64,000 nt of DNA. It comes from Podarcis gaigeae. Lineage: Eukaryota. How positions within the stretch are numbered: position 1 is the first letter of the stretch; every line of letters begins with the position of its first letter. Below are positions 1-64,000 of this stretch, in pieces. The position numbers were made by a program, and so were the translations under genes. The notes below the pieces were generated by a model. The model was not told the DNA's origin and did not search any database. It saw only the letters and a program-made list of their open reading frames with translations. The stretch lies in NCBI GenBank assembly GCA_964106915.2, contig OZ066914.1, one strand, 5' to 3'.

Positions 1-566
1 GATACAAAATCAAGGAAGCTTTGTAGTAGCTTAGAGTTTTTAAAGTAATGAATTCCACTGATTGTTGCGTCCGATCTGTATAGATGCAGAGAGGATGTAT
101 TGCAGAAGAGGCAGGTTATGTAGTATGTTGGTAGAGCTGGTAGGGGCTTTGTTGAACTTCCAAGGGATGGGAAACTGCTTAATAAGGAGTCACAGTTTGA
201 GAGTGTGCTATGGGCCACATTTCACTCCCACCCTTCTGTGGTGGCTACTCTTACCTTGCAGCTGCATTTCTCAGATTTCTTCAGGTGAAAGATGCTCTTC
301 TTTAGCAGTGTAACTTGTCTCATCCCAGAAGGAGGTATTTCTGCAGGAGCCACTCAAACCATTCATCACCACAGTTGCGAGAGACAGTGCTAAGGTATGT
401 TAGCCCTAAGGTGTTTGGGGGAATCCTACAGGAGGCTTCTCCTGGCTCTTGGGAGGAGGGTGTGTGTTAGTAAATATTTTCCCCTTTGCCGGGTGATAAG
501 CTTTTCAACATTGCAATGCATCACTGTAGCGTGATGTTTGGCTGGTGATACAGCACAGTGCTGAAA

Positions 567-665
567 AGCAGGGGGAGGAACAAGCTGCATTGGCCCCAAA
601 CCACCTCGGTGGGACCCTGGTGCGTTGCAGGGCTGGGGCTAATGCAGCTTGTTCCTCCCTCTGCT
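567..665. repeat. 32-bp inverted repeat (hairpin; possible MITE core)
   Basis: Arms 567-598 and 634-665 match 30/32; 35-nt spacer. Confidence 0.85.
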
Positions 666-1335
666 GCACTGAGGAAGGAATGAGTTGCATCAGTATACTC
701 CAGTGGTATACTGTGGGTGAAACCACTATTGCACTCTGATCCTCTATCGTCCTGGGCGATTCAGTTGATGAATGGTTTCAGTTAAGGTTCCTTTCCCCTC
801 AATGACATCAGATGAATAGCAAGAGTCTCTTGGCTACAGGGAAGAACTGGGAGGAGCTAGCAGCATTTGTGCATATCCATGGTTCTGGATTTCCTCTGCA
901 CACATCCATTTGGAATTGAGTATCCAGTTTCTCCCCCCCCCCCCACCTCCAGCATAAATTAAGCACATAACTACATTTGCAGTGCTGTGAAATTTATTAG
1001 TCACCACTTGGAGAGGGAATCACAGTACCAGGACCAAAGAACACTCAGATGAATAAGGCATGCACCAGCGTTCCATAAGCAGACAAGAGGAGAGGCTTTC
1101 CCACATATAGTTTGGCTGGTTTGAGATGTTAGCTTTACATAATTGCTTACTTGAAACAGAAATAAATACATTTGGCTATTTTTATAATATCACAGGGGAA
1201 CACAACATCTCTTGATAAGAAAAGCATTAAAACCAACACAGATTAGATGTTTCATTAAAAAATAAGATTAGTTTGGACTATGAGCTTGATTCCAAACAAA
1301 GAGGTTGAACTGAGAGCCAAACAATTCTCTTTTAG

Positions 1336-1517
1336 TTACAGATAGGTAGCCGTGTTGGTCTGTCATAGTCAAAACAAAACAAAATTCTTCCAGTAGCACC
1401 TTAAAGACCAACTAAGTTAGTTCTTGGTATGAGCTTTCGTATCTGAAGAAGTGTGCATGCACACGAAAGCTCATACCAAGAACTAACTTAGTTGGTCTTT
1501 AAGGTGCTACTGGAAGG
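1336..1517 (+). mobile_element. Penelope-like element terminal (pLTR) remnant with inverted duplication
   Basis: 13-bp direct flanks AATTCTCTTTTAG (1323-1335, 1518-1530); perfect 53-bp inverted arms 1388-1440/1463-1515; CTGAAGA...CGAAAGCT motif typical of PLE termini. Confidence 0.85.
1437..1476 (+). ncRNA. Minimal type-I hammerhead ribozyme motif (PLE-associated)
   Basis: GTAT-CTGAAGA-A-GTGTGC AT GCACAC-GAAA-GC-TC-ATAC: stem I GTAT/ATAC, core CUGANGA and GAAA, stem II hairpin, UC cleavage site. Confidence 0.7.
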
Positions 1518-1789
1518 AATTCTCTTTTAGATAATGTTTGAATACACAAGTCCATTTAATCAAGGTAGTGAATGGAGGCTGCCATGTTGGTATTTCCCAC
1601 TGGTTCTGTGATGACTAGAATGAGAGAATGTTTGTTGTGTAAAAGGCAATGCATATATATCATATATCAATGGGAAAATAATAAGGCACCTGAGAAAGTG
1701 TTTAAGGATTATAGCGGGCAGCCATTTTGTGAGGTGCCTTTTTATTTACCTTGTCAAAATGTCTCATAGAATATCGCCTCCATTTTGGC

Positions 1790-1963
1790 TTAAACAGCTT
1801 CTACATAGTTAGCTGGAAGCATTCCTGTTTTGCCTGTTCTTTGCACGGTCCCATACATCCAGCCTTCATCAATGGCCTGGACATTGACGATTGCATCACC
1901 ATCTTTGAAGGAGACTTCATCAGCATCTGCTGCAGTATAGTCATACATGGCACGATACGTCTT
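1790..1963 (-). CDS. NEB: NEB terminal coding exon, SH3 domain (~human exon 183)
   Basis: [57 protein letters not shown]; acceptor CAG at 1964-1966, TAA at 1790-1792. Confidence 0.98.
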
Positions 1964-4900
1964 CTGTGGTGGTCATTTTAAAAGAAGAATAAATGCTGTT
2001 AGATTACCACCATACATGCAGTATGTTGGGCTAAACCATTTAAAATACCTTCAGTTTGCATTAAATTGCAATAATTTACTGAACTCTTATGATTATAGTG
2101 GTAGAAATGCTGTCATTAAAAAAATATTATTGTGAGTTGCTTTGAGCTCAGCTTTGTTGGTATAAAAGATATATATATAAATATTAAATAATCTTTTAGA
2201 GGAAGAAAAGGAGTGTTTAGAAATAAGACTATTATTCTCTTCCATCAGTAAATGTACATTCAAGATAACAATTCTGATCATTAATTTAGACATGTAGGTT
2301 TTTCTCCCCAATGCAACACAGGGACACAATTCAGAAATCTATTTCTTTGTACTTGTTACTCTTGCCATATGATAATTTATTTTCCTTACCCCTGCAGTAG
2401 ATGGATGAGAGGGGATGGAAGAGACTGTTGTCTGCTGAGTAGCAACAGAAGATGACCGTTGTTGTGGCAGCTCTACAGTTTTAGCATGTTTGTAGTCCAC
2501 TGGAAAGGGAAACGAAAAAATTGAATAATGAGAAACCAGCTGGAAGCTTTGATTCTCTTCAATAATTTCGCTGTGTTTTAATAAAACTTAAATGGGGCTT
2601 GGTTGCATTTTATGAGGGAATGGTGACAGCAGATGTAAAGCAGCAAAGATGATGTGGCTGTGTTATTTTAGATAAATAGTTCTACTTTAAAAAAAACACA
2701 AGAATATTGGTGTACAGAACTGTATTCTACCAGTGTGCTAACCCCCCCCCCCCCGGCTTGTCCAACGCTTGCTATTTTCTGCCCAGAAAAATAGCCCAAA
2801 AGGACTTAGAACTATTATCTGAAAGACAAATAAAGCTCTTTAGGACAAAGTGTCTCCCTGGCTATCTCTAATAGTATATAGCAGCTTGCATTGAACTAGC
2901 TACTGCAATTTTTGGCAATTCTGATTTGTTAGTGCTGCCTGTCCATTATAATCACACTACCCAAATTCACCTGAGTTTCGAAACATTACTGCATCATTTA
3001 TTCCGTCTCCCCAACCTGGCCACCTTCACACCATGCTCCTGTATGATTTGCAAGAAGCCCCAACTTAATAAATATTCAAATTTGTTGTTATGTCACTGGG
3101 GGAAGAGGGACAGAATTGTTTCCTGCAAAGCCTTTTTGTCTTTGGTCCTTATGAAACATACGGAAAAGTAACCATAACGGATGCTCTTAATGTTTTTTTG
3201 TTTTTACAATTTAATGTTAATATTATTAAAAGGCAAGACTTTGAACCTTGCCCCCCTCCCCCACCGCCTTGAAATAGCAGTACACACAACCTGAAAAGGT
3301 ATCCCTGCAAGACAAGTGCAGTCTTGAGTCCCTTGTACCTGATGTAGATGTGGTAAAGAAGCCTCCATTGCTGTAATAGGACATGTGCTGATCGGCAGCC
3401 TCTGAATGCTCAGATTTTTCATCTCCAGCACTGAGGCTTAGTGCACTGGCAGAGCGGGATTGCTCTCGGCTACGTCGCTGGGCTTGAACTAGGGAAGAAA
3501 GGTGAAGAAATTTACAGTGATGTCTTGAGGAGGAGTGTACTTGGTCAAAGGCAAAATTAACTAAAAATCAAAATGGAAAGTTACATTGTGGAGTGTTTAA
3601 AGCATTAAAACTGGAGGATAAAGGCTTGTATCCATCCACAGCCATTTGCATAATGTTACAGGATGCAAAACATACCAGTAATCAAGTGTAAGCTTCTAGA
3701 TTGAATGTTGTCTTCTGCTGGGTCATAGTCAAAGACTGATCCAGGATTAGTACGCCACACACGAAGATCTGCAGAAGACAGGTGGGTGGGGTATTTTAGT
3801 TTTATCCTTTGCCTCTAACTTCAAAGGTATAAGAAAACAAACATTTGCAGAATCCAACAGGTCATAAAATCCACACAGCAAAAAACTAATTTAGGAAATG
3901 CTTTGCAACTCACAGCTGAAATGTGACTTGACCAGAATGCTTAATGAATGGGAAAGAATGTTTTTCTTCTGCATTTTAACAATGTTAACCCACCACCAAC
4001 AAAAAAAGTTGCACCATTAGGGAAGAGCCCTTAGCGCAGTTGTCGAATGTATCATTTGCATGTACATTCTCCAGTATCTGGTAGGTAGGATGTGTGCCTG
4101 GTGCACCACCGATAGCAGGAGGTGACCAGCCCCACATGGAGTGCAAATACAATGCAGCAGTACCATATTTTTCACACTATAGGACACACTTTTTCCCCTC
4201 CAAAAATGAAGGGGAAATGTGTGTGCGTCCTATGGTGTGAATGCAGGCTTTCGCTGAAGCCTGGAGAGCCCCACCGCCAGCCCCACAAGCTCGGGGGACA
4301 GCAGGGAGGCAGAACGCCCACAAACTCGGGAGACAGCTGGAGAGGCGCAGCGCGCCATCCCGCTGTCTCACGACATGGTTTGGAGGCTGGCGGAGGGGAG
4401 AAGCCTGCTCCTCCCTGTCGCCAGCCCCGCAAACTCGGGAGATAGCGGGAGAGGCGCAGCGCACCATCCCGCTGTCCTCCGACTTGGCTAGAAGGCTGGC
4501 GGGGGGGGAGAAGCCTGCTCCTCCCCGTCGCCAGCCCCGCAAAGTCGGGGGACAGCGGGAGAGGCACAGCGCGCCATCCCGCTGTCTCCCGACATGGTTT
4601 GGAGGCTGGCGGAGGGCTTCCCCCTCCCCCAGCCGCGCAAGCTCTGGGTCCCGTTCTGGGGGAGGGGGAAGCTCGGGCTTCCCCAGCCCCGCGCCTGGGG
4701 GGGATTTTTTCCCCCTTTATTTCCCCCCCCCCAAAAAAATCTAGGTGCCTCCTATGGACCGGTGCGTCCTATAGTGCGAAAAATACGGTAAATGGTACAG
4801 ATAAGTGGTTGGAGTAGATGATAGTAGGCGAAATGGACCACCTCAGTATAAGGCACTTTCTCATGAATTAGTATGTGAATTGTCCAGGCAGATTTGGTTA

Positions 4901-7900
4901 ATTGGGAACAATTACAAGCATAGGATTCAGGACTCATGTATTCAATATCAATTTATCAAGGCAGAAAAGTGCATGTGTTTCATTGTTTATGATGTGAAAT
5001 GACATCTCTGTAAATAATTTTCTGCATATATTTTCAACTGTGACCATTATGTAAAGTTCACTTGCAGAGGGGAAAAAACCAAAGCATAAAATCAGAGTAC
5101 CTGTATTCATTTCTTGATCTTGATCTATCCGTTTTCGCTCCATTTCCACAACTCGTCTCTGAATGCCCCTGTAGTTAATATCACTGAAATCCTGCATGTT
5201 CTTCTTGACACGTTCTGTTATGGGGTCAGTAACTACAGGTGTGAAGCTGCCTTTGCTCTTTTCAAAGTCTTCATGGTATTTCACCTGGAATTTTCAAGAT
5301 AAGACATGGGTAGCTGGAATGGACATGCCATCAATTGTAGAAGGCAAGCAGAAATATAAATTCCTTAACTACCGTATTTTTTGCTCTATAAGACTCACTT
5401 TTTCCCTCCTAAAAAGTAAGGGGAAATGTGTGTGCGTATTATGGAGCGAATGCAGGCTGCACAGCTATCCCAGAAGCCAGAACAGCAAGAACATATTTTT
5501 TTTCTTGTTTTCCTCCTCCAAAAACTAGGTGCGTCTTGTGGTCTGGTGCATCTTATAGAGCAAAAAATACCGTATTTCAGAAGTACAATTAAACTTCACT
5601 GTGTTCACCAGATATGTCCATTTCCTGCAGTTTTTGTGACAGCAAACCTGATCTCTGCATTAGGGCTAGGCGATATTTGGTTTTCAGCATCATCATATGT
5701 CACCAGCTAAACATCACTATATACAGATACCATGATGTCTGAAATAAGGATGGTGGCTTCATGGTTTTCCCCGCATTGTGATTTTTGCTGGTGCCTACTC
5801 TTGTGATTCGCTGTCCCCTGCAGGAGGCAGGGAGCTGAGCCAGCAGTGTTAACCGGCTGCAGGAATCAAGAGAAGCATTGGCTGACTTCAAATTTCCCCC
5901 TGCATGTTTATTTTTGCAAAGCATGTGCGCACACAGCATGATTTGCAATCTATTGCCAGGTCAAAAATTATGAAACTGATATCATAATATGGGCTTCAAA
6001 GCAGTTTTTGGACAATATATCACCCAGCCCCACTCTGCATTTACCTTTAAATTAAATTTGTGCCTGGAACAGTTTCATCTTAAGGCATACTGAGCGCTGC
6101 TAAATAAGTCACCATGGCTGGTTTTACTTGTGCAGCCAGTTTCTTGGCTGCAAATACTTACGGTGGAAATGTGTCGCTGCGTCTCCCGAACACGTCTCAT
6201 TTCGGGGGTATCCAGGACAAAGGCTGCTTTACCTTGTACTTGTTTCCGGAAACTATCAGAGTAGAGGACCTAACAAAATGAGAAGATGTGAATAAACGTG
6301 GCCCAGCCAGTGAGAGAGCAGATTTTAAGAGAGGTATTATGTAGACATAAGAAATGAGGCATGAATGAAGAAGTGCTGAAGGCAGATGGATGCAAACATG
6401 ATGTGATCACCATTGAGGGGCTCATCACAAGATTATGCCACTGGTCTTTTTTTACTATAAATTGTGTGCCTTTGGAAGGTTATGGCTAATGTAAGCTTTG
6501 TTGATTTACATAGTTTCCAAACCCACCCCCAAGAACTGTAAGTGAAGCATAACACTTAAAGAATAGCAATAAAATAACAGAATACAGAAAGCTGCCTTAA
6601 ATCAGGTTGCATTATTTGTCTCTCCAGCCTAGTCTTGCCTATTCTGACTCAAGGGTCTCGAGCAAAGGAAGTCTTTCACAGCACCTGCTAGCTCCTTTTA
6701 AACAAAGGATGCCGGCCCTTACACCTGGACCTTCTGCATTTGAAGCATGTACTCTTAGCCTACCACTGACCTAGAGTCCTTCCTAAAATAAAACATTAAC
6801 TAAGTGAACAATACTGTTACTCGAAAGCAACCCCAGTTTAATGATGCAAGCCTTCATTCCAGGGTATTCTTATTTTATAGCACTTCTAGAAAATGCTCAG
6901 GCTTAAGACTTCCACAGTCCCATGGCAGCCATCAAGAGACCACCTCTACGTGCCCTTATTGTGGCAACTCAAAGCACAGATGATCTGCTCTCATTAAGGA
7001 ATATAAGAAAAGGGGGGGTCTCTGGCTGTTCCCAGCACCTTGAATTGTGTCTAGAAAGAAACAAAGGGACACAACGGACCATAAAGCACAAGAATGGGTT
7101 CTAGGTGTCCTACTCCCATCAAGCGTCTCTCCTTCCGCTGCATTGATTACCAGCAGAAGTTGTTAAAAAGTAACCAAGGACAGCCCAGTGTGGAGTGCAT
7201 GGTAGCAATCCAACTAAAAGTTGCATTGACAACAATGACTCTTGGAATGTTACAGCAAAATTTCACCAGAAATGTATGGAGGTGGCTTCCCCAAGCAACT
7301 CCCAGCAAATGAGTGGGTAGTGATGTCAAGAGTCCATTCTTTCAACGCACCCTACCTTTTGCAGTTACCTTTCAGCAGTTGCTTATATAGAAAAACATAT
7401 ATAATCTGGTTAGAAATAGTGGTCAGTTCGTCCATTCTTCAGAGCCCTCCTGGCTTTCCAAACAGATTCATTCTCTGTATTCAAAATGCAACTCCCCAAC
7501 TATTCCCCAAACAAACCACGTGATTTTTTCCCCCTGTCTTGAGACACAGCAGTAGATCATATGAATTAAAATGTTATCAACTGCTATTTCCCAGGCTGGA
7601 TCTAGACTGATCTTCTAAACGTAAAATAAAACATTCTATAGCATTTAATGGCAGCTTTTCTTTGCCGGTGGCTCGCTACTTTGTACCACCATCTGGTGTC
7701 ACATTTTAATAACACATTTCTAACATTTTAAACAAGTGTAGATCTGTCCCCAGTTGTCCCTCCTACATATATAGGCTCTTGACCAGGAGATGGTTGGCCA
7801 GAGGGACTGAACGGCCCTAAACGGACCCTGGGAGATGGAAGAAAAGCAATGGTTAGTGCTGTTGTCTCCAGCAGTTTATTTACCATAGAGCTTAAGCATC

Positions 7901-10900
7901 AATTAACTTAAATAGAATGTACTAATACCCCCCCCCCAAAAAAAAAACCCCTACCCCTGTAAGAGTCTGCCACCCTATGCTGATTTTCTCTATAACCATT
8001 TATTTGGCTAGATCCTCCAAAACCAGCATGCAAGTGTTGCCATCAATTAAGTACTAATGGACACACAGTAATAAAGGTCCTTCAGCCTTCAGTGCAAACG
8101 TTTGGATGAGAACAAGGACAAGAAAGCAAGCTATAATTTTGACCACCTCTTGGTCATGCCAATTGTGTTGGCTCTGATGCTGTCCTTGTTGAACTGGCTC
8201 AACAATTGGCTCTCTCTTTGTAAATCTTGCTGTCAAAACATTTAAGATTGAAGTAGGCTTCTCAGATCAGTTAAGTACAAAAGGGGTAACTTGCATGCAA
8301 TATGCAAATAGAGCTCCCCCTTTCCTTTGAATTCATTTGGTACCTGCCTCTAGGTTTTGTATGCTGAATACATCTCTGAAACGAGCTGGTGCACAGAATA
8401 TATGTGCAAATATTGAGCACATGCCAATTTAATCAAGCTTCTGCTCTCTGTAGACCTGGGACCAAAGCATCTGCTACGCCCCCTCCCCCTGAGCTAGGGA
8501 CACCATCTTGGACCTTTGTATTTATGTAGACTATCGGCTGTTTTAAAGAAAGATTAAAAAACACAGAACAAACACCATTTCATTTGGTTAAAAACATCAG
8601 TAAACACATGATGTTACAAAATGTTTAGAGACCATTCAACTGTTATTTGAGGTCAGTGGTTGCTTAGAATTCCTTAAACTATATTTCAATGTAAATTCTA
8701 CATAACGAGGAATAAGAAACAATTAGAAACATATTTTAGGTGACATTTTTAGTATTTTAAATGTCAAAATAAAGTTATAATATTAATAAAGTTAATAGTT
8801 GGGTAAAGTGTTTAAATTGAGTAGGGAAAGTATTATACTTTTTAAGGTGTTAAAAAGATGTTATATATTTTCTAGGTCATTGAGGGTTTTTTTTCTCCTG
8901 AAAAATACCGAGCTAATGTTTTCTTGATTGCGTTTAGCTCTCTCCATCTCTGGAGTGATAGATGTCGGGGTTCCTTTTCCCATGCTTTCTTTGTACAACA
9001 CCTACAGCATACAAGAAAGTGTCCAGAAATCAAAGAATTAGATTATTGTTGATGAACCATTGTGTTAAGTTGTGTTACTGTTTAATCATCATCACTGCAT
9101 AGGTGGGTAAAGAATTCAAGAAACAAAGTGGTTAAAAAGTTATTGGATAAAGCAAAAAGCAAGAAGGGGGGAAAGGAAAAAGAAAAAGTATTAAAAAAAA
9201 TTAAAAGGAGTGTTTTCTTTAGGAATATGAAAATGGATAAGATTCAGATAAAATAGGTGCAGGACAAGGTTATATCTGATGATGTTACTTTTTTTAAAAA
9301 AAAGTATTTTTAAAAAATTCAATACCAAGCTAACGTTTTCTTGATTGCGTTTGACTCTTTCCATCTCTGGAGTGATAGGTGCTGGGGTTGCTTGCCCCAA
9401 ATTTTCTTTATACAAAACCTAAAGATTGTAAAAAGTATCCAAAAATCACAAAAATATAATGTGAATAAGACTATTGTTTGAAGGAAAAGTATAATAACTG
9501 GGGCGGCACTTCAAATGTAGGCATTTTGCAAAAACAATTAAAATTTTTAATAAAAAATTATAAAGACACCAGTGTAAAAAGTCACATAATAGAAACTGAT
9601 CTGTCCTGGTACAAGTGAAAGGCAAAATCCAAGGAGAAGAATGTACAACAGTGAATTAAGCAGGTAAAATAATTAAAAGAGGAATGTATTATTTTGAGAT
9701 CAGGATTCTATCCAGTAGGCAACATCCATCACTGTGTAATAGCTGTGCCCAGGAAAGTCATCACATATAAACTCATGGTCCAGTTTCTTGTCCTAGTTTT
9801 AACTACCGAATTACAAAGTATCTTGTGTCTCTCATTAGCTACATGAAACTTTTTTTGTTCAGTGTGCTGTTGGAAGACCACTTGGGCAGCATGTTTTTCA
9901 TGCTGGTGTTGGTTGTTCAGTTACTGAAGGGTGTTCCTGACTTTTGAGCCCTAAAACTCATGAATGCTGAGGCCTCTGAATGCTGAATTCTATGGAGATT
10001 TATATTGATAGGGTGGGGAAACTATTTTAAAGGCCTTTTTCTGAAATCCCATTATCAACAATGTACCAATTTGGAAAGTAACAGCATCAATCATGTTGTT
10101 GTCTGTTCCTGCCTACATGCCATTTCCTATGACATCTTGTGAAACCACCAGTTCATAAGTGTATGGGATGTTCAATCAAAATAATTTAGCGATTGTAGTA
10201 TTATTTTTCTCATTATTACAAATTCGTTTATCAAGAAATTTGTTATGTGGACCAGAAATCATATGGTCTAACAGTGTCTGGATAGAGTCCTATAGTCACC
10301 ACTGCAAGGTTATAAAAAAACCCCTCTATGGTCAGATTATTAAATACCAAATATCAGATTTACGGTATTTTATGAGTAAAATGTAAGTCGTTTAAATAAA
10401 TAGGAGTATCTTACTTAAGGAAGAAAGTATAGTTTTAGATACTAGAGGGGAAACAATTCCCACAGCTTGTTAGGATGTTATTTAAAATATGTATATTTGT
10501 TTTTAAAATGTACCGAGCTAATGAACTCTTGATTGCGCTTGGCTCTTTCCATCTCAGGAGTGACAGGTGTCTGAGTCCCTTTCCCCAATCCCTCTTTGTA
10601 CAAAACCTACAGGATACAAAAGAGTATCCAGAAATCATATCACGGCAGATTGCAAACAAACATTATTGGCTTGTAATGTTAATAATTGGATCATGCCAGC
10701 TTTCCAGGAAAGCTGGCTGGCTGTTGATTTCCGTGTCACCTGGAAGAGACACCAATCAATCAACACCCATAAAGGGAAAGAATCTAGTAGGATGAGAAAG
10801 TTGGAAAGGTATAAATACAAACCAAATGTGAAATTAAGCCAACTCCTAGTACTTATGTGTTAAAGCTTAGGTTGCAAAGAGAGTTCAGAAGATAGGGTGA

Positions 10901-13900
10901 TTATGCCAAGAGGTGAGACTGGGTGCTATATTTGATTAGGAAGCATGGATCTTTATAACACATCTAATGTTATGGTAAACCATTCGGATCTTTTTTCTTC
11001 TTTTGAATACCGAGCTAATGTGTTGTTGATTGCGCTTGACTCTCTCCATCTCAGGAGTGACAGGTGTCGGGGTACCTTTCCCCAGTTCCTCTTTGTACAA
11101 AACCTACGGGATACAAAAGAGTATCCAGAAATCATAAGGTGCCAGTGACGACATATCAAGATTAATAGTCTGTCAATGTTAACACTGGGGTCACACCAGC
11201 TTCCAGTAAAGCTAGCCATTGATTTTAGTGTCATCTGAAAGAGAGGACCTATGTAAGAAAACAATCTATTAGGATGAGGAATTTGGAAAGGTAGGAAATA
11301 AAGACGGAAATCCTATGTTTGCTGAAAAATAAAAAGCAGTAAGTCCTAGTAGTAGTGAGTTAAAACTTGGGTCACAGAGGGAGTTTGAAGGGGAGAATTC
11401 TTATGCTAAGAGGTAAATAGGAACTTTTTTTGTTTGTTAGAAAGCATAGATCATTAACACATTGGATGTTATTTTTTAGAATCCAGGTCTTTGTGGGGTA
11501 TTTTGCTTGTCTTCTTTTGAATACCGAGCTAATGTGTTCTTGATTGCGTTTGACTCTCTCCATCTCAGGAGTGACAGGGGTCGGAGTTGCTTTCCCTACG
11601 TTTTCTTTGTACAACACCTGTGAGACAGAAGAGCAGCCAAGTAAACCAGCAATAAATGAATTGCCATGTTTTTGTTATTGAAGCATGAGGGGTAGAGTTC
11701 TGATTTGGTTGTGATTTATTCTGCAGGGTGTTTTGGGTTACAGTTTTAAAACAATGCATATAAGCACTTATTTTTGACTGGGGAAAACAAGGACAAAGTA
11801 TTGTCTTAATACATGATCATGCTTTTGAATTATAGGCATTTTTTGCATCCATGTATAATATCCATAGAATGCCAAACAACTGATGTGGGAAAGACAACAG
11901 ATTGTTATCTTTTGGGAGGAATGTGAGTATAAGACATTGAAAGGAAGAGAAGGGTTAAAAAGTCTCAGGATGTGACATTCTCCTGCAGTGGAAAATAAAA
12001 GGCGAGGAGGTTTCACAATAGGGGTATATAACTCCATCTGCAGGAAGAAGCGGGGATGGAGAGCAGGGGTGAGTTAATCATATTACAAAACAGAATTAAA
12101 AATAACTGTTTTCCCAGAAGTACCGAGCTAATGATTTCTTGGTTGTGTTTGACTCTCTCAATCTCTGGAGTGACAGGAGTTGAGATTCCTGCCCCTAGGC
12201 TTTCTTTGTATAACACCTGCATGATGACAAAGCGGAATGCAGAAATAAGAAAAATCAGGAAGGAAAACAACAGTTAATTTTGATCTGCAAAAAAAGGGGA
12301 GAAATATGGTCTTAGATCTCCTGGGTATGAGCCTGTAGGTGATGTCCCATTTCCACTACATATTTCCTGTGGTTTCATGCTTCCCCCCATCCTGTTACAT
12401 ATCAAACATAGGTGCATTCATGTAATTCCCAACGTGTATGAATCTAGCAAATGTATGTACTTTTAAGTCCCATTGATTTTAGTAGTAGGGATTCAATGGG
12501 TTTAATGCTACTATTGATGGCGGTGGGACATAGAAATGCTTAATTGGTGGATTGTACCCAAGGAACTCATTGGGATACCAAGGCGGAAAGTTTTGGTTGT
12601 TGGGCTGAGGATGAATGGTTAAGCTTTGATTTATACTGGGAGTTTTGTAACGTTACTTCTTGCAGATCTCCACTTTCTATATTGTGTGTGCCACATCACA
12701 GTGGGGCAGGCTAGGGATTCATAATAGGATGTGTCTGGCCATTTCTTACAGCTAGCCATATTGGTGAGATCAGCCAGCGGTTGTGGATAAGGTTTCTCTT
12801 TACCTTGGCAAAACTAATGCAAGGGAAGGCAGGGGAGAAGCAAAGAAACCACTGAGAAAGATATCACAATGTATGGATTTTCCAGGCAGAAATATAGTGT
12901 AACAGCAAGCTTAGAAGACTGATTCAACGGTGAATATTTGAGTATAAATATTATTTCATAAGATGCAAATGCTTCCATTGCCTTACTTTCTAGTGCATTT
13001 TTGGCTGAAAACGTGTCGCACTACTTGTTCAACCCAGCTGGAGAAAGACCATATACTTTTTACAATGTCACACAGAAACAAACAGTGACTTAGAAAAAAA
13101 TCAAAATCAAGAAGGTGAAAACAGAGAAAGAGATAGGGCTGGGACCGTGAGAAGAGCAGTTAATAATATCCAAAATTATTGATTCCTTTTTTTAAAAGTG
13201 CGCCAAAAAAGAAGGCAATGGGAAAATGACAATCAGTAGTAGTTGCCAACATGGTGCCCTACACTGAAGTTCAAGTCCCATTAGCCCTAGCCAGCACAGC
13301 CTGGAGTCAGGAATGATGGGAATTGAAGACCAAACAGTGGCTGGAGGGCACACTGGAGATGATAAATGGATTTTTTTCCCCTGGAAGTCAATTGCATGTA
13401 TGGAAATAGAACAAACCTGGAACAAATATTTAAAAGTTAATTTTTAAAGGGTTGGAATGGAACTTTCATATTTGAACTACCAAGCTGCAGTTTTCTTTAA
13501 TGCATGCAACTCTCTTGTTTCCGAAGTGAGGTGAGTTGCTTTTCCTGTTCTCAATTCTTCTAGCACTGGGCAGACGGATCCTGCTGGGAGGTTAAGGTGC
13601 AGGTGTATTGCACCCATTCATTGCGCTCCCCATGTCTGAGGTCCATCCCTATGCCCTTGGGATGCTTGAAAAATTAGATATTGGTGAATTCTGATACAGT
13701 ATAACATGAGTCACACCTCCCAGACTAACATGCAGATTAAGAAATCTTTCATATTTCACACTTTTTCTAATTCTGCTAAACGGTTCTCAACATATTTTTA
13801 AAAAAATATGTATTTTGGGACTGAATATCTTTAGAAATGTGTACGTTGTGAAAAAAAACACATTTTTGTTAATTATAATTTTCTTGCAGGATTAAAAAAT

Positions 13901-16900
13901 ATTAATGTGGAATTGGGAGAGGATCAATATTATTTAAATCTGGTTGGAATGCATAGAGCAAAAATTGGCCTTGTTCAATATGGTTTCTTTTCTTGCTTAC
14001 AATGCCAGTGAGCAAATTCAGCACCATTCATGGACTCAAAAAGAAATACTATCATTGAAATCATATCAAGATAGCTATGTTATGGAGGCGTTAAGGTTCA
14101 AGATGGTTAATTATATTTGGGGATGAAGTTAAAGCTCATTTTAGCGACAAAAATACCGAGCTAAAGTTTTCTTGATTGCGTTTGATTCTTTCCATCTCTG
14201 GAGTAATAGGTGTTGGAGTTCCAGCCCCTAAATTCTCTTTGTACAACACCTGTGTGACAAAGAAGTGTCAAAAACAAAAAAATTACCTCAAGATACACCA
14301 TCAGCAAAGATAGCACAATCTAATTTTCTGTTTGGCCTTATGGTGTTTAAAACACAGGCCAGGGGAAAAAATCAAAAAATAAAAATCACATAGAGAAAGA
14401 AATGCTATATATTTTGACTTCCTATCATGCAGGAAGTTGCAATCTGTGACCAAGTTTATTCAAATGCAGTAATATTTTCCCACCTAGAATGACAAAAACT
14501 CAGGCTATAAAAAGGGGAGGAAATTGTCAGAGGGTACTAAAATCAAGTTTAATTGTGCAAAACATGAAAGGTTAATCTTATTTGGGAATGATGTTATAGG
14601 GCATTTTTGTAACAAAAATACCAAGCTAAAGTTTTCTTGATTGCGTTTGACTCTCTCCATCTCTGGAGTAATAGGTGTTGGGGTTCCAGTCCCTAAATGC
14701 TCTTTGTACAACACCTGTGGGACAAAGAAGTGTCAAAAACAAAAATGAAAATTAAGGGGCACATCTTAAGATACACCATCAGCAAAGAGAATGCAATCCA
14801 GTTTTCTGGTTTGCTTTATGAAGTTTAAAAAACAGATCACAAAAAAACAAAAAATGCACACAGAGAAAAATATGCATATTATAACTTAAAACACCTATCA
14901 TGGATTAAATTACAATTTGTGACTGAGTTTAGACAGCTGCATCATTATTTTCACACCCTAAAACTACCCGTTTTGTTCTGAAAGACTACAATACCATAAA
15001 TAACATTTTATTCTATTTTTAAGAGAGGGGTTACAGTTTTATTCTAAGTTTGCACTGCACCAACACAAATGCCAAAGGCTATTAGAAAATGTTTCCTGTT
15101 ATAAGGATATATTGAATCCACTCTGAATATCATTTGTTTTGAAACAAACAATATTGCCACTTGAGGGGAAGTGAATAGGGTAAGAAAAATAAACAGAGCT
15201 AAAGAAAACCCACTGCAGACATATGTCACAGTTAGTGCTGTAATTTTTTCCTTCAGAGACTGACATTTTAGTGATTTTATTAAAATGAGAAGGATTCAAA
15301 AGCTTGTGGAAGGATTAAAACATATTTATCAGAGTGTGGCGATGGTTAAAAGGATTTATTTATAGATATTTTGTGATATACCGAGCTAACGTTCTCCTGA
15401 TTACGCTTGACTCTCTCCATTTCTGGGGTAACAGGAGTTGCCGTTCCTGTCCCCAAGTTTTCTTTGTAGGACACCTGTGAGGTACAATAAAGTATCCACA
15501 AAAGACACTCAAAAATACTGGCTAGTACTTTGTAGTTAACGGTGCATGTTTAAATCCCATGCTTAGTTGAGTATCGAAAAGGAAAGATGAGAATAAGGGG
15601 AGAGTAGTCATTAAAATGTGAATAGAAAAGAAAAAGTCAGAAGAAGTATGTTAAGAGAAGTGAATGTGTGCAAAGGGAGCACATGGTTAATCTTATTGAA
15701 GATCATAGGTATTATTGTCATTGTTTTATTTATTTCGTTTTAAAAACTGCATAAAACTGTAAATTGATGTTAATGCACATCAGAATGAATGAGTCATGAA
15801 AATGGCATGTAGAAGATGATAGTTAGAATGTTATTATTATTTTTTAATGAAAAAGATGAGTTATGGTAGGTTTGATTTCATTGAGAAATACCGAGCTAAT
15901 GTGTTCTTGATTGCGTTTGACTCTCTCTATCTCTGGAGTAAGTGGTATCGGGGTTCCTTGCCCTGCATTCTCCTTGTATAAAACCTGCAGAATACAAACA
16001 GCCACAAAGGTAAGAAAAAGGTAGCTGAAAACCTTTTTGCAATGCAGAATGTTAAGTAACACACTGACTTTGCATATAGTTATTTGGGCATTGCCCATTG
16101 GGAGTATAAAATTGCCCAGTTACAGGTGTCCCCACAAAATGCCATCCCTGTTCATATGTTTCCACTTCTAGATGCCTCTGGGGAAAAAGTGCCAAACTCC
16201 TGGAATTACAGATATCTCTTTTTTTGTGTAGTTCTTTTTAAAAGTTTGGGGCTATTGCTGCTAGAGAGAAGTAAGCATTTCGAAACCTTGATAAAACTTG
16301 TTATATTGGTATTGAATAGCCAATGAGAAATCAATTTTTGTTCTTACACCATTACCCTTGTCAAGAGTTTTGCTTTGAGGCCAAATCTAAGAACAAAATC
16401 TGAGGACTGAGAGATTTAAGCCCTGTTTTGGTTTTATCCAAGAAAGAAAAAAGAAAAGAGATAGACAGAGAGAGAAAGAACAAAACTGAAGTCCTTGACA
16501 GGTTTTTTAAAAAATGTTCTGCATTTCACTCCTTTTAAAAAGTGCCCTCTGCCCCAAATGGAAAAACAAAACAAAATGGTTAAGTCAAAAAGGCATTCAG
16601 TCAGTTCAAAATGTCAAAAGCAAGAGAGGTAAATTTGTGGTTAGAAAAGGGTAACTAGTTTGCCTTCCTGTAACTTGATTATGCAGAAATGAATTTTGAA
16701 AACAATTAGTATGGTGAAGAGCTCAGTGTAAAAGGGAAGGCATAGCGGGAAAGAGAGGAGAAAGAACCAGTTGGAACCAGTTCCTTGATAAATGTCACTA
16801 CATCTTCTCCTACTGAAACACTCAAGATACCCATCACTTAAGTGGCCAAATGATGCTAGACAGAATGCCCATGTTCTAATAAATGAAATCCTACCCATTC

Positions 16901-19900
16901 AGAGGATGGCCCATTAAGATTTGAATAAAGCAAGAGGCCCACTTAAGTGAGCAAGAATAAATTGTTTGGATTTTCAAAACCAAGACTCAAGAAGCAACAG
17001 GTGCTCAGACTTCAAGAAGCAGATATCCCATCTGACACATAATTAAGCCCATTCACAACAATGGTCTTAAGTACACTTTGTGTTGGCTTGTGGCTAGTGT
17101 GCCTCTGAACATGTACAGAATGCCTTTCACCACAGCCAGGTTCACTGAGCACTCCTCCAACCAGTAGGTAGGTGGGTATAGCAGGGGCCATGATTTTGTA
17201 AGTTACTACTACTACTACTACTACTACTACTATTTTATCCTCTTGGTCCATTTCTGTCTGCTCAGCATTAAATGGGTCTATATTCTCCTCTCAAGGTGCA
17301 CAGAAAGTAGATCTTAAAGCTAATGGATGTTAAAGCCCAAGTAATACTAGAGGAATGCCATACTAAGGATGAAGTTGATGATAGCATGTTAGCAGGGGCA
17401 ATAGATGTCTGTTTAGTAAGGTGAACAGCACACTGTTACTGCCCAGTGCACACACAAATCAGCATAGAAAATATCAGCCACTACCGAGCTGATGTGCTTC
17501 TGTGTCTCCTTGACACGTTTTACTTCGGGAAGATCGGAAATGGGAGTTCCTTTTCCAATTTGATCCTTGTACTTAATCTACAAAGTGGTATTCAGTTCAG
17601 AAAACAAGACAAAACAATAATGACTTACATTATGTACATGAAACACATCCATTTCACATAAAAAGAACAAGAGTAAACAAATATAATCACGATTGTAGGA
17701 GCTGAAAGCATTGCATGCACCCATGTCGAAACAGACATCTGCGGAAAACGAGTTTTTTGCAAAGATTTAAAATTCGATGTATAAAACCCAATCTCCAATT
17801 TGATAGTGGAGGAAGAGCCATGGATGGACACCTTGACTCAACAATCTTACCAATGTAGTAGAAACAGGAGGATTAAAGCTTTCCACCAGGTTCCTTGCTT
17901 TAAAAGCTATTTTAATCATCAGTAAACAAGTATGAGATTATTTTATTTTGCAACTCTAGTGCAACCTGGCCGAAAAAAATAGATTTTTGATCATGGCATC
18001 CATCACAGAGCTTCTCCTTTTTAAGCCCCTGGCCCTGTTTTACGACTACCTTGTGTTGACAATGCCAGGCAAATCTTCAGAGAGTAGCCTGGAGTGGCCA
18101 TGCATCTCCTCAGCTGCATCCCAATGGGACACTGTTATTGGAATGCTGTTATGAGACCTTCCCACGGCCACTGTCAATATTGGGCCCCTTGCAATTGTGC
18201 TGGCTGCTGATATCAATCAAATTTTCAGTCCAGCTCAGGAGAGTGTGCCTAAATTGTTTCAACAAGGTTACAAAGAAGTAACCTTCTTTGGATTCATTCC
18301 CACTAGATCCCGGAACTGGCCATAGGTTTTGTATGCCGTGGGGTTTTCCCCACACACAGGAAATAGGTAATGTGCACTGAAACACACGGCACTGGCCAAA
18401 GCAGAAGCAGATGAATGAGCCTCTGCAAACTGGAATCTCTGCCTATTCAGAGGAGACACTGGGCTAGGATGCTGTGTGTGTGTGTGCACGCGTGTGTATT
18501 AGTCTCCAATATGTATTATAGACCTATTGAAACCAAACAGCTCATCCTGATTCAGTCAAGTCCCATTGAAACCAATGGCATAAACCAACCTATATTACTT
18601 TTTAAATCCAATTGCTTTTCAGTGGGATTTCGTCATGAATGGAGCAGGATTCTGTTCTGGATCTGTTCTGTTTATCAGATAATCTGAAATGAATAAACTA
18701 GATTTTCCTCAAAAAATTGAAACGAGGAATATCAGTGCTTCCTATCCGCCTCCTGTTCTATCCAGCATGGGTGACAATACATGTACAACATTCAATAAAA
18801 ACATTTATTACCTCTTTTTTTAACAAAATGTCAAAAAAGGAAAGTAAGACATAGTGTGGAACACAATCAAATGAAAAATAATTTTGGCAATCCTACCATA
18901 CGTACTGGGGGTTGGGGGGAGATGAAGTAGAGAGAGAAAACAAAAAATATCAGAAATAATTCTCTAAAATTATTGTTAGTTTTAAAACGTGGTCACTATA
19001 TTTGCTACCATGATTATCTCATCAACATTTCGGACAAGATCAAAATGTGAATTTAGTTTCAGTATTTTATGAAATGATAAACATTAGTTGAACATTAGAA
19101 AATGTTAATAGTTAGAGTTTTTGAAATGTGGAGACTATTTTACATAGGAAAGTAAAAGTAGAATGGAAGAGCTAGTTAGCAAATTATGTTTTGATTAATT
19201 ATGAAAAGCCTTGACTTTTCAAGTTATTCCAGAACTGCTGTTAGGATCATGTAAGGCAAATGAAGTTTTATAAGTTGGGAACAGCACAGGTAAGAGTGTT
19301 AACAATCCACTGGGTTTTGTACCGTGCTTATTGCATCCTGGGTTTGTTTAATTCTCTGCATCTCGGGCGTCTTTTCAATAGCTGTTCCTGTTCCAATATC
19401 TTCTTTATATAAAATCTTAACCAAGACAACAAGATTGAGCATAGAAAAACAACAACATTGTCATTTGCAACAGAAAGACTACAAAACAGTGGAATATTAA
19501 GAAACCTCTAACTGGTTCCTTGATCATCAGTGCATTCACTCACACAGAAGTCATTCCCATTGATTTCAGAAGCTTTTGCTTCCAAGCAAGATTATCCTTA
19601 AGTAAAATGTGTACTTCTCCATATTTTGTGACGTAGTTCTCCAACAAAAAAAAATAGTGTGCAAAATGTGTACAGTATATTGGGGGAAAGTATGCATAAA
19701 ACGCACAACTGAGTGAAAATATTTTTAAATGCACCAGATATTTGCTAAAATGTATATATTAGGCAAAATTGCACAGCAAAATGCATACAATGGGAGAAAG
19801 CACATTGAAATGCTGGTGAGATTTTTGAGGGTGTTCTTTTTTATTTTTTAAAGCAAACGAATGCAAATATGTAGTAAACTGAACTTAAGATAAGAAAAAT

Positions 19901-22900
19901 GTTAACTCAAAATTAGACAGATTCATCCATCCCTGTTTTCAGCATCTTGGGGACTTGTGGAGGAGGGAATTTCTGCTTCAACTATCCTGGTTCATGCATG
20001 CCTGTTACATTGTCTAAGTAAAATGAGAATGGCACTGATTTTAACGTAGACATGGCTTTCCACTGTTTTGATCAGACATCCATGGAATAATCATGACCAA
20101 TAAACACATCACATAATGACAATATTTAGCATCCTTTGAAGATCTTCATGGTTAAACTTGCTAATTAAGAACAAAGCAGGGCATACACGAATTAGCTGCT
20201 AAAAGACGACACAGCAAGCCTATAAACAGCTACAAACCCATAGCCACATTGCAAAACAAGGGCAGATATTTTGTACTTCTACTGTCAGATATGGGGTACA
20301 CAACCCACTGTGCAATGATGGAAGCCGTTGAAGGAGAGAGTGTGTAAAGGAATAGCAACACCTGCACATATAATAAGGTACACATAATTAGTGTAAAATT
20401 GCATGGCCCTGACCGCCGACATAAAAGCCTGGATATACAAGAAGCACCATTCATCTCAAGGAAGATTCCTGTATGCTGAAGGATCTGCAAAAGTAGGACA
20501 ACAAAATTAAGGATTCGCTTTGTGGTGTAAAATAAGGTTACCGTGCTGAAGTTCTTCTGGTTTTCTTTAACTCTTAATATCTCTGGTGTTTCATGTACAA
20601 CTGTGACTTTTCCTTTGCTGTCCTGTAGATCATGCTGGTACCTGAGCTGTTAGGAGAACACATATTTTTGTTTATTGCCCTTGCAATAAAGAATTCAGTC
20701 TTGCGCCTTTATTTCGTTGGTATTCTATATAGCTTTCTTATAAATAAATTTAAAAATCATTTAGGAATACTGAAATTTGAAGTCGCACCTGACATCTGGG
20801 TCATCTAAATTCAGCTGCTGTTTGAACACATGAGATTTCCAGTGGGCACCCAGATAATAGGACAGAATCTTCAATCATCATGAGGCATTCTCTCAGCATT
20901 TACAGAGAATGGAGAACCCCATGCATCGTAGGGTAGGGACTCTGGGTGCACAGAAGATTTTGCTATTGGGGCCCACATTTACCCATTCATGTTTCCATCA
21001 GCTGGTGCTGTTTTCAAACACATACGACCTCAGGTAAACTGCACTACGATCTGCACATATGCTGTATCCTCACCATCCACCCACACTTTTGTAACCTTGT
21101 ATTCCACCTGCATCCCAGCCACCCAATTTTCAGTTTTTCACTGTAAGGTATGATGCACAGAGACAAAGGCAGTGTTGAAACGGTCATGAGGAACAGTGTA
21201 CTACACCCTTCTTGAAAGGGGAGACTTTGACTGAAACCATGCCTCTCCTCTAAGCCACACACACAAACATGCACATACAAAACGGGTAAGCTCATACAAG
21301 ACCCCATGGCCCTTCAGGTGTTGCTAGACTCCAGCTCCCATCAGCCCCAGCCAACATGACCAGTGGTCAGGGATGGTGGGAGCTAGAGTCCAAAGACATC
21401 TACAGGGCCACAGACTCCCCATCTATAATGACACGTTGCCTGACACCACCTCTGATGTTGTTGAGCGAGGAAGAATAAAAGACAAATAAAACCTTCCCAT
21501 GCATCATGAGAGCTGGTTAAGCCAGCACAGCGCAATGCAAGAAAACAGCTTTAGTGCCATTGCTTCCAAACAGGAATCTCATCTGTGCTTGCACAGTCAC
21601 CATGGAGATTTCTATCCATCTATCTGTAAATGTGTGTACACATGCTTTTACATCTTCAAACCTTACACAATTACTTTTATCTTAACCCAGGCAAGCAAGA
21701 GGCATTCTTACAGCTCTGGGATGTGTTCCAGCCATGCAAAAGCTCTTGAGGAGTGTGTGAGGGATGTAGCCTGAGGAGGTGGAATATTTGTCCTCAAAAG
21801 CGGAATCTTCTGTCCTGTGCTCTGCATGGGTCTGAGCAAGGTGTAAAACCCAATTTATCAATGGATGAGCAGGGGTTAAACCCTGCCGTGTTGGCTGTGG
21901 GGCATGGCATGAGCTGCAAACACAGAGCTGAACCCTGCCCATCAACTGATTGTCAGGTGGGGGGGTTGGGTTGGGATGGTCTCAGGAGTCAAATTGGACT
22001 CTGCCAAGCTTGGCCTGTAGTCTGGAGTTTTCCCACCTCTGACCTACATTCTGCACAGGACTTCATAGCATCACATATTTTTAAATAATCACACTTTTCA
22101 CTGTGTTTACAGTACATTAATACCTACCATGCTGAAATTCTTTTGGTTCTCCCGGACTCTCTGCATTTCTGGTGTGTCTAGAACAGACACATAGTATGAC
22201 ATAGTTCTCTCTGCATCCTCCTTATATTTTTTCTGTTAGTTGGGGGGAGAGAGGATCAAGATTTATTGTTATGGTAAAAAAACAACAACCAAAAAGAAAT
22301 ATATACGCTCAATGTCCAAGAGGCAATTTGCACAAAAATATGTTTATGGTTATCTGGAGTTGAGATATGTGTGAAATGGTTCCTACGTGAAAGAAGCTCC
22401 TATCAATGGGGAGCAAGACCCTCCTTAAAAAAAAAATAAAATCTGGCAAAGCTAGTTGAAAACAAACACGCTCATTACCTGACTTGAAAAGTTCTTCACA
22501 TGGTGGGCATGGATGATGTCTGGAGTGTCAACCACCGTGGTATAGTTGGCTTTTTCCATTTCAGCAGACTGCTTATATTTGATCTGTTGGGGGAAAGGTC
22601 ACAAGCAGATATCCACAGTGAGTAAATTTATGAACACAGCTTCCTCTTGATTTCCCCATAGGAAATCTACAGAGAAGGTTCCCTTTAAAATTACTCCCAA
22701 GTGTTATTAGTGCCTGGCTGTTCTCACTGACCTGGCTAGCGATGTCCATAGCATTCTTTGCCCTCATATAATCAGGCGTTTCTGTGGTATGGCCTGTCAA
22801 GCCTCTTCCTTTGATTTCCATCTCTAGAGATTTCTTGTATTCTTTCTGTTGTGGTTTTTTTTTTTTTAAAAAAAAGGATTAATAGAGATGAGACCATCAC

Positions 22901-25900
22901 AATGGGCAGGTTTTTCAAAAGTAACACTTATCCCAATTCCGCAAGGGTGATCTCGATGTGACCCAAGCTGCTGCCCATACAACATGCAAAAAAAGTATGT
23001 CCCACAGAAGAGAAACGTATGCAGTCAAAGAAGCATTCACTCTTCACAGACAGTCTAAGTCATTTGACCATTTGTGTTGCCTAAAAGGCTCATTTTCTGG
23101 CTAACACCTCAAAAGGAAATGATCTAACTTAATTATCTATCAACAAATATGTTGATTCCCTAAGATTTAAGAAGTGTCTAATACACAGTTTAGGAAGTTT
23201 GCTTAACTTAGCTTTTCACACACGCTAATTTCAGAGGATTAAAAACGTCTGAAACACAGCTCAAATAGCACACAAGGGTCTAGCTATCACCTTGCACAGG
23301 ACACAAGCTTAATTAGCTATATGTTTTCTAGCACCTACAAACCCATTACAAAAATTGACCTGGGATCTGACACTTTCTGTGATATAATCAATGCTTCAGA
23401 AATTTCTGGAGCCCAGGCCTATCATTTCTCTTTAAAGATAGCTTTGCGGGAATTCTTATGAAAGGCCAGTTCTGACCTTACCCAAACAGCCTGGGAGGGA
23501 TGCTGCAGCACTGCTCATTACCATGCCAACGTTGTCCTCCTCCTGGGAGTCACAGGGCAGAGCCACATCATGCATTTCTCCCCAATGTCTGGGCCTTTTG
23601 ACATTAATCCAGTGCAGAAGAAGGGGGCCATGCTGCAGTGGCCCCCAAGGGAAGTTAGCCTAGCTATGTGCCTCACCTCATTCAAGATATAGGTTGCATT
23701 CTTTGCTCTGAGTAGGTCTGGGGTCTCTTCCACAATGGTTAGGCCTTTACCTTTAACACCTTCTTCCAAATCTCTCCTGTATTCTTTCTAGAGGGGGTGG
23801 GGAGAAAAAGAAAACTGAAGAAACCAAAGAGAGAAAGAGCTTCAAGGGGGAGGAGGATGAAGGAGACCCCCTCCCCTAAAAAGAGTTAGTAAATGGCCTT
23901 CAGATTATCTTAAAGCAACACTTAGTTAGGGTGTTCAAGGTTCAACCTTCTAGAAAGTCACACAGCTTGACACAACAACTTCAGTAAAGAACACAACATA
24001 TAGTGAAACAATGATGTCTGTTCCACCGACAGGAAAACATTAATGCTGCTAATACAATTAACAATTAGTGATTTAAAAAAAAACACACCAATGGACTAGA
24101 ACAAGCAACAAACACAGATTAAACCATGCATTTAAGAGAAATGTTTAAGGCTAGTAAAGAAGGTAGTGAAGGGACTGCTTTGGTAAGGACAATTAATTAA
24201 ACTAGTAGGGTGGTTCACAGCAGAAGACAACAGAGGAGGTGCTACCTCGCTTGCTATTTTGGTGGCATATCTGACATGCAAAAGAGATGGCGTGACCTCC
24301 AGGCCAGTAAGGTTCCTGCCTTTCATGGACTCTTCAAAGTCTTTTTTATATTCTTTCTAACAGGAGTAGGAAGAAAAAGAAGAGGAGAAGGGGGAAAAAC
24401 AGAATTTATTTTGGATCTGTGCAGGAAGAATATTTTCAAGTACTGTACTGTAAGTTTTGGGTCCTGTCTTGCCCTTGTTGTGTCAAGTTTGCTGGTCGGC
24501 CATTCGGTGTTGGGTGGGGTTTAGCAGCGTGGTGTAGTGGTTAGAGTGTTGGACGATGGCCTGGGAGACAAATTCAAAACCCCACTCAGCTATGCAAATC
24601 ACTGGGTGACCTTGGGACAGTCACCATCCCTGGGGCTAAAATGGAGAGGGGAGAAGCATGTGCCCCAACTTGAGCTCCTGGAGGAAAAGGTGGTGTATAA
24701 ATGTAGGGAACAGATAAAATAAAAATACATTGCAAGCGCCCACTTTGTGTCTCTGACAGCAACAAGGCTTTGGATGAACATGTGATTCACAAAAGGTAGG
24801 GCTCCAGTCTTTCAGTGATCACCAATGTGCTCAGTTGGTAAGTTGCCCTTAAAGCCCACAGTAGTGTCATTCCTATGCTTTAGTACTCACTAACTGTTAT
24901 GATCAGTCTATGGAAGGGAAAATCCCAGAACCAAAAGGGTAAAGGTAAAGGTACCCCTGCCCATACGGGCCAGTCTTGCCAGACTCTAGGGTTGTGCGCC
25001 CATCTCACTCAAGAGGCCGGGGGCCAGCGCTGTCCGCAGACACTTCCGGGTCACGTGGCCAGCGTGACAAGCTGCATCTGGCGAGCCAGCGCAGCACACA
25101 GAAACGCCGTTTACCTTCCTGCCAGTAAGCGGTCCCTATTTATCTACTTGCACCCGGGGGGTGCTTTCAAACTGCTAGGTTGGCAGGCGCTGGGACCGAG
25201 CAACGGGAGCGCACCCCGCCGCGGGGATTCGAACCGCCAACCTTTCGATTGGCAAGTCCTAGGCACTGAGGCTTTTACCCACAGCACCACCCGTGTCCCA
25301 CTAATTGTTATGATCAGTCTATGGAAGGGAAAATCCCAGAGCCAAAAGGGTAGGCATCCCATAAACCCCAAGGGCGGGGGGAATGTCTAATTGCATTTTG
25401 AATGGCAATATATTGAAACAATTGACAGAATCACTCAAAGGACCTTATACCAGTATTTTTGCCTTGTATAAGTTTCGCTGTGGGACACAACAATGTGGAC
25501 ACTTCGATCAGGCTATGAAATCAGTGTATGGTTAAACAAAAAGCTAATATCGGGGAAGGGGGTGCTGTAACACTTAAAACAAGCAGGGATTTTCGGTGCT
25601 GAAGCACGACAGTTTCACAACTAATCTTGCTGATATAAAAGGATTGTATATGAACAGGATGGTGCGTGCAATGGAAGGGGTGAATGGCATAGAGATGGGC
25701 ACCAGGGGTCCCAAGACACAGGCAGGCCTTTAACAATAGGTATCTATTGACCACTTATTTCATTAGGATAAATATTAAGACAAACGTTAACTCTGATTTA
25801 GCACTGGCTTGTAAGAAGCAAGGTGGACTTTGCACCCTTTCAATCGCTGTTCAGGCACTGTATTGGGAAATGATGCGCAGAGGCGGCTTTGAGAAAGTGC

Positions 25901-28900
25901 AGTTGGAAAGTGTTTCAAAAGACACATGAGAGAATGCTTGGCAAAGCCTCCAGAGAATAGGAAAGGGTAAAAGAATTGCGTTCTCTGACTGCTTATCTTT
26001 CGTTTCTTTAGAAAAATGTGAAAGGCCTCCTGGGCTCAAACCCAGGGCTCAAACTTCCCTGTATCCAGACCCCATGCACCTGCATAATGGGGGACTGTTC
26101 TTTATCAGATATGGCAGACACCTGCAGCAAGGTGTCAATGGCTGCACATGGCAAAGACAGCAAGGATCTGTAGAGGAGGGAGCAGGCAAGCCTGTGGGCC
26201 TGCCTATGGCGGGGAATCAGGTCTGTACTACTGCTTGTCTCTGCAGTGCTGTGTTACTTCCTGCTTTGGAGACCAGAAGCAAGAACACCATAGAGCACAG
26301 ATGGTTGGTTATGGACCAAACTGTGCAACAGAGTCTTTATCTCAGGTTTTGATCTTGTCCTTTGGCACACTTGCCTAAAAGACTAGTCAACAGACTTTGA
26401 GATGGTTGTGCGGTGAAATATTGGGGGGGGGGGGGAACCCACCCTGTAACAATTGACAGAACCACCCAAATATTATCGACCAAACACCTTATACAAGTGT
26501 ATTTCACCTTGTATAAATTTCACATTTGGGACAGAACACTGACAAAACTGAGTTCAATGGAAGGTCAATGGAAAAACTATAACTGGACACAAACAAGGCT
26601 TGAATGGTGTCAGCGCAAGTTGTTTATTACAAATTATATACTGCTACTTTTAGCAGCCAGTCTAATCTTCTGGTAGCCCGGGGAAAACTGACAAACTGCA
26701 AGTCCTTTTTTGAATCAACACTCCCGTTATCACCTTAATTCCACAAATACAAAGTAAATATAAAGTAAATTAATAGCTTAGAGTCTGTTGCCTCGCTCCT
26801 AAACTTATTTTATTTGGCAACCGTGAATCAGATTGTAATAAAGTGCAGCCTGTGTTGCCCCCCAGAGATTTTTGACTACAACCTCCATCATCCCTGATCC
26901 TTAGTCATCTGGCTGGGGCTGATGGGAGCTGTATGTCCCCCCAAAACAACCCTGGAGGGCACCAGGTTGAACAAGGCTGCTATAGAGGCATGATTATTTC
27001 AATTCTAGTTATACCTTCAGAAAGCTTCTTCCCCACTAACTGCCTGAACCTGAATGGAAATAATACAATACCATGTTGTTATGCCTTCATTTTCCAACAT
27101 GAAACCAGGCTGCATTCTGCCACAAAGCACCTTACCTCGCTTTGCATGTGCTGAGACTCCTTAGCCGTGAGGTACGTTGGTGTTTCAAAGTCCAGCATGG
27201 GCTTCCCTCTTTCCTTTTCATATTTTTCCTTGTACTTCACCTGCCGAGAGGGAGATAAATGTTATATCCAGTGCATTGCTAGATATAGAATAGAAATGTA
27301 CAGGGGTGGCCCTGGAATGTGGAAGGGAATTAGCTCTCTTCCCCAAGCCGCGCTCAAGAAACAATCATGTCAGTGATGAAAACCGCATGTCACGGTGAGT
27401 GACTTGTTGGGTGACCCCCAACACAGTCTGCTGCACCTCACAGAGGAGGGCAGCAGAATGCTGCTACCAGATGTCAAGGGTCAAGGCCAATTTCTATGCT
27501 CCGATGGCAACACGGTTGCCGTCCACTTCTTCACATGTCAGGGCCCCATTTTGCAGCTGTAAAGATAGGAAGACACAACTGTGTGGTTTGCATGTCTAGT
27601 TCACACAGCATTGCCTATGTGGAATTATGGCAATTTGTGAATAAGGGTTCAGAGAACGGTCTGAAAACCAATGTACAAGAGTTTTTCGTTCAGTCGGAAA
27701 ACAGCACAGATAGTTAGAAACAACATTAACAACAGGCAGGTCCCGAAACATTTTCAGACCTGGATTTAAGGCAAATTTTGAATTGGAGGATTATTCCCGG
27801 AATTCCTTGGGAAAAGCAACTTCTTCATTTATACTGTAAATGTACTCCAAGATCAAAAGGAGTTTAATGTTGAAATAACTTTACAGCAATACTTTTTTTA
27901 TAAAAAGTGGTGCATTTCCCCCTTCTTGGCAGACTGACCCTTCTAGATTCTAGAATGCAATGCAATGGGTTGTGAACGACAAATAAAAAGCAGGAAACAC
28001 TTATCCATGACTTACTATGCTCTGAAGTTCTGAGGCCTCCTTTAGATGGATCTGTTCAAGGTTATCTGGAACCACATGGTAGTGACCTTTACTCTTCTCA
28101 TATTTCTTCTTGTACTGGTACTAAAGGGGAAGGTGTCAAAAACCACCTCAATAACAAAAAGGCCTAACCTGATCAGCTTTCTAGCTCCAGCCGATCCAAC
28201 CATTTCAACAGAAAAACAAGAAACCCAAAGCATTTTTTTTAAAAAAGGAAAAGAAGAAGAAGAAAAAGGAATACATAAAGGAGTGGGGGAGGGAGAAAAA
28301 AAAAATCTTAGACTAATGCCGAAGTACTTGTGAAAGCTACTTTTCCCTTGCAATATTATGCAAGAAGGAACAAAATATTGTAAGTAAATAAAAAGAAAAC
28401 CCCCAAAAAAGAAAGAAGGAAGAACAAAAGAAATATAGTGAATATATGGTACAATTAAAATGGAAGACAACGCCACATCTTCTTCTCTTGTTAGCATATT
28501 CATCATTCTGTGGTCTAACAGCAGGATGATAAAAGTTCAGCAAAAGCAGAATTAATTTTGGAAAGGTTTTAAAAACTTAAAAGAAGAAGTATGTTGAAAT
28601 AATATTAAGCACAAAAAATATTGAAATCAAGAGGAGGAAAATGGTATTCCTGTTAGTCAAAAAGGAAAGTTAAAAAGGCAAAAAAAAAAAAACCATTTAC
28701 ATGTGGTTAGAGGTTTTACAATATTAGCAGTTCTATAGCTAATAGAAAATGCTTGAGAGACTAGGGGTATTAATGCTGGTAGTCCGCATGAGGAACACTC
28801 ATTAGGCAAGGGAGAAGAAAGATCACTACCAGGTGATTTCCTAGGAACAGTCAAGGAGGAAAGCTGTTACAGAAATTGTTAGCGGATATTATCTCAGAAA

Positions 28901-31900
28901 GGCAGATGGATGAAATGCTAAAGTGAATATGGTCTGAGATGAGCTTAAGAGGCTTACAGAACTGGCGAGCTGGCTGGTGTTCAAGACATGATGCATCGAC
29001 AGGGATTCAGACATGTCTGTCACTGGTTTGTGAAGTTTCTTCAGGTCCGCCTTATATTTAATCTGATGGGGGAAGTTCAAATAAACGCAATAAAGGAAAA
29101 GGCAAGCAACACTTAGAAATCGGACGCATTAAAAAGGAACAGGACTCAGTCAGACTTTGCATCAAAATGTTGTGGGGGCAGGGCACTGGGCAAGAGATGG
29201 CTAATGAGATCTGAATTACTGCAAATGTTCCTTAAATGATTTGTCGCAAAGTTGCCAGGCATATGTTCCGTTAGGGAAATTCAGGTACATGGCCCAAGAA
29301 GGCTAGGAGATGGCTGAAGATGACAACTCAACATCACTATTTTCTGTGGTTGTGCTTGCTTGTGGAATGTGCTTGTCTGACACCTTCATTACATAACCTT
29401 AGGTGCCAGGCAAAAAAATTCCTCTTCTCCTAGCCCTTTGGCTAATTAAACAATCTGCGGCCTTTTAAACCGTGTGTGTGTGTGTGTGTGTGATGTTGTT
29501 TGATACTAAAGCATGTATTTTTGTATTTTTATATTGTAAACTGCCCTGTGATCCTCAGATGAAGGTTGGTATAGAAATTTAATATATAATAATAATAATA
29601 ATATCCCTCCCTTCGGCCAGTATTATGTTCAGGGGCTCAACTCCCAGTTCTGCCTCATACTCGGTTTCATGGGCAAGCTGCTTCTCCCTTATGACTAGCT
29701 ACACCCCTCAAGGCAGCCATTTTGTGACTAGCCATGGTCTCCCAGCTGCCATTATGTGGTGATACTCATAAGCTTTTCCAAATGGGCCCATGAGCCTGAA
29801 AAGGGTTGGTAACTGTTATGTATTGAAGTTCTCACCCTGGGCCAGCAGGAGAATACTGTAGATAGTTATGCAAATAAGGGATCGAAAGTGACGTTCAGTG
29901 ATTGGATAGTTTTAGAAAATTGTTACAGTTACGTTGTACTGGAGCTCTATATAAGCAGGCTGACTGAACCCTTCAGATCAGTTCTGTTCTGCCCTCTGAA
30001 TAAACAAGAGCTGTTTGAAGAATCGCTGTGTCGTCTGATATGTTCACCCACAACTTAACAGTAACTACTGGACTAAAGGCCCACACATACCTCACTAGCG
30101 ATGTGGTGGGCATCTTTTAAGGTCTTGTAGATCTTGGCCTCCTTCAGGTCGTATTGCGGCTTATTGCCCTTCTCCTTGTCAAACTTCTCTTTGTATTTGA
30201 TCTAATTCCAAGAGGAACAAGTGTTAAAACAAGGTCCTGACTTTTAGCTTGTCTGGTGCCAAGGGAGAAAGAGTGCACATTGTCAAAACTGATCCCGATT
30301 GCAAGCAGACAGGTAGAACAATGCAAGCCATAAGACCTCTTTGAAAAAGAAGATACCATTAACGAAGGCCAGGAAAATTCACGTGATGCAGCAATGAACT
30401 TGGCACACACTGCATTTACAAGATTTCATGTTGCGTCTTTCATTCAGTAGTTGTGTTTCAGCTCCACATTTGAAATATATGACTCATTCATTGGGGGGCG
30501 GGAATCTGAATGTTGTGTGTGTGCAGCATGGCTATCAAGAGACACAAGAGCTAAATTATGACTGCATTGTACATTTTTCTGTGGCCTAAAATGGGTGTTT
30601 CCTGATACAGGGCAATCGAAACATCTGACTTTCTAAATATTTCTTTCCTGCCTTCCCTCCAAGGGATTTTGAGCAGCATTCAAGTCTCAGGGTAGATCTA
30701 CACACAGGGGAAAAACCACTATAAATAAGTCAGAAACTAGATCGTTATAACAAAAAAATTAAAAACCCCTATGAAAAGATTTCCTGCTCTCTGGTGTCAT
30801 CTGGTGTTGCATGTTATTAGTGCATTCAAATCATTGTTTCTTTACTAATAATGAAAGTAGGTTTGACAGAGACTGTAATTTCCCCAAGACTCCTCCCAGT
30901 AAATTTACACCTCAGCATGGTTTTGAACCAAGGTTTGCTACACTGGAGCCCAATGTTCTACAAATACACTGCCTAATCAAAGAGGCAGTTGCATTTGATC
31001 TGATAACTATTGGCTTTAAGAGAAATTGCAAAAAGACTCTGATTTTAAATAAAAAGACATGTTCATGATAGAGTATAAAGGTCCTGCTAGATGCACTATT
31101 CTCTCAGCACTAGAATTCAGCAGACTACTACAATGCACTTTTATTTACAATGACTTTCCTATGTCCTCTGATGGAGAGTCCGGTTCTGCCTGACAACTGA
31201 AGTGAGAAAATGCAGCTTGGTTACTTTCATTCTAATGGAGGAATAAACAGATTCACCATGGTTTCAGTTGAAGAACTTGCCAGGGGATATTACTGCTCAC
31301 TACTACTTTGCACTGTTAGTGTGCAAAGTACACAGAGCAAGGTTCTTAAGACTGAAAAGCTTCATTATCAAGCTACTCCATAAAAGAAGAGGTAAGATAT
31401 TAGTCATTTGCTAGAGAGAGAGAAAAAATAGCAGTTATACAAATCCTGGCATGACCCAGCAAAAATTAAGCACCTGGATTCCAAATGATTTCAACGAGAG
31501 CTTATTTTAGCCCTCTCACGTTGAAATCAATGGTTTGATATGCTTAATTCTACATGGATGGCACCCAATCTTCACCCCACCCCTGGCAAGAGCTGATTGA
31601 CGTAACTGATGAAAGGAATAGGTCATGCTAGGGAGCAATGCACAGGGCTGAAAAGAAGAAAAGTTTAACGTTAGAAAACTGGAAGATGCCGCAGTGCAGA
31701 TTTCAATTCCATTCCACGATTCTGGATGTCTAAAACATGTTGGCATGTTTTTATCCACACAACCCTGTATCCTTCATGCTGGATAGCCTCATCTTTTGGA
31801 CATGGGTTGACAAAAGATGCCAGGGGTCAATATTCAAGTGACAGTCAAGTACGCTGTTTATGTTTACTTTTTAAAAAATGCAGGACACTCTGGGCACTGA

Positions 31901-34441
31901 GGCTCTTGAGAAGGACAAGACTCTTCCTACAATGACACAGACACACACCCAAACACAAATGACGTATTACAGGTAGGTGGGGACCATTATGGGCCACCAC
32001 AATTCAGAGATGCATTTTGTGTCTGATTTCTGAATGAATAGTGGTTCCACAGGGCACAAGCTACTTTCTTAGAATACTCTGTGGGTTTCAAAAGCACTTT
32101 GACATTTGTCGTGAGGACCCACTAGATCAAAATGCAAGTCTCTCGTTAATACTTGCAATTTCCAAAACAAGAGGCAGGGGGACTTGTTTCAATATTAAAA
32201 CAAAAAGCAGCAACAAAACCATAAGACACAGTATACAAGAGTATCAGTAGCAGTGACAACATAGATGACAAAAGACACTGTGTAGATGGTGTTTTGACAG
32301 TTTTCATGGCAAATTCCTGCTGTTTCTCACAAGTAGAAAAAGACGGTTTCTCTGACATGCAGCTGTCCCATGCAACAATCACAAAGAGAAATGGGAAATA
32401 AAAGCATCCCCCTTTATTCCTTATGAAATTTCTGTCCATAACCTGTAGAAAATTGGTGCAAATATGTCATTTACTTTCTAAACCATTTAAGAGTGAGTGA
32501 AGAATCATCTGAAAATGTCTGTCCGCAAATAACAGTAGTTAAGGAGCTATTTGCAAGAGTTCAGGAATTTGTTTGAAGGTAATTCATCAGAAGCCTTTTC
32601 CCTAAATTGGTGGCTTTTAATAGGGGTGTCCACATTGTTATATTCAATGAATGTAGACTTTGAGGACTGTGTACAGAAATAGCTGAGCTGTTCACTCGTA
32701 CAATTTTTTACATGCAGCATTCCACAAGAGCATATTTTGTGTACCTGCAGCAGTTGAGCTATAAGAGCTCGTACCTGTGCTCAGTGCAATGTGTGGACAA
32801 GCTTATTCTGTTTCAAGAAACTCTGGGTTCTTAGTGAGAAGGTCAGAAATGATGAACTAGCTTCCCTGAACAACAGCTTGTCCGCTGCTACTGCTCCTCC
32901 TCTGCAATCCTGGAGAGGATTGGGAATGTTCCAGGATATATTCTCAGTTAATTCAGGGCAACAAAAGTGGTTCCTGAAGTCTGGGCAGCATTCTACATCA
33001 ACTGACTGTGCACATGAACTGGGGAGAAAGCACACTGCAGAGTGCACAGTTGTATTCAAGTGTAGATAGCTGTCACAGTTCAAATACAGTTCAAATGCCA
33101 CATATAAAATACAGAGCATGGGTTGTGCTCTTAACACACTGACATGAAAACTAGTGAATGGTTCAGGAATTGCCACCAATGTCATATAGTGGGAAGGGTA
33201 AATGTTTGACTAAATTCCCCACTTTCATGTATTTTGGACAACTCAAGCTTTTTCTTGAAGCCGAGACATTCTCAGAACAAATTCCCAACTTTGCATAAGG
33301 AAGAAAGGGGAGGTCTCACAAATCCACAAGGTTTTAATGTTCTTTTTTAAAAATAAAAATAAAAATAAAAATAGAAGCAGTGCCTTGAACACTTAGGATT
33401 GTGCCAAGAATATAGAATCTAGCAAGAGACTCATGAAATTGGTAGCAGCATAGGAGAGCCGCTTAAAATCCATCTTACATGGCTACTTAGGACATTAGCT
33501 TTCTTAACGTGTCTCATCATGGGCGTGTCGTATGATGCAGCCCCATGGCCCCTCATGCGTCCTTTGATGTATTCTGCCTACAAAGCGTAGCAAGATGGCA
33601 AGATTAGAATGGCAAACCTCCAAGATGGACAAAGCAAGAAGCTGAGGTAGAAGAGCCAGTGATATTCTTGTCTTTGTGGGGGGCAGGGAGTCTCGTGGGA
33701 AGCAGCATGGGTCAGAAACGCACCAAGTGAAGTCAGTCAGTGTTTGTCAGAGAGGAAAGAGGCATACGCTAGCACAAAAACGCAAAAAGTTAACACGTTG
33801 TTTGAAGTACTTTCCCTGAGGGGAAAGTCCAGTGCTGCTACCCTCACTATAGAAATATATAACAGCACAAACATTAAAATGTCTGCTAAAGAAAATTGAT
33901 AAGGGAATAACTGGAGAGAAGACAATAAAAAGAAACATTTTGCCTCCCAGTACGCAGCAAATGACCAAACATTTATGGCATGTTTTTTAACACAAAAATT
34001 GTTTCAGGTCATTGGTATGGGAGCCTTCCATATGTTGTTGGACTCCAGTTCCTATCACCCCCAGCCAGCATGGGCAATGGTCAGGGAAGATGGGAAGTGT
34101 ATTCCTCAGGTACCCCATGCCTGATTTATATGGAGGAAATGTCAACTACTGAAATCATTGTTATTATGGCTAAAGAAAGGCAATTAGCATCAAAGTTTGG
34201 CATGGTCAGGAATCTGCTAAGGGCCAGCACTCTAGCAGGGCACCCACTGAACCTCTCTTCACCAGGACCAACCTGCTTATTCACTCATCTTTTGCTGTGG
34301 CTCAGACAATACTGGTGATGTAAAGGATGAGATGAACCCTTGGGGGGTTTTGTGGGGGATTGGGGGGTTCCACTGTATTCAAAACAGATATAAATCATTT
34401 TAAATGCAAGGTAAGAGTTTAGTAATATAAACCAAAGAGAG

Positions 34442-34475
<34 letters not shown>

Positions 34476-37041
34476 GAAGGAAGGAAGGAAGGAAGGAAGG
34501 ACAAGCCGAGGCCCATGGAAACATGAATCTGGATTACTTCGCTCATCAGTGCTACTTTGTGAGAACAGAGACTCTGAATGCACAAGGAGTTCCTGTCCCA
34601 CTCAGTATAATGGGTGAGGCAGCTCCCTGTGTGTAAAGGGTGCTTTCAGCACAGTAATTGTCTCTTCAATGAGCTAAATAGGAAGCTCACCTACACAGGG
34701 ACACAATACACAGAGTATAGCATCCACGTACCACAGCAGACTTCAATAGGCTGTCAATACCTTTCAAAACAATCTAAGCCCCTAGGTCAAGAGCTTGATC
34801 AGGGATGGTAGAGTTGGAAGGGACCACAAGGGCCATCTAGCCCAAACCCCTGCAAGGCAGGAATCTTTTTGCCCGGCGTGGGGCTCGAACTCACAATCCT
34901 GAGATTAAGAGACACAAGCTCTACTGACTTCGCTAACTTTCGGGACGGGGTGGGTAGGCTTTGGTGGCAGCAGTGAAACAAGGAGGTATTGAAGTACATA
35001 CACCAGAGTCCAGCACCCGGATGTGGATGCAAATTGCCCACTCCCCAGATATCAGATTGATGATTGGATGACCAGAGATAAGTAAATAAGCTCCTCCCTC
35101 ATTGGATCTGTACAGAACAGTGGAGGGGGGGGGGGTAGGCTGTTTGCTTGTACCGCATATTTATGTGCATATGAGATGGTGAGGTGGCCACAACCACGAT
35201 TGACAGACAGCCCTGGAAGATTTGGCCAGAAAATATTAACCACCCCAATCTCAAATAAATTATCTCTAAAGCTGCTTTATCTGTAAAGTCAACATTACAT
35301 CAAAATGATTGCAAAAGAAAATGTATGCCATATGGTTATAAATTGAAGCAGCCACCTGTTCATACCTGGCTTGTAAGTTTGGACACCTCCTTGGCAAGTT
35401 CAATATCTGGACGTCCAAGCATGCTGACTCCCATACCAGCTTCTCCACGAGCTTTGGCTTTATATTCAATCTAAGACGAATATATGAAATGTCAAGGGGT
35501 TAAAAAAACAAAAACAACACCCCCCCGGCTTCTACATACTGAAATGAAACAATTTATATGCATGCTGTCATATTGCCACAAGTTACTGAACAGTTACACT
35601 GATAAAGTACTTACATCACTGACTAAATGGGAGACTTGGGTGGCTTTCTTAATATCAGGGCGATCCGCCACACTAGTGTAATGGAGCTTGGATTTGGCAT
35701 CCTTTTTGTATTGGATCTAGGTGAACACAAGGATAAAGAGAAGCAGTTACTGTTGTGTTTTCTTTTTAAGGAAAGAACAAGATCCTCTTGATGATAATGT
35801 TTTCACCAGAGCTATTGTTGATGCCGGGGGACGCAGGTGGCGCTGTGGGTTAAAGCCTCAGCGCCTAGGACTTGCCGATCAAAAGGTCGGCGGTTCGAAT
35901 CCCTGCGGCGGGGTGCGCTCCCGCTGATCGGTCCCAGCGCCTGCCAACCTAGCAGTTCGAAAGCACCTCCGAGTGCAAGTAGATAAATAGGGACCGCTTA
36001 CCAGCGGGAAGGTAAACCCGGAAGTGTCTCCGGACAGTGCTGGCCCCTGGCCTCTTAAGTGAGATAGGCGCACAACCCCAGAGTCTGTCAAGACTGGCCC
36101 GTACGGGCAGGGGTACCTTTACCTTTACCTTTATTGTTGATGCCCACCACCCATGCAAAAACTGCATACATTTCACTGTAACGAAACAAAGTCGGCATGG
36201 AAAAGCTACAGCCACCCATGTCAACGTGTGTTTCTCCTATGGCCCATAGCTTTGAAAGGATTATTCCTTAGATTGCCCATCCAGGGTTTTAATGACACAA
36301 CTGGAGGAATAACTTACAGTGCTCTGATTCTTTGCAACTTCCATGGCGTGTTTCACATCAGGAGGCTCCAGCATGATTGAATAGTCTGACTTGCCTTTCT
36401 CCTTGTGGAATTTCTTTTTATAATTTGTCTGTTTCAGAACAGAAAAGAGTTGTGACACACATTCTTCACCTGAGGCTTACTTTGCCGACATTTATAATAA
36501 GAAACATAGGTGATGACTTCTACGCTTAAGGAAGACAGGGGAGCATTCGTGTGGGCCCTCACACATGCACTTGTAGGAAGCTTTGTTTCCTGATCTGCTG
36601 CAAGTTTTCCTCTACGGTCAGAAGCTCTCCACATTAAAAAGAGAGAGGGAGAGATTCAAAGGGCAGCTACATAAACGAGAATAAAGTTGACTGTAAGGAC
36701 TGGTCCCTATGTGGAAAGCCCATCAGTCAAAAACACAACAAACAGATATTGCATTGAATGGGTGTTCCCCTGATGATTTATGGCTATTTAATCCAGCAGA
36801 GATTTTCGTCAGTCAAACAAAGATCAAGGTGATCTTCAGTGATTGCTCCTTCCTACACCAACCCCGTGCTCCTGACTGCTGGGGAACCCTTTGGAAGAAT
36901 ATAAAAGATGGGACACGTACCCAAAATCATAGGAGGCAAGCACCAAGCAATTACTTAACCTATGTCTCAATTGCTGCATCCATATTTTATTTACAGTTAT
37001 TTTAAAATGACTAGAAAGAATTAACTGCAATGAACCCAATT

Positions 37042-37087
<46 letters not shown>

Positions 37088-40000
37088 TTATAGTTCTTCA
37101 GCCGCTACCACTGCCACTCATTTCTACCACACTCTTTAATTTGTAAAGCGTTTCAAAACCTATGTTCATAATCAAGTCCCTTACCAACAATTCATTCAAA
37201 CAGGCATGGATCATGCAAACTCATATCAGAAGAAACAATTTCCAGATTTGACAGCCTGCAGAAATATATTTGAAGGCATTCTCTCTCTTTTTCAACACGC
37301 TAAGCTTCCATCTACACACGATTTCAGAAACTCTGTTCAACCACGTTATTAAACTTATGCTGATATTTAACTATGTGAGCTAACAGGCTGGTGTAAGTAA
37401 CATCAGCCCTGGTGAACATGGAGCAGCACCCTTTTAGTAAGCCTTAATTGGCATGAAGTATAATTTATAATGGAGCAACAACAGTTTCCATCACCAAGTA
37501 TAAACAAAACAAATGCAAGCGTCAACTCAACCAGTGATGTGACTATAGTAATGCAAAAGCAGTTTACCTCACTGACGTTCTTGGTTACGTTTTTGACATG
37601 AACAGTGTCTCGTGTTTCTGGCAATTTTGTAAAGGAGCCATGTGGCAGGTGCTTCTTAACATGTTCTTTGTATTTGTTCTGGTGATGAAGAGAAACAACA
37701 GTTATTGAAGTAATATGTATTAAATAAGGAATAAATGCTGAAAACTGGAGAATTATATACATACATATATAAATGATAAATTACCTCAGACACGAGAGCA
37801 CTAACAGTCTTTGCAAGAAGGATCTGAGGAGTATCTGGAACTGGGTGGATAGTTCCCCTTTCCTTGTTATGCTTCTCTTTATATTTTAACTGGGAAATGA
37901 AATGGAAAGGTATTAGTTTCAAGCAGTGTATAATAAACAGGGCTACACAAATGGGCTCGCCACTGATGGGCATGTGTTTTATTCTGGTGTGAGTCTCCAT
38001 CCTTCTCTGGACTACAGAAAGGCAAGAGCTAGCTCAAATTTTGCATTAACTATTGGAGAGCTTTGGAGGACTCTATTCTAAAGTCCGAACACAGTGTGGG
38101 AAAATTTCTGCCCTTCTACCAGTATGAGAGAAGAGTGGTGGATTTCCTGACATTGTACTGAGACCTGGTGATGTTCAGTGTGGCAGAGACAACTCTATGC
38201 CCTTCAACCAGTTTGGCGTGGGGGCGCTGGATGGCATTAACAGTGCAATTGTGCTGGGCCCTGGAGATGTTTTGAAGTACATCCAGAGCCCAGAAAGGCA
38301 CTAGTAAGAAGGCAGTGACTTGGGCTGGTTATAAAGGCTACAGGAAATTCGAGGACCCCTGTAAATCATGGTAGTTATTTCTTTCCTTACCACTATTACC
38401 AGAACTGAACCTGACATTAAAAGGTGTTTTTGTTATCCAATGCTGAAAATGTTTCTCGGTGTGATTGGTTTGCCACACCTACTTAGAAAAGTACAATCAT
38501 TTGCTAAGGTTTACATGCTGATCTGGGTGACCAAGACTTAAAAAGGGGTGGGGGGTGGGGAAGCTTCCATTAAAAGGATTTTAGAATACTCACATCACTC
38601 GCCAAGATTGCATTCTGCAAAGCCAACACTGTGTTTTTGTCATCTGTTACGGATAGCTTGCATCCTCTATAGTACTCTCGGTCATATTTGTAATCATACT
38701 ACAAAGAAACAGGAGAATAAAAAGTGTCAGAAGTGCAGCCTGTGGCACCAGAGGTATGCCTCGCTATGTCAGGAAATAAAATGGGTGCATGTGGTTTTAG
38801 TTTCCTTACATCACTCTGTTGCAAAGATGATTTGGCAGCTTGGATGAAGTCCGGTCTGTCCACAGTCCAGTGCCAGTGAGCTTTGGCAGCTTCATATTTC
38901 TTCTTGTAATCCAGCTGTTCAAAGAGAAATAGATAAACAATGTAAACATAGACTCAAGCCATTCTTGTAAAAGGGTCACCATAAAACAAGAGTGAAAAGG
39001 ATATTTTTGATTCCCAAAAATAAATACGTAACTAAATGTTTGGTGGTGCAGATGCAAACTTTTATGTCTAGGAATTCTGACACTCCCCATAAAGTTTCAC
39101 TTTCCCTTGGCCATTTATCCAAAGTTGAGCAGTTGATAAATCTCCTATTTTTACCAGTAGGCTGGGAGCGCAACCTCCCCGCCTCCCCACAATATGAGTG
39201 GGCTATGTTTGCCATGGCTTGCGGACTGTACAAGGCTGCAGACAAACAGGTCTGCCACTTTCTACTTTTCCATCCATATCTGCCTTTTTCTCGCTCTTCT
39301 ACAGAATTTTAGCTCTGCTGTGGAACAAGCATGGGAAAAGGCATAGCCTTAAAAGGAAAAAGACAAAAGATTAAACAGGTCGTGGGTTTTATGTTTGGAA
39401 CGACCACATTTTTTTAGCTGTCAGGAATACAGCATGTTAAAAAGGATGGTTTGTTCGTACATGGCTCTTTCAGGAAGTTGGAACCTGGGGATTTGCACCA
39501 CCTACAATTTGTACTCTGCCCAAAGGGATGGGGGTGGACATTTCTCTATCCCACACATATCTAAAGTTGGCATGAGATGCACTGCCTCATCCGATCTGGC
39601 TAGGAGTTTCCGTAAGCGTATGGAAATTAGGCACCGAAAGAGGCCTCAGCTGAGTGGGACCTGGGAGCCCTACTCCCTCAGTTTCCTTTGTAAGGCTTAG
39701 TCACCGGCAACAATAGCACTGGACTCACATTGCTGTTTACTTTGTAGGCCTGCTTGGCAGCTTTGATATGAACGGAATCCGGTACAACGTTGCAGTGAGA
39801 CTTATTCTGTTGATAGACTTCTTTGTATTTCAGCTGTCGAAAGAACAAGAAGGTTAACGTTGCAGATCTCTTTACACGGCTAAACAGAAATCACCCCAGG
39901 GAAAATTGTGTTAATCTGCCCTGGTAGGTCCAAGGAGGCACTGAATTTAGCGAACATCTGAGCAGTGGAGCCCCATTTGCCCTAAGAGAACAACCTTCGC

Positions 40001-43000
40001 TGCATTAAGGGTCCTCCTCCACTGGCAGCCCCCAGCCCCACCTCCCACACTGTTCCAGAAGGTTCCTCACAGCCCACCAAAATTGCATGAGGGTTGTGTT
40101 GGGAGCTGCAGGAGAGAAACAGGGATTTAGCAAATGTCACTTCCAATTTTCTGCCAAATGGGAGAGCCTGCTCCTGCTGGTGGAAGCAAAGTCTAGTACC
40201 AACCCATAATACGTAAGCCTACGGGCCTTTCTCTTAATCCCCATAAAAAGGTAAGCAATCTGAGTGGTAAATAATGAGTAAATATGAGAAAATTCATTAA
40301 TAAATTCATTCATTCATTCATTCTCCCACCATGAATCTATTGTTTCAACAAATATTGGCGTATATCAAATAACCACACTTATAAACACTGCTATGAAATT
40401 TGAGCTATGTTGAAAATAAAGAAAGATGTTTAAATAGTCTAAGGCTTAGCTTTTATAGTGACGCAAACAAAATCTAATATATATCGTCTTACAGACTAAT
40501 GAGCAGAAAATGAATTTGGAACTTTGCTAGACAGAGTTTATATAGAACGATTGGTCTCACCCGAAGTGTAGATTTGCGAGTAGGGATGCTGGAGCCAAGG
40601 AGTCATGTCCTATCCCATTGGCTCCAGCATCCTGTGAGGTAAATGATATTGTTTACTTACATCGCTTATTCTGTCCTTGACCTTCCGTACGTGGAGTAAC
40701 ATGGGAGTATCATGGATTGTGGTATATCCCTTTGGTTTGGCCTTGTTATATTCCAGTTTGTAGAGGATCTGGCAGCAAGAAAGGGCCAAGTTAAGTACAA
40801 GCAGTCATTAGAAATAGCATTTTAATTTTCTTTTTTAAAAAATACCCAAAGTGAACAGATATGTATACAACAATATGTATTGTTGTAGTTTACCTTAGAC
40901 TATCTGAAGGAACTGGAAAAGGCCTGCTCCATCCTCTTTCCCATTCACTCCCATGGGTTTTCCACTGATGTGCTGAACAGGACTGGATTGGAGGATATAT
41001 CTCCCCAGTCAGAACCTTACCCACCCAGCGCACTGTCCCAGCCTCCAAGCTGGTCCTGCTTGTGGATTTCACAACTGGTTGGTGAGGATGCTGGACTGTG
41101 ATGGGCCTTTGGACCAGATCCGGCAGGCTTCTTCTTACGTTCTTCTATCCTTAACCCACCCTCCATGTGCATGAGGGTTCCTCATGCACAGTTCCTCCCC
41201 ATCTCCTAGTGAGCTGTCTCCTACTTGTAAACATGGGGACAGAATGTCCAAATGCTGCCCAGGTACACACAGTCTTGCCCAGGTGACAAACTGCATGCTT
41301 GATTGCTGCACTAAAGTAGGAAATCAGCTAGGCAGTTTTCACCTTCACGATCTGAGCACTCTCTACACAGGCAGCACTGGGATGTTCTGCTTCGGCAGGT
41401 GGAAGTGGTAGAGGGAGGGATGATGTGCTAAGCGTTTAGGATCACAATCATGGCTATTGGGCTTGGACTGCAACCCTTCCAACCATTGGCACTTATCTTA
41501 TCTGGACCTGCTTTTTACTCAAAAGTCTGCACGAGCGCATCCTCCTGCTAAGCTTTCCACTTTCCTAACGTATGTTTTGAAGAGTAGGAAGACCAATAGA
41601 GAAAGCATGGTACATTGTTTCTTACACTAAGTATGTAACCTCTCACATGTGGGTGTGCTACTTGTGCCCAGTCAGTGGCTTCCTATCTACAATGGAGAGA
41701 AGGGAGAGGGTCAGGGCAGATTGTGGATGGAAACATGGGTTGGATGGTGTAGGAGGATACTGGCTAGTATAAGGAACACGCCAGGCTCAAATCCCTCCAT
41801 AGGTAATTGACCAATTTTTGGGTTAGTCACTGTTTCTCAGCCTAACCTACCTTACAGGGTTGTTGGGATAAATTAGACAAAGCCAATTTCGCCACTCTGT
41901 GCAACTTGGAAGAAGAGTTGGATGGGTGTGGAGCTGTCCCATCTACCCCCAGCCACACAATGCATCCGTCTTCCATATCACGGTGCATCCCAGATGTTGT
42001 CAGACTGCAACTCCCATTGACCTCAGCCAGCATGGCCAATAGTGAGAGATGATGGGAGTTGTAGTCCAGCAGCTTCTGGAGGGCACCAGGTTGGGGGAGA
42101 CTGCACTAAGCAGTTGGTGGTTGCTGAATTTCCCAAACTCACTCATTTGCCTGAGCATTTTTAGGCAGACAGTCCTTGTTGCTGTTTCCCTCAGCTTCGC
42201 AGTTCCTAACACCCGCCCCGACCCCAAACTGGCAAGCTGCGTTTCTCTTATTGTCCCCTTCCTCTCCCATCCCATCAGTCAGAATAAAAACCCTGGCTAT
42301 CCCCATCGTTGTCACACAAAGATTAGTCCAGAAAGACACCATACTGTTCCTCCCCCCCTCCCATTTGTCATGACAATTTCCACACTTACATCACTGATTT
42401 GCTTGTTGACTTTCGTCGTCCTCAGGTGTTCCGGAGTATCCACAATCGATGTAAACTTGTCCTTCTGCTTTTCATACAGCTGTTTGTATTTGTACTGTGG
42501 AATTTTTTTTTAAAAAAAAAGCAGCAGTGAATGGTGGGGAATGACAGCAAATCAACAACAACACCCCACCACAAATGCACATTTTAAGAAGAGTCCTAGC
42601 CTTAGCCTGCCTGTTCCAGCAGCTGTCATAGAAGTCAACCGAAACTGTGTACGTGGGGGGAGCCAAGCCCACACGATGGAAATGCCGGAGTTAAGCTTGC
42701 TTTTGGTTACGCTGACTTCTAAACAGGTCAAGTGTGGGGCAGTGGCTGGAGCACTAGATTTGGACATGGGAGCTTGTATCAAAACACCCTTCAGCTATGT
42801 GGTTCCAGGGTTGGCCTTTGGCAAGTCATCATCTTTAACTTATCCCACGGACTTGATGCGAGGATAAAAATGGGATAATCCTTTGCATCATCCTTCCCTG
42901 GGCCGGAAGCAAACACAACCAATAAAGGAACTAAACTAGCAGGGTTTGCCGCTAGTGGATAAAACCCCAAACTCTACGATCGCACTAAGAAATCAAAGGA

Positions 43001-45752
43001 GCCACTTAGCCGAATAAGAAGAGTGGGTGAGTAAGCATTTAAAAAATGGGTTTAAGAAGCGTCCCCCTCCCTCAGTCAAGCCCACAAAGTCTACTGCAGG
43101 GGTAAGCAAACTAAGGCCCGGGGGCCAGATCCGGCCCAATAGCCTTCTAAATCCGGCCTGTTGATGGTCCAGGAGTCAGCTTGTTTTTACATGAGTAGAA
43201 TGTGTCCTTTTAATTAAAATGTATCTCTGGGTTGTTTGTGGGGCCTGCCTGGTGTTTTTACATGAGTAGAATGTGTGCTTTTATTTCAAATGCATCTCTG
43301 GGTTATTTGTGGGGCATAGGAATTCGTTCATTATTTTTTCCAAAGTATACTCCAGCCCCCCACATGGTCTGAGGGGTGGTGGACCAGCCCATGGCTGAAA
43401 AAGGTTGCTGACCCCTAGTCTACTGAGATGAATGAGGTTCTACCAGTTTATGACTGTGGATGGCAGCCCTGTAGAGACTCTGGTAAAGTTTACTAGTCTC
43501 TTCATACAACAGTAAGATAGCTTTGGCTAGTCTCCTCATACAACAGTAAGATAGCTTTGGTTAACCATGCACCCAATCGACATTTAAATTGTAGCATGGG
43601 GTGGGGAGGCTTTGCAATGTGAAACTGTTACTGGTGATTATGCCGATGACTTAAAAATTTATGACGTAATGCAATGAAATGTATTCATGGGAGAATGGAG
43701 AAGTCGGCGTTTCTCTGCAGAACATTCTGTGCAGCTGAAAATCTTGGTCTAGCTTATAGAAAAATTGGGAAGCCTTAGCAGTTGTCTAAAAACAATGCAA
43801 AAAAACCGCTTTTTAAAATGTTGCTTCATTTTCACTGCATGCAAATACAGAGCATGCAAGGCAACACATAGCATGCGTAAAAGAGGGGGAAGAAAGGCAT
43901 GGACAAGGAATCGCAACACATACAAAATAATGGCAAGAATGCTCTAAGCAGGGCTTGGTGACCAGTACCACAAGTAAGAAGACATTTGTATAGGTTGGAT
44001 ACAGAGAACCCAGTCTGTGTTATAGTTAATCCGGTGTATTTTGCTTGAAGGCGGCTGGCACTCCAAACCTAACCATATCTCCATGCAAATAAATTTCATT
44101 GATTTCAATGCAAGTTACTTTTAAGTAAATGTGCTTAAGAACACAGCCTGGCACCCTGATCTTTCCTTTTGCTTGGAAGATCAAGAGGGTTCTCCTGCCC
44201 AACAGAATTTTACCATTTTATGTCCAAATACTTGCATCTTAATTTGACTGTGAATCCCAACCTCTAGAGTTTGAGTGCTATCTAATGCACCTGGTATTGG
44301 AGCTTTTCATGGATCCACATGGTAACTTACGTCCAATTTTGTAACAAGAAGCCTACAATCCTATGCACACTTACCTGGCTCTCCTGAATTGTGTTGTACA
44401 ATGCTGTCAGCATATCTGGTCGCAGAATTTCATTACATCCATGTTGCAGGAACAACTTGGCACTAGCCTTATATTTTTTCTGTGCATGCAAACAGCAATG
44501 AAGCACAAAAAGGACTTATGAAGACAAAGAACTACAAAAAAGCTCTAGATCCCAGAACAATGAGATTTAGGCCTTTGGGATATTTGTGTATTCTCAGAAC
44601 TGCACCAATGCACAGCATTCACCAGGGGCAACAGAATCAACAGACACAGAACTGAATTTTAAAAATGGAAAAACGAGAGTATTACGGTGCCATCATTATG
44701 CAATAATCTGGTTTCCATGCCATTTTCCTTGTAGCACATTTTTGCCTTTGAGCTAAATGGCGCAGAGTTTATTCGTTTCTAGGTTATCTTTGCAACTCGA
44801 CTGACATTTGGTGGAGTGACTTTGACAGTACATTGGTGCATAGTTTATGAGATCACAAAGTATGAATAGGCTCACTCAAAAAGCTGCTATGCTGTTTTGG
44901 GTGGCAAAGTACAGATAGGCTCACTCAAAAAGCTGTTGTGCTGTTTTGAGTGGCAAAGTATAGATAGTTCCAGATACAAACAGAGGGGAAACCTTTGTCA
45001 ATATCATAGGCAAAACCTATGACATCTTTGACTGCAGGCATTTCAGGCAGGTAAAGAAGTGGTCATCCAAGAGTGACAATAGCCAGATTCTGGGTGTTCT
45101 GGCCAGCTCTGTCACAGTACCTGACTGCTTAGTTCGCCTCCCAATTTGGCCAGCAAGGTTCTAGGGTCATCCACCACAAGGGAATACTTATCCTTCTTCT
45201 TCTCATAATCAGATTTGTACAATTTCTGTTCACATCGAACAGTAGCAAAGTGAAAAAGTGGAGGCACAAAGATACATTGAGATCAATGCAAAAACCCATT
45301 AAACAAATCCACCCACTTAAAGAGTAACACCATAAAAAAGGAGAACGGATATAGGCAATAGAAAACACAGAGCTATAATAGCTTTTACAGAGCAATACTG
45401 TGCAAGTATTACTGAAACGTAAAACTTGCTGGTGGATCTTACTCCTAAGTAATCACGTAAAGGGTTGGAGCCTTAAATGTACAACACTAAAAGCCCTTTA
45501 AATCCTGCACTGCCATCCTCCATTTAGTTATAGTTATAGTTATAACTCTATGCATTTATCACTTGCATAAATTTAGTATAAAATATATGCACATGCTATA
45601 CTATAGTTCTGCATATAGTCTAGATTGGGACCTAGCTACTATTTATTATTCTTTATGTCTAAAGTCAATGGATAGAACAAACACCATTAGATGTACTGTT
45701 GGATAAGTGTTAAATGGTTCTTGTCCTTGTATTTGTATTTTAAAAAAACAAT

Positions 45753-45815
<63 letters not shown>

Positions 45816-48800
45816 GGTACTATGTGTAAAGACCACAATCTAGGTAAAAGGTAAAAGGTAAAGGACCCCTGGACAGTTAAGTCCAGTCAAAGGTGACTAT
45901 GGGGTTGTGGCGCTCATCTCACTTTCAGGCTGAGAGAGCCAGCGTTTTTCCACAGACAGCTTTCTGGGTCGTGTGGCCAGCATGACTAAACCACTTCTGG
46001 CACAACGGGACACCGTGATGGAAACCAGAGGCTTTAATCAGAAATATATCCCATTTAATGGAATTTGCAGTCCTAGATTCTCTTTCTTATTTTGTCTAAC
46101 AAATTTAAATGGAATTGCAATTTAGAAGCCTATAGTTCTACTTACCTCATTCACCAGCTGAGTAGCATACTTAAAATGCCTATTAATTGGACTGTCAGCA
46201 ACATACTTGAACTTGGACTTTATCTTCTCAAATGACTCCTTGTATTTACACTAGAGGGACATAAAAGACATTTTTTCTAAAAAACAACAACCACCAACTA
46301 ATCACTATATGGGTGTGATAAAAACACAAAAAGCATACATTTTTTAAAAAATCAATCAGGTGTAAAGGCGTGAAAGAAACATTGCAATTACTTCATGTAA
46401 TTATCATGTCAGTAAGTGTGATATTTACTGATTTGTTGCTGTAACTGCATCTGTTTATCTGACAGGGCCAGTCTGTATGGCACTGCAAAACTGGAATATG
46501 ATAGTATTCCAAAAACCTGCTAAAGCTCATTATGTTGATAATTACATAAATATTGCAATCCCATGCAGATTTGCCCAGAACTAATATTCAGTGGAGATCA
46601 CTCCTAGGTAAGAGAGCATAGGATGGCAGCAGAGAACAGTTCAGACTTAGTAGAGGATAAACTCAATTACCAGGGAAATGACACCATCCCTTATTTATAA
46701 AAGGATATGCTGATGTGTAACTAGCACCTCCAAAAATAGAAGGCACAGTGGGTTTTTCACAGTGCTTTTTTTTTTTTTTAAACGAGGTGCTAGCAATCAT
46801 ATCTTGTTATGCATATACTTTGTTTAAGGTAATGTGTGATCTGTTGCCCTTTGTTTCAATGTAGCCTCAGTAGATATTCCCAGATACTTGGGCACTTTAT
46901 ATGTTATCATACCAATGATCTTTCACCTGTGCAATTATTGGGCAGTTCAGTCAAGCTGTGCATGCTCAGGTTGGCTGTGGAGAGTTAAAACCAATGACAA
47001 ATCTTGTTTGTTCTGAGCAGAGAACTGCTTTATAACCATGGTCGACAAAAGAGGTTTAAAGACTGTCTCAAGGCAAATCTTTTAAAAATGTAGTATAAAC
47101 ACTGACAACTGGGAAACACTGGCCTGCGAGCGCTCCAGTTGGAGAACAGCCTTTACCAAAGGTGTCGTGGGCTTTGAAGACACTTGAACTCAGGATGCAA
47201 GGGAGAAACATGCTAAGAGGAAGGCACGCTTAGCAAATCCACAATGTGATAAACTCTCACCCGGGAACCAATGTTCCCACTGTGGAAGGGCTTGTGGATC
47301 CAGAATTGGCCTCCACAGTCACTTATGGACTCATTGTTAAAACCGCGTTTATGGAAGACAATCTTACTCGGCTACGAGTGATCGCCAAAGAAAGAAGAAG
47401 AAACATGGTCTCAAACTTCTTGTCTGTATTTGCGTGCGTCCATCCCTGCATGCATTGCCTCACCTCAAATAAATATAAAATCGAATGTATGTGTGCAGAG
47501 CAAGTGGGGGAATAGACAGAGAGAAATCACCCTCTTGAAGCTACCAGGCAATATAGAACCACACATACCGGACTGTACAGCGTCTTATTCTTTTCTGCAA
47601 GAAGAAGATCAGGAGTATCCCATGCATAACAGCCAATGCCTCTGAGCCACGTTAAATCTTCCTTATATTTAAACTGTAAAAGCAAAATAACAAGAGCAAG
47701 GTTTACCACAAGATGAGACAATTACAGGAGAGCACAATTTTTTTATATTTATATCTCAAAGCCAGTAGATACTTGGGATCATAATGATCTAAGTATACAA
47801 ACTTGGAGGTAAGAACAATAGCTGTCACTAGAATAAAGTTCAAGGTAAATGTGCTTAAGGGTTGAGATGACAAAATGATAACTCCAATCCACATAGTCCT
47901 ATTAGGCTCAATGGGACTTTTCGCTGCTCTGATGGAACAAGATGAAATCACAAGTATGTGCTGTTTCTATCTGGTTGCAAATGTGGGCATTTCTGTCAAT
48001 TGAAATAGATTTGACTGAATTAACTTCCCTACAAATTAAATTGGGGGAGGGGGTGATAATACAAATGGGCAGTGTTTATTGTTGTCGTTTCAACCCCCAT
48101 GGCCATAGGTATCGATGGGTATTCTCAGCTAGATAAATGTAGGGCTAGATCAGTTTTTAAATATTTGCATTTAGCAGAGCAATGGCCTTTAAAAGCTGTA
48201 ACAACAACATAAAGACTCCCCCCCCCCCAAAAAAAGAAAACCAAGATAGACCTTGCGCCTTTCATGCTTCCTAGCTTGTTTCAGCTGCTCACACCTCCCA
48301 TTGAAAAAGAAAAGCAACCTCTAAGAGTTAGTGGCTGAATATAGACAAGGGAGGCAGCAGAACTTCTCTGTGCAAGTGAAATATGCCTTCTGCTTGAGCA
48401 AAGGGGCTCTTTAGATTCCCACCCAATCCTCCTTTCAACATATCTGCTGTTAAACAAGGAAAACTAAATTGCTGTTAGCTGCTCCTCATTATGTGGCTTA
48501 GATATTCTTGATAGAAGTGAAGTTTAAATTCAGAATTCAGTTTAACGATCCAGGAGAGCCTGTCTCCAAAAGGGATGCAGGGAAATGTCAGCTGAAGTAG
48601 AAAACTATTAATCATTTTTTTCAATGCATTTTGCTCCCCTCAAGTAACACGTTGCAGCCTATTGTTTTAGAAGGCTGTCAGCATGCAATACCCAAGTGTC
48701 AAGGTTGATCCACACTCACATCACTGACTGCATCGGTGACGGCACGGTGGTGGAAATGGTCTGGTCGATCTGGGATAGATCTCCAGATTCCTAATTGACT

Positions 48801-51800
48801 CATGTAGTTTTCTTTGTATTTCACCTACAAAAAAAAGCATTTAATTTTTAAAATAAGCAACACACTAATCGCCCGATATTACAGGGTTGACATCAGTGAT
48901 GGTACAATCCTATACATGCGTACTCAGAGAAGCAACTCCCATTGTGTTATTTATCTGTTAAACTTCTATCCTGCCCTTCTCCTGAAGGAGCTTCAAGGAG
49001 GCAATGGGACTTGCTTTCTAACATTCAGTGGAACTTGCTTCCCAATAAGTGGATTTAGAATGTCCTGGCACAGCTACGCTACTTTATAGAGACAACAGAG
49101 CTTAGCGCATGTAGGAATTTCTGGCCAGTCCATGTAACACATGGGGAAACAGTCAGAAGAGGTGGAAGTATGACAGAAGCTCAGGTGGAGAATGAGGCCA
49201 GAGCACAAAGTATAGGGGAAACAAATGCTATAAAACATAAAAAGAGGCAGGGTGGGCCAGAATTAGCTGAGGCTTTGTCTTAGGAGGACCAGGTGTCAAG
49301 TAGACTATAAGGCCTGATAAGACAGGTCACCCCTGCTTTCTCTATGAAAGGAATCACATCCACCAGAGGCATGACCAGGGGTACTTACATTATATAGGAA
49401 AGGGGGAGGTAAAGGAGTCTGAAGTAGTGGGGAGAGAGAATAACCAGTGCCCCATAGTATATATAAATAAGGTACATTTATTGTATTTTACAGTTATCAA
49501 AACCAGCATATTACTCAGGGATATGCATATATATATCCAATATCTGTAACTATCCAATATACATACTTATATATATATATATATATCCAATATACATACT
49601 TATGTATATATATCCAATATACATACTTTGCTGATATCATCAGTGACCTTGCGGTGATACACAATATCCAAGGCATCTTTCACTGTGTGGTATTTACCCT
49701 TGGCTTTCTCAAATGTTTCTTTGTAGCGCAGCTGATAAAAACAAAATAAAACAAAAAAGTATGAAGGCATCAGTTTTAAAATGTAGCAAACATTATTTTC
49801 ACATTTTCCTCAGAGGTTGTAATAGACAGGTAGAAAAAGCAGACCATCAAGTCCGCTTTATGCATATTATAAACAGCCAAGCAATCCTAGTTTACTCCAT
49901 AGTGCTCCTTGTAAATGTAAATCCTACTCCCCATTTATGTATAGCTTTCATTTATTTAACTTTCTATTATAACCAGAGTTTTGCATATTCTCCCGTCTAT
50001 TTCAAGACAAGAGTCCAGATCAAGAAACCATATTATCTATCTCCCCCCTCTCCCCAATTTCTTCATTCTTTCTCTGCTGCCAACACAATTATACTCAAAA
50101 GTATCCATGTGGACAGAAAGGGTTGCATCCAGCTGAAACATGCTCAGAGCAGACCCACTGAAACCAGCGAACATGACTAAAGTCCATTGGTTTTAGTGAG
50201 TCTACTCTGAGTATGTTTTAGCTGGATAAAACCCAAGAAGTCAGATTCAACTAATCTAGTGCAAGGACTCCCACCAGTTCAATGGGGCTTTCCCCCTCCC
50301 CTTGCATGCCCCCCACCTCTCCTAAATCTGCCTTGGAGCATCGAGAGAACCCACAGCCTAGCGCCCAGGAGGAGGACAGAAGAGACTGAACAAATTAGTA
50401 TGATGTTGATTTTTACCCCAGCAATCTTGTGTCAAAACAGATTTATATAGATTTTTTATGTATTATTCGTTTTATGCTAGTATATAAGATTTCACAGGCA
50501 ATGAGAAATAGACTCCATATGAATGTCAGACCAAAGAAACTTGATCTTATGTGCAGTAGGCTCACTCCTCTGTGCCACTGCTTCTCAGGAAGAACTCCAT
50601 CACAACTGTTATAGAACTATGAATAGTTGTCTAATGGCTGCTGACTCTTTTGATCCCTTTTCCATATTAAAAAAAAATGCATCATGAGTATATAAGCCAT
50701 ACAGAGCTAGAGTATAATCCAAATAAGTAAATGATCTGGAAGAATTCTCACTGGTTTCAGGTTCAGTTCACAGACCTTGCCTGAACATTACTCTACATTC
50801 AGATCTGGACCACATAAAAAAAACCAAACCATCCCATTTTCATCGGATACTTACATCACTGGCATTCAGGTAGGCCTTCTTAGCTCTAATCAGGATTGGT
50901 GTGTCAGCGACAGTTACATACTTGTGCTTCAGCTTCTCATATTGGGATTTGTATTTATTCTAAATTAAGCAGGGGAAATGGAAGAAAAAATAAGTACACC
51001 AAGGTGCTCGTGCGATACAGCATTAACTGCATGCAACTGGGCACTTAAAAAGACACTCTGATGTATGAGTTAACTAAAGCAAATTTATTCATCATGCCAA
51101 CGATTTGTTTTTCCTTCCAATAAAGTCAGCTAGAGCAGTGTTTCCCAACCTTGTGCCTCCAGATGTTTTTGGCCTACAACTCCCATCATCCCTGACCACT
51201 GGTCTTGCTAGCTAGGGATGATGGGAGTTGTAGGCCAAAAACATCTGGAGGCACAAGGTTGGGAAACACTGAGCTAGAGGCCTGCGGCTGGTATATTCAC
51301 TGGCAAATTGCAAAGCATACCACCCTAATCTGCAGACAATCTCCCTGCCATTTCCATGTGTGCCCTTCCCTCCTCTGTGATGCTTGCCTAAATCAGCCTT
51401 CTCCAATGAGGTGCCATTCAGCTGTTTGGGGCTACAGCTCTCATCAGCCCCAGACAGCAAGGCCAGCAGTCAAGGATGATGGGAACTGTAATCCAATCAG
51501 GGGCAGAGGAAGGGGGGGTGCTGTGGGGACAGTCCACCCCAAGTGTCACCACTGGGGGGTGACAAAATGCCGGGCAGCACTCACCGCAGGGCCTACAGTG
51601 TGCCCAAGCCATGTGTCTCTCCTGGGAGTGACATGGTGGCTCTGCGCTGCCCCAAATGGTCCACCCGTTGCCTCCCCCTCAGCTGTAGGGCAGCTGAGTG
51701 CGATGAGGCGGGCAGACTCCTCAGAGGCCCCACGGAGCATCCTGCCCCAGCTGGCCCCGCCCCTGGGTGCAGGGCACGCGCGCTGCCCCAAAACGCCCAA

Positions 51801-54800
51801 TCAGCTTGCTCCGCCGCTGAATCCAATTACATATGCCAGATGACCTCTCACTTAAACGCCACCCCTGGAAATGAACAGTATAGAAGAAACCGAAACCTAA
51901 ACAGGCAAAAAGTAAACGAATAAAAACAAAGCTAGATTGTGGCTTAACACGTATGAACAGCATATTTAATAAAGATTCTGTAAAACAGTTTTGATAGACT
52001 GCATTGAATGTGTTTGCCAAACTCATTGTCTAATCTAGACTTTAATGGGCTGAAGTGTGAGGTGTTTGCCGTAGTAATAAAAAGAAGAGAAGGAAAGGTG
52101 CTCACAGTCTTACCTCACTGACCAAGTCCTTCACATGCTTAGCAAGTTTCAAGGCCGGTGTCTGATCCCCAGCATGGTGATGGGGTCTTTCCTTGGTTGC
52201 AAGTTCGACATACAAGTACTAGAGAAAGGGAAGAACCATAAATTGTCAAATTATGCTCCATACACGCAAGAGACCTTGGATATAAGCGATTCAGTCCTTC
52301 TCTCACTGCTTTTTGCAAACTGAATCAGTGTACTTTTCTTCCTGATTCAGTATATCCATTCTGACTGGCAGCACCTCTCTGAGGTCTCAAGAAGAAATCC
52401 TTTATTGCCCTATTATCTTTAGATCATCTAATGAACGATGCTGACGAGACCTTCTGCACGCAAAGAATATGCTCTATCACTGAGCCACAGCCCCTTCAAC
52501 TTTATTCCCCCCCCCCCAATTATTATTTTTTTTATTTTCAAAATTTTAACATCCAATTAATTCAAATTTAACATAAATTTTAAAAGTTGGTTTCCCAGCC
52601 CTTCACCCTTGATGCTTCTTCACCTACCCTCCTTGCTGCATCGTATAACAGTATTTTTATCTCTTTCCCAATTAAGACAAATAACATTCCTGGAGGTGGC
52701 AGACACCCTGAATAATCTACTAGGTAATGGGGACAATTACAAAGCACAGGAAACAATCTAGGCTATGACAAAGGACAGGAAATGATTTGTAATTGTATCC
52801 ACACAGTTTCAAAGCACATATTGATGGAAGGAGGGAGAGCTCTGAATATATCCATTTTGATGTGCTGAACAGATTCAACAGTCGTAGTTGGTGCTGCAGT
52901 CACATGGTGTAAGGTTCAGTAGGAGACGATACAAGATCTGGCAAGTTCTTCATTCCTTATTGGAAATGAAGAACGGCTCTCCAGCTGTTTTGGGACTACA
53001 AAATGGCCCTCCAGTTGTTTTGGGACTACAATTCCCATCATCCCTGACCACTGGTCCTGTTAGCTAGGGATGATGGGAGTTGTAGTCCCCAAACAACTGG
53101 CGGGCTGAGTTTGGCCACCACTGCCTTATGGCTTTGACAACATTAGAAGAAGATTGGAGAACTCTGCCAGAGTTATGTTTTGACGAGGTTTCAGTAATAT
53201 TACAGTTAGTGTTGGGGGAGAAATTCAGTTCAGTTAGTATTTTTAAGTGAAATTAACTAAATCTCGCTTCCTCAAACAGTACACAAAGCCAAAGACTTCT
53301 TTGAAAGCAGCACTTCACTGAATTTTGCAATGGAGTTTTCCTACCAAATAGTGGGCCGGTTCACACCCAGCACTAAACCAAACCATGGCTTAGTTCAGCA
53401 CACATAGGCATGCAGGTTCCCAGAGTGGAGATTGCAATTGCATTGCTCCTCTTCTGTTCCTGTGGCTGCCGTAAGCCAAGACATAGTTTGGCTCCACGTA
53501 TTATTTAAACCCAGGCTCAACATTGCAAAAACATATGTGTCAAGAGAAATGTGCACTAAGATGCTGACATATTCATGAAAGGACAAATTGAGGTGGAAAT
53601 ATGGAAAACTGGACTTAAGCTTGGAAATATGAGAAACAGACAGAAACCAAATCTGACAGATTCGTCCATCCCACCCCCACCAAGCGCAATGGAGGTTTAT
53701 GCACATATTGATTACCTATCAATATTTACTAATTTGGGTGGAAACATTTGTTAAGGATATGGTGCTATCACAAAGACAACTTGTATAATGAATGGGCAAG
53801 TGCAGATTGCTTTGTATCAGACGCCCCAGAAAATATCTAGAAAGAGCTGTGCATTATTGAATGAGAATTCCGCATGTACTATGCAGCTTCATTTCTGTTC
53901 AGTAATGGGTCTTACCTTACTCTGTAGTTTTTGCCCTCTTTTGGCCCTGTTGAAATCTGGTGTATCAAGGATAGATGTGTACTTGGTCTTTTGCTCCTTG
54001 CCTGCGGCTCTGTACACAAGCTAGAAAGAGAAACAACAATACACTTTCGTCTTCCGTAGCCAACCTTACAGCACAAGTATATTAGAAAACAAAGAGAGTT
54101 AATAAGCTGACAGTGAGCAGAATGAAGTCTGATATGGTTGACTGACAGACTCTGTCCTTACCGCTAACTGAGCTGGCATAAGCTTATCACACCCCATTGT
54201 CATTTTTACTGAAAGCAGATTATTGAAATTGCTGGATCTAACATAGCCACATCCATTACTTTCTGTGGTTCAACTCTGAGTGAATCCGAGTTGAATATCA
54301 CCCAATGTGATTAGAAGACTTGACCCTCCACAAGTGCTTTATGACAGCTATTTGAAAAGTCTACAAATCGCTGCATACAAGATATTGTTTCAATAGCTTG
54401 GTGTTCTTGTGCGGGTTCCCCACAGGCACCTAGTTGGCCACTGAGAACAGGATGCTGGACTTGATGGGCCATTGGCCTGATCCAGCAGGTTCTTCTTATG
54501 TTCTTACATTATGAACTTGGAGCTCCCTTGACATCACTGCTGCCTCTCATTGCCCTATTCCCATCCCAGCAAGTGGCAGCACTGCTAGTGGGTGCCTGAA
54601 GCTCCATACACACACCCTCCACCTCACACAGCTCAGTCAGTAAAGCATGAGACTCTTACTCTCAAGGTTGTGGGTTCAAGCCCCATGTTGAGCGAAAGAT
54701 TCCTGCATTGTAGGTGGACTAGATGCTCCCTGTGGTTCCTTCCAGCTTTGCAGTTCGACTGCAAATCATAATCCTATTATTCTATATGCTGCTGCTGGCT

Positions 54801-57800
54801 GTAAAGCTAGCTAAGCCAAAATATTCTGCATAGCATGAACCTTAACTGTGGTCTCTTGCTAAAGAACAAAGAACTTCTCTTCATCTGCAAGTCTACTTTA
54901 GAGCAGCTGCCGTAGAAGCACACTTAAAACGATCCAAGCATCCCTTTAAATTCACTTTAAAACATTTCAGTGCAGAAGGATTAAAGAACATCAAACTTAC
55001 ATCACTCAAATGGGTCTTCAACTCCTGAACGGTCCTGTAGACGGGAGTGTCCAGAACCACACGATATTTATCTTGTGACTTCTTTGCAGCTTCAGTGTAG
55101 ACATAATTAGACTGAAAAAGAAATGTGCTTGCGTCAAAAGAACATGCAGTCTCCATCAGCCCAACAATAAAACTTTGAATCCTAACAAAGAAGACTAATG
55201 AAGTCACAGCCCCTTGCTATAACTCCACAAGAATCTCTGGAATGTACAGGTTAACAGTACAATGTAAAACATCACTTTAGTTGCTTTGTAAGTGGGCCAT
55301 AACGTAACATCCATTCAAACACATTAGGGTGGCTTCTGTAGAAAACATTAGAGCCAAGCCACTAAGCATAGAACAACAATATCTTAAAATCTGCACCCAT
55401 ACATCCAGTAGCGAACCTTGGGGCCTCAAATTTCAGTGGGATGCCAAAATTCCACCTGCCCCTACTTCTCACCTTCCATTCTACATAATAGCTGTGGCAC
55501 CCCATGCAACCACACTGATAGCTCTCCCCTAAATCTACCTTTGATACATCTGCTTCTCTATAGCTGTAAACAGGGAGGAAGTGGGGGAGGTGTGCTATGG
55601 AAGAGATACTAATCAGCACACACATTTGAAACTGTAGCTCATGATTTGGCACACACAGTGGTTCTGTTAATCCAGTTGTACCAGCAGAAACCAACACAGG
55701 AATGGGCGCAAGTCACATGTAGTTTGCAGGTGTTAAGTTCACTGATTGCGCACTCTTGCTACTTGCAAAGGACAATGTCCATGTTCAGACATCATGGCAA
55801 GCCTGCTTACTATGCACAACCCAAATCAAGCCGCCTTTGCTCTTGCTCACTCCTCCTGGCTTGTGCTAGGAGATAACAAACCATAATTCCAGAGATCATT
55901 GTTTTGTTTTGTTCCAATAAAGCACAATCAGTAAGCCAAGAACAAGCCTTGGCTAGATATCATGGTTTCTTGGGAACAAAGCAAACCATAAACCCTGATT
56001 TGGATGTAACAGGAAGCCAGGAATTGTGGAGCAAAGCACAGCAAAGTGGGACTGATTTTGCTCATGCACAGTGTTTATGTCTTACCATGATGTGTGAACA
56101 GAGTCAGTGATGGGGTGGCACTTTTAGCTACTAATGAACATTATGACAAAGGACTGCTGTGGGATAAAGTGACCCAACACATCTAACCAAGCATAGGGCC
56201 TCACTTCCAAGAACAATGTCCATGGCATATCTAATGACCACACATAAACTTTGGTATGGCATTGCCTAGTCTGATCTCATGCCCAGCATAGTACAGTTCA
56301 CAGTTTATAGTGGGAAAGAACCTCACTTTTGAATATAAAAAGGTATAACTTAAATCAAGTCAAACCAACCAAACAGACAACAACAAAAAACCACTTGAAA
56401 ATTGCAGTGTTTCACCTCTTGATTATTTGTCAGCAAAAAATTAAGGAGTCATCCAACAGAGATAGTCATGGAAAAAGAAACATACCCAGAGCTTGCGCAA
56501 ATGTCGGGCACGGACCATATCAGGGGTATCATAGAGGAAGCAGCCCAGGCCTCTCAGCCACTGCAGATCAGTTTTATATTTAACCTGCCAAACAATGATA
56601 AGGATGTAATACCATATCTATTACATAAATAAACCATCATATTATGTGTTATAATCATAGTGTTTTGAATAATTATGCAATAACTGAATAGTTTTAAAAG
56701 ATGGCAAAGAAAAGATGATAAATAATATAGAATGTGTGCATGACACACACACACACACACACACAGTGAGAGAGAAAGAGAGAGGGGGGACCAAATAAGA
56801 GTAGGAATTGAGCCACTAATGCTACTAAGTCCAAAAGCTTACATCGCTTGTAATCTCTCCAACGTAACGGTTATGTATCGTCTCCGGAGTATATGGCAAG
56901 GAAATCATGTGCCCCTGCATCTTGAAGAAGTCAGTCTTGTAGATCAGCTGAGATACAAAAACAAAGGGGGTGGGTAAATAATTAGGGTGATTTTTTCCCC
57001 ATCACATCAGACATTACTGGAATTTGTCTATTTATTTATTTATTTATTTATTTTAAAATGTATAAGAGAGGCATACATCACTGATGGATTCCTGGTTCGT
57101 TTTCACTTGGCGAATTTCAGGCGTGTCGGGCGTGGTATGAATCTTATCCTTGTTTTTGTGATATACTTCCCTATAGAGCCTCTGTAACAAAAGAGAAGGA
57201 GTTCTTGCACATGGTGCTGAAACCAATAAAACAAAAGACACCCTGATCTAGAATTCCATGGCCTGCCTACCACTGCTGGGAATCCTGCAGGCAGTACTTC
57301 TGCTCACCCGCCCATTCAGTTGGCAGAACATGCTGCTCTGCACCATCAGACTGAGACTGGCATCACTCCATGAATGGAGGCCGGCAGAGCTGAGTAGAGG
57401 GATATCTCAGCCCAATCCAATCCCCCAGTGCAAAAGAGGTTTGAACAGCAACAGCAATTTCTTGGGAGTAAGCCCCATTGAACTCAGTAGGACTTACTTC
57501 TGAGCAGGCATGTGATTGTGCTGCAAAGTCTACCTCCGACAGCGAAGATTTGTTTTCTTTATTACAAAACAACTTCCTATTTCTTTTGCTGATTCAAGTA
57601 AGTATGCTCTTTTAATTTGCACTCTGGAGCAAAATGGTTACGTTTTTGCCTGGTTATGGGATCTTCTCTGTTCACATTGTTGGCCAGTTTGGTCAGGCTC
57701 TAAGATTTCAATGAGAGTGACTAGAATTGCACATTGGACACTGACCACCTGTAACAAGGCAGGAGCCTGGAAATATACTGACCTCAGAAGGGAGAATACA

Positions 57801-60800
57801 ACTACCATAAGTCTGTGTCTCTTTCCACCCAGACCCAGGTAGTGAATCAGGAAAGTTGTAGCAGCATTGCCCATGAAGAAGGAACCAAAGAGTGTTTCAC
57901 ACTTGATCTCATGGGATCAGTGTAAGTGTGCCCCTTTCATTACATACCCCAATAACAAACATTTATAATAAGGGGAGAGTCATCATTCAAATTATATTTA
58001 CATTTAAGTCATTAACTATAAAAAACTTACATGCTTATTAAGAGATTTTACAGAACACGGGGTCCTGAGTGTCTGACAAAATCATACCATGGTTTTATAA
58101 TGAGTTGCATAAGATTCCAACAGTGATCTTATTTTTTATTTTTTGCATCATCAAGTACCATATAAATGCCAGTTTCCTTAAATACTATTCACATTACCTC
58201 ATTGAGAATTTTGTTGACTTTCCTTATGTTTACAAATGGAACAGCTTTGGGTCCAAAATTGTAACCTTTATCCTTGATATGTTCATAGACTTCCTTGTAT
58301 TTCAGCTGAAATCATACAAAAAAAAATTCAGAAAGGTATGTATTTTAGACACAATAGCTGTTTATAATAGAACCTAAAAATGAAGTCATACCATTTAGCA
58401 GAACATGAATATATACTTACATCCATGCTAACTTTTAAGGTATCTAGGATTGTAGTTAAGCCCTCTTGCCCATTTCCTGATACCTCCCCATTCCCTTTCC
58501 TTGCCTTATTAACACCCCCCAAGATCCTATGGTTTGGTTGCATTTTCCCATTTCTATGAAATAATATAAAATTTATATGGTCATGTTTTCAATAAGTATA
58601 ATATTGCAACCACAATTTTTGTAACTGATCACCTATCTATTTATTCATGCAGCTATATTTATTTGGAACAGTAGTATGAGTTAAAAAATAATCCACCACT
58701 CACATAACTGCCAAGGTATTGGGCATGTTTAGCATGCTTGAAACCAGGGGTATCTGGTGGGAGTTTGTATCCAGTGGGAAGTGCATGCCAGCCAGCTTTT
58801 CGGTAGAGACCCTGCCAAAGAAAAGAAAATTCATGACAATGTTTAAATACTGATTTTGCAATGAAGTGCAACACTATGAATACATTCCCACTCAATTAGG
58901 TATTGAGCATTCATTCTCATTTGCTTAGGGGTGGTTATATGATATTGTGTCAAGCAGTGGCTATTCCATACTTCCTGTTGCTTTCCTTTCCACAAAAAGT
59001 CTAGGGTTGTTGTTGTTGTTGTTTTAATGGATTTGTTGCACAAGAACACCAATAATTGCTCAACTTGAATTTTTGAGTATGCACTTGAACCCCACCCACA
59101 AAGCAGGAAAAATCTGGGGGTAGCTCCAGCTCCAGCACTTACTTCATTCTGTATCCTGTAAGCATGAGTTGCCCGCTCCAAATCCACCGTCTTATCTGTT
59201 GGAGTGTATTTCCCTTTGACATTGTGCACATAGTCATGGCGGTAAACGGCCTAAGGAATATAGAAAATGTAAAACTGATGCTGAGTGATACAGCAAAAGC
59301 TTATGTGCTGAATATGAGCTGGGCATACATCTGGAGAAAGCAAAGTATCAGTAGTAACAGTAACAGTAATTTGTACCCTGCCCATCTGACTGGGTTGCCC
59401 CAGCCACTCTGGGCAGCTTCCAGCATATATAAGACCATAATAAAACATTATACATTAAAAACTTGAATGCTGGGGTAGAGGTAATGCACCATCCAACCAC
59501 AGGGGTATTGTGGGGATTAAAGGAGGAAAAGTGAGAGCCAAGTACACCACTTTGAGTTCCTCAGAGAAAAAAGTTAACCACCAATGCAATAAATAACTAA
59601 ATAATAAAACCACAAGTAAAATAGGAATCCGCGTACAACTGTAAACTGGATCTGGTGATTAAAGTGGGGGGGGGGGGGATGGCTGTGAATGCTGACTGAA
59701 TCTCTGAAAAGGATACACAGCCTTACTAACTAATTGGCTGGTTTGATGTGCATTACTAAGGCACTGCTACTATTGTTAATGAGAGCGTAATTGAAATGGG
59801 GGGGAGGGGGGGAGGAACAAATATTACAATGAAGCTGCGGTGAACAGAAATGGAGATCCTTACCTCACTCAGATTCATGGCACTCTGGACATTCTGAACA
59901 TAGAGAGGTGTGTCAGTGACCACGGTGTAGTTGCTCTCCATTTTCTTGGCCTTTGACTTGTATTTCAACTACGAGAAAGAGAGAGAAAGCACCTGAACCT
60001 TCCCTTTCTCATTCCCACCACTGACTTTGTCAAATGTCCCACCCATTCGGCAACTTTTCTTAAGGCTCTCCAACCAACCACTCCTCAAATATGCCAGATA
60101 TACCTGGCAGCTGCCCTGAAATAAGAGCCTCTCCTCCAACTTCCCAAGAAGCTGAAGTAAAACTCCAAGAAGAGGAAGAAGCAATAATAATAACAACAAC
60201 AATAATAAGGCTGCCACATTGTTTCAGTCTTGCCTTATCATCATCATCAAACCTTTTATTGGCATCACATACAAACATCCAAAACAAATCAATACAGAAT
60301 TACCACTTCCCCAGCGGCACAAAACATTATCACCTGACTATTGTATCTTGCGTTCAGTTAATTAGCAATTTTTTAAAAGATATCAAAGGAAGTTGAAGAG
60401 AGGGGAAAGGAGATGTGTGTATTCCTAACTCCCCTGAATTCAGAGGAGATAATTAAGTTTATTGTTAAAGCAGCGGTGCTTCTGCTTTTATAGTAGGGAA
60501 ACCACAGCAAAAAAAATAAAAACAAATAGCAGACTGTTGTATCATGTATGTTTTACTGGGTGGCAAAAGCGTGCAAGGCTGACTGACAAAAGTGCAGTCC
60601 AATATAAAATACATGAAGCAGACAGCAGTCAGTTTTCAATTCAACCTACTAACCATGCCCCGAAAGAGCTGCAAGAGGAGTTAGGAAGGAAGCTTCTGAA
60701 CAAAGCAATTTGCTATCATCAGTTGTACTCACGTCATTACGAAGGTCATAGGCATGTTTGGCATGGAGAATTTCAGGGGTGTCCCAGACAAAGCAACCTA

Positions 60801-63204
60801 TGCCTTTGAGCCAGTTGAGGTCATCTTTGTACACAATCTAAGATATTGGATTAAAAATAGAGAAGAGTGAGAATTTCAAAGCAAAACATAGCAAACATTC
60901 ATTATACACAAATTAAGTAATTTAATCGTGATTGAAACTTTGCTACATAATGGAAACCAGCTTAGAGCATTAGCATTAGTTTCCATTGGCTGCCATTATG
61001 TTGTTCGATTTTCTAAGTACTCCTTTCTTCAGCAACCCGTCGTTTCCTCAGATTCCTGCTTTTCAGCCAGTTCCTATTTAGTCCTAGTAATACAACTTGT
61101 ATTGTACAACTTGGTCAGTTTGATTCAAATGTCTGTCTGTCTGCACACAGATAGCAGGCGCATGAAAAACTGAAAACGTTTGCTGCAAAAACTTCCAGAT
61201 TGAAACCCTGAAAGGTTCTCTGTTCATTAAAAGCCCAATTAATTGTCCCTTTGAAGGCAAGCATCTCCTGCATCCACCAAACAGCAATCAAAGGGGGGGG
61301 GGTCTGACGCCCGTCAACAGGCAATGAACACAGCCTGTAAGCTTATAGATGTAGTTTGCCACACCATTAATGCTCCTTTTCCTGTCATGTGCAAATATAA
61401 TAGTTTTTCCAAAGGCAGACCTGGTATCATTTGCAGACTTACATCACTCAGCTGGTCGTTGACTTTCCGAGCAAGAGCATTGGCATGAAGATCTGGGATG
61501 TTGGCCCATTCATGAAGACGGATGCGATAATCGATTTCACTGACTTTCTTCTGAGTGCTCTTAGCTGACACTATGTCCACCATGTCTGGTGCAATATGGA
61601 TTTTGGCCTTGTTCTTTTCATAGCCTTCTCTATATAAGCGCTAGGGTAAAATAGAGTTATTATTATTATTACTACTACTGCTACTACAATTATTACTTCT
61701 TCTTACCCACCCTTTATCCTAAGGTCCCACAGCAGGTTACAACCACTTAAAATTATATATTAAAAACAGTCTAAAACAAATACAATACCAGGAGTTAGCT
61801 AACAACTAACAAACAATTCAAGAAGTCATATCTGAGTAGGCCAGAATATTAGCTTCCAGTATTATTTTTATAATAATAATGGGAAGCTTCTAATAATGGG
61901 GGGAAATATAAATAAGATATTAAACCATGCAAAGGGTGACAATCTGGCACAAGCATGACAACTCTAAGAGGGGAAACAGCAGAGTGGAGTGCCTGCTTGA
62001 CCCTTTTGGTTCCAGCTATTCTTCTGCTCAGAATCCCAGGCTTTTCCATCCGTAAGAATGGGGAAACCAACCCATAATGAAATCCAATGGCACCAGCCTT
62101 CTTTTAGAACAGACACCACTAATAGAATAGATTTCTCCTCCCACCTGCAGCTCTCCATGTGCCTTCAAAACCTGCTCTGGAGGGTTGGGAGAAGGTCCGG
62201 AGCAGATTTAGAGCTTGGGATGGACTGCAAGGCAGGAGTTGGGAAGAAAAATTGGCATTGATGTCACACTATGGAACTCTGTGTACATGTACATTTAGTT
62301 TGGCCCTTAGTGATCTGCATGCACTTGTGTGAATGAAGGTGACCTATATCAACATATTGTTATAGCTCCTGGGTAAATCACCCTTTGTTAAGCTGATTAT
62401 CTGATACCTGCAATGATCAGCTGACATTCCCTGAATGGGTACAGCTTATGAATTGAAATTACTTTTCCCAACCCATCACCAAGTAGAGGGGCAGAAAACT
62501 ATGGTGTTGCGGTTTGAGCAGTTAAGAGAGACAGAGAGTTGGAAGTTCTTCTGCTTAACTATGCCTGAGCAAGAAGCAGCCTGCAGGAGGCTACAGAAAT
62601 CTGAGCAGTTGCTGTCTTTGTGAATCTGATGCATGACTCGTGGTTGTGCTGACCACCTATGGCAGCCTATTGCTTCCAATAAGTTCTCCTCCGGGCAGAA
62701 TAATTCTCCAGCGTGCTCTCTTCCAATGAACACTAAATCCTGTAGCACCCCCATCTCTTGGGGAAGTGAGGGGTGCTAAATAACATAACCTTTCAGTATC
62801 TAAAACCACCTATTAATGGAAATAATCTGATTTAAAAAGTGTAAGACGGCACTTTTCTTATCAGATGTTATATCAAAAATAAACCTTACATCAATATTCA
62901 GCTTGCCAACCCTTAGGCATCTGGCAGTGTTGGGATCATCCTGAACCCCTCTGGGTAGAGTGTAAAGCGCTTTAAACCGATCATACTCCTCTCGATACTT
63001 TACCTATGCGGAAAAAGAAAATGGAAATCCAAGTTACTTAGAATGATACATCATTCATACGACATCTTTAGGAATGTGTTGCTTGGGTACACTTACAATA
63101 CTGGCATTGTGCTTCAGTTCTTTGGCACGGACAAATGGCACAGCATCGGGAGGCAATGTGAAACCAGTGGCCTTCACTTTATCCCAGGCGTCCTTGTACA
63201 GGTT
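1790..63204 (-). CDS. NEB: Nebulin, 3' portion of the multi-exon gene (60 coding exons in window; 5' end outside window)
   Basis: Chain of mostly phase-0 GT-AG exons of 93-114 nt encoding ~35-aa SDxxYK modules; WLxGxGC-type super-repeat motif every 7th module; [13 protein letters not shown]-repeats; Ser-rich region; terminal SH3. Confidence 0.99.
2390..2499 (-). CDS. NEB: NEB exon, Ser-rich region (~182)
   Basis: (V)[36 protein letters not shown]; 110 nt, AG/GTAAG. Confidence 0.96.
3339..3488 (-). CDS. NEB: NEB exon, Ser-rich region (~181)
   Basis: (V)[49 protein letters not shown]; 150 nt, phase 1-1. Confidence 0.95.
3676..3768 (-). CDS. NEB: NEB exon (~180)
   Basis: (D)[30 protein letters not shown]; 93 nt, phase 1-1. 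Confidence 0.97.
4163..4788. mobile_element. Non-autonomous Tc1/mariner-superfamily (Tc2/pogo-like) DNA transposon with GC-rich internal ~110-bp tandem repeats
   Basis: TA target duplications 4161-62 and 4789-90; TIRs CCRTATTTTTCRCACTATAGGACRCAC. Confidence 0.85.
5101..5284 (-). CDS. NEB: NEB exon (~179)
   Basis: [61 protein letters not shown]; 184 nt, phase 0-1. Confidence 0.97.
5372..5572. mobile_element. Shorter relative of the same Tc2/pogo-like MITE family
   Basis: TA flanks; TIR CCGTATTTTTTGCTCTATAAGA; subterminal GGGGAAATGTGTGTGCGT shared with the 4163-4788 element. Confidence 0.85.
6162..6269 (-). CDS. NEB: NEB exon (~178)
   Basis: [36 protein letters not shown]; 108 nt. Confidence 0.97.
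8909..9001 (-). CDS. NEB: NEB 93-nt Z-disc repeat exon
   Basis: [31 protein letters not shown]. Confidence 0.95.
9326..9418 (-). CDS. NEB: NEB 93-nt Z-disc repeat exon
   Basis: [31 protein letters not shown]. Confidence 0.95.
10514..10606 (-). CDS. NEB: NEB 93-nt Z-disc repeat exon
   Basis: [31 protein letters not shown]. Confidence 0.95.
11011..11103 (-). CDS. NEB: NEB 93-nt Z-disc repeat exon
   Basis: [31 protein letters not shown]. Confidence 0.95.
11525..11617 (-). CDS. NEB: NEB 93-nt Z-disc repeat exon
   Basis: [31 protein letters not shown]. Confidence 0.95.
12124..12216 (-). CDS. NEB: NEB 93-nt Z-disc repeat exon
   Basis: [31 protein letters not shown]. Confidence 0.95.
13481..13565 (-). 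pseudogene. Decayed (frameshifted) Z-disc repeat pseudo-exon
   Basis: Ends ...AAC TGC AGC TTG|GTAG like intact Z exons; 5' half reads [16 protein letters not shown], 3' half [12 protein letters not shown] in another frame; 85 nt. Confidence 0.7.
14157..14249 (-). CDS. NEB: NEB 93-nt Z-disc repeat exon
   Basis: [31 protein letters not shown]. Confidence 0.95.
14622..14714 (-). CDS. NEB: NEB 93-nt Z-disc repeat exon
   Basis: [31 protein letters not shown]. Confidence 0.95.
15382..15474 (-). CDS. NEB: NEB 93-nt Z-disc repeat exon
   Basis: [31 protein letters not shown]. Confidence 0.95.
15892..15984 (-). CDS. NEB: NEB 93-nt Z-disc repeat exon (first of cluster)
   Basis: [31 protein letters not shown]. 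Confidence 0.95.
17485..17577 (-). CDS. NEB: NEB exon (~166)
   Basis: [31 protein letters not shown]; 93 nt. Confidence 0.96.
19323..19415 (-). CDS. NEB: NEB exon (~165)
   Basis: [31 protein letters not shown]; 93 nt, AAG acceptor. Confidence 0.95.
20542..20646 (-). CDS. NEB: NEB exon (~164)
   Basis: [35 protein letters not shown]. Confidence 0.96.
22128..22232 (-). CDS. NEB: NEB exon (~163)
   Basis: [35 protein letters not shown]. Confidence 0.96.
22479..22583 (-). CDS. NEB: NEB exon (~162)
   Basis: [35 protein letters not shown]. Confidence 0.96.
22732..22845 (-). CDS. NEB: NEB exon (~161)
   Basis: [38 protein letters not shown]. Confidence 0.96.
23677..23787 (-). CDS. NEB: NEB exon (~160)
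   Basis: [37 protein letters not shown]. Confidence 0.96.
24246..24356 (-). CDS. NEB: NEB exon (~159)
   Basis: [37 protein letters not shown]. Confidence 0.96.
24527..24720 (+). mobile_element. MIR/Ther1-like tRNA-derived SINE, degenerate
   Basis: GCGTGGTGTAGTGGTTAGAGTGTTGGAC A-box region, CTGGGTGACCTTGGG core, A-rich tail. Confidence 0.6.
24942..25299 (-). mobile_element. Sauria SINE, full length
   Basis: tRNA-like head with GGTTCGAATCC B-box, (ACCTTT)n tail, 53-bp direct flanks. Confidence 0.92.
27136..27240 (-). CDS. NEB: NEB exon (~158)
   Basis: [35 protein letters not shown]. Confidence 0.96.
28016..28120 (-). CDS. NEB: NEB exon (~157)
   Basis: [35 protein letters not shown]. Confidence 0.96.
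28958..29062 (-). CDS. NEB: NEB exon (~156)
   Basis: [35 protein letters not shown]. Confidence 0.96.
29380..29602 (+). mobile_element. L2-like LINE 3' end with (TAA)n tail
   Basis: TGTAAACTGCCCTGTGATC...GAAGGTTGGTATAGAAAT stem-loop followed by (AAT)n. Confidence 0.55.
29814..30060 (+). mobile_element. Solo LTR (247 bp)
   Basis: TGTTA...TAACA termini, 5-bp TSD GTAAC (29809-13, 30061-65), TATATAAG 29948-55, AATAAA 29999-30004. Confidence 0.9.
30091..30201 (-). CDS. NEB: NEB exon (~155)
   Basis: [37 protein letters not shown]. Confidence 0.96.
33479..33577 (-). CDS. NEB: NEB additional module exon (no counterpart in the recalled human exon series)
   Basis: ttgtag|[33 protein letters not shown]|gtaag; 99 nt, phase 0-0, xxY...DTP...S module pattern. 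Confidence 0.88.
34441..34500. repeat. (AAAG)n(AAGG)n microsatellite
   Basis: Direct reading. Confidence 0.95.
34805..34935 (-). mobile_element. tRNA-Lys-derived SINE with CR1-type 3' end
   Basis: Reverse strand gives tRNA-Lys-like head (TCTTAATCTCAGGATTGTGAGTTCGAGCCCCACG) plus ...GTCCCTTCCAACTCTA tail. Confidence 0.7.
35366..35470 (-). CDS. NEB: NEB exon (~154)
   Basis: [35 protein letters not shown]. Confidence 0.96.
35615..35716 (-). CDS. NEB: NEB exon (~153)
   Basis: [34 protein letters not shown]. Confidence 0.96.
35826..36131 (+). mobile_element. Sauria SINE (internal deletion relative to the 25-kb copy)
   Basis: GGGGACGCAGGTGGCGCTGTGGGTTAAA head, (ACCTTT)3 tail, 13-bp TSD TATTGTTGATGCC. 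Confidence 0.92.
36318..36428 (-). CDS. NEB: NEB exon (~152)
   Basis: [37 protein letters not shown]. Confidence 0.96.
37046..37085. repeat. (CA)n microsatellite
   Basis: Direct reading. Confidence 0.95.
37568..37678 (-). CDS. NEB: NEB exon (~151)
   Basis: [37 protein letters not shown]. Confidence 0.96.
37785..37889 (-). CDS. NEB: NEB exon (~150)
   Basis: [35 protein letters not shown]. Confidence 0.96.
38594..38698 (-). CDS. NEB: NEB exon (~149)
   Basis: [35 protein letters not shown]. Confidence 0.96.
38810..38914 (-). CDS. NEB: NEB exon (~148)
   Basis: [35 protein letters not shown]. Confidence 0.96.
39729..39833 (-). CDS. NEB: NEB exon (~147)
   Basis: [35 protein letters not shown]. 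Confidence 0.96.
40661..40768 (-). CDS. NEB: NEB exon (~146)
   Basis: [36 protein letters not shown]. Confidence 0.96.
42390..42494 (-). CDS. NEB: NEB exon (~145)
   Basis: [35 protein letters not shown]. Confidence 0.96.
43097..43417. mobile_element. Non-autonomous hAT (Charlie/MER58-like) element
   Basis: CAGGGGTAAGCAAAC / GGTTGCTGACCCCTA termini, 8-bp TSD GTCTACTG (43089-96, 43418-25), internal direct repeat. Confidence 0.88.
44375..44479 (-). CDS. NEB: NEB mutually exclusive exon (human exon 144 counterpart)
   Basis: [35 protein letters not shown]; cacag|...|gtaag. Confidence 0.94.
45121..45225 (-). CDS. NEB: NEB mutually exclusive exon (human exon 143 counterpart)
   Basis: [35 protein letters not shown]. 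Confidence 0.94.
45753..45814. repeat. (AAAG)n microsatellite
   Basis: Direct reading. Confidence 0.95.
45843..46030 (-). mobile_element. 5'-truncated Sauria SINE
   Basis: GGTAAAAGGTAAAAGGTAAAGG tail and 3' body similar to the full-length copies. Confidence 0.75.
46146..46250 (-). CDS. NEB: NEB super-repeat exon (~142)
   Basis: [35 protein letters not shown]. Confidence 0.96.
47041..47402 (+). mobile_element. RTE-clade LINE 3' fragment (degenerate ORF end with C2H2 finger)
   Basis: Translates [28 protein letters not shown]...[22 protein letters not shown]; (GAA)n tail; CATGGTC on both sides. Confidence 0.8.
47569..47673 (-). CDS. NEB: NEB super-repeat exon with WLRGIGC motif
   Basis: [35 protein letters not shown]. 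Confidence 0.97.
48720..48824 (-). CDS. NEB: NEB super-repeat exon
   Basis: [35 protein letters not shown]. Confidence 0.96.
49627..49731 (-). CDS. NEB: NEB super-repeat exon
   Basis: [35 protein letters not shown]. Confidence 0.96.
50855..50959 (-). CDS. NEB: NEB super-repeat exon
   Basis: [35 protein letters not shown]. Confidence 0.96.
51136..51271. mobile_element. Palindromic hAT MITE, young copy
   Basis: Perfect 58-bp inverted arms, 8-bp TSD AGCTAGAG; degenerate relatives near 13.3, 21.3, 26.9, 34.0, 42.0, 51.4 and 53.0 kb. Confidence 0.92.
51498..51819. mobile_element. GC-rich non-autonomous hAT element
   Basis: CAGGGGCAGAG / CTCCGCCGCTG termini, 8-bp TSD AATCCAAT (51490-97, 51820-27). 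Confidence 0.82.
52114..52218 (-). CDS. NEB: NEB super-repeat exon
   Basis: [35 protein letters not shown]. Confidence 0.96.
53916..54020 (-). CDS. NEB: NEB super-repeat exon
   Basis: [35 protein letters not shown]. Confidence 0.96.
54410..54506 (+). mobile_element. CR1-type LINE/SINE 3' end
   Basis: GAACAGGATGCTGGACTTGATGGGCCATTGGCCTGATCCAGCAGG followed by (TTCTTATG)-like tail; similar piece at ~41075-41140. Confidence 0.6.
54630..54756 (+). mobile_element. tRNA-Lys-derived SINE with CR1-type 3' end
   Basis: AGCTCAGTCAGTAAAGCATGAGACTCTTACTCTCAAGGTTGTGGGTTCAAGCCCCATGTTG head; same family as 34805-34935. Confidence 0.7.
55001..55111 (-). CDS. NEB: NEB super-repeat exon
   Basis: [37 protein letters not shown]; 111 nt. 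Confidence 0.95.
56486..56584 (-). CDS. NEB: NEB super-repeat exon with WLRGLGC motif
   Basis: [33 protein letters not shown]; 99 nt. Confidence 0.96.
56843..56947 (-). CDS. NEB: NEB super-repeat exon
   Basis: [35 protein letters not shown]. Confidence 0.96.
57077..57181 (-). CDS. NEB: NEB super-repeat exon
   Basis: [35 protein letters not shown]. Confidence 0.96.
58198..58305 (-). CDS. NEB: NEB super-repeat exon
   Basis: [36 protein letters not shown]. Confidence 0.96.
58704..58811 (-). CDS. NEB: NEB super-repeat exon
   Basis: [36 protein letters not shown]. Confidence 0.96.
59143..59250 (-). CDS. NEB: NEB super-repeat exon
   Basis: [36 protein letters not shown]. Confidence 0.96.
59864..59968 (-). 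CDS. NEB: NEB super-repeat exon
   Basis: [35 protein letters not shown]. Confidence 0.96.
60733..60837 (-). CDS. NEB: NEB super-repeat exon with WLKGIGC motif
   Basis: [35 protein letters not shown]. Confidence 0.97.
61443..61640 (-). CDS. NEB: NEB two-module super-repeat exon
   Basis: [66 protein letters not shown]; 198 nt. Confidence 0.96.
62890..63003 (-). CDS. NEB: NEB super-repeat exon
   Basis: [38 protein letters not shown]. Confidence 0.96.
63097..63204 (-). CDS. NEB: NEB super-repeat exon (most 5' in window)
   Basis: [36 protein letters not shown]. Confidence 0.96.
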
Positions 63205-63257
63205 CTGTAGAGGCAAGAATCAAAGTACTGTGGTCTATATATGCTACTATACACTAA

Positions 63258-63535
63258 GGCCTTGTCTACACTGGAGCACCTGCCTGTCTCCCCATTAATG
63301 TAGGTGTGTATACAGGATGTCCTCCCCATCAAAGTGTTTTCCTGTCCTCTTCTTTAAATGTGGGGCCTTCTGCTCCTGGGAAACATTGAAATCCAAGGAT
63401 TAAAAATCCCACATTTAAAGGGGGGGGGCGGATTTGGGGAAATGTTGGGATGCTGAAGATGTCATGTAGATGCCCTTATTATTAACGGGGACAGGAAGGT
63501 GCAAATCCATATTTACCTCTGGTGTAGACAAGCCC
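63258..63535. mobile_element. PIF/Harbinger-like MITE
   Basis: GGCCTTGTCTACAC / GTGTAGACAAGCCC TIRs, TAA on the left flank, internal inverted repeat. Confidence 0.65.
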
Positions 63536-64000
63536 AAATATTTTGAGCTGCCTTAGAGTCATTATCTATGAAGCCCCAAAGCAGTAAGAACCATGAGTAA
63601 GAACCAGATATTAAGACACCTTTTCTGCCTTTTAAAGCAGAAAGGCCTAGAGCTACACATTCTTTGACATAGTCAGGGAAGGAAACAATTGCTTAAATCC
63701 ACACAAACAAAATGGATACTAAAAATCATGGCCTTCCACACCCCAACTTAGAAAAGGCAACCCAAAAGGAAAGAAATTTCAACACTAAACATCAAGCTCA
63801 GGTTTGATCTGTCATCCTTCAGGATGGGGAAATTCCATAATTTTTGGAGCAGGGCTGAAAAAATTCAATTTCTCCTAAGTGTATTGTGATTAGCCACAGG
63901 TGGCAATTTCAAGAGGCATACCAGATTGTAGGGATGTAAACCCAGGTATGCTAGCCCCGAGTCATGCTGTGTTCCAACGTCCGGTGAAAACATTCCCCTT

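What the first reader, a model, noticed from the sequence alone, without database searches (positions are those of the whole stretch)
33479..35470. Extra nebulin-module exon: candidate second mutually exclusive exon pair in the last super-repeat
Seen: a clean 99-nt phase-0 exon [33 protein letters not shown] in a 5-kb gap. The D(L)xxLxG-type landmark recurs every 7 modules (60733, 56486, 47569, 38594, then ADLKKL at 28958), and the last interval is 7 only if this exon is skipped or replaces a neighbour. It resembles 35366-35470 (xEY start, GxG, LxS end). Established (from memory): in human nebulin the ...GRPDIEMAKKAAKLSSQ module is followed directly by VKYRENFDKEKGK, counting exons 145-166 leaves no slot for it, and 143/144 is the known MXE pair. 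Inference: a switchable module near the super-repeat/linker boundary, lost in mammals or gained in sauropsids.
Basis: partly seen in the sequence, partly recalled or inferred. Interest (0 to 1): 0.85.

Follow-up and report, generated by a model that had tools for sequence, protein, structure and literature searches.

The report
Ancient optional nebulin linker exon
This is a real, optional one-repeat exon of the muscle protein nebulin, found from lampreys to cattle and bats. It is added beside its neighbour rather than swapped for it, and it is already in public gene annotations and very probably noted in a 2021 survey.

Summary
The exon is real: 33577-33479, minus strand, 99 nt, phase 0, encoding one nebulin module. 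The mutually exclusive reading fails. In stranded RNA-seq of a related species it is spliced after exon 35470-35366 (25 reads) and onto 30201 (32 reads). It is skipped in 3 reads, and the replacing junction 35615>33577 was not seen. Among 468 fetched nebulins, 430 carry the module, always directly after the 35470-type module and never instead of it. It is a cassette exon: annotated isoforms with and without it exist in shark, sturgeon, frog, newt, lizards, alligator and fowl. It is no sauropsid gain, being present in both lamprey nebulins. It is not lost in mammals either, being annotated in opossum, ruminants, camels and bats; the pig and bichir models lack it. It lies in the linker after the last super-repeat, so the seven-module rule does not apply. 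Gohlke et al. 2021 (PMC7754682, Fig. 3 legend) describe such an extra repeat, very probably this one. What remains of interest is inference: the exon inserts inside module M164, within the fragment reported to bind desmin and CapZ. No earlier scan note covers this exon.

The parts
33479..33577 (-). Cassette exon X: 99 nt, phase 0, one 33-aa nebulin module; lies between the equivalents of human exons 154 and 155 (numbering inferred by counting from the 143/144 pair)
   Evidence: Sequence; junction reads 25 in, 32 out, 3 skipping; orthologous module from lamprey to mammals
35366..35470 (-). Upstream exon B (exon 154 equivalent), first simple repeat after the last super-repeat; co-included with X; its donor is the fork between inclusion and skipping
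   Evidence: 35615>35470 14 reads, 35366>33577 25, 35366>30201 3; contig of run X1 ends exactly at 35366
35615..35716 (-). Exon A (153 equivalent), seventh repeat of the last super-repeat under the exon-based definition
   Evidence: exon map; definition
30091..30201 (-). Downstream exon C (155 equivalent); receives both the inclusion and the skipping junction
37785..37889 (-). Exon (150 equivalent) in whose middle (PQILLAK) the published M160-164 desmin-binding fragment begins; the fragment ends in exon C, so X falls inside it
   Evidence: Primer table of PMC3681697, mapped through the pig protein P0004 and the exon map
38594..38698 (-). Third repeat of the last super-repeat (degenerate WLKG landmark)
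   Evidence: definition
45121..45225 (-). [quoted passage not shown]
   Evidence: alternative use in frog/pig versus shark/carp/lamprey proteins
44375..44479 (-). Second exon of the known mutually exclusive pair (144-type)

Best explanation
X is an ancestral vertebrate cassette exon of NEB. It is symmetric (phase 0-0), so inclusion adds one nebulin simple repeat without changing frame, and skipping restores the human-type junction. It is mostly included (about 90% in the one quantified sample) together with both neighbours. Shown: splicing pattern, position, conservation, and annotated isoforms of both kinds in many lineages. Inferred: it lies just past the last super-repeat, where the seven-repeat tropomyosin/troponin register need not hold, so one extra repeat is tolerated. 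At one repeat per actin subunit it would lengthen the Z-disc-side part of nebulin by about 5.5 nm. It splits module M164 in two, making one degenerate actin-binding motif (SQxEY followed by I/L/T/A/V, no Lys) and one near-canonical one. Being optional, it could be shortened (ray-finned fish) or dropped from some lineages (pig and bichir models; rodents, cheetah and trout per Gohlke et al.).
For:: junction counts 25/32/3, no 35615>33577; inclusion 0.89 (95% CI 0.72-0.98) at the shared donor and 0.91 (0.77-0.98) at the shared acceptor; a contig of a second species breaks exactly at the fork 35366; 14 RNA-like runs of 7 related organisms hold an exon-sized share (0.23-0.46) of the words; 430 of 430 module-bearing proteins keep the upstream module; with/without isoforms in Anolis 12/3, Pogona 13/2, Sceloporus 14/1, crocodylians 11/4, galliforms 13/2, sturgeon/paddlefish 12/3, Xenopus 12/3, white shark 14/1, newts 14/1; identity to the window peptide 67-70% in lampreys, 70-76% in mammals, as high as or higher than the flanking modules in mammals; a separate 90-nt exon with AG/GT ends in toothfish (L001, about 6755-6844). 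for position and structure.
Against: Junction counts come from one run of a related species (organism B), tissue unknown, low depth; no RNA run of the window's own species was offered. The protein isoforms are mostly automatic RefSeq models. The 5.5-nm and partner-binding steps are untested for this module. In teleosts and sturgeons the module has lost the conserved Tyr and is 30-31 aa, so it may not be a normal actin-binding repeat there.
Confidence: 0.9

Rival explanations
1. X and 35470-35366 are a second mutually exclusive pair that keeps a seven-module register.
For: The count from 38698 to 29062 is 7 only without X; both exons are phase 0 and of similar size.
Against: 25 reads join B to X, and the replacing junction is not listed. 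No protein of 430 has X without B. The region is linker, not super-repeat. Similarity to B is unremarkable, although the true 143/144 pair is also dissimilar, so similarity is no test either way.
Confidence: 0.02
2. X is effectively constitutive where present, and the skipped form is splicing noise; it is a presence/absence difference between lineages only.
For: Only 3 skipping reads; all lamprey and teleost proteins fetched include it, though these were selected by searching for it.
Against: Skipping isoforms are annotated independently in nine groups from shark to fowl; graph fork at 35366 in a second species.
Confidence: 0.15
3. The cassette is a regulated switch of partner binding: inclusion alters the desmin/CapZ-binding M160-164 region, and the conserved HGAASYDTP core, rather than the actin motif, is the functional part.
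For: X falls inside M164 of the published desmin-binding fragment (mapping); M160-164 is also reported to bind CapZ and M163-170 desmin. The core is nearly invariant across vertebrates while the N-terminal actin half-motif decays in ray-finned fish.
Against: No binding data; no tissue or stage regulation shown; lineages such as pig do without it. No significant splicing-factor motif cluster (YGCY 11 versus 7.6 expected, p=0.058). This is compatible with the best explanation, not exclusive of it.
Confidence: 0.3
4. X is an unused, decaying or chance open frame.
For: Lowest profile score among the super-repeat and linker modules apart from exon 63003-62890; no Lys after the Tyr.
Against: Spliced in 25-32 reads; conserved since the lamprey split.
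Confidence: 0.01

Closest known systems
Extra C-terminal simple repeat of Gohlke et al. 2021, J Gen Physiol 153:e202012783 (PMC7754682), Fig. 3 legend
   Same: [quoted passage not shown] X is the second repeat after the last super-repeat, has no slot in the 154-165 count, and is absent from the pig model P0004.
   Different: The paper's alignment (Data S2) was not available, so identity rests on position and distribution. In the passages read, the paper does not call it alternatively spliced, cover lampreys, or place it inside M164.
RefSeq/UniProt nebulin isoforms (e.g. Anolis carolinensis XP_062822060.1, Pogona vitticeps X3 versus X6/X7, Gallus gallus XP_040533027.1, Bubalus bubalis X17-X30)
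   Same: Same module, same position, 97% identical in Anolis; forms with and without it are annotated.
   Different: Automatic models without inclusion levels or function.
NEB exons 143/144 (S21a/S21b) mutually exclusive pair
   Same: Single-module, phase-0 alternative exons of NEB; the pair is present in this window (45225-45121, 44479-44375).
   Different: 143/144 replace each other inside a super-repeat and keep the count at seven; X adds a module in the linker and is co-included with its neighbours.
NEB Z-repeat cassette exons 166-177
   Same: Single-module symmetric cassette exons outside the super-repeats that change the module count.
   Different: Z-repeats are 31-aa, 93-nt near-duplicates with an SSVLYK motif; X is a unique 33-aa module 12 exons upstream.

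Membership tests
Mutually exclusive exon pair (143/144 type) | The two exons are not joined to each other in transcripts | tested here: not met
   35366>33577 junction, 25 reads from 19 starts; adjacent in 430 proteins
Mutually exclusive exon pair (143/144 type) | Common upstream exon splices to either member | tested here: not met
   35615>35470 14 reads; 35615>33577 not listed, threshold 3 reads
Mutually exclusive exon pair (143/144 type) | Module count is unchanged between isoforms | tested here: not met
   Isoforms with and without X keep both upstream modules, so they differ by this one module
Cassette exon | Both inclusion junctions and the skipping junction occur | tested here: met
   25 and 32 inclusion, 3 skipping reads in a related species; both isoform types in nine groups
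Cassette exon | Frame-preserving, canonical splice sites | tested here: met
   99 nt, phase 0-0, AG/GT
Cassette exon | Regulated by tissue, fibre type or stage | not testable with these tools
   One reads call; tissue labels are coded
Nebulin simple repeat | 31-38 aa module matching the nebulin profile, exon boundary within SDxxYK | tested here: met
   33 aa; profile E=0.0017; boundaries SQ|AEY and SH|IKYK; definition
Nebulin simple repeat | Intact YK of the actin-binding motif | tested here: inconclusive
   Tyr kept but Lys replaced in lamprey, sharks and most tetrapods; Tyr lost in teleosts and sturgeons
Nebulin simple repeat | Binds one actin subunit | not testable with these tools
   Needs binding or structural data
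Nebulin super-repeat (seven-module unit) | Lies within a seven-repeat unit with the WLKG motif in repeat 3 | tested here: not met
   Last unit runs 39833 to 35615; X is the second repeat after it; in Labeit numbering inside M164, past M162
Gohlke et al. 2021 extra repeat | Position shortly after the last super-repeat, no slot in human numbering | tested here: met
Gohlke et al. 2021 extra repeat | Present in most vertebrates, absent in pig, cheetah, trout, rodents | tested here: inconclusive
   Wide presence confirmed and absent from one pig model; cheetah, trout and rodents not checked
Gohlke et al. 2021 extra repeat | Sequence identity with their Data S2 | not testable with these tools
   No supplement held

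The most novel reading that the evidence does not exclude
A cassette exon whose optional use goes back at least to the jawed-vertebrate ancestor acts as a fibre-type or stage switch inside module M164. It would change desmin/CapZ binding and nebulin's register at the Z-disc edge, and it may be a used but unannotated exon in primates. The published M160-164 fragment, as mapped here, lacks it.
Probability: 0.25. Interest if true: 0.45.

Novelty: already known. Interest (0 to 1): 0.2.

Why it matters
As it stands, little: the module is annotated in many genomes and very probably already noted in print. For specialists two points are useful. The human/mouse module count in the linker is the derived, shorter state. 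The extra module sits inside the desmin/CapZ-binding fragment and is optional from sharks to birds, which gives a natural one-module test of how strict nebulin's register is near the Z-disc.

Tried and rejected
Mutual exclusion with 35470-35366, 35716-35615 or 30201-30091: rejected by junctions and protein order. Sauropsid gain or mammal-wide loss: rejected. Origin by tandem duplication of 35470-35366: no support; the best match in the window is 40768-40661. A further hidden module exon in either flanking intron: none on the minus strand. MBNL-type regulation: 11 YGCY in 300 nt upstream, the most of 43 exons, but p=0.058 against shuffles and not repeated in toothfish; no TGCATG or ACTAAY; dropped. 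Three of the four laid runs (contig sets X1, X5, X11) showed nothing on the exon although the index listed them as holders; the tool filters records silently, so these holes were not used. The chicken locus could not be fetched (protein over the size limit). Paper searches found no study of this exon's splicing.

Full report
Observation. The window holds the 3' part of a nebulin (NEB) gene on the minus strand, from a squamate as judged by its closeness to Anolis. A profile trained on 37 other module exons of the window scored it at 15.8 bits (E=0.0017 among 2,696 candidate frames), above every intronic candidate (best 7.8 bits). It found no other hidden module in the two flanking introns.

Splicing. 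A 321-nt query around X found 14 RNA-like runs from seven related organisms with word shares of 0.23-0.46, about the exon's share of the query; no RNA run of the window's own species was offered. In stranded raw reads of organism B (run X23, about 12% read, tissue unknown) the junctions were 35615>35470 14 reads, 35366>33577 25, 33479>30201 32 and 35366>30201 3. The junction 35615>33577 was not listed (threshold 3 reads). Inclusion is 0.89 (95% CI 0.72-0.98) at the shared donor and 0.91 (0.77-0.98) at the shared acceptor. In organism A, a contig covering exons A and B ends exactly at 35366, where the two paths diverge, as expected if both forms exist (inference). X is therefore co-included with both neighbours and sometimes skipped: a cassette, not half of a mutually exclusive pair.

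Conservation. The exon peptide, searched alone by reference, hit nebulins of lamprey and two teleosts. Region searches extended this to both lamprey nebulin paralogues, sharks and rays, paddlefish, teleosts, frogs, newts, Anolis, Pogona, Sceloporus, alligator, birds, opossum, ruminants, camels and bats. Identity to the window peptide is 97% in Anolis, 79% in chicken, 70-76% in mammals, 67-70% in sharks and lampreys and 45% in teleosts; in mammals this is as high as or higher than for the flanking modules. Of 468 proteins fetched, 430 carry the module, always directly after the B-type module; 35 lack it and keep both upstream modules; none has it in place of B. Many were fetched by searching for the module, so these are not frequencies. 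Among cluster members not selected that way, both forms are annotated in Anolis (12 with, 3 without), Pogona (13/2), Sceloporus (14/1), crocodylians (11/4), galliforms (13/2), sturgeon/paddlefish (12/3), Xenopus (12/3), white shark (14/1) and newts (14/1). All 14 scorable bichir models and the one pig model lack it. These are mostly automatic models. In toothfish the module is its own 90-nt exon with AG/GT ends. The module is ancestral to vertebrates, and its optional use appears to be at least as old as jawed vertebrates (inference from annotations).

Position. [quoted passage not shown] B is the first linker repeat and X the second. Counting from 143/144 gives B=154, C=155, twelve constitutive repeats 154-165 and Z-repeats from 166, in agreement. 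In Labeit numbering the super-repeats end at M162. The primers for the M160-164 fragment in PMC3681697 encode PQILLAK and TPKYNP, which map through the pig protein to the middle of exon 37889-37785 and the middle of exon C. X thus splits M164.

Mechanism. Shown: a symmetric exon that adds one module. From established structure (one simple repeat per actin subunit, about 5.5 nm, exon boundaries inside SDxxYK): inclusion would add one actin-subunit length on the Z-disc side of the regulated thin filament. Inferred: the new B|X motif keeps Ser and Tyr but lacks the Lys, the X|C motif is near canonical, and skipping makes a canonical B|C motif. Ray-finned fish have shortened the front half and lost the Tyr while keeping the HGAASYDTP core, which hints that the core matters for something other than actin. 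M160-164 binds desmin and is reported to hold a CapZ site, so a switch of partner binding is the natural hypothesis; nothing here tests it (about 0.3). A YGCY cluster upstream was not significant (p=0.058).

Prior knowledge. Gohlke et al. 2021 state in the legend of Fig. [quoted passage not shown] Position, wide presence and absence from the pig model match X. Their alignment was not available, so identity is very probable, not proven. The exon is also annotated in RefSeq for lizards, birds and several mammals. I found no paper on its alternative splicing, within a library that lacks most subscription journals. The scan's earlier notes near this place concern other features.

Limits. One quantified run, of a related species and at low depth; a rare replacing isoform in some fibre type cannot be excluded. 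The contig sets X1, X5 and X11 showed no record on the exon, which the tool's silent filter may explain; I drew nothing from that.

Verdict. Real exon, wrong model. It is an ancient cassette exon in the nebulin linker, already annotated and very probably already reported. Interest 0.2; the open part is whether its inclusion is regulated and changes desmin or CapZ binding.

Noticed in passing
window 32317-33081 (intron after exon X): Run X1 (organism A) has an 826-nt contig at depth 14.8 on this unique intronic stretch, against 56.7 for the exonic contig; X5 has pieces at depth 2-3; raw reads of X23 have none. AATAAA/ATTAAA hexamers lie near 33338, 32621 and 32418 on the minus strand, and read-through from X would stop after 15 codons. 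Pre-mRNA, DNA carry-over or intronic polyadenylation; unresolved.
   Followed up: partly
proteins P0052, P0075, P0149; L001 about 6755-6844: In teleosts and sturgeons the module is 30-31 aa and has lost the otherwise invariant Tyr of the actin motif, yet keeps the central core.
   Followed up: partly
proteins P0146, P0363, P0454, P0393, P0442: Ruminants, camels and bats share a two-residue (Gly-His) duplication in the module, absent in opossum, making it 35 aa.
   Followed up: no
proteins P0145, P0293-P0306: All 14 scorable Polypterus senegalus models lack the module while paddlefish and teleosts have it: a possible independent loss; genomic DNA not checked.
   Followed up: no
proteins P0003 and P0069: Petromyzon marinus has two distinct nebulin genes, both with the module; the P0069 type lacks one downstream linker module (the 28120-28016 equivalent) in the model seen.
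   Followed up: no
window about 34020-34105, 34800-34910, 30700-30850: Short interspersed-repeat fragments in the flanking introns attract many partly matching reads and contigs.
   Followed up: no
window 17577-8909: Twelve 93-nt Z-repeat-type exons were mapped, within the 12-15 range reported for reptiles.
   Followed up: no
window 7644-7858 and 1437-1476: Earlier scan notes list a candidate alternative terminal exon and a hammerhead core here; unrelated to this finding and not tested.
   Followed up: no
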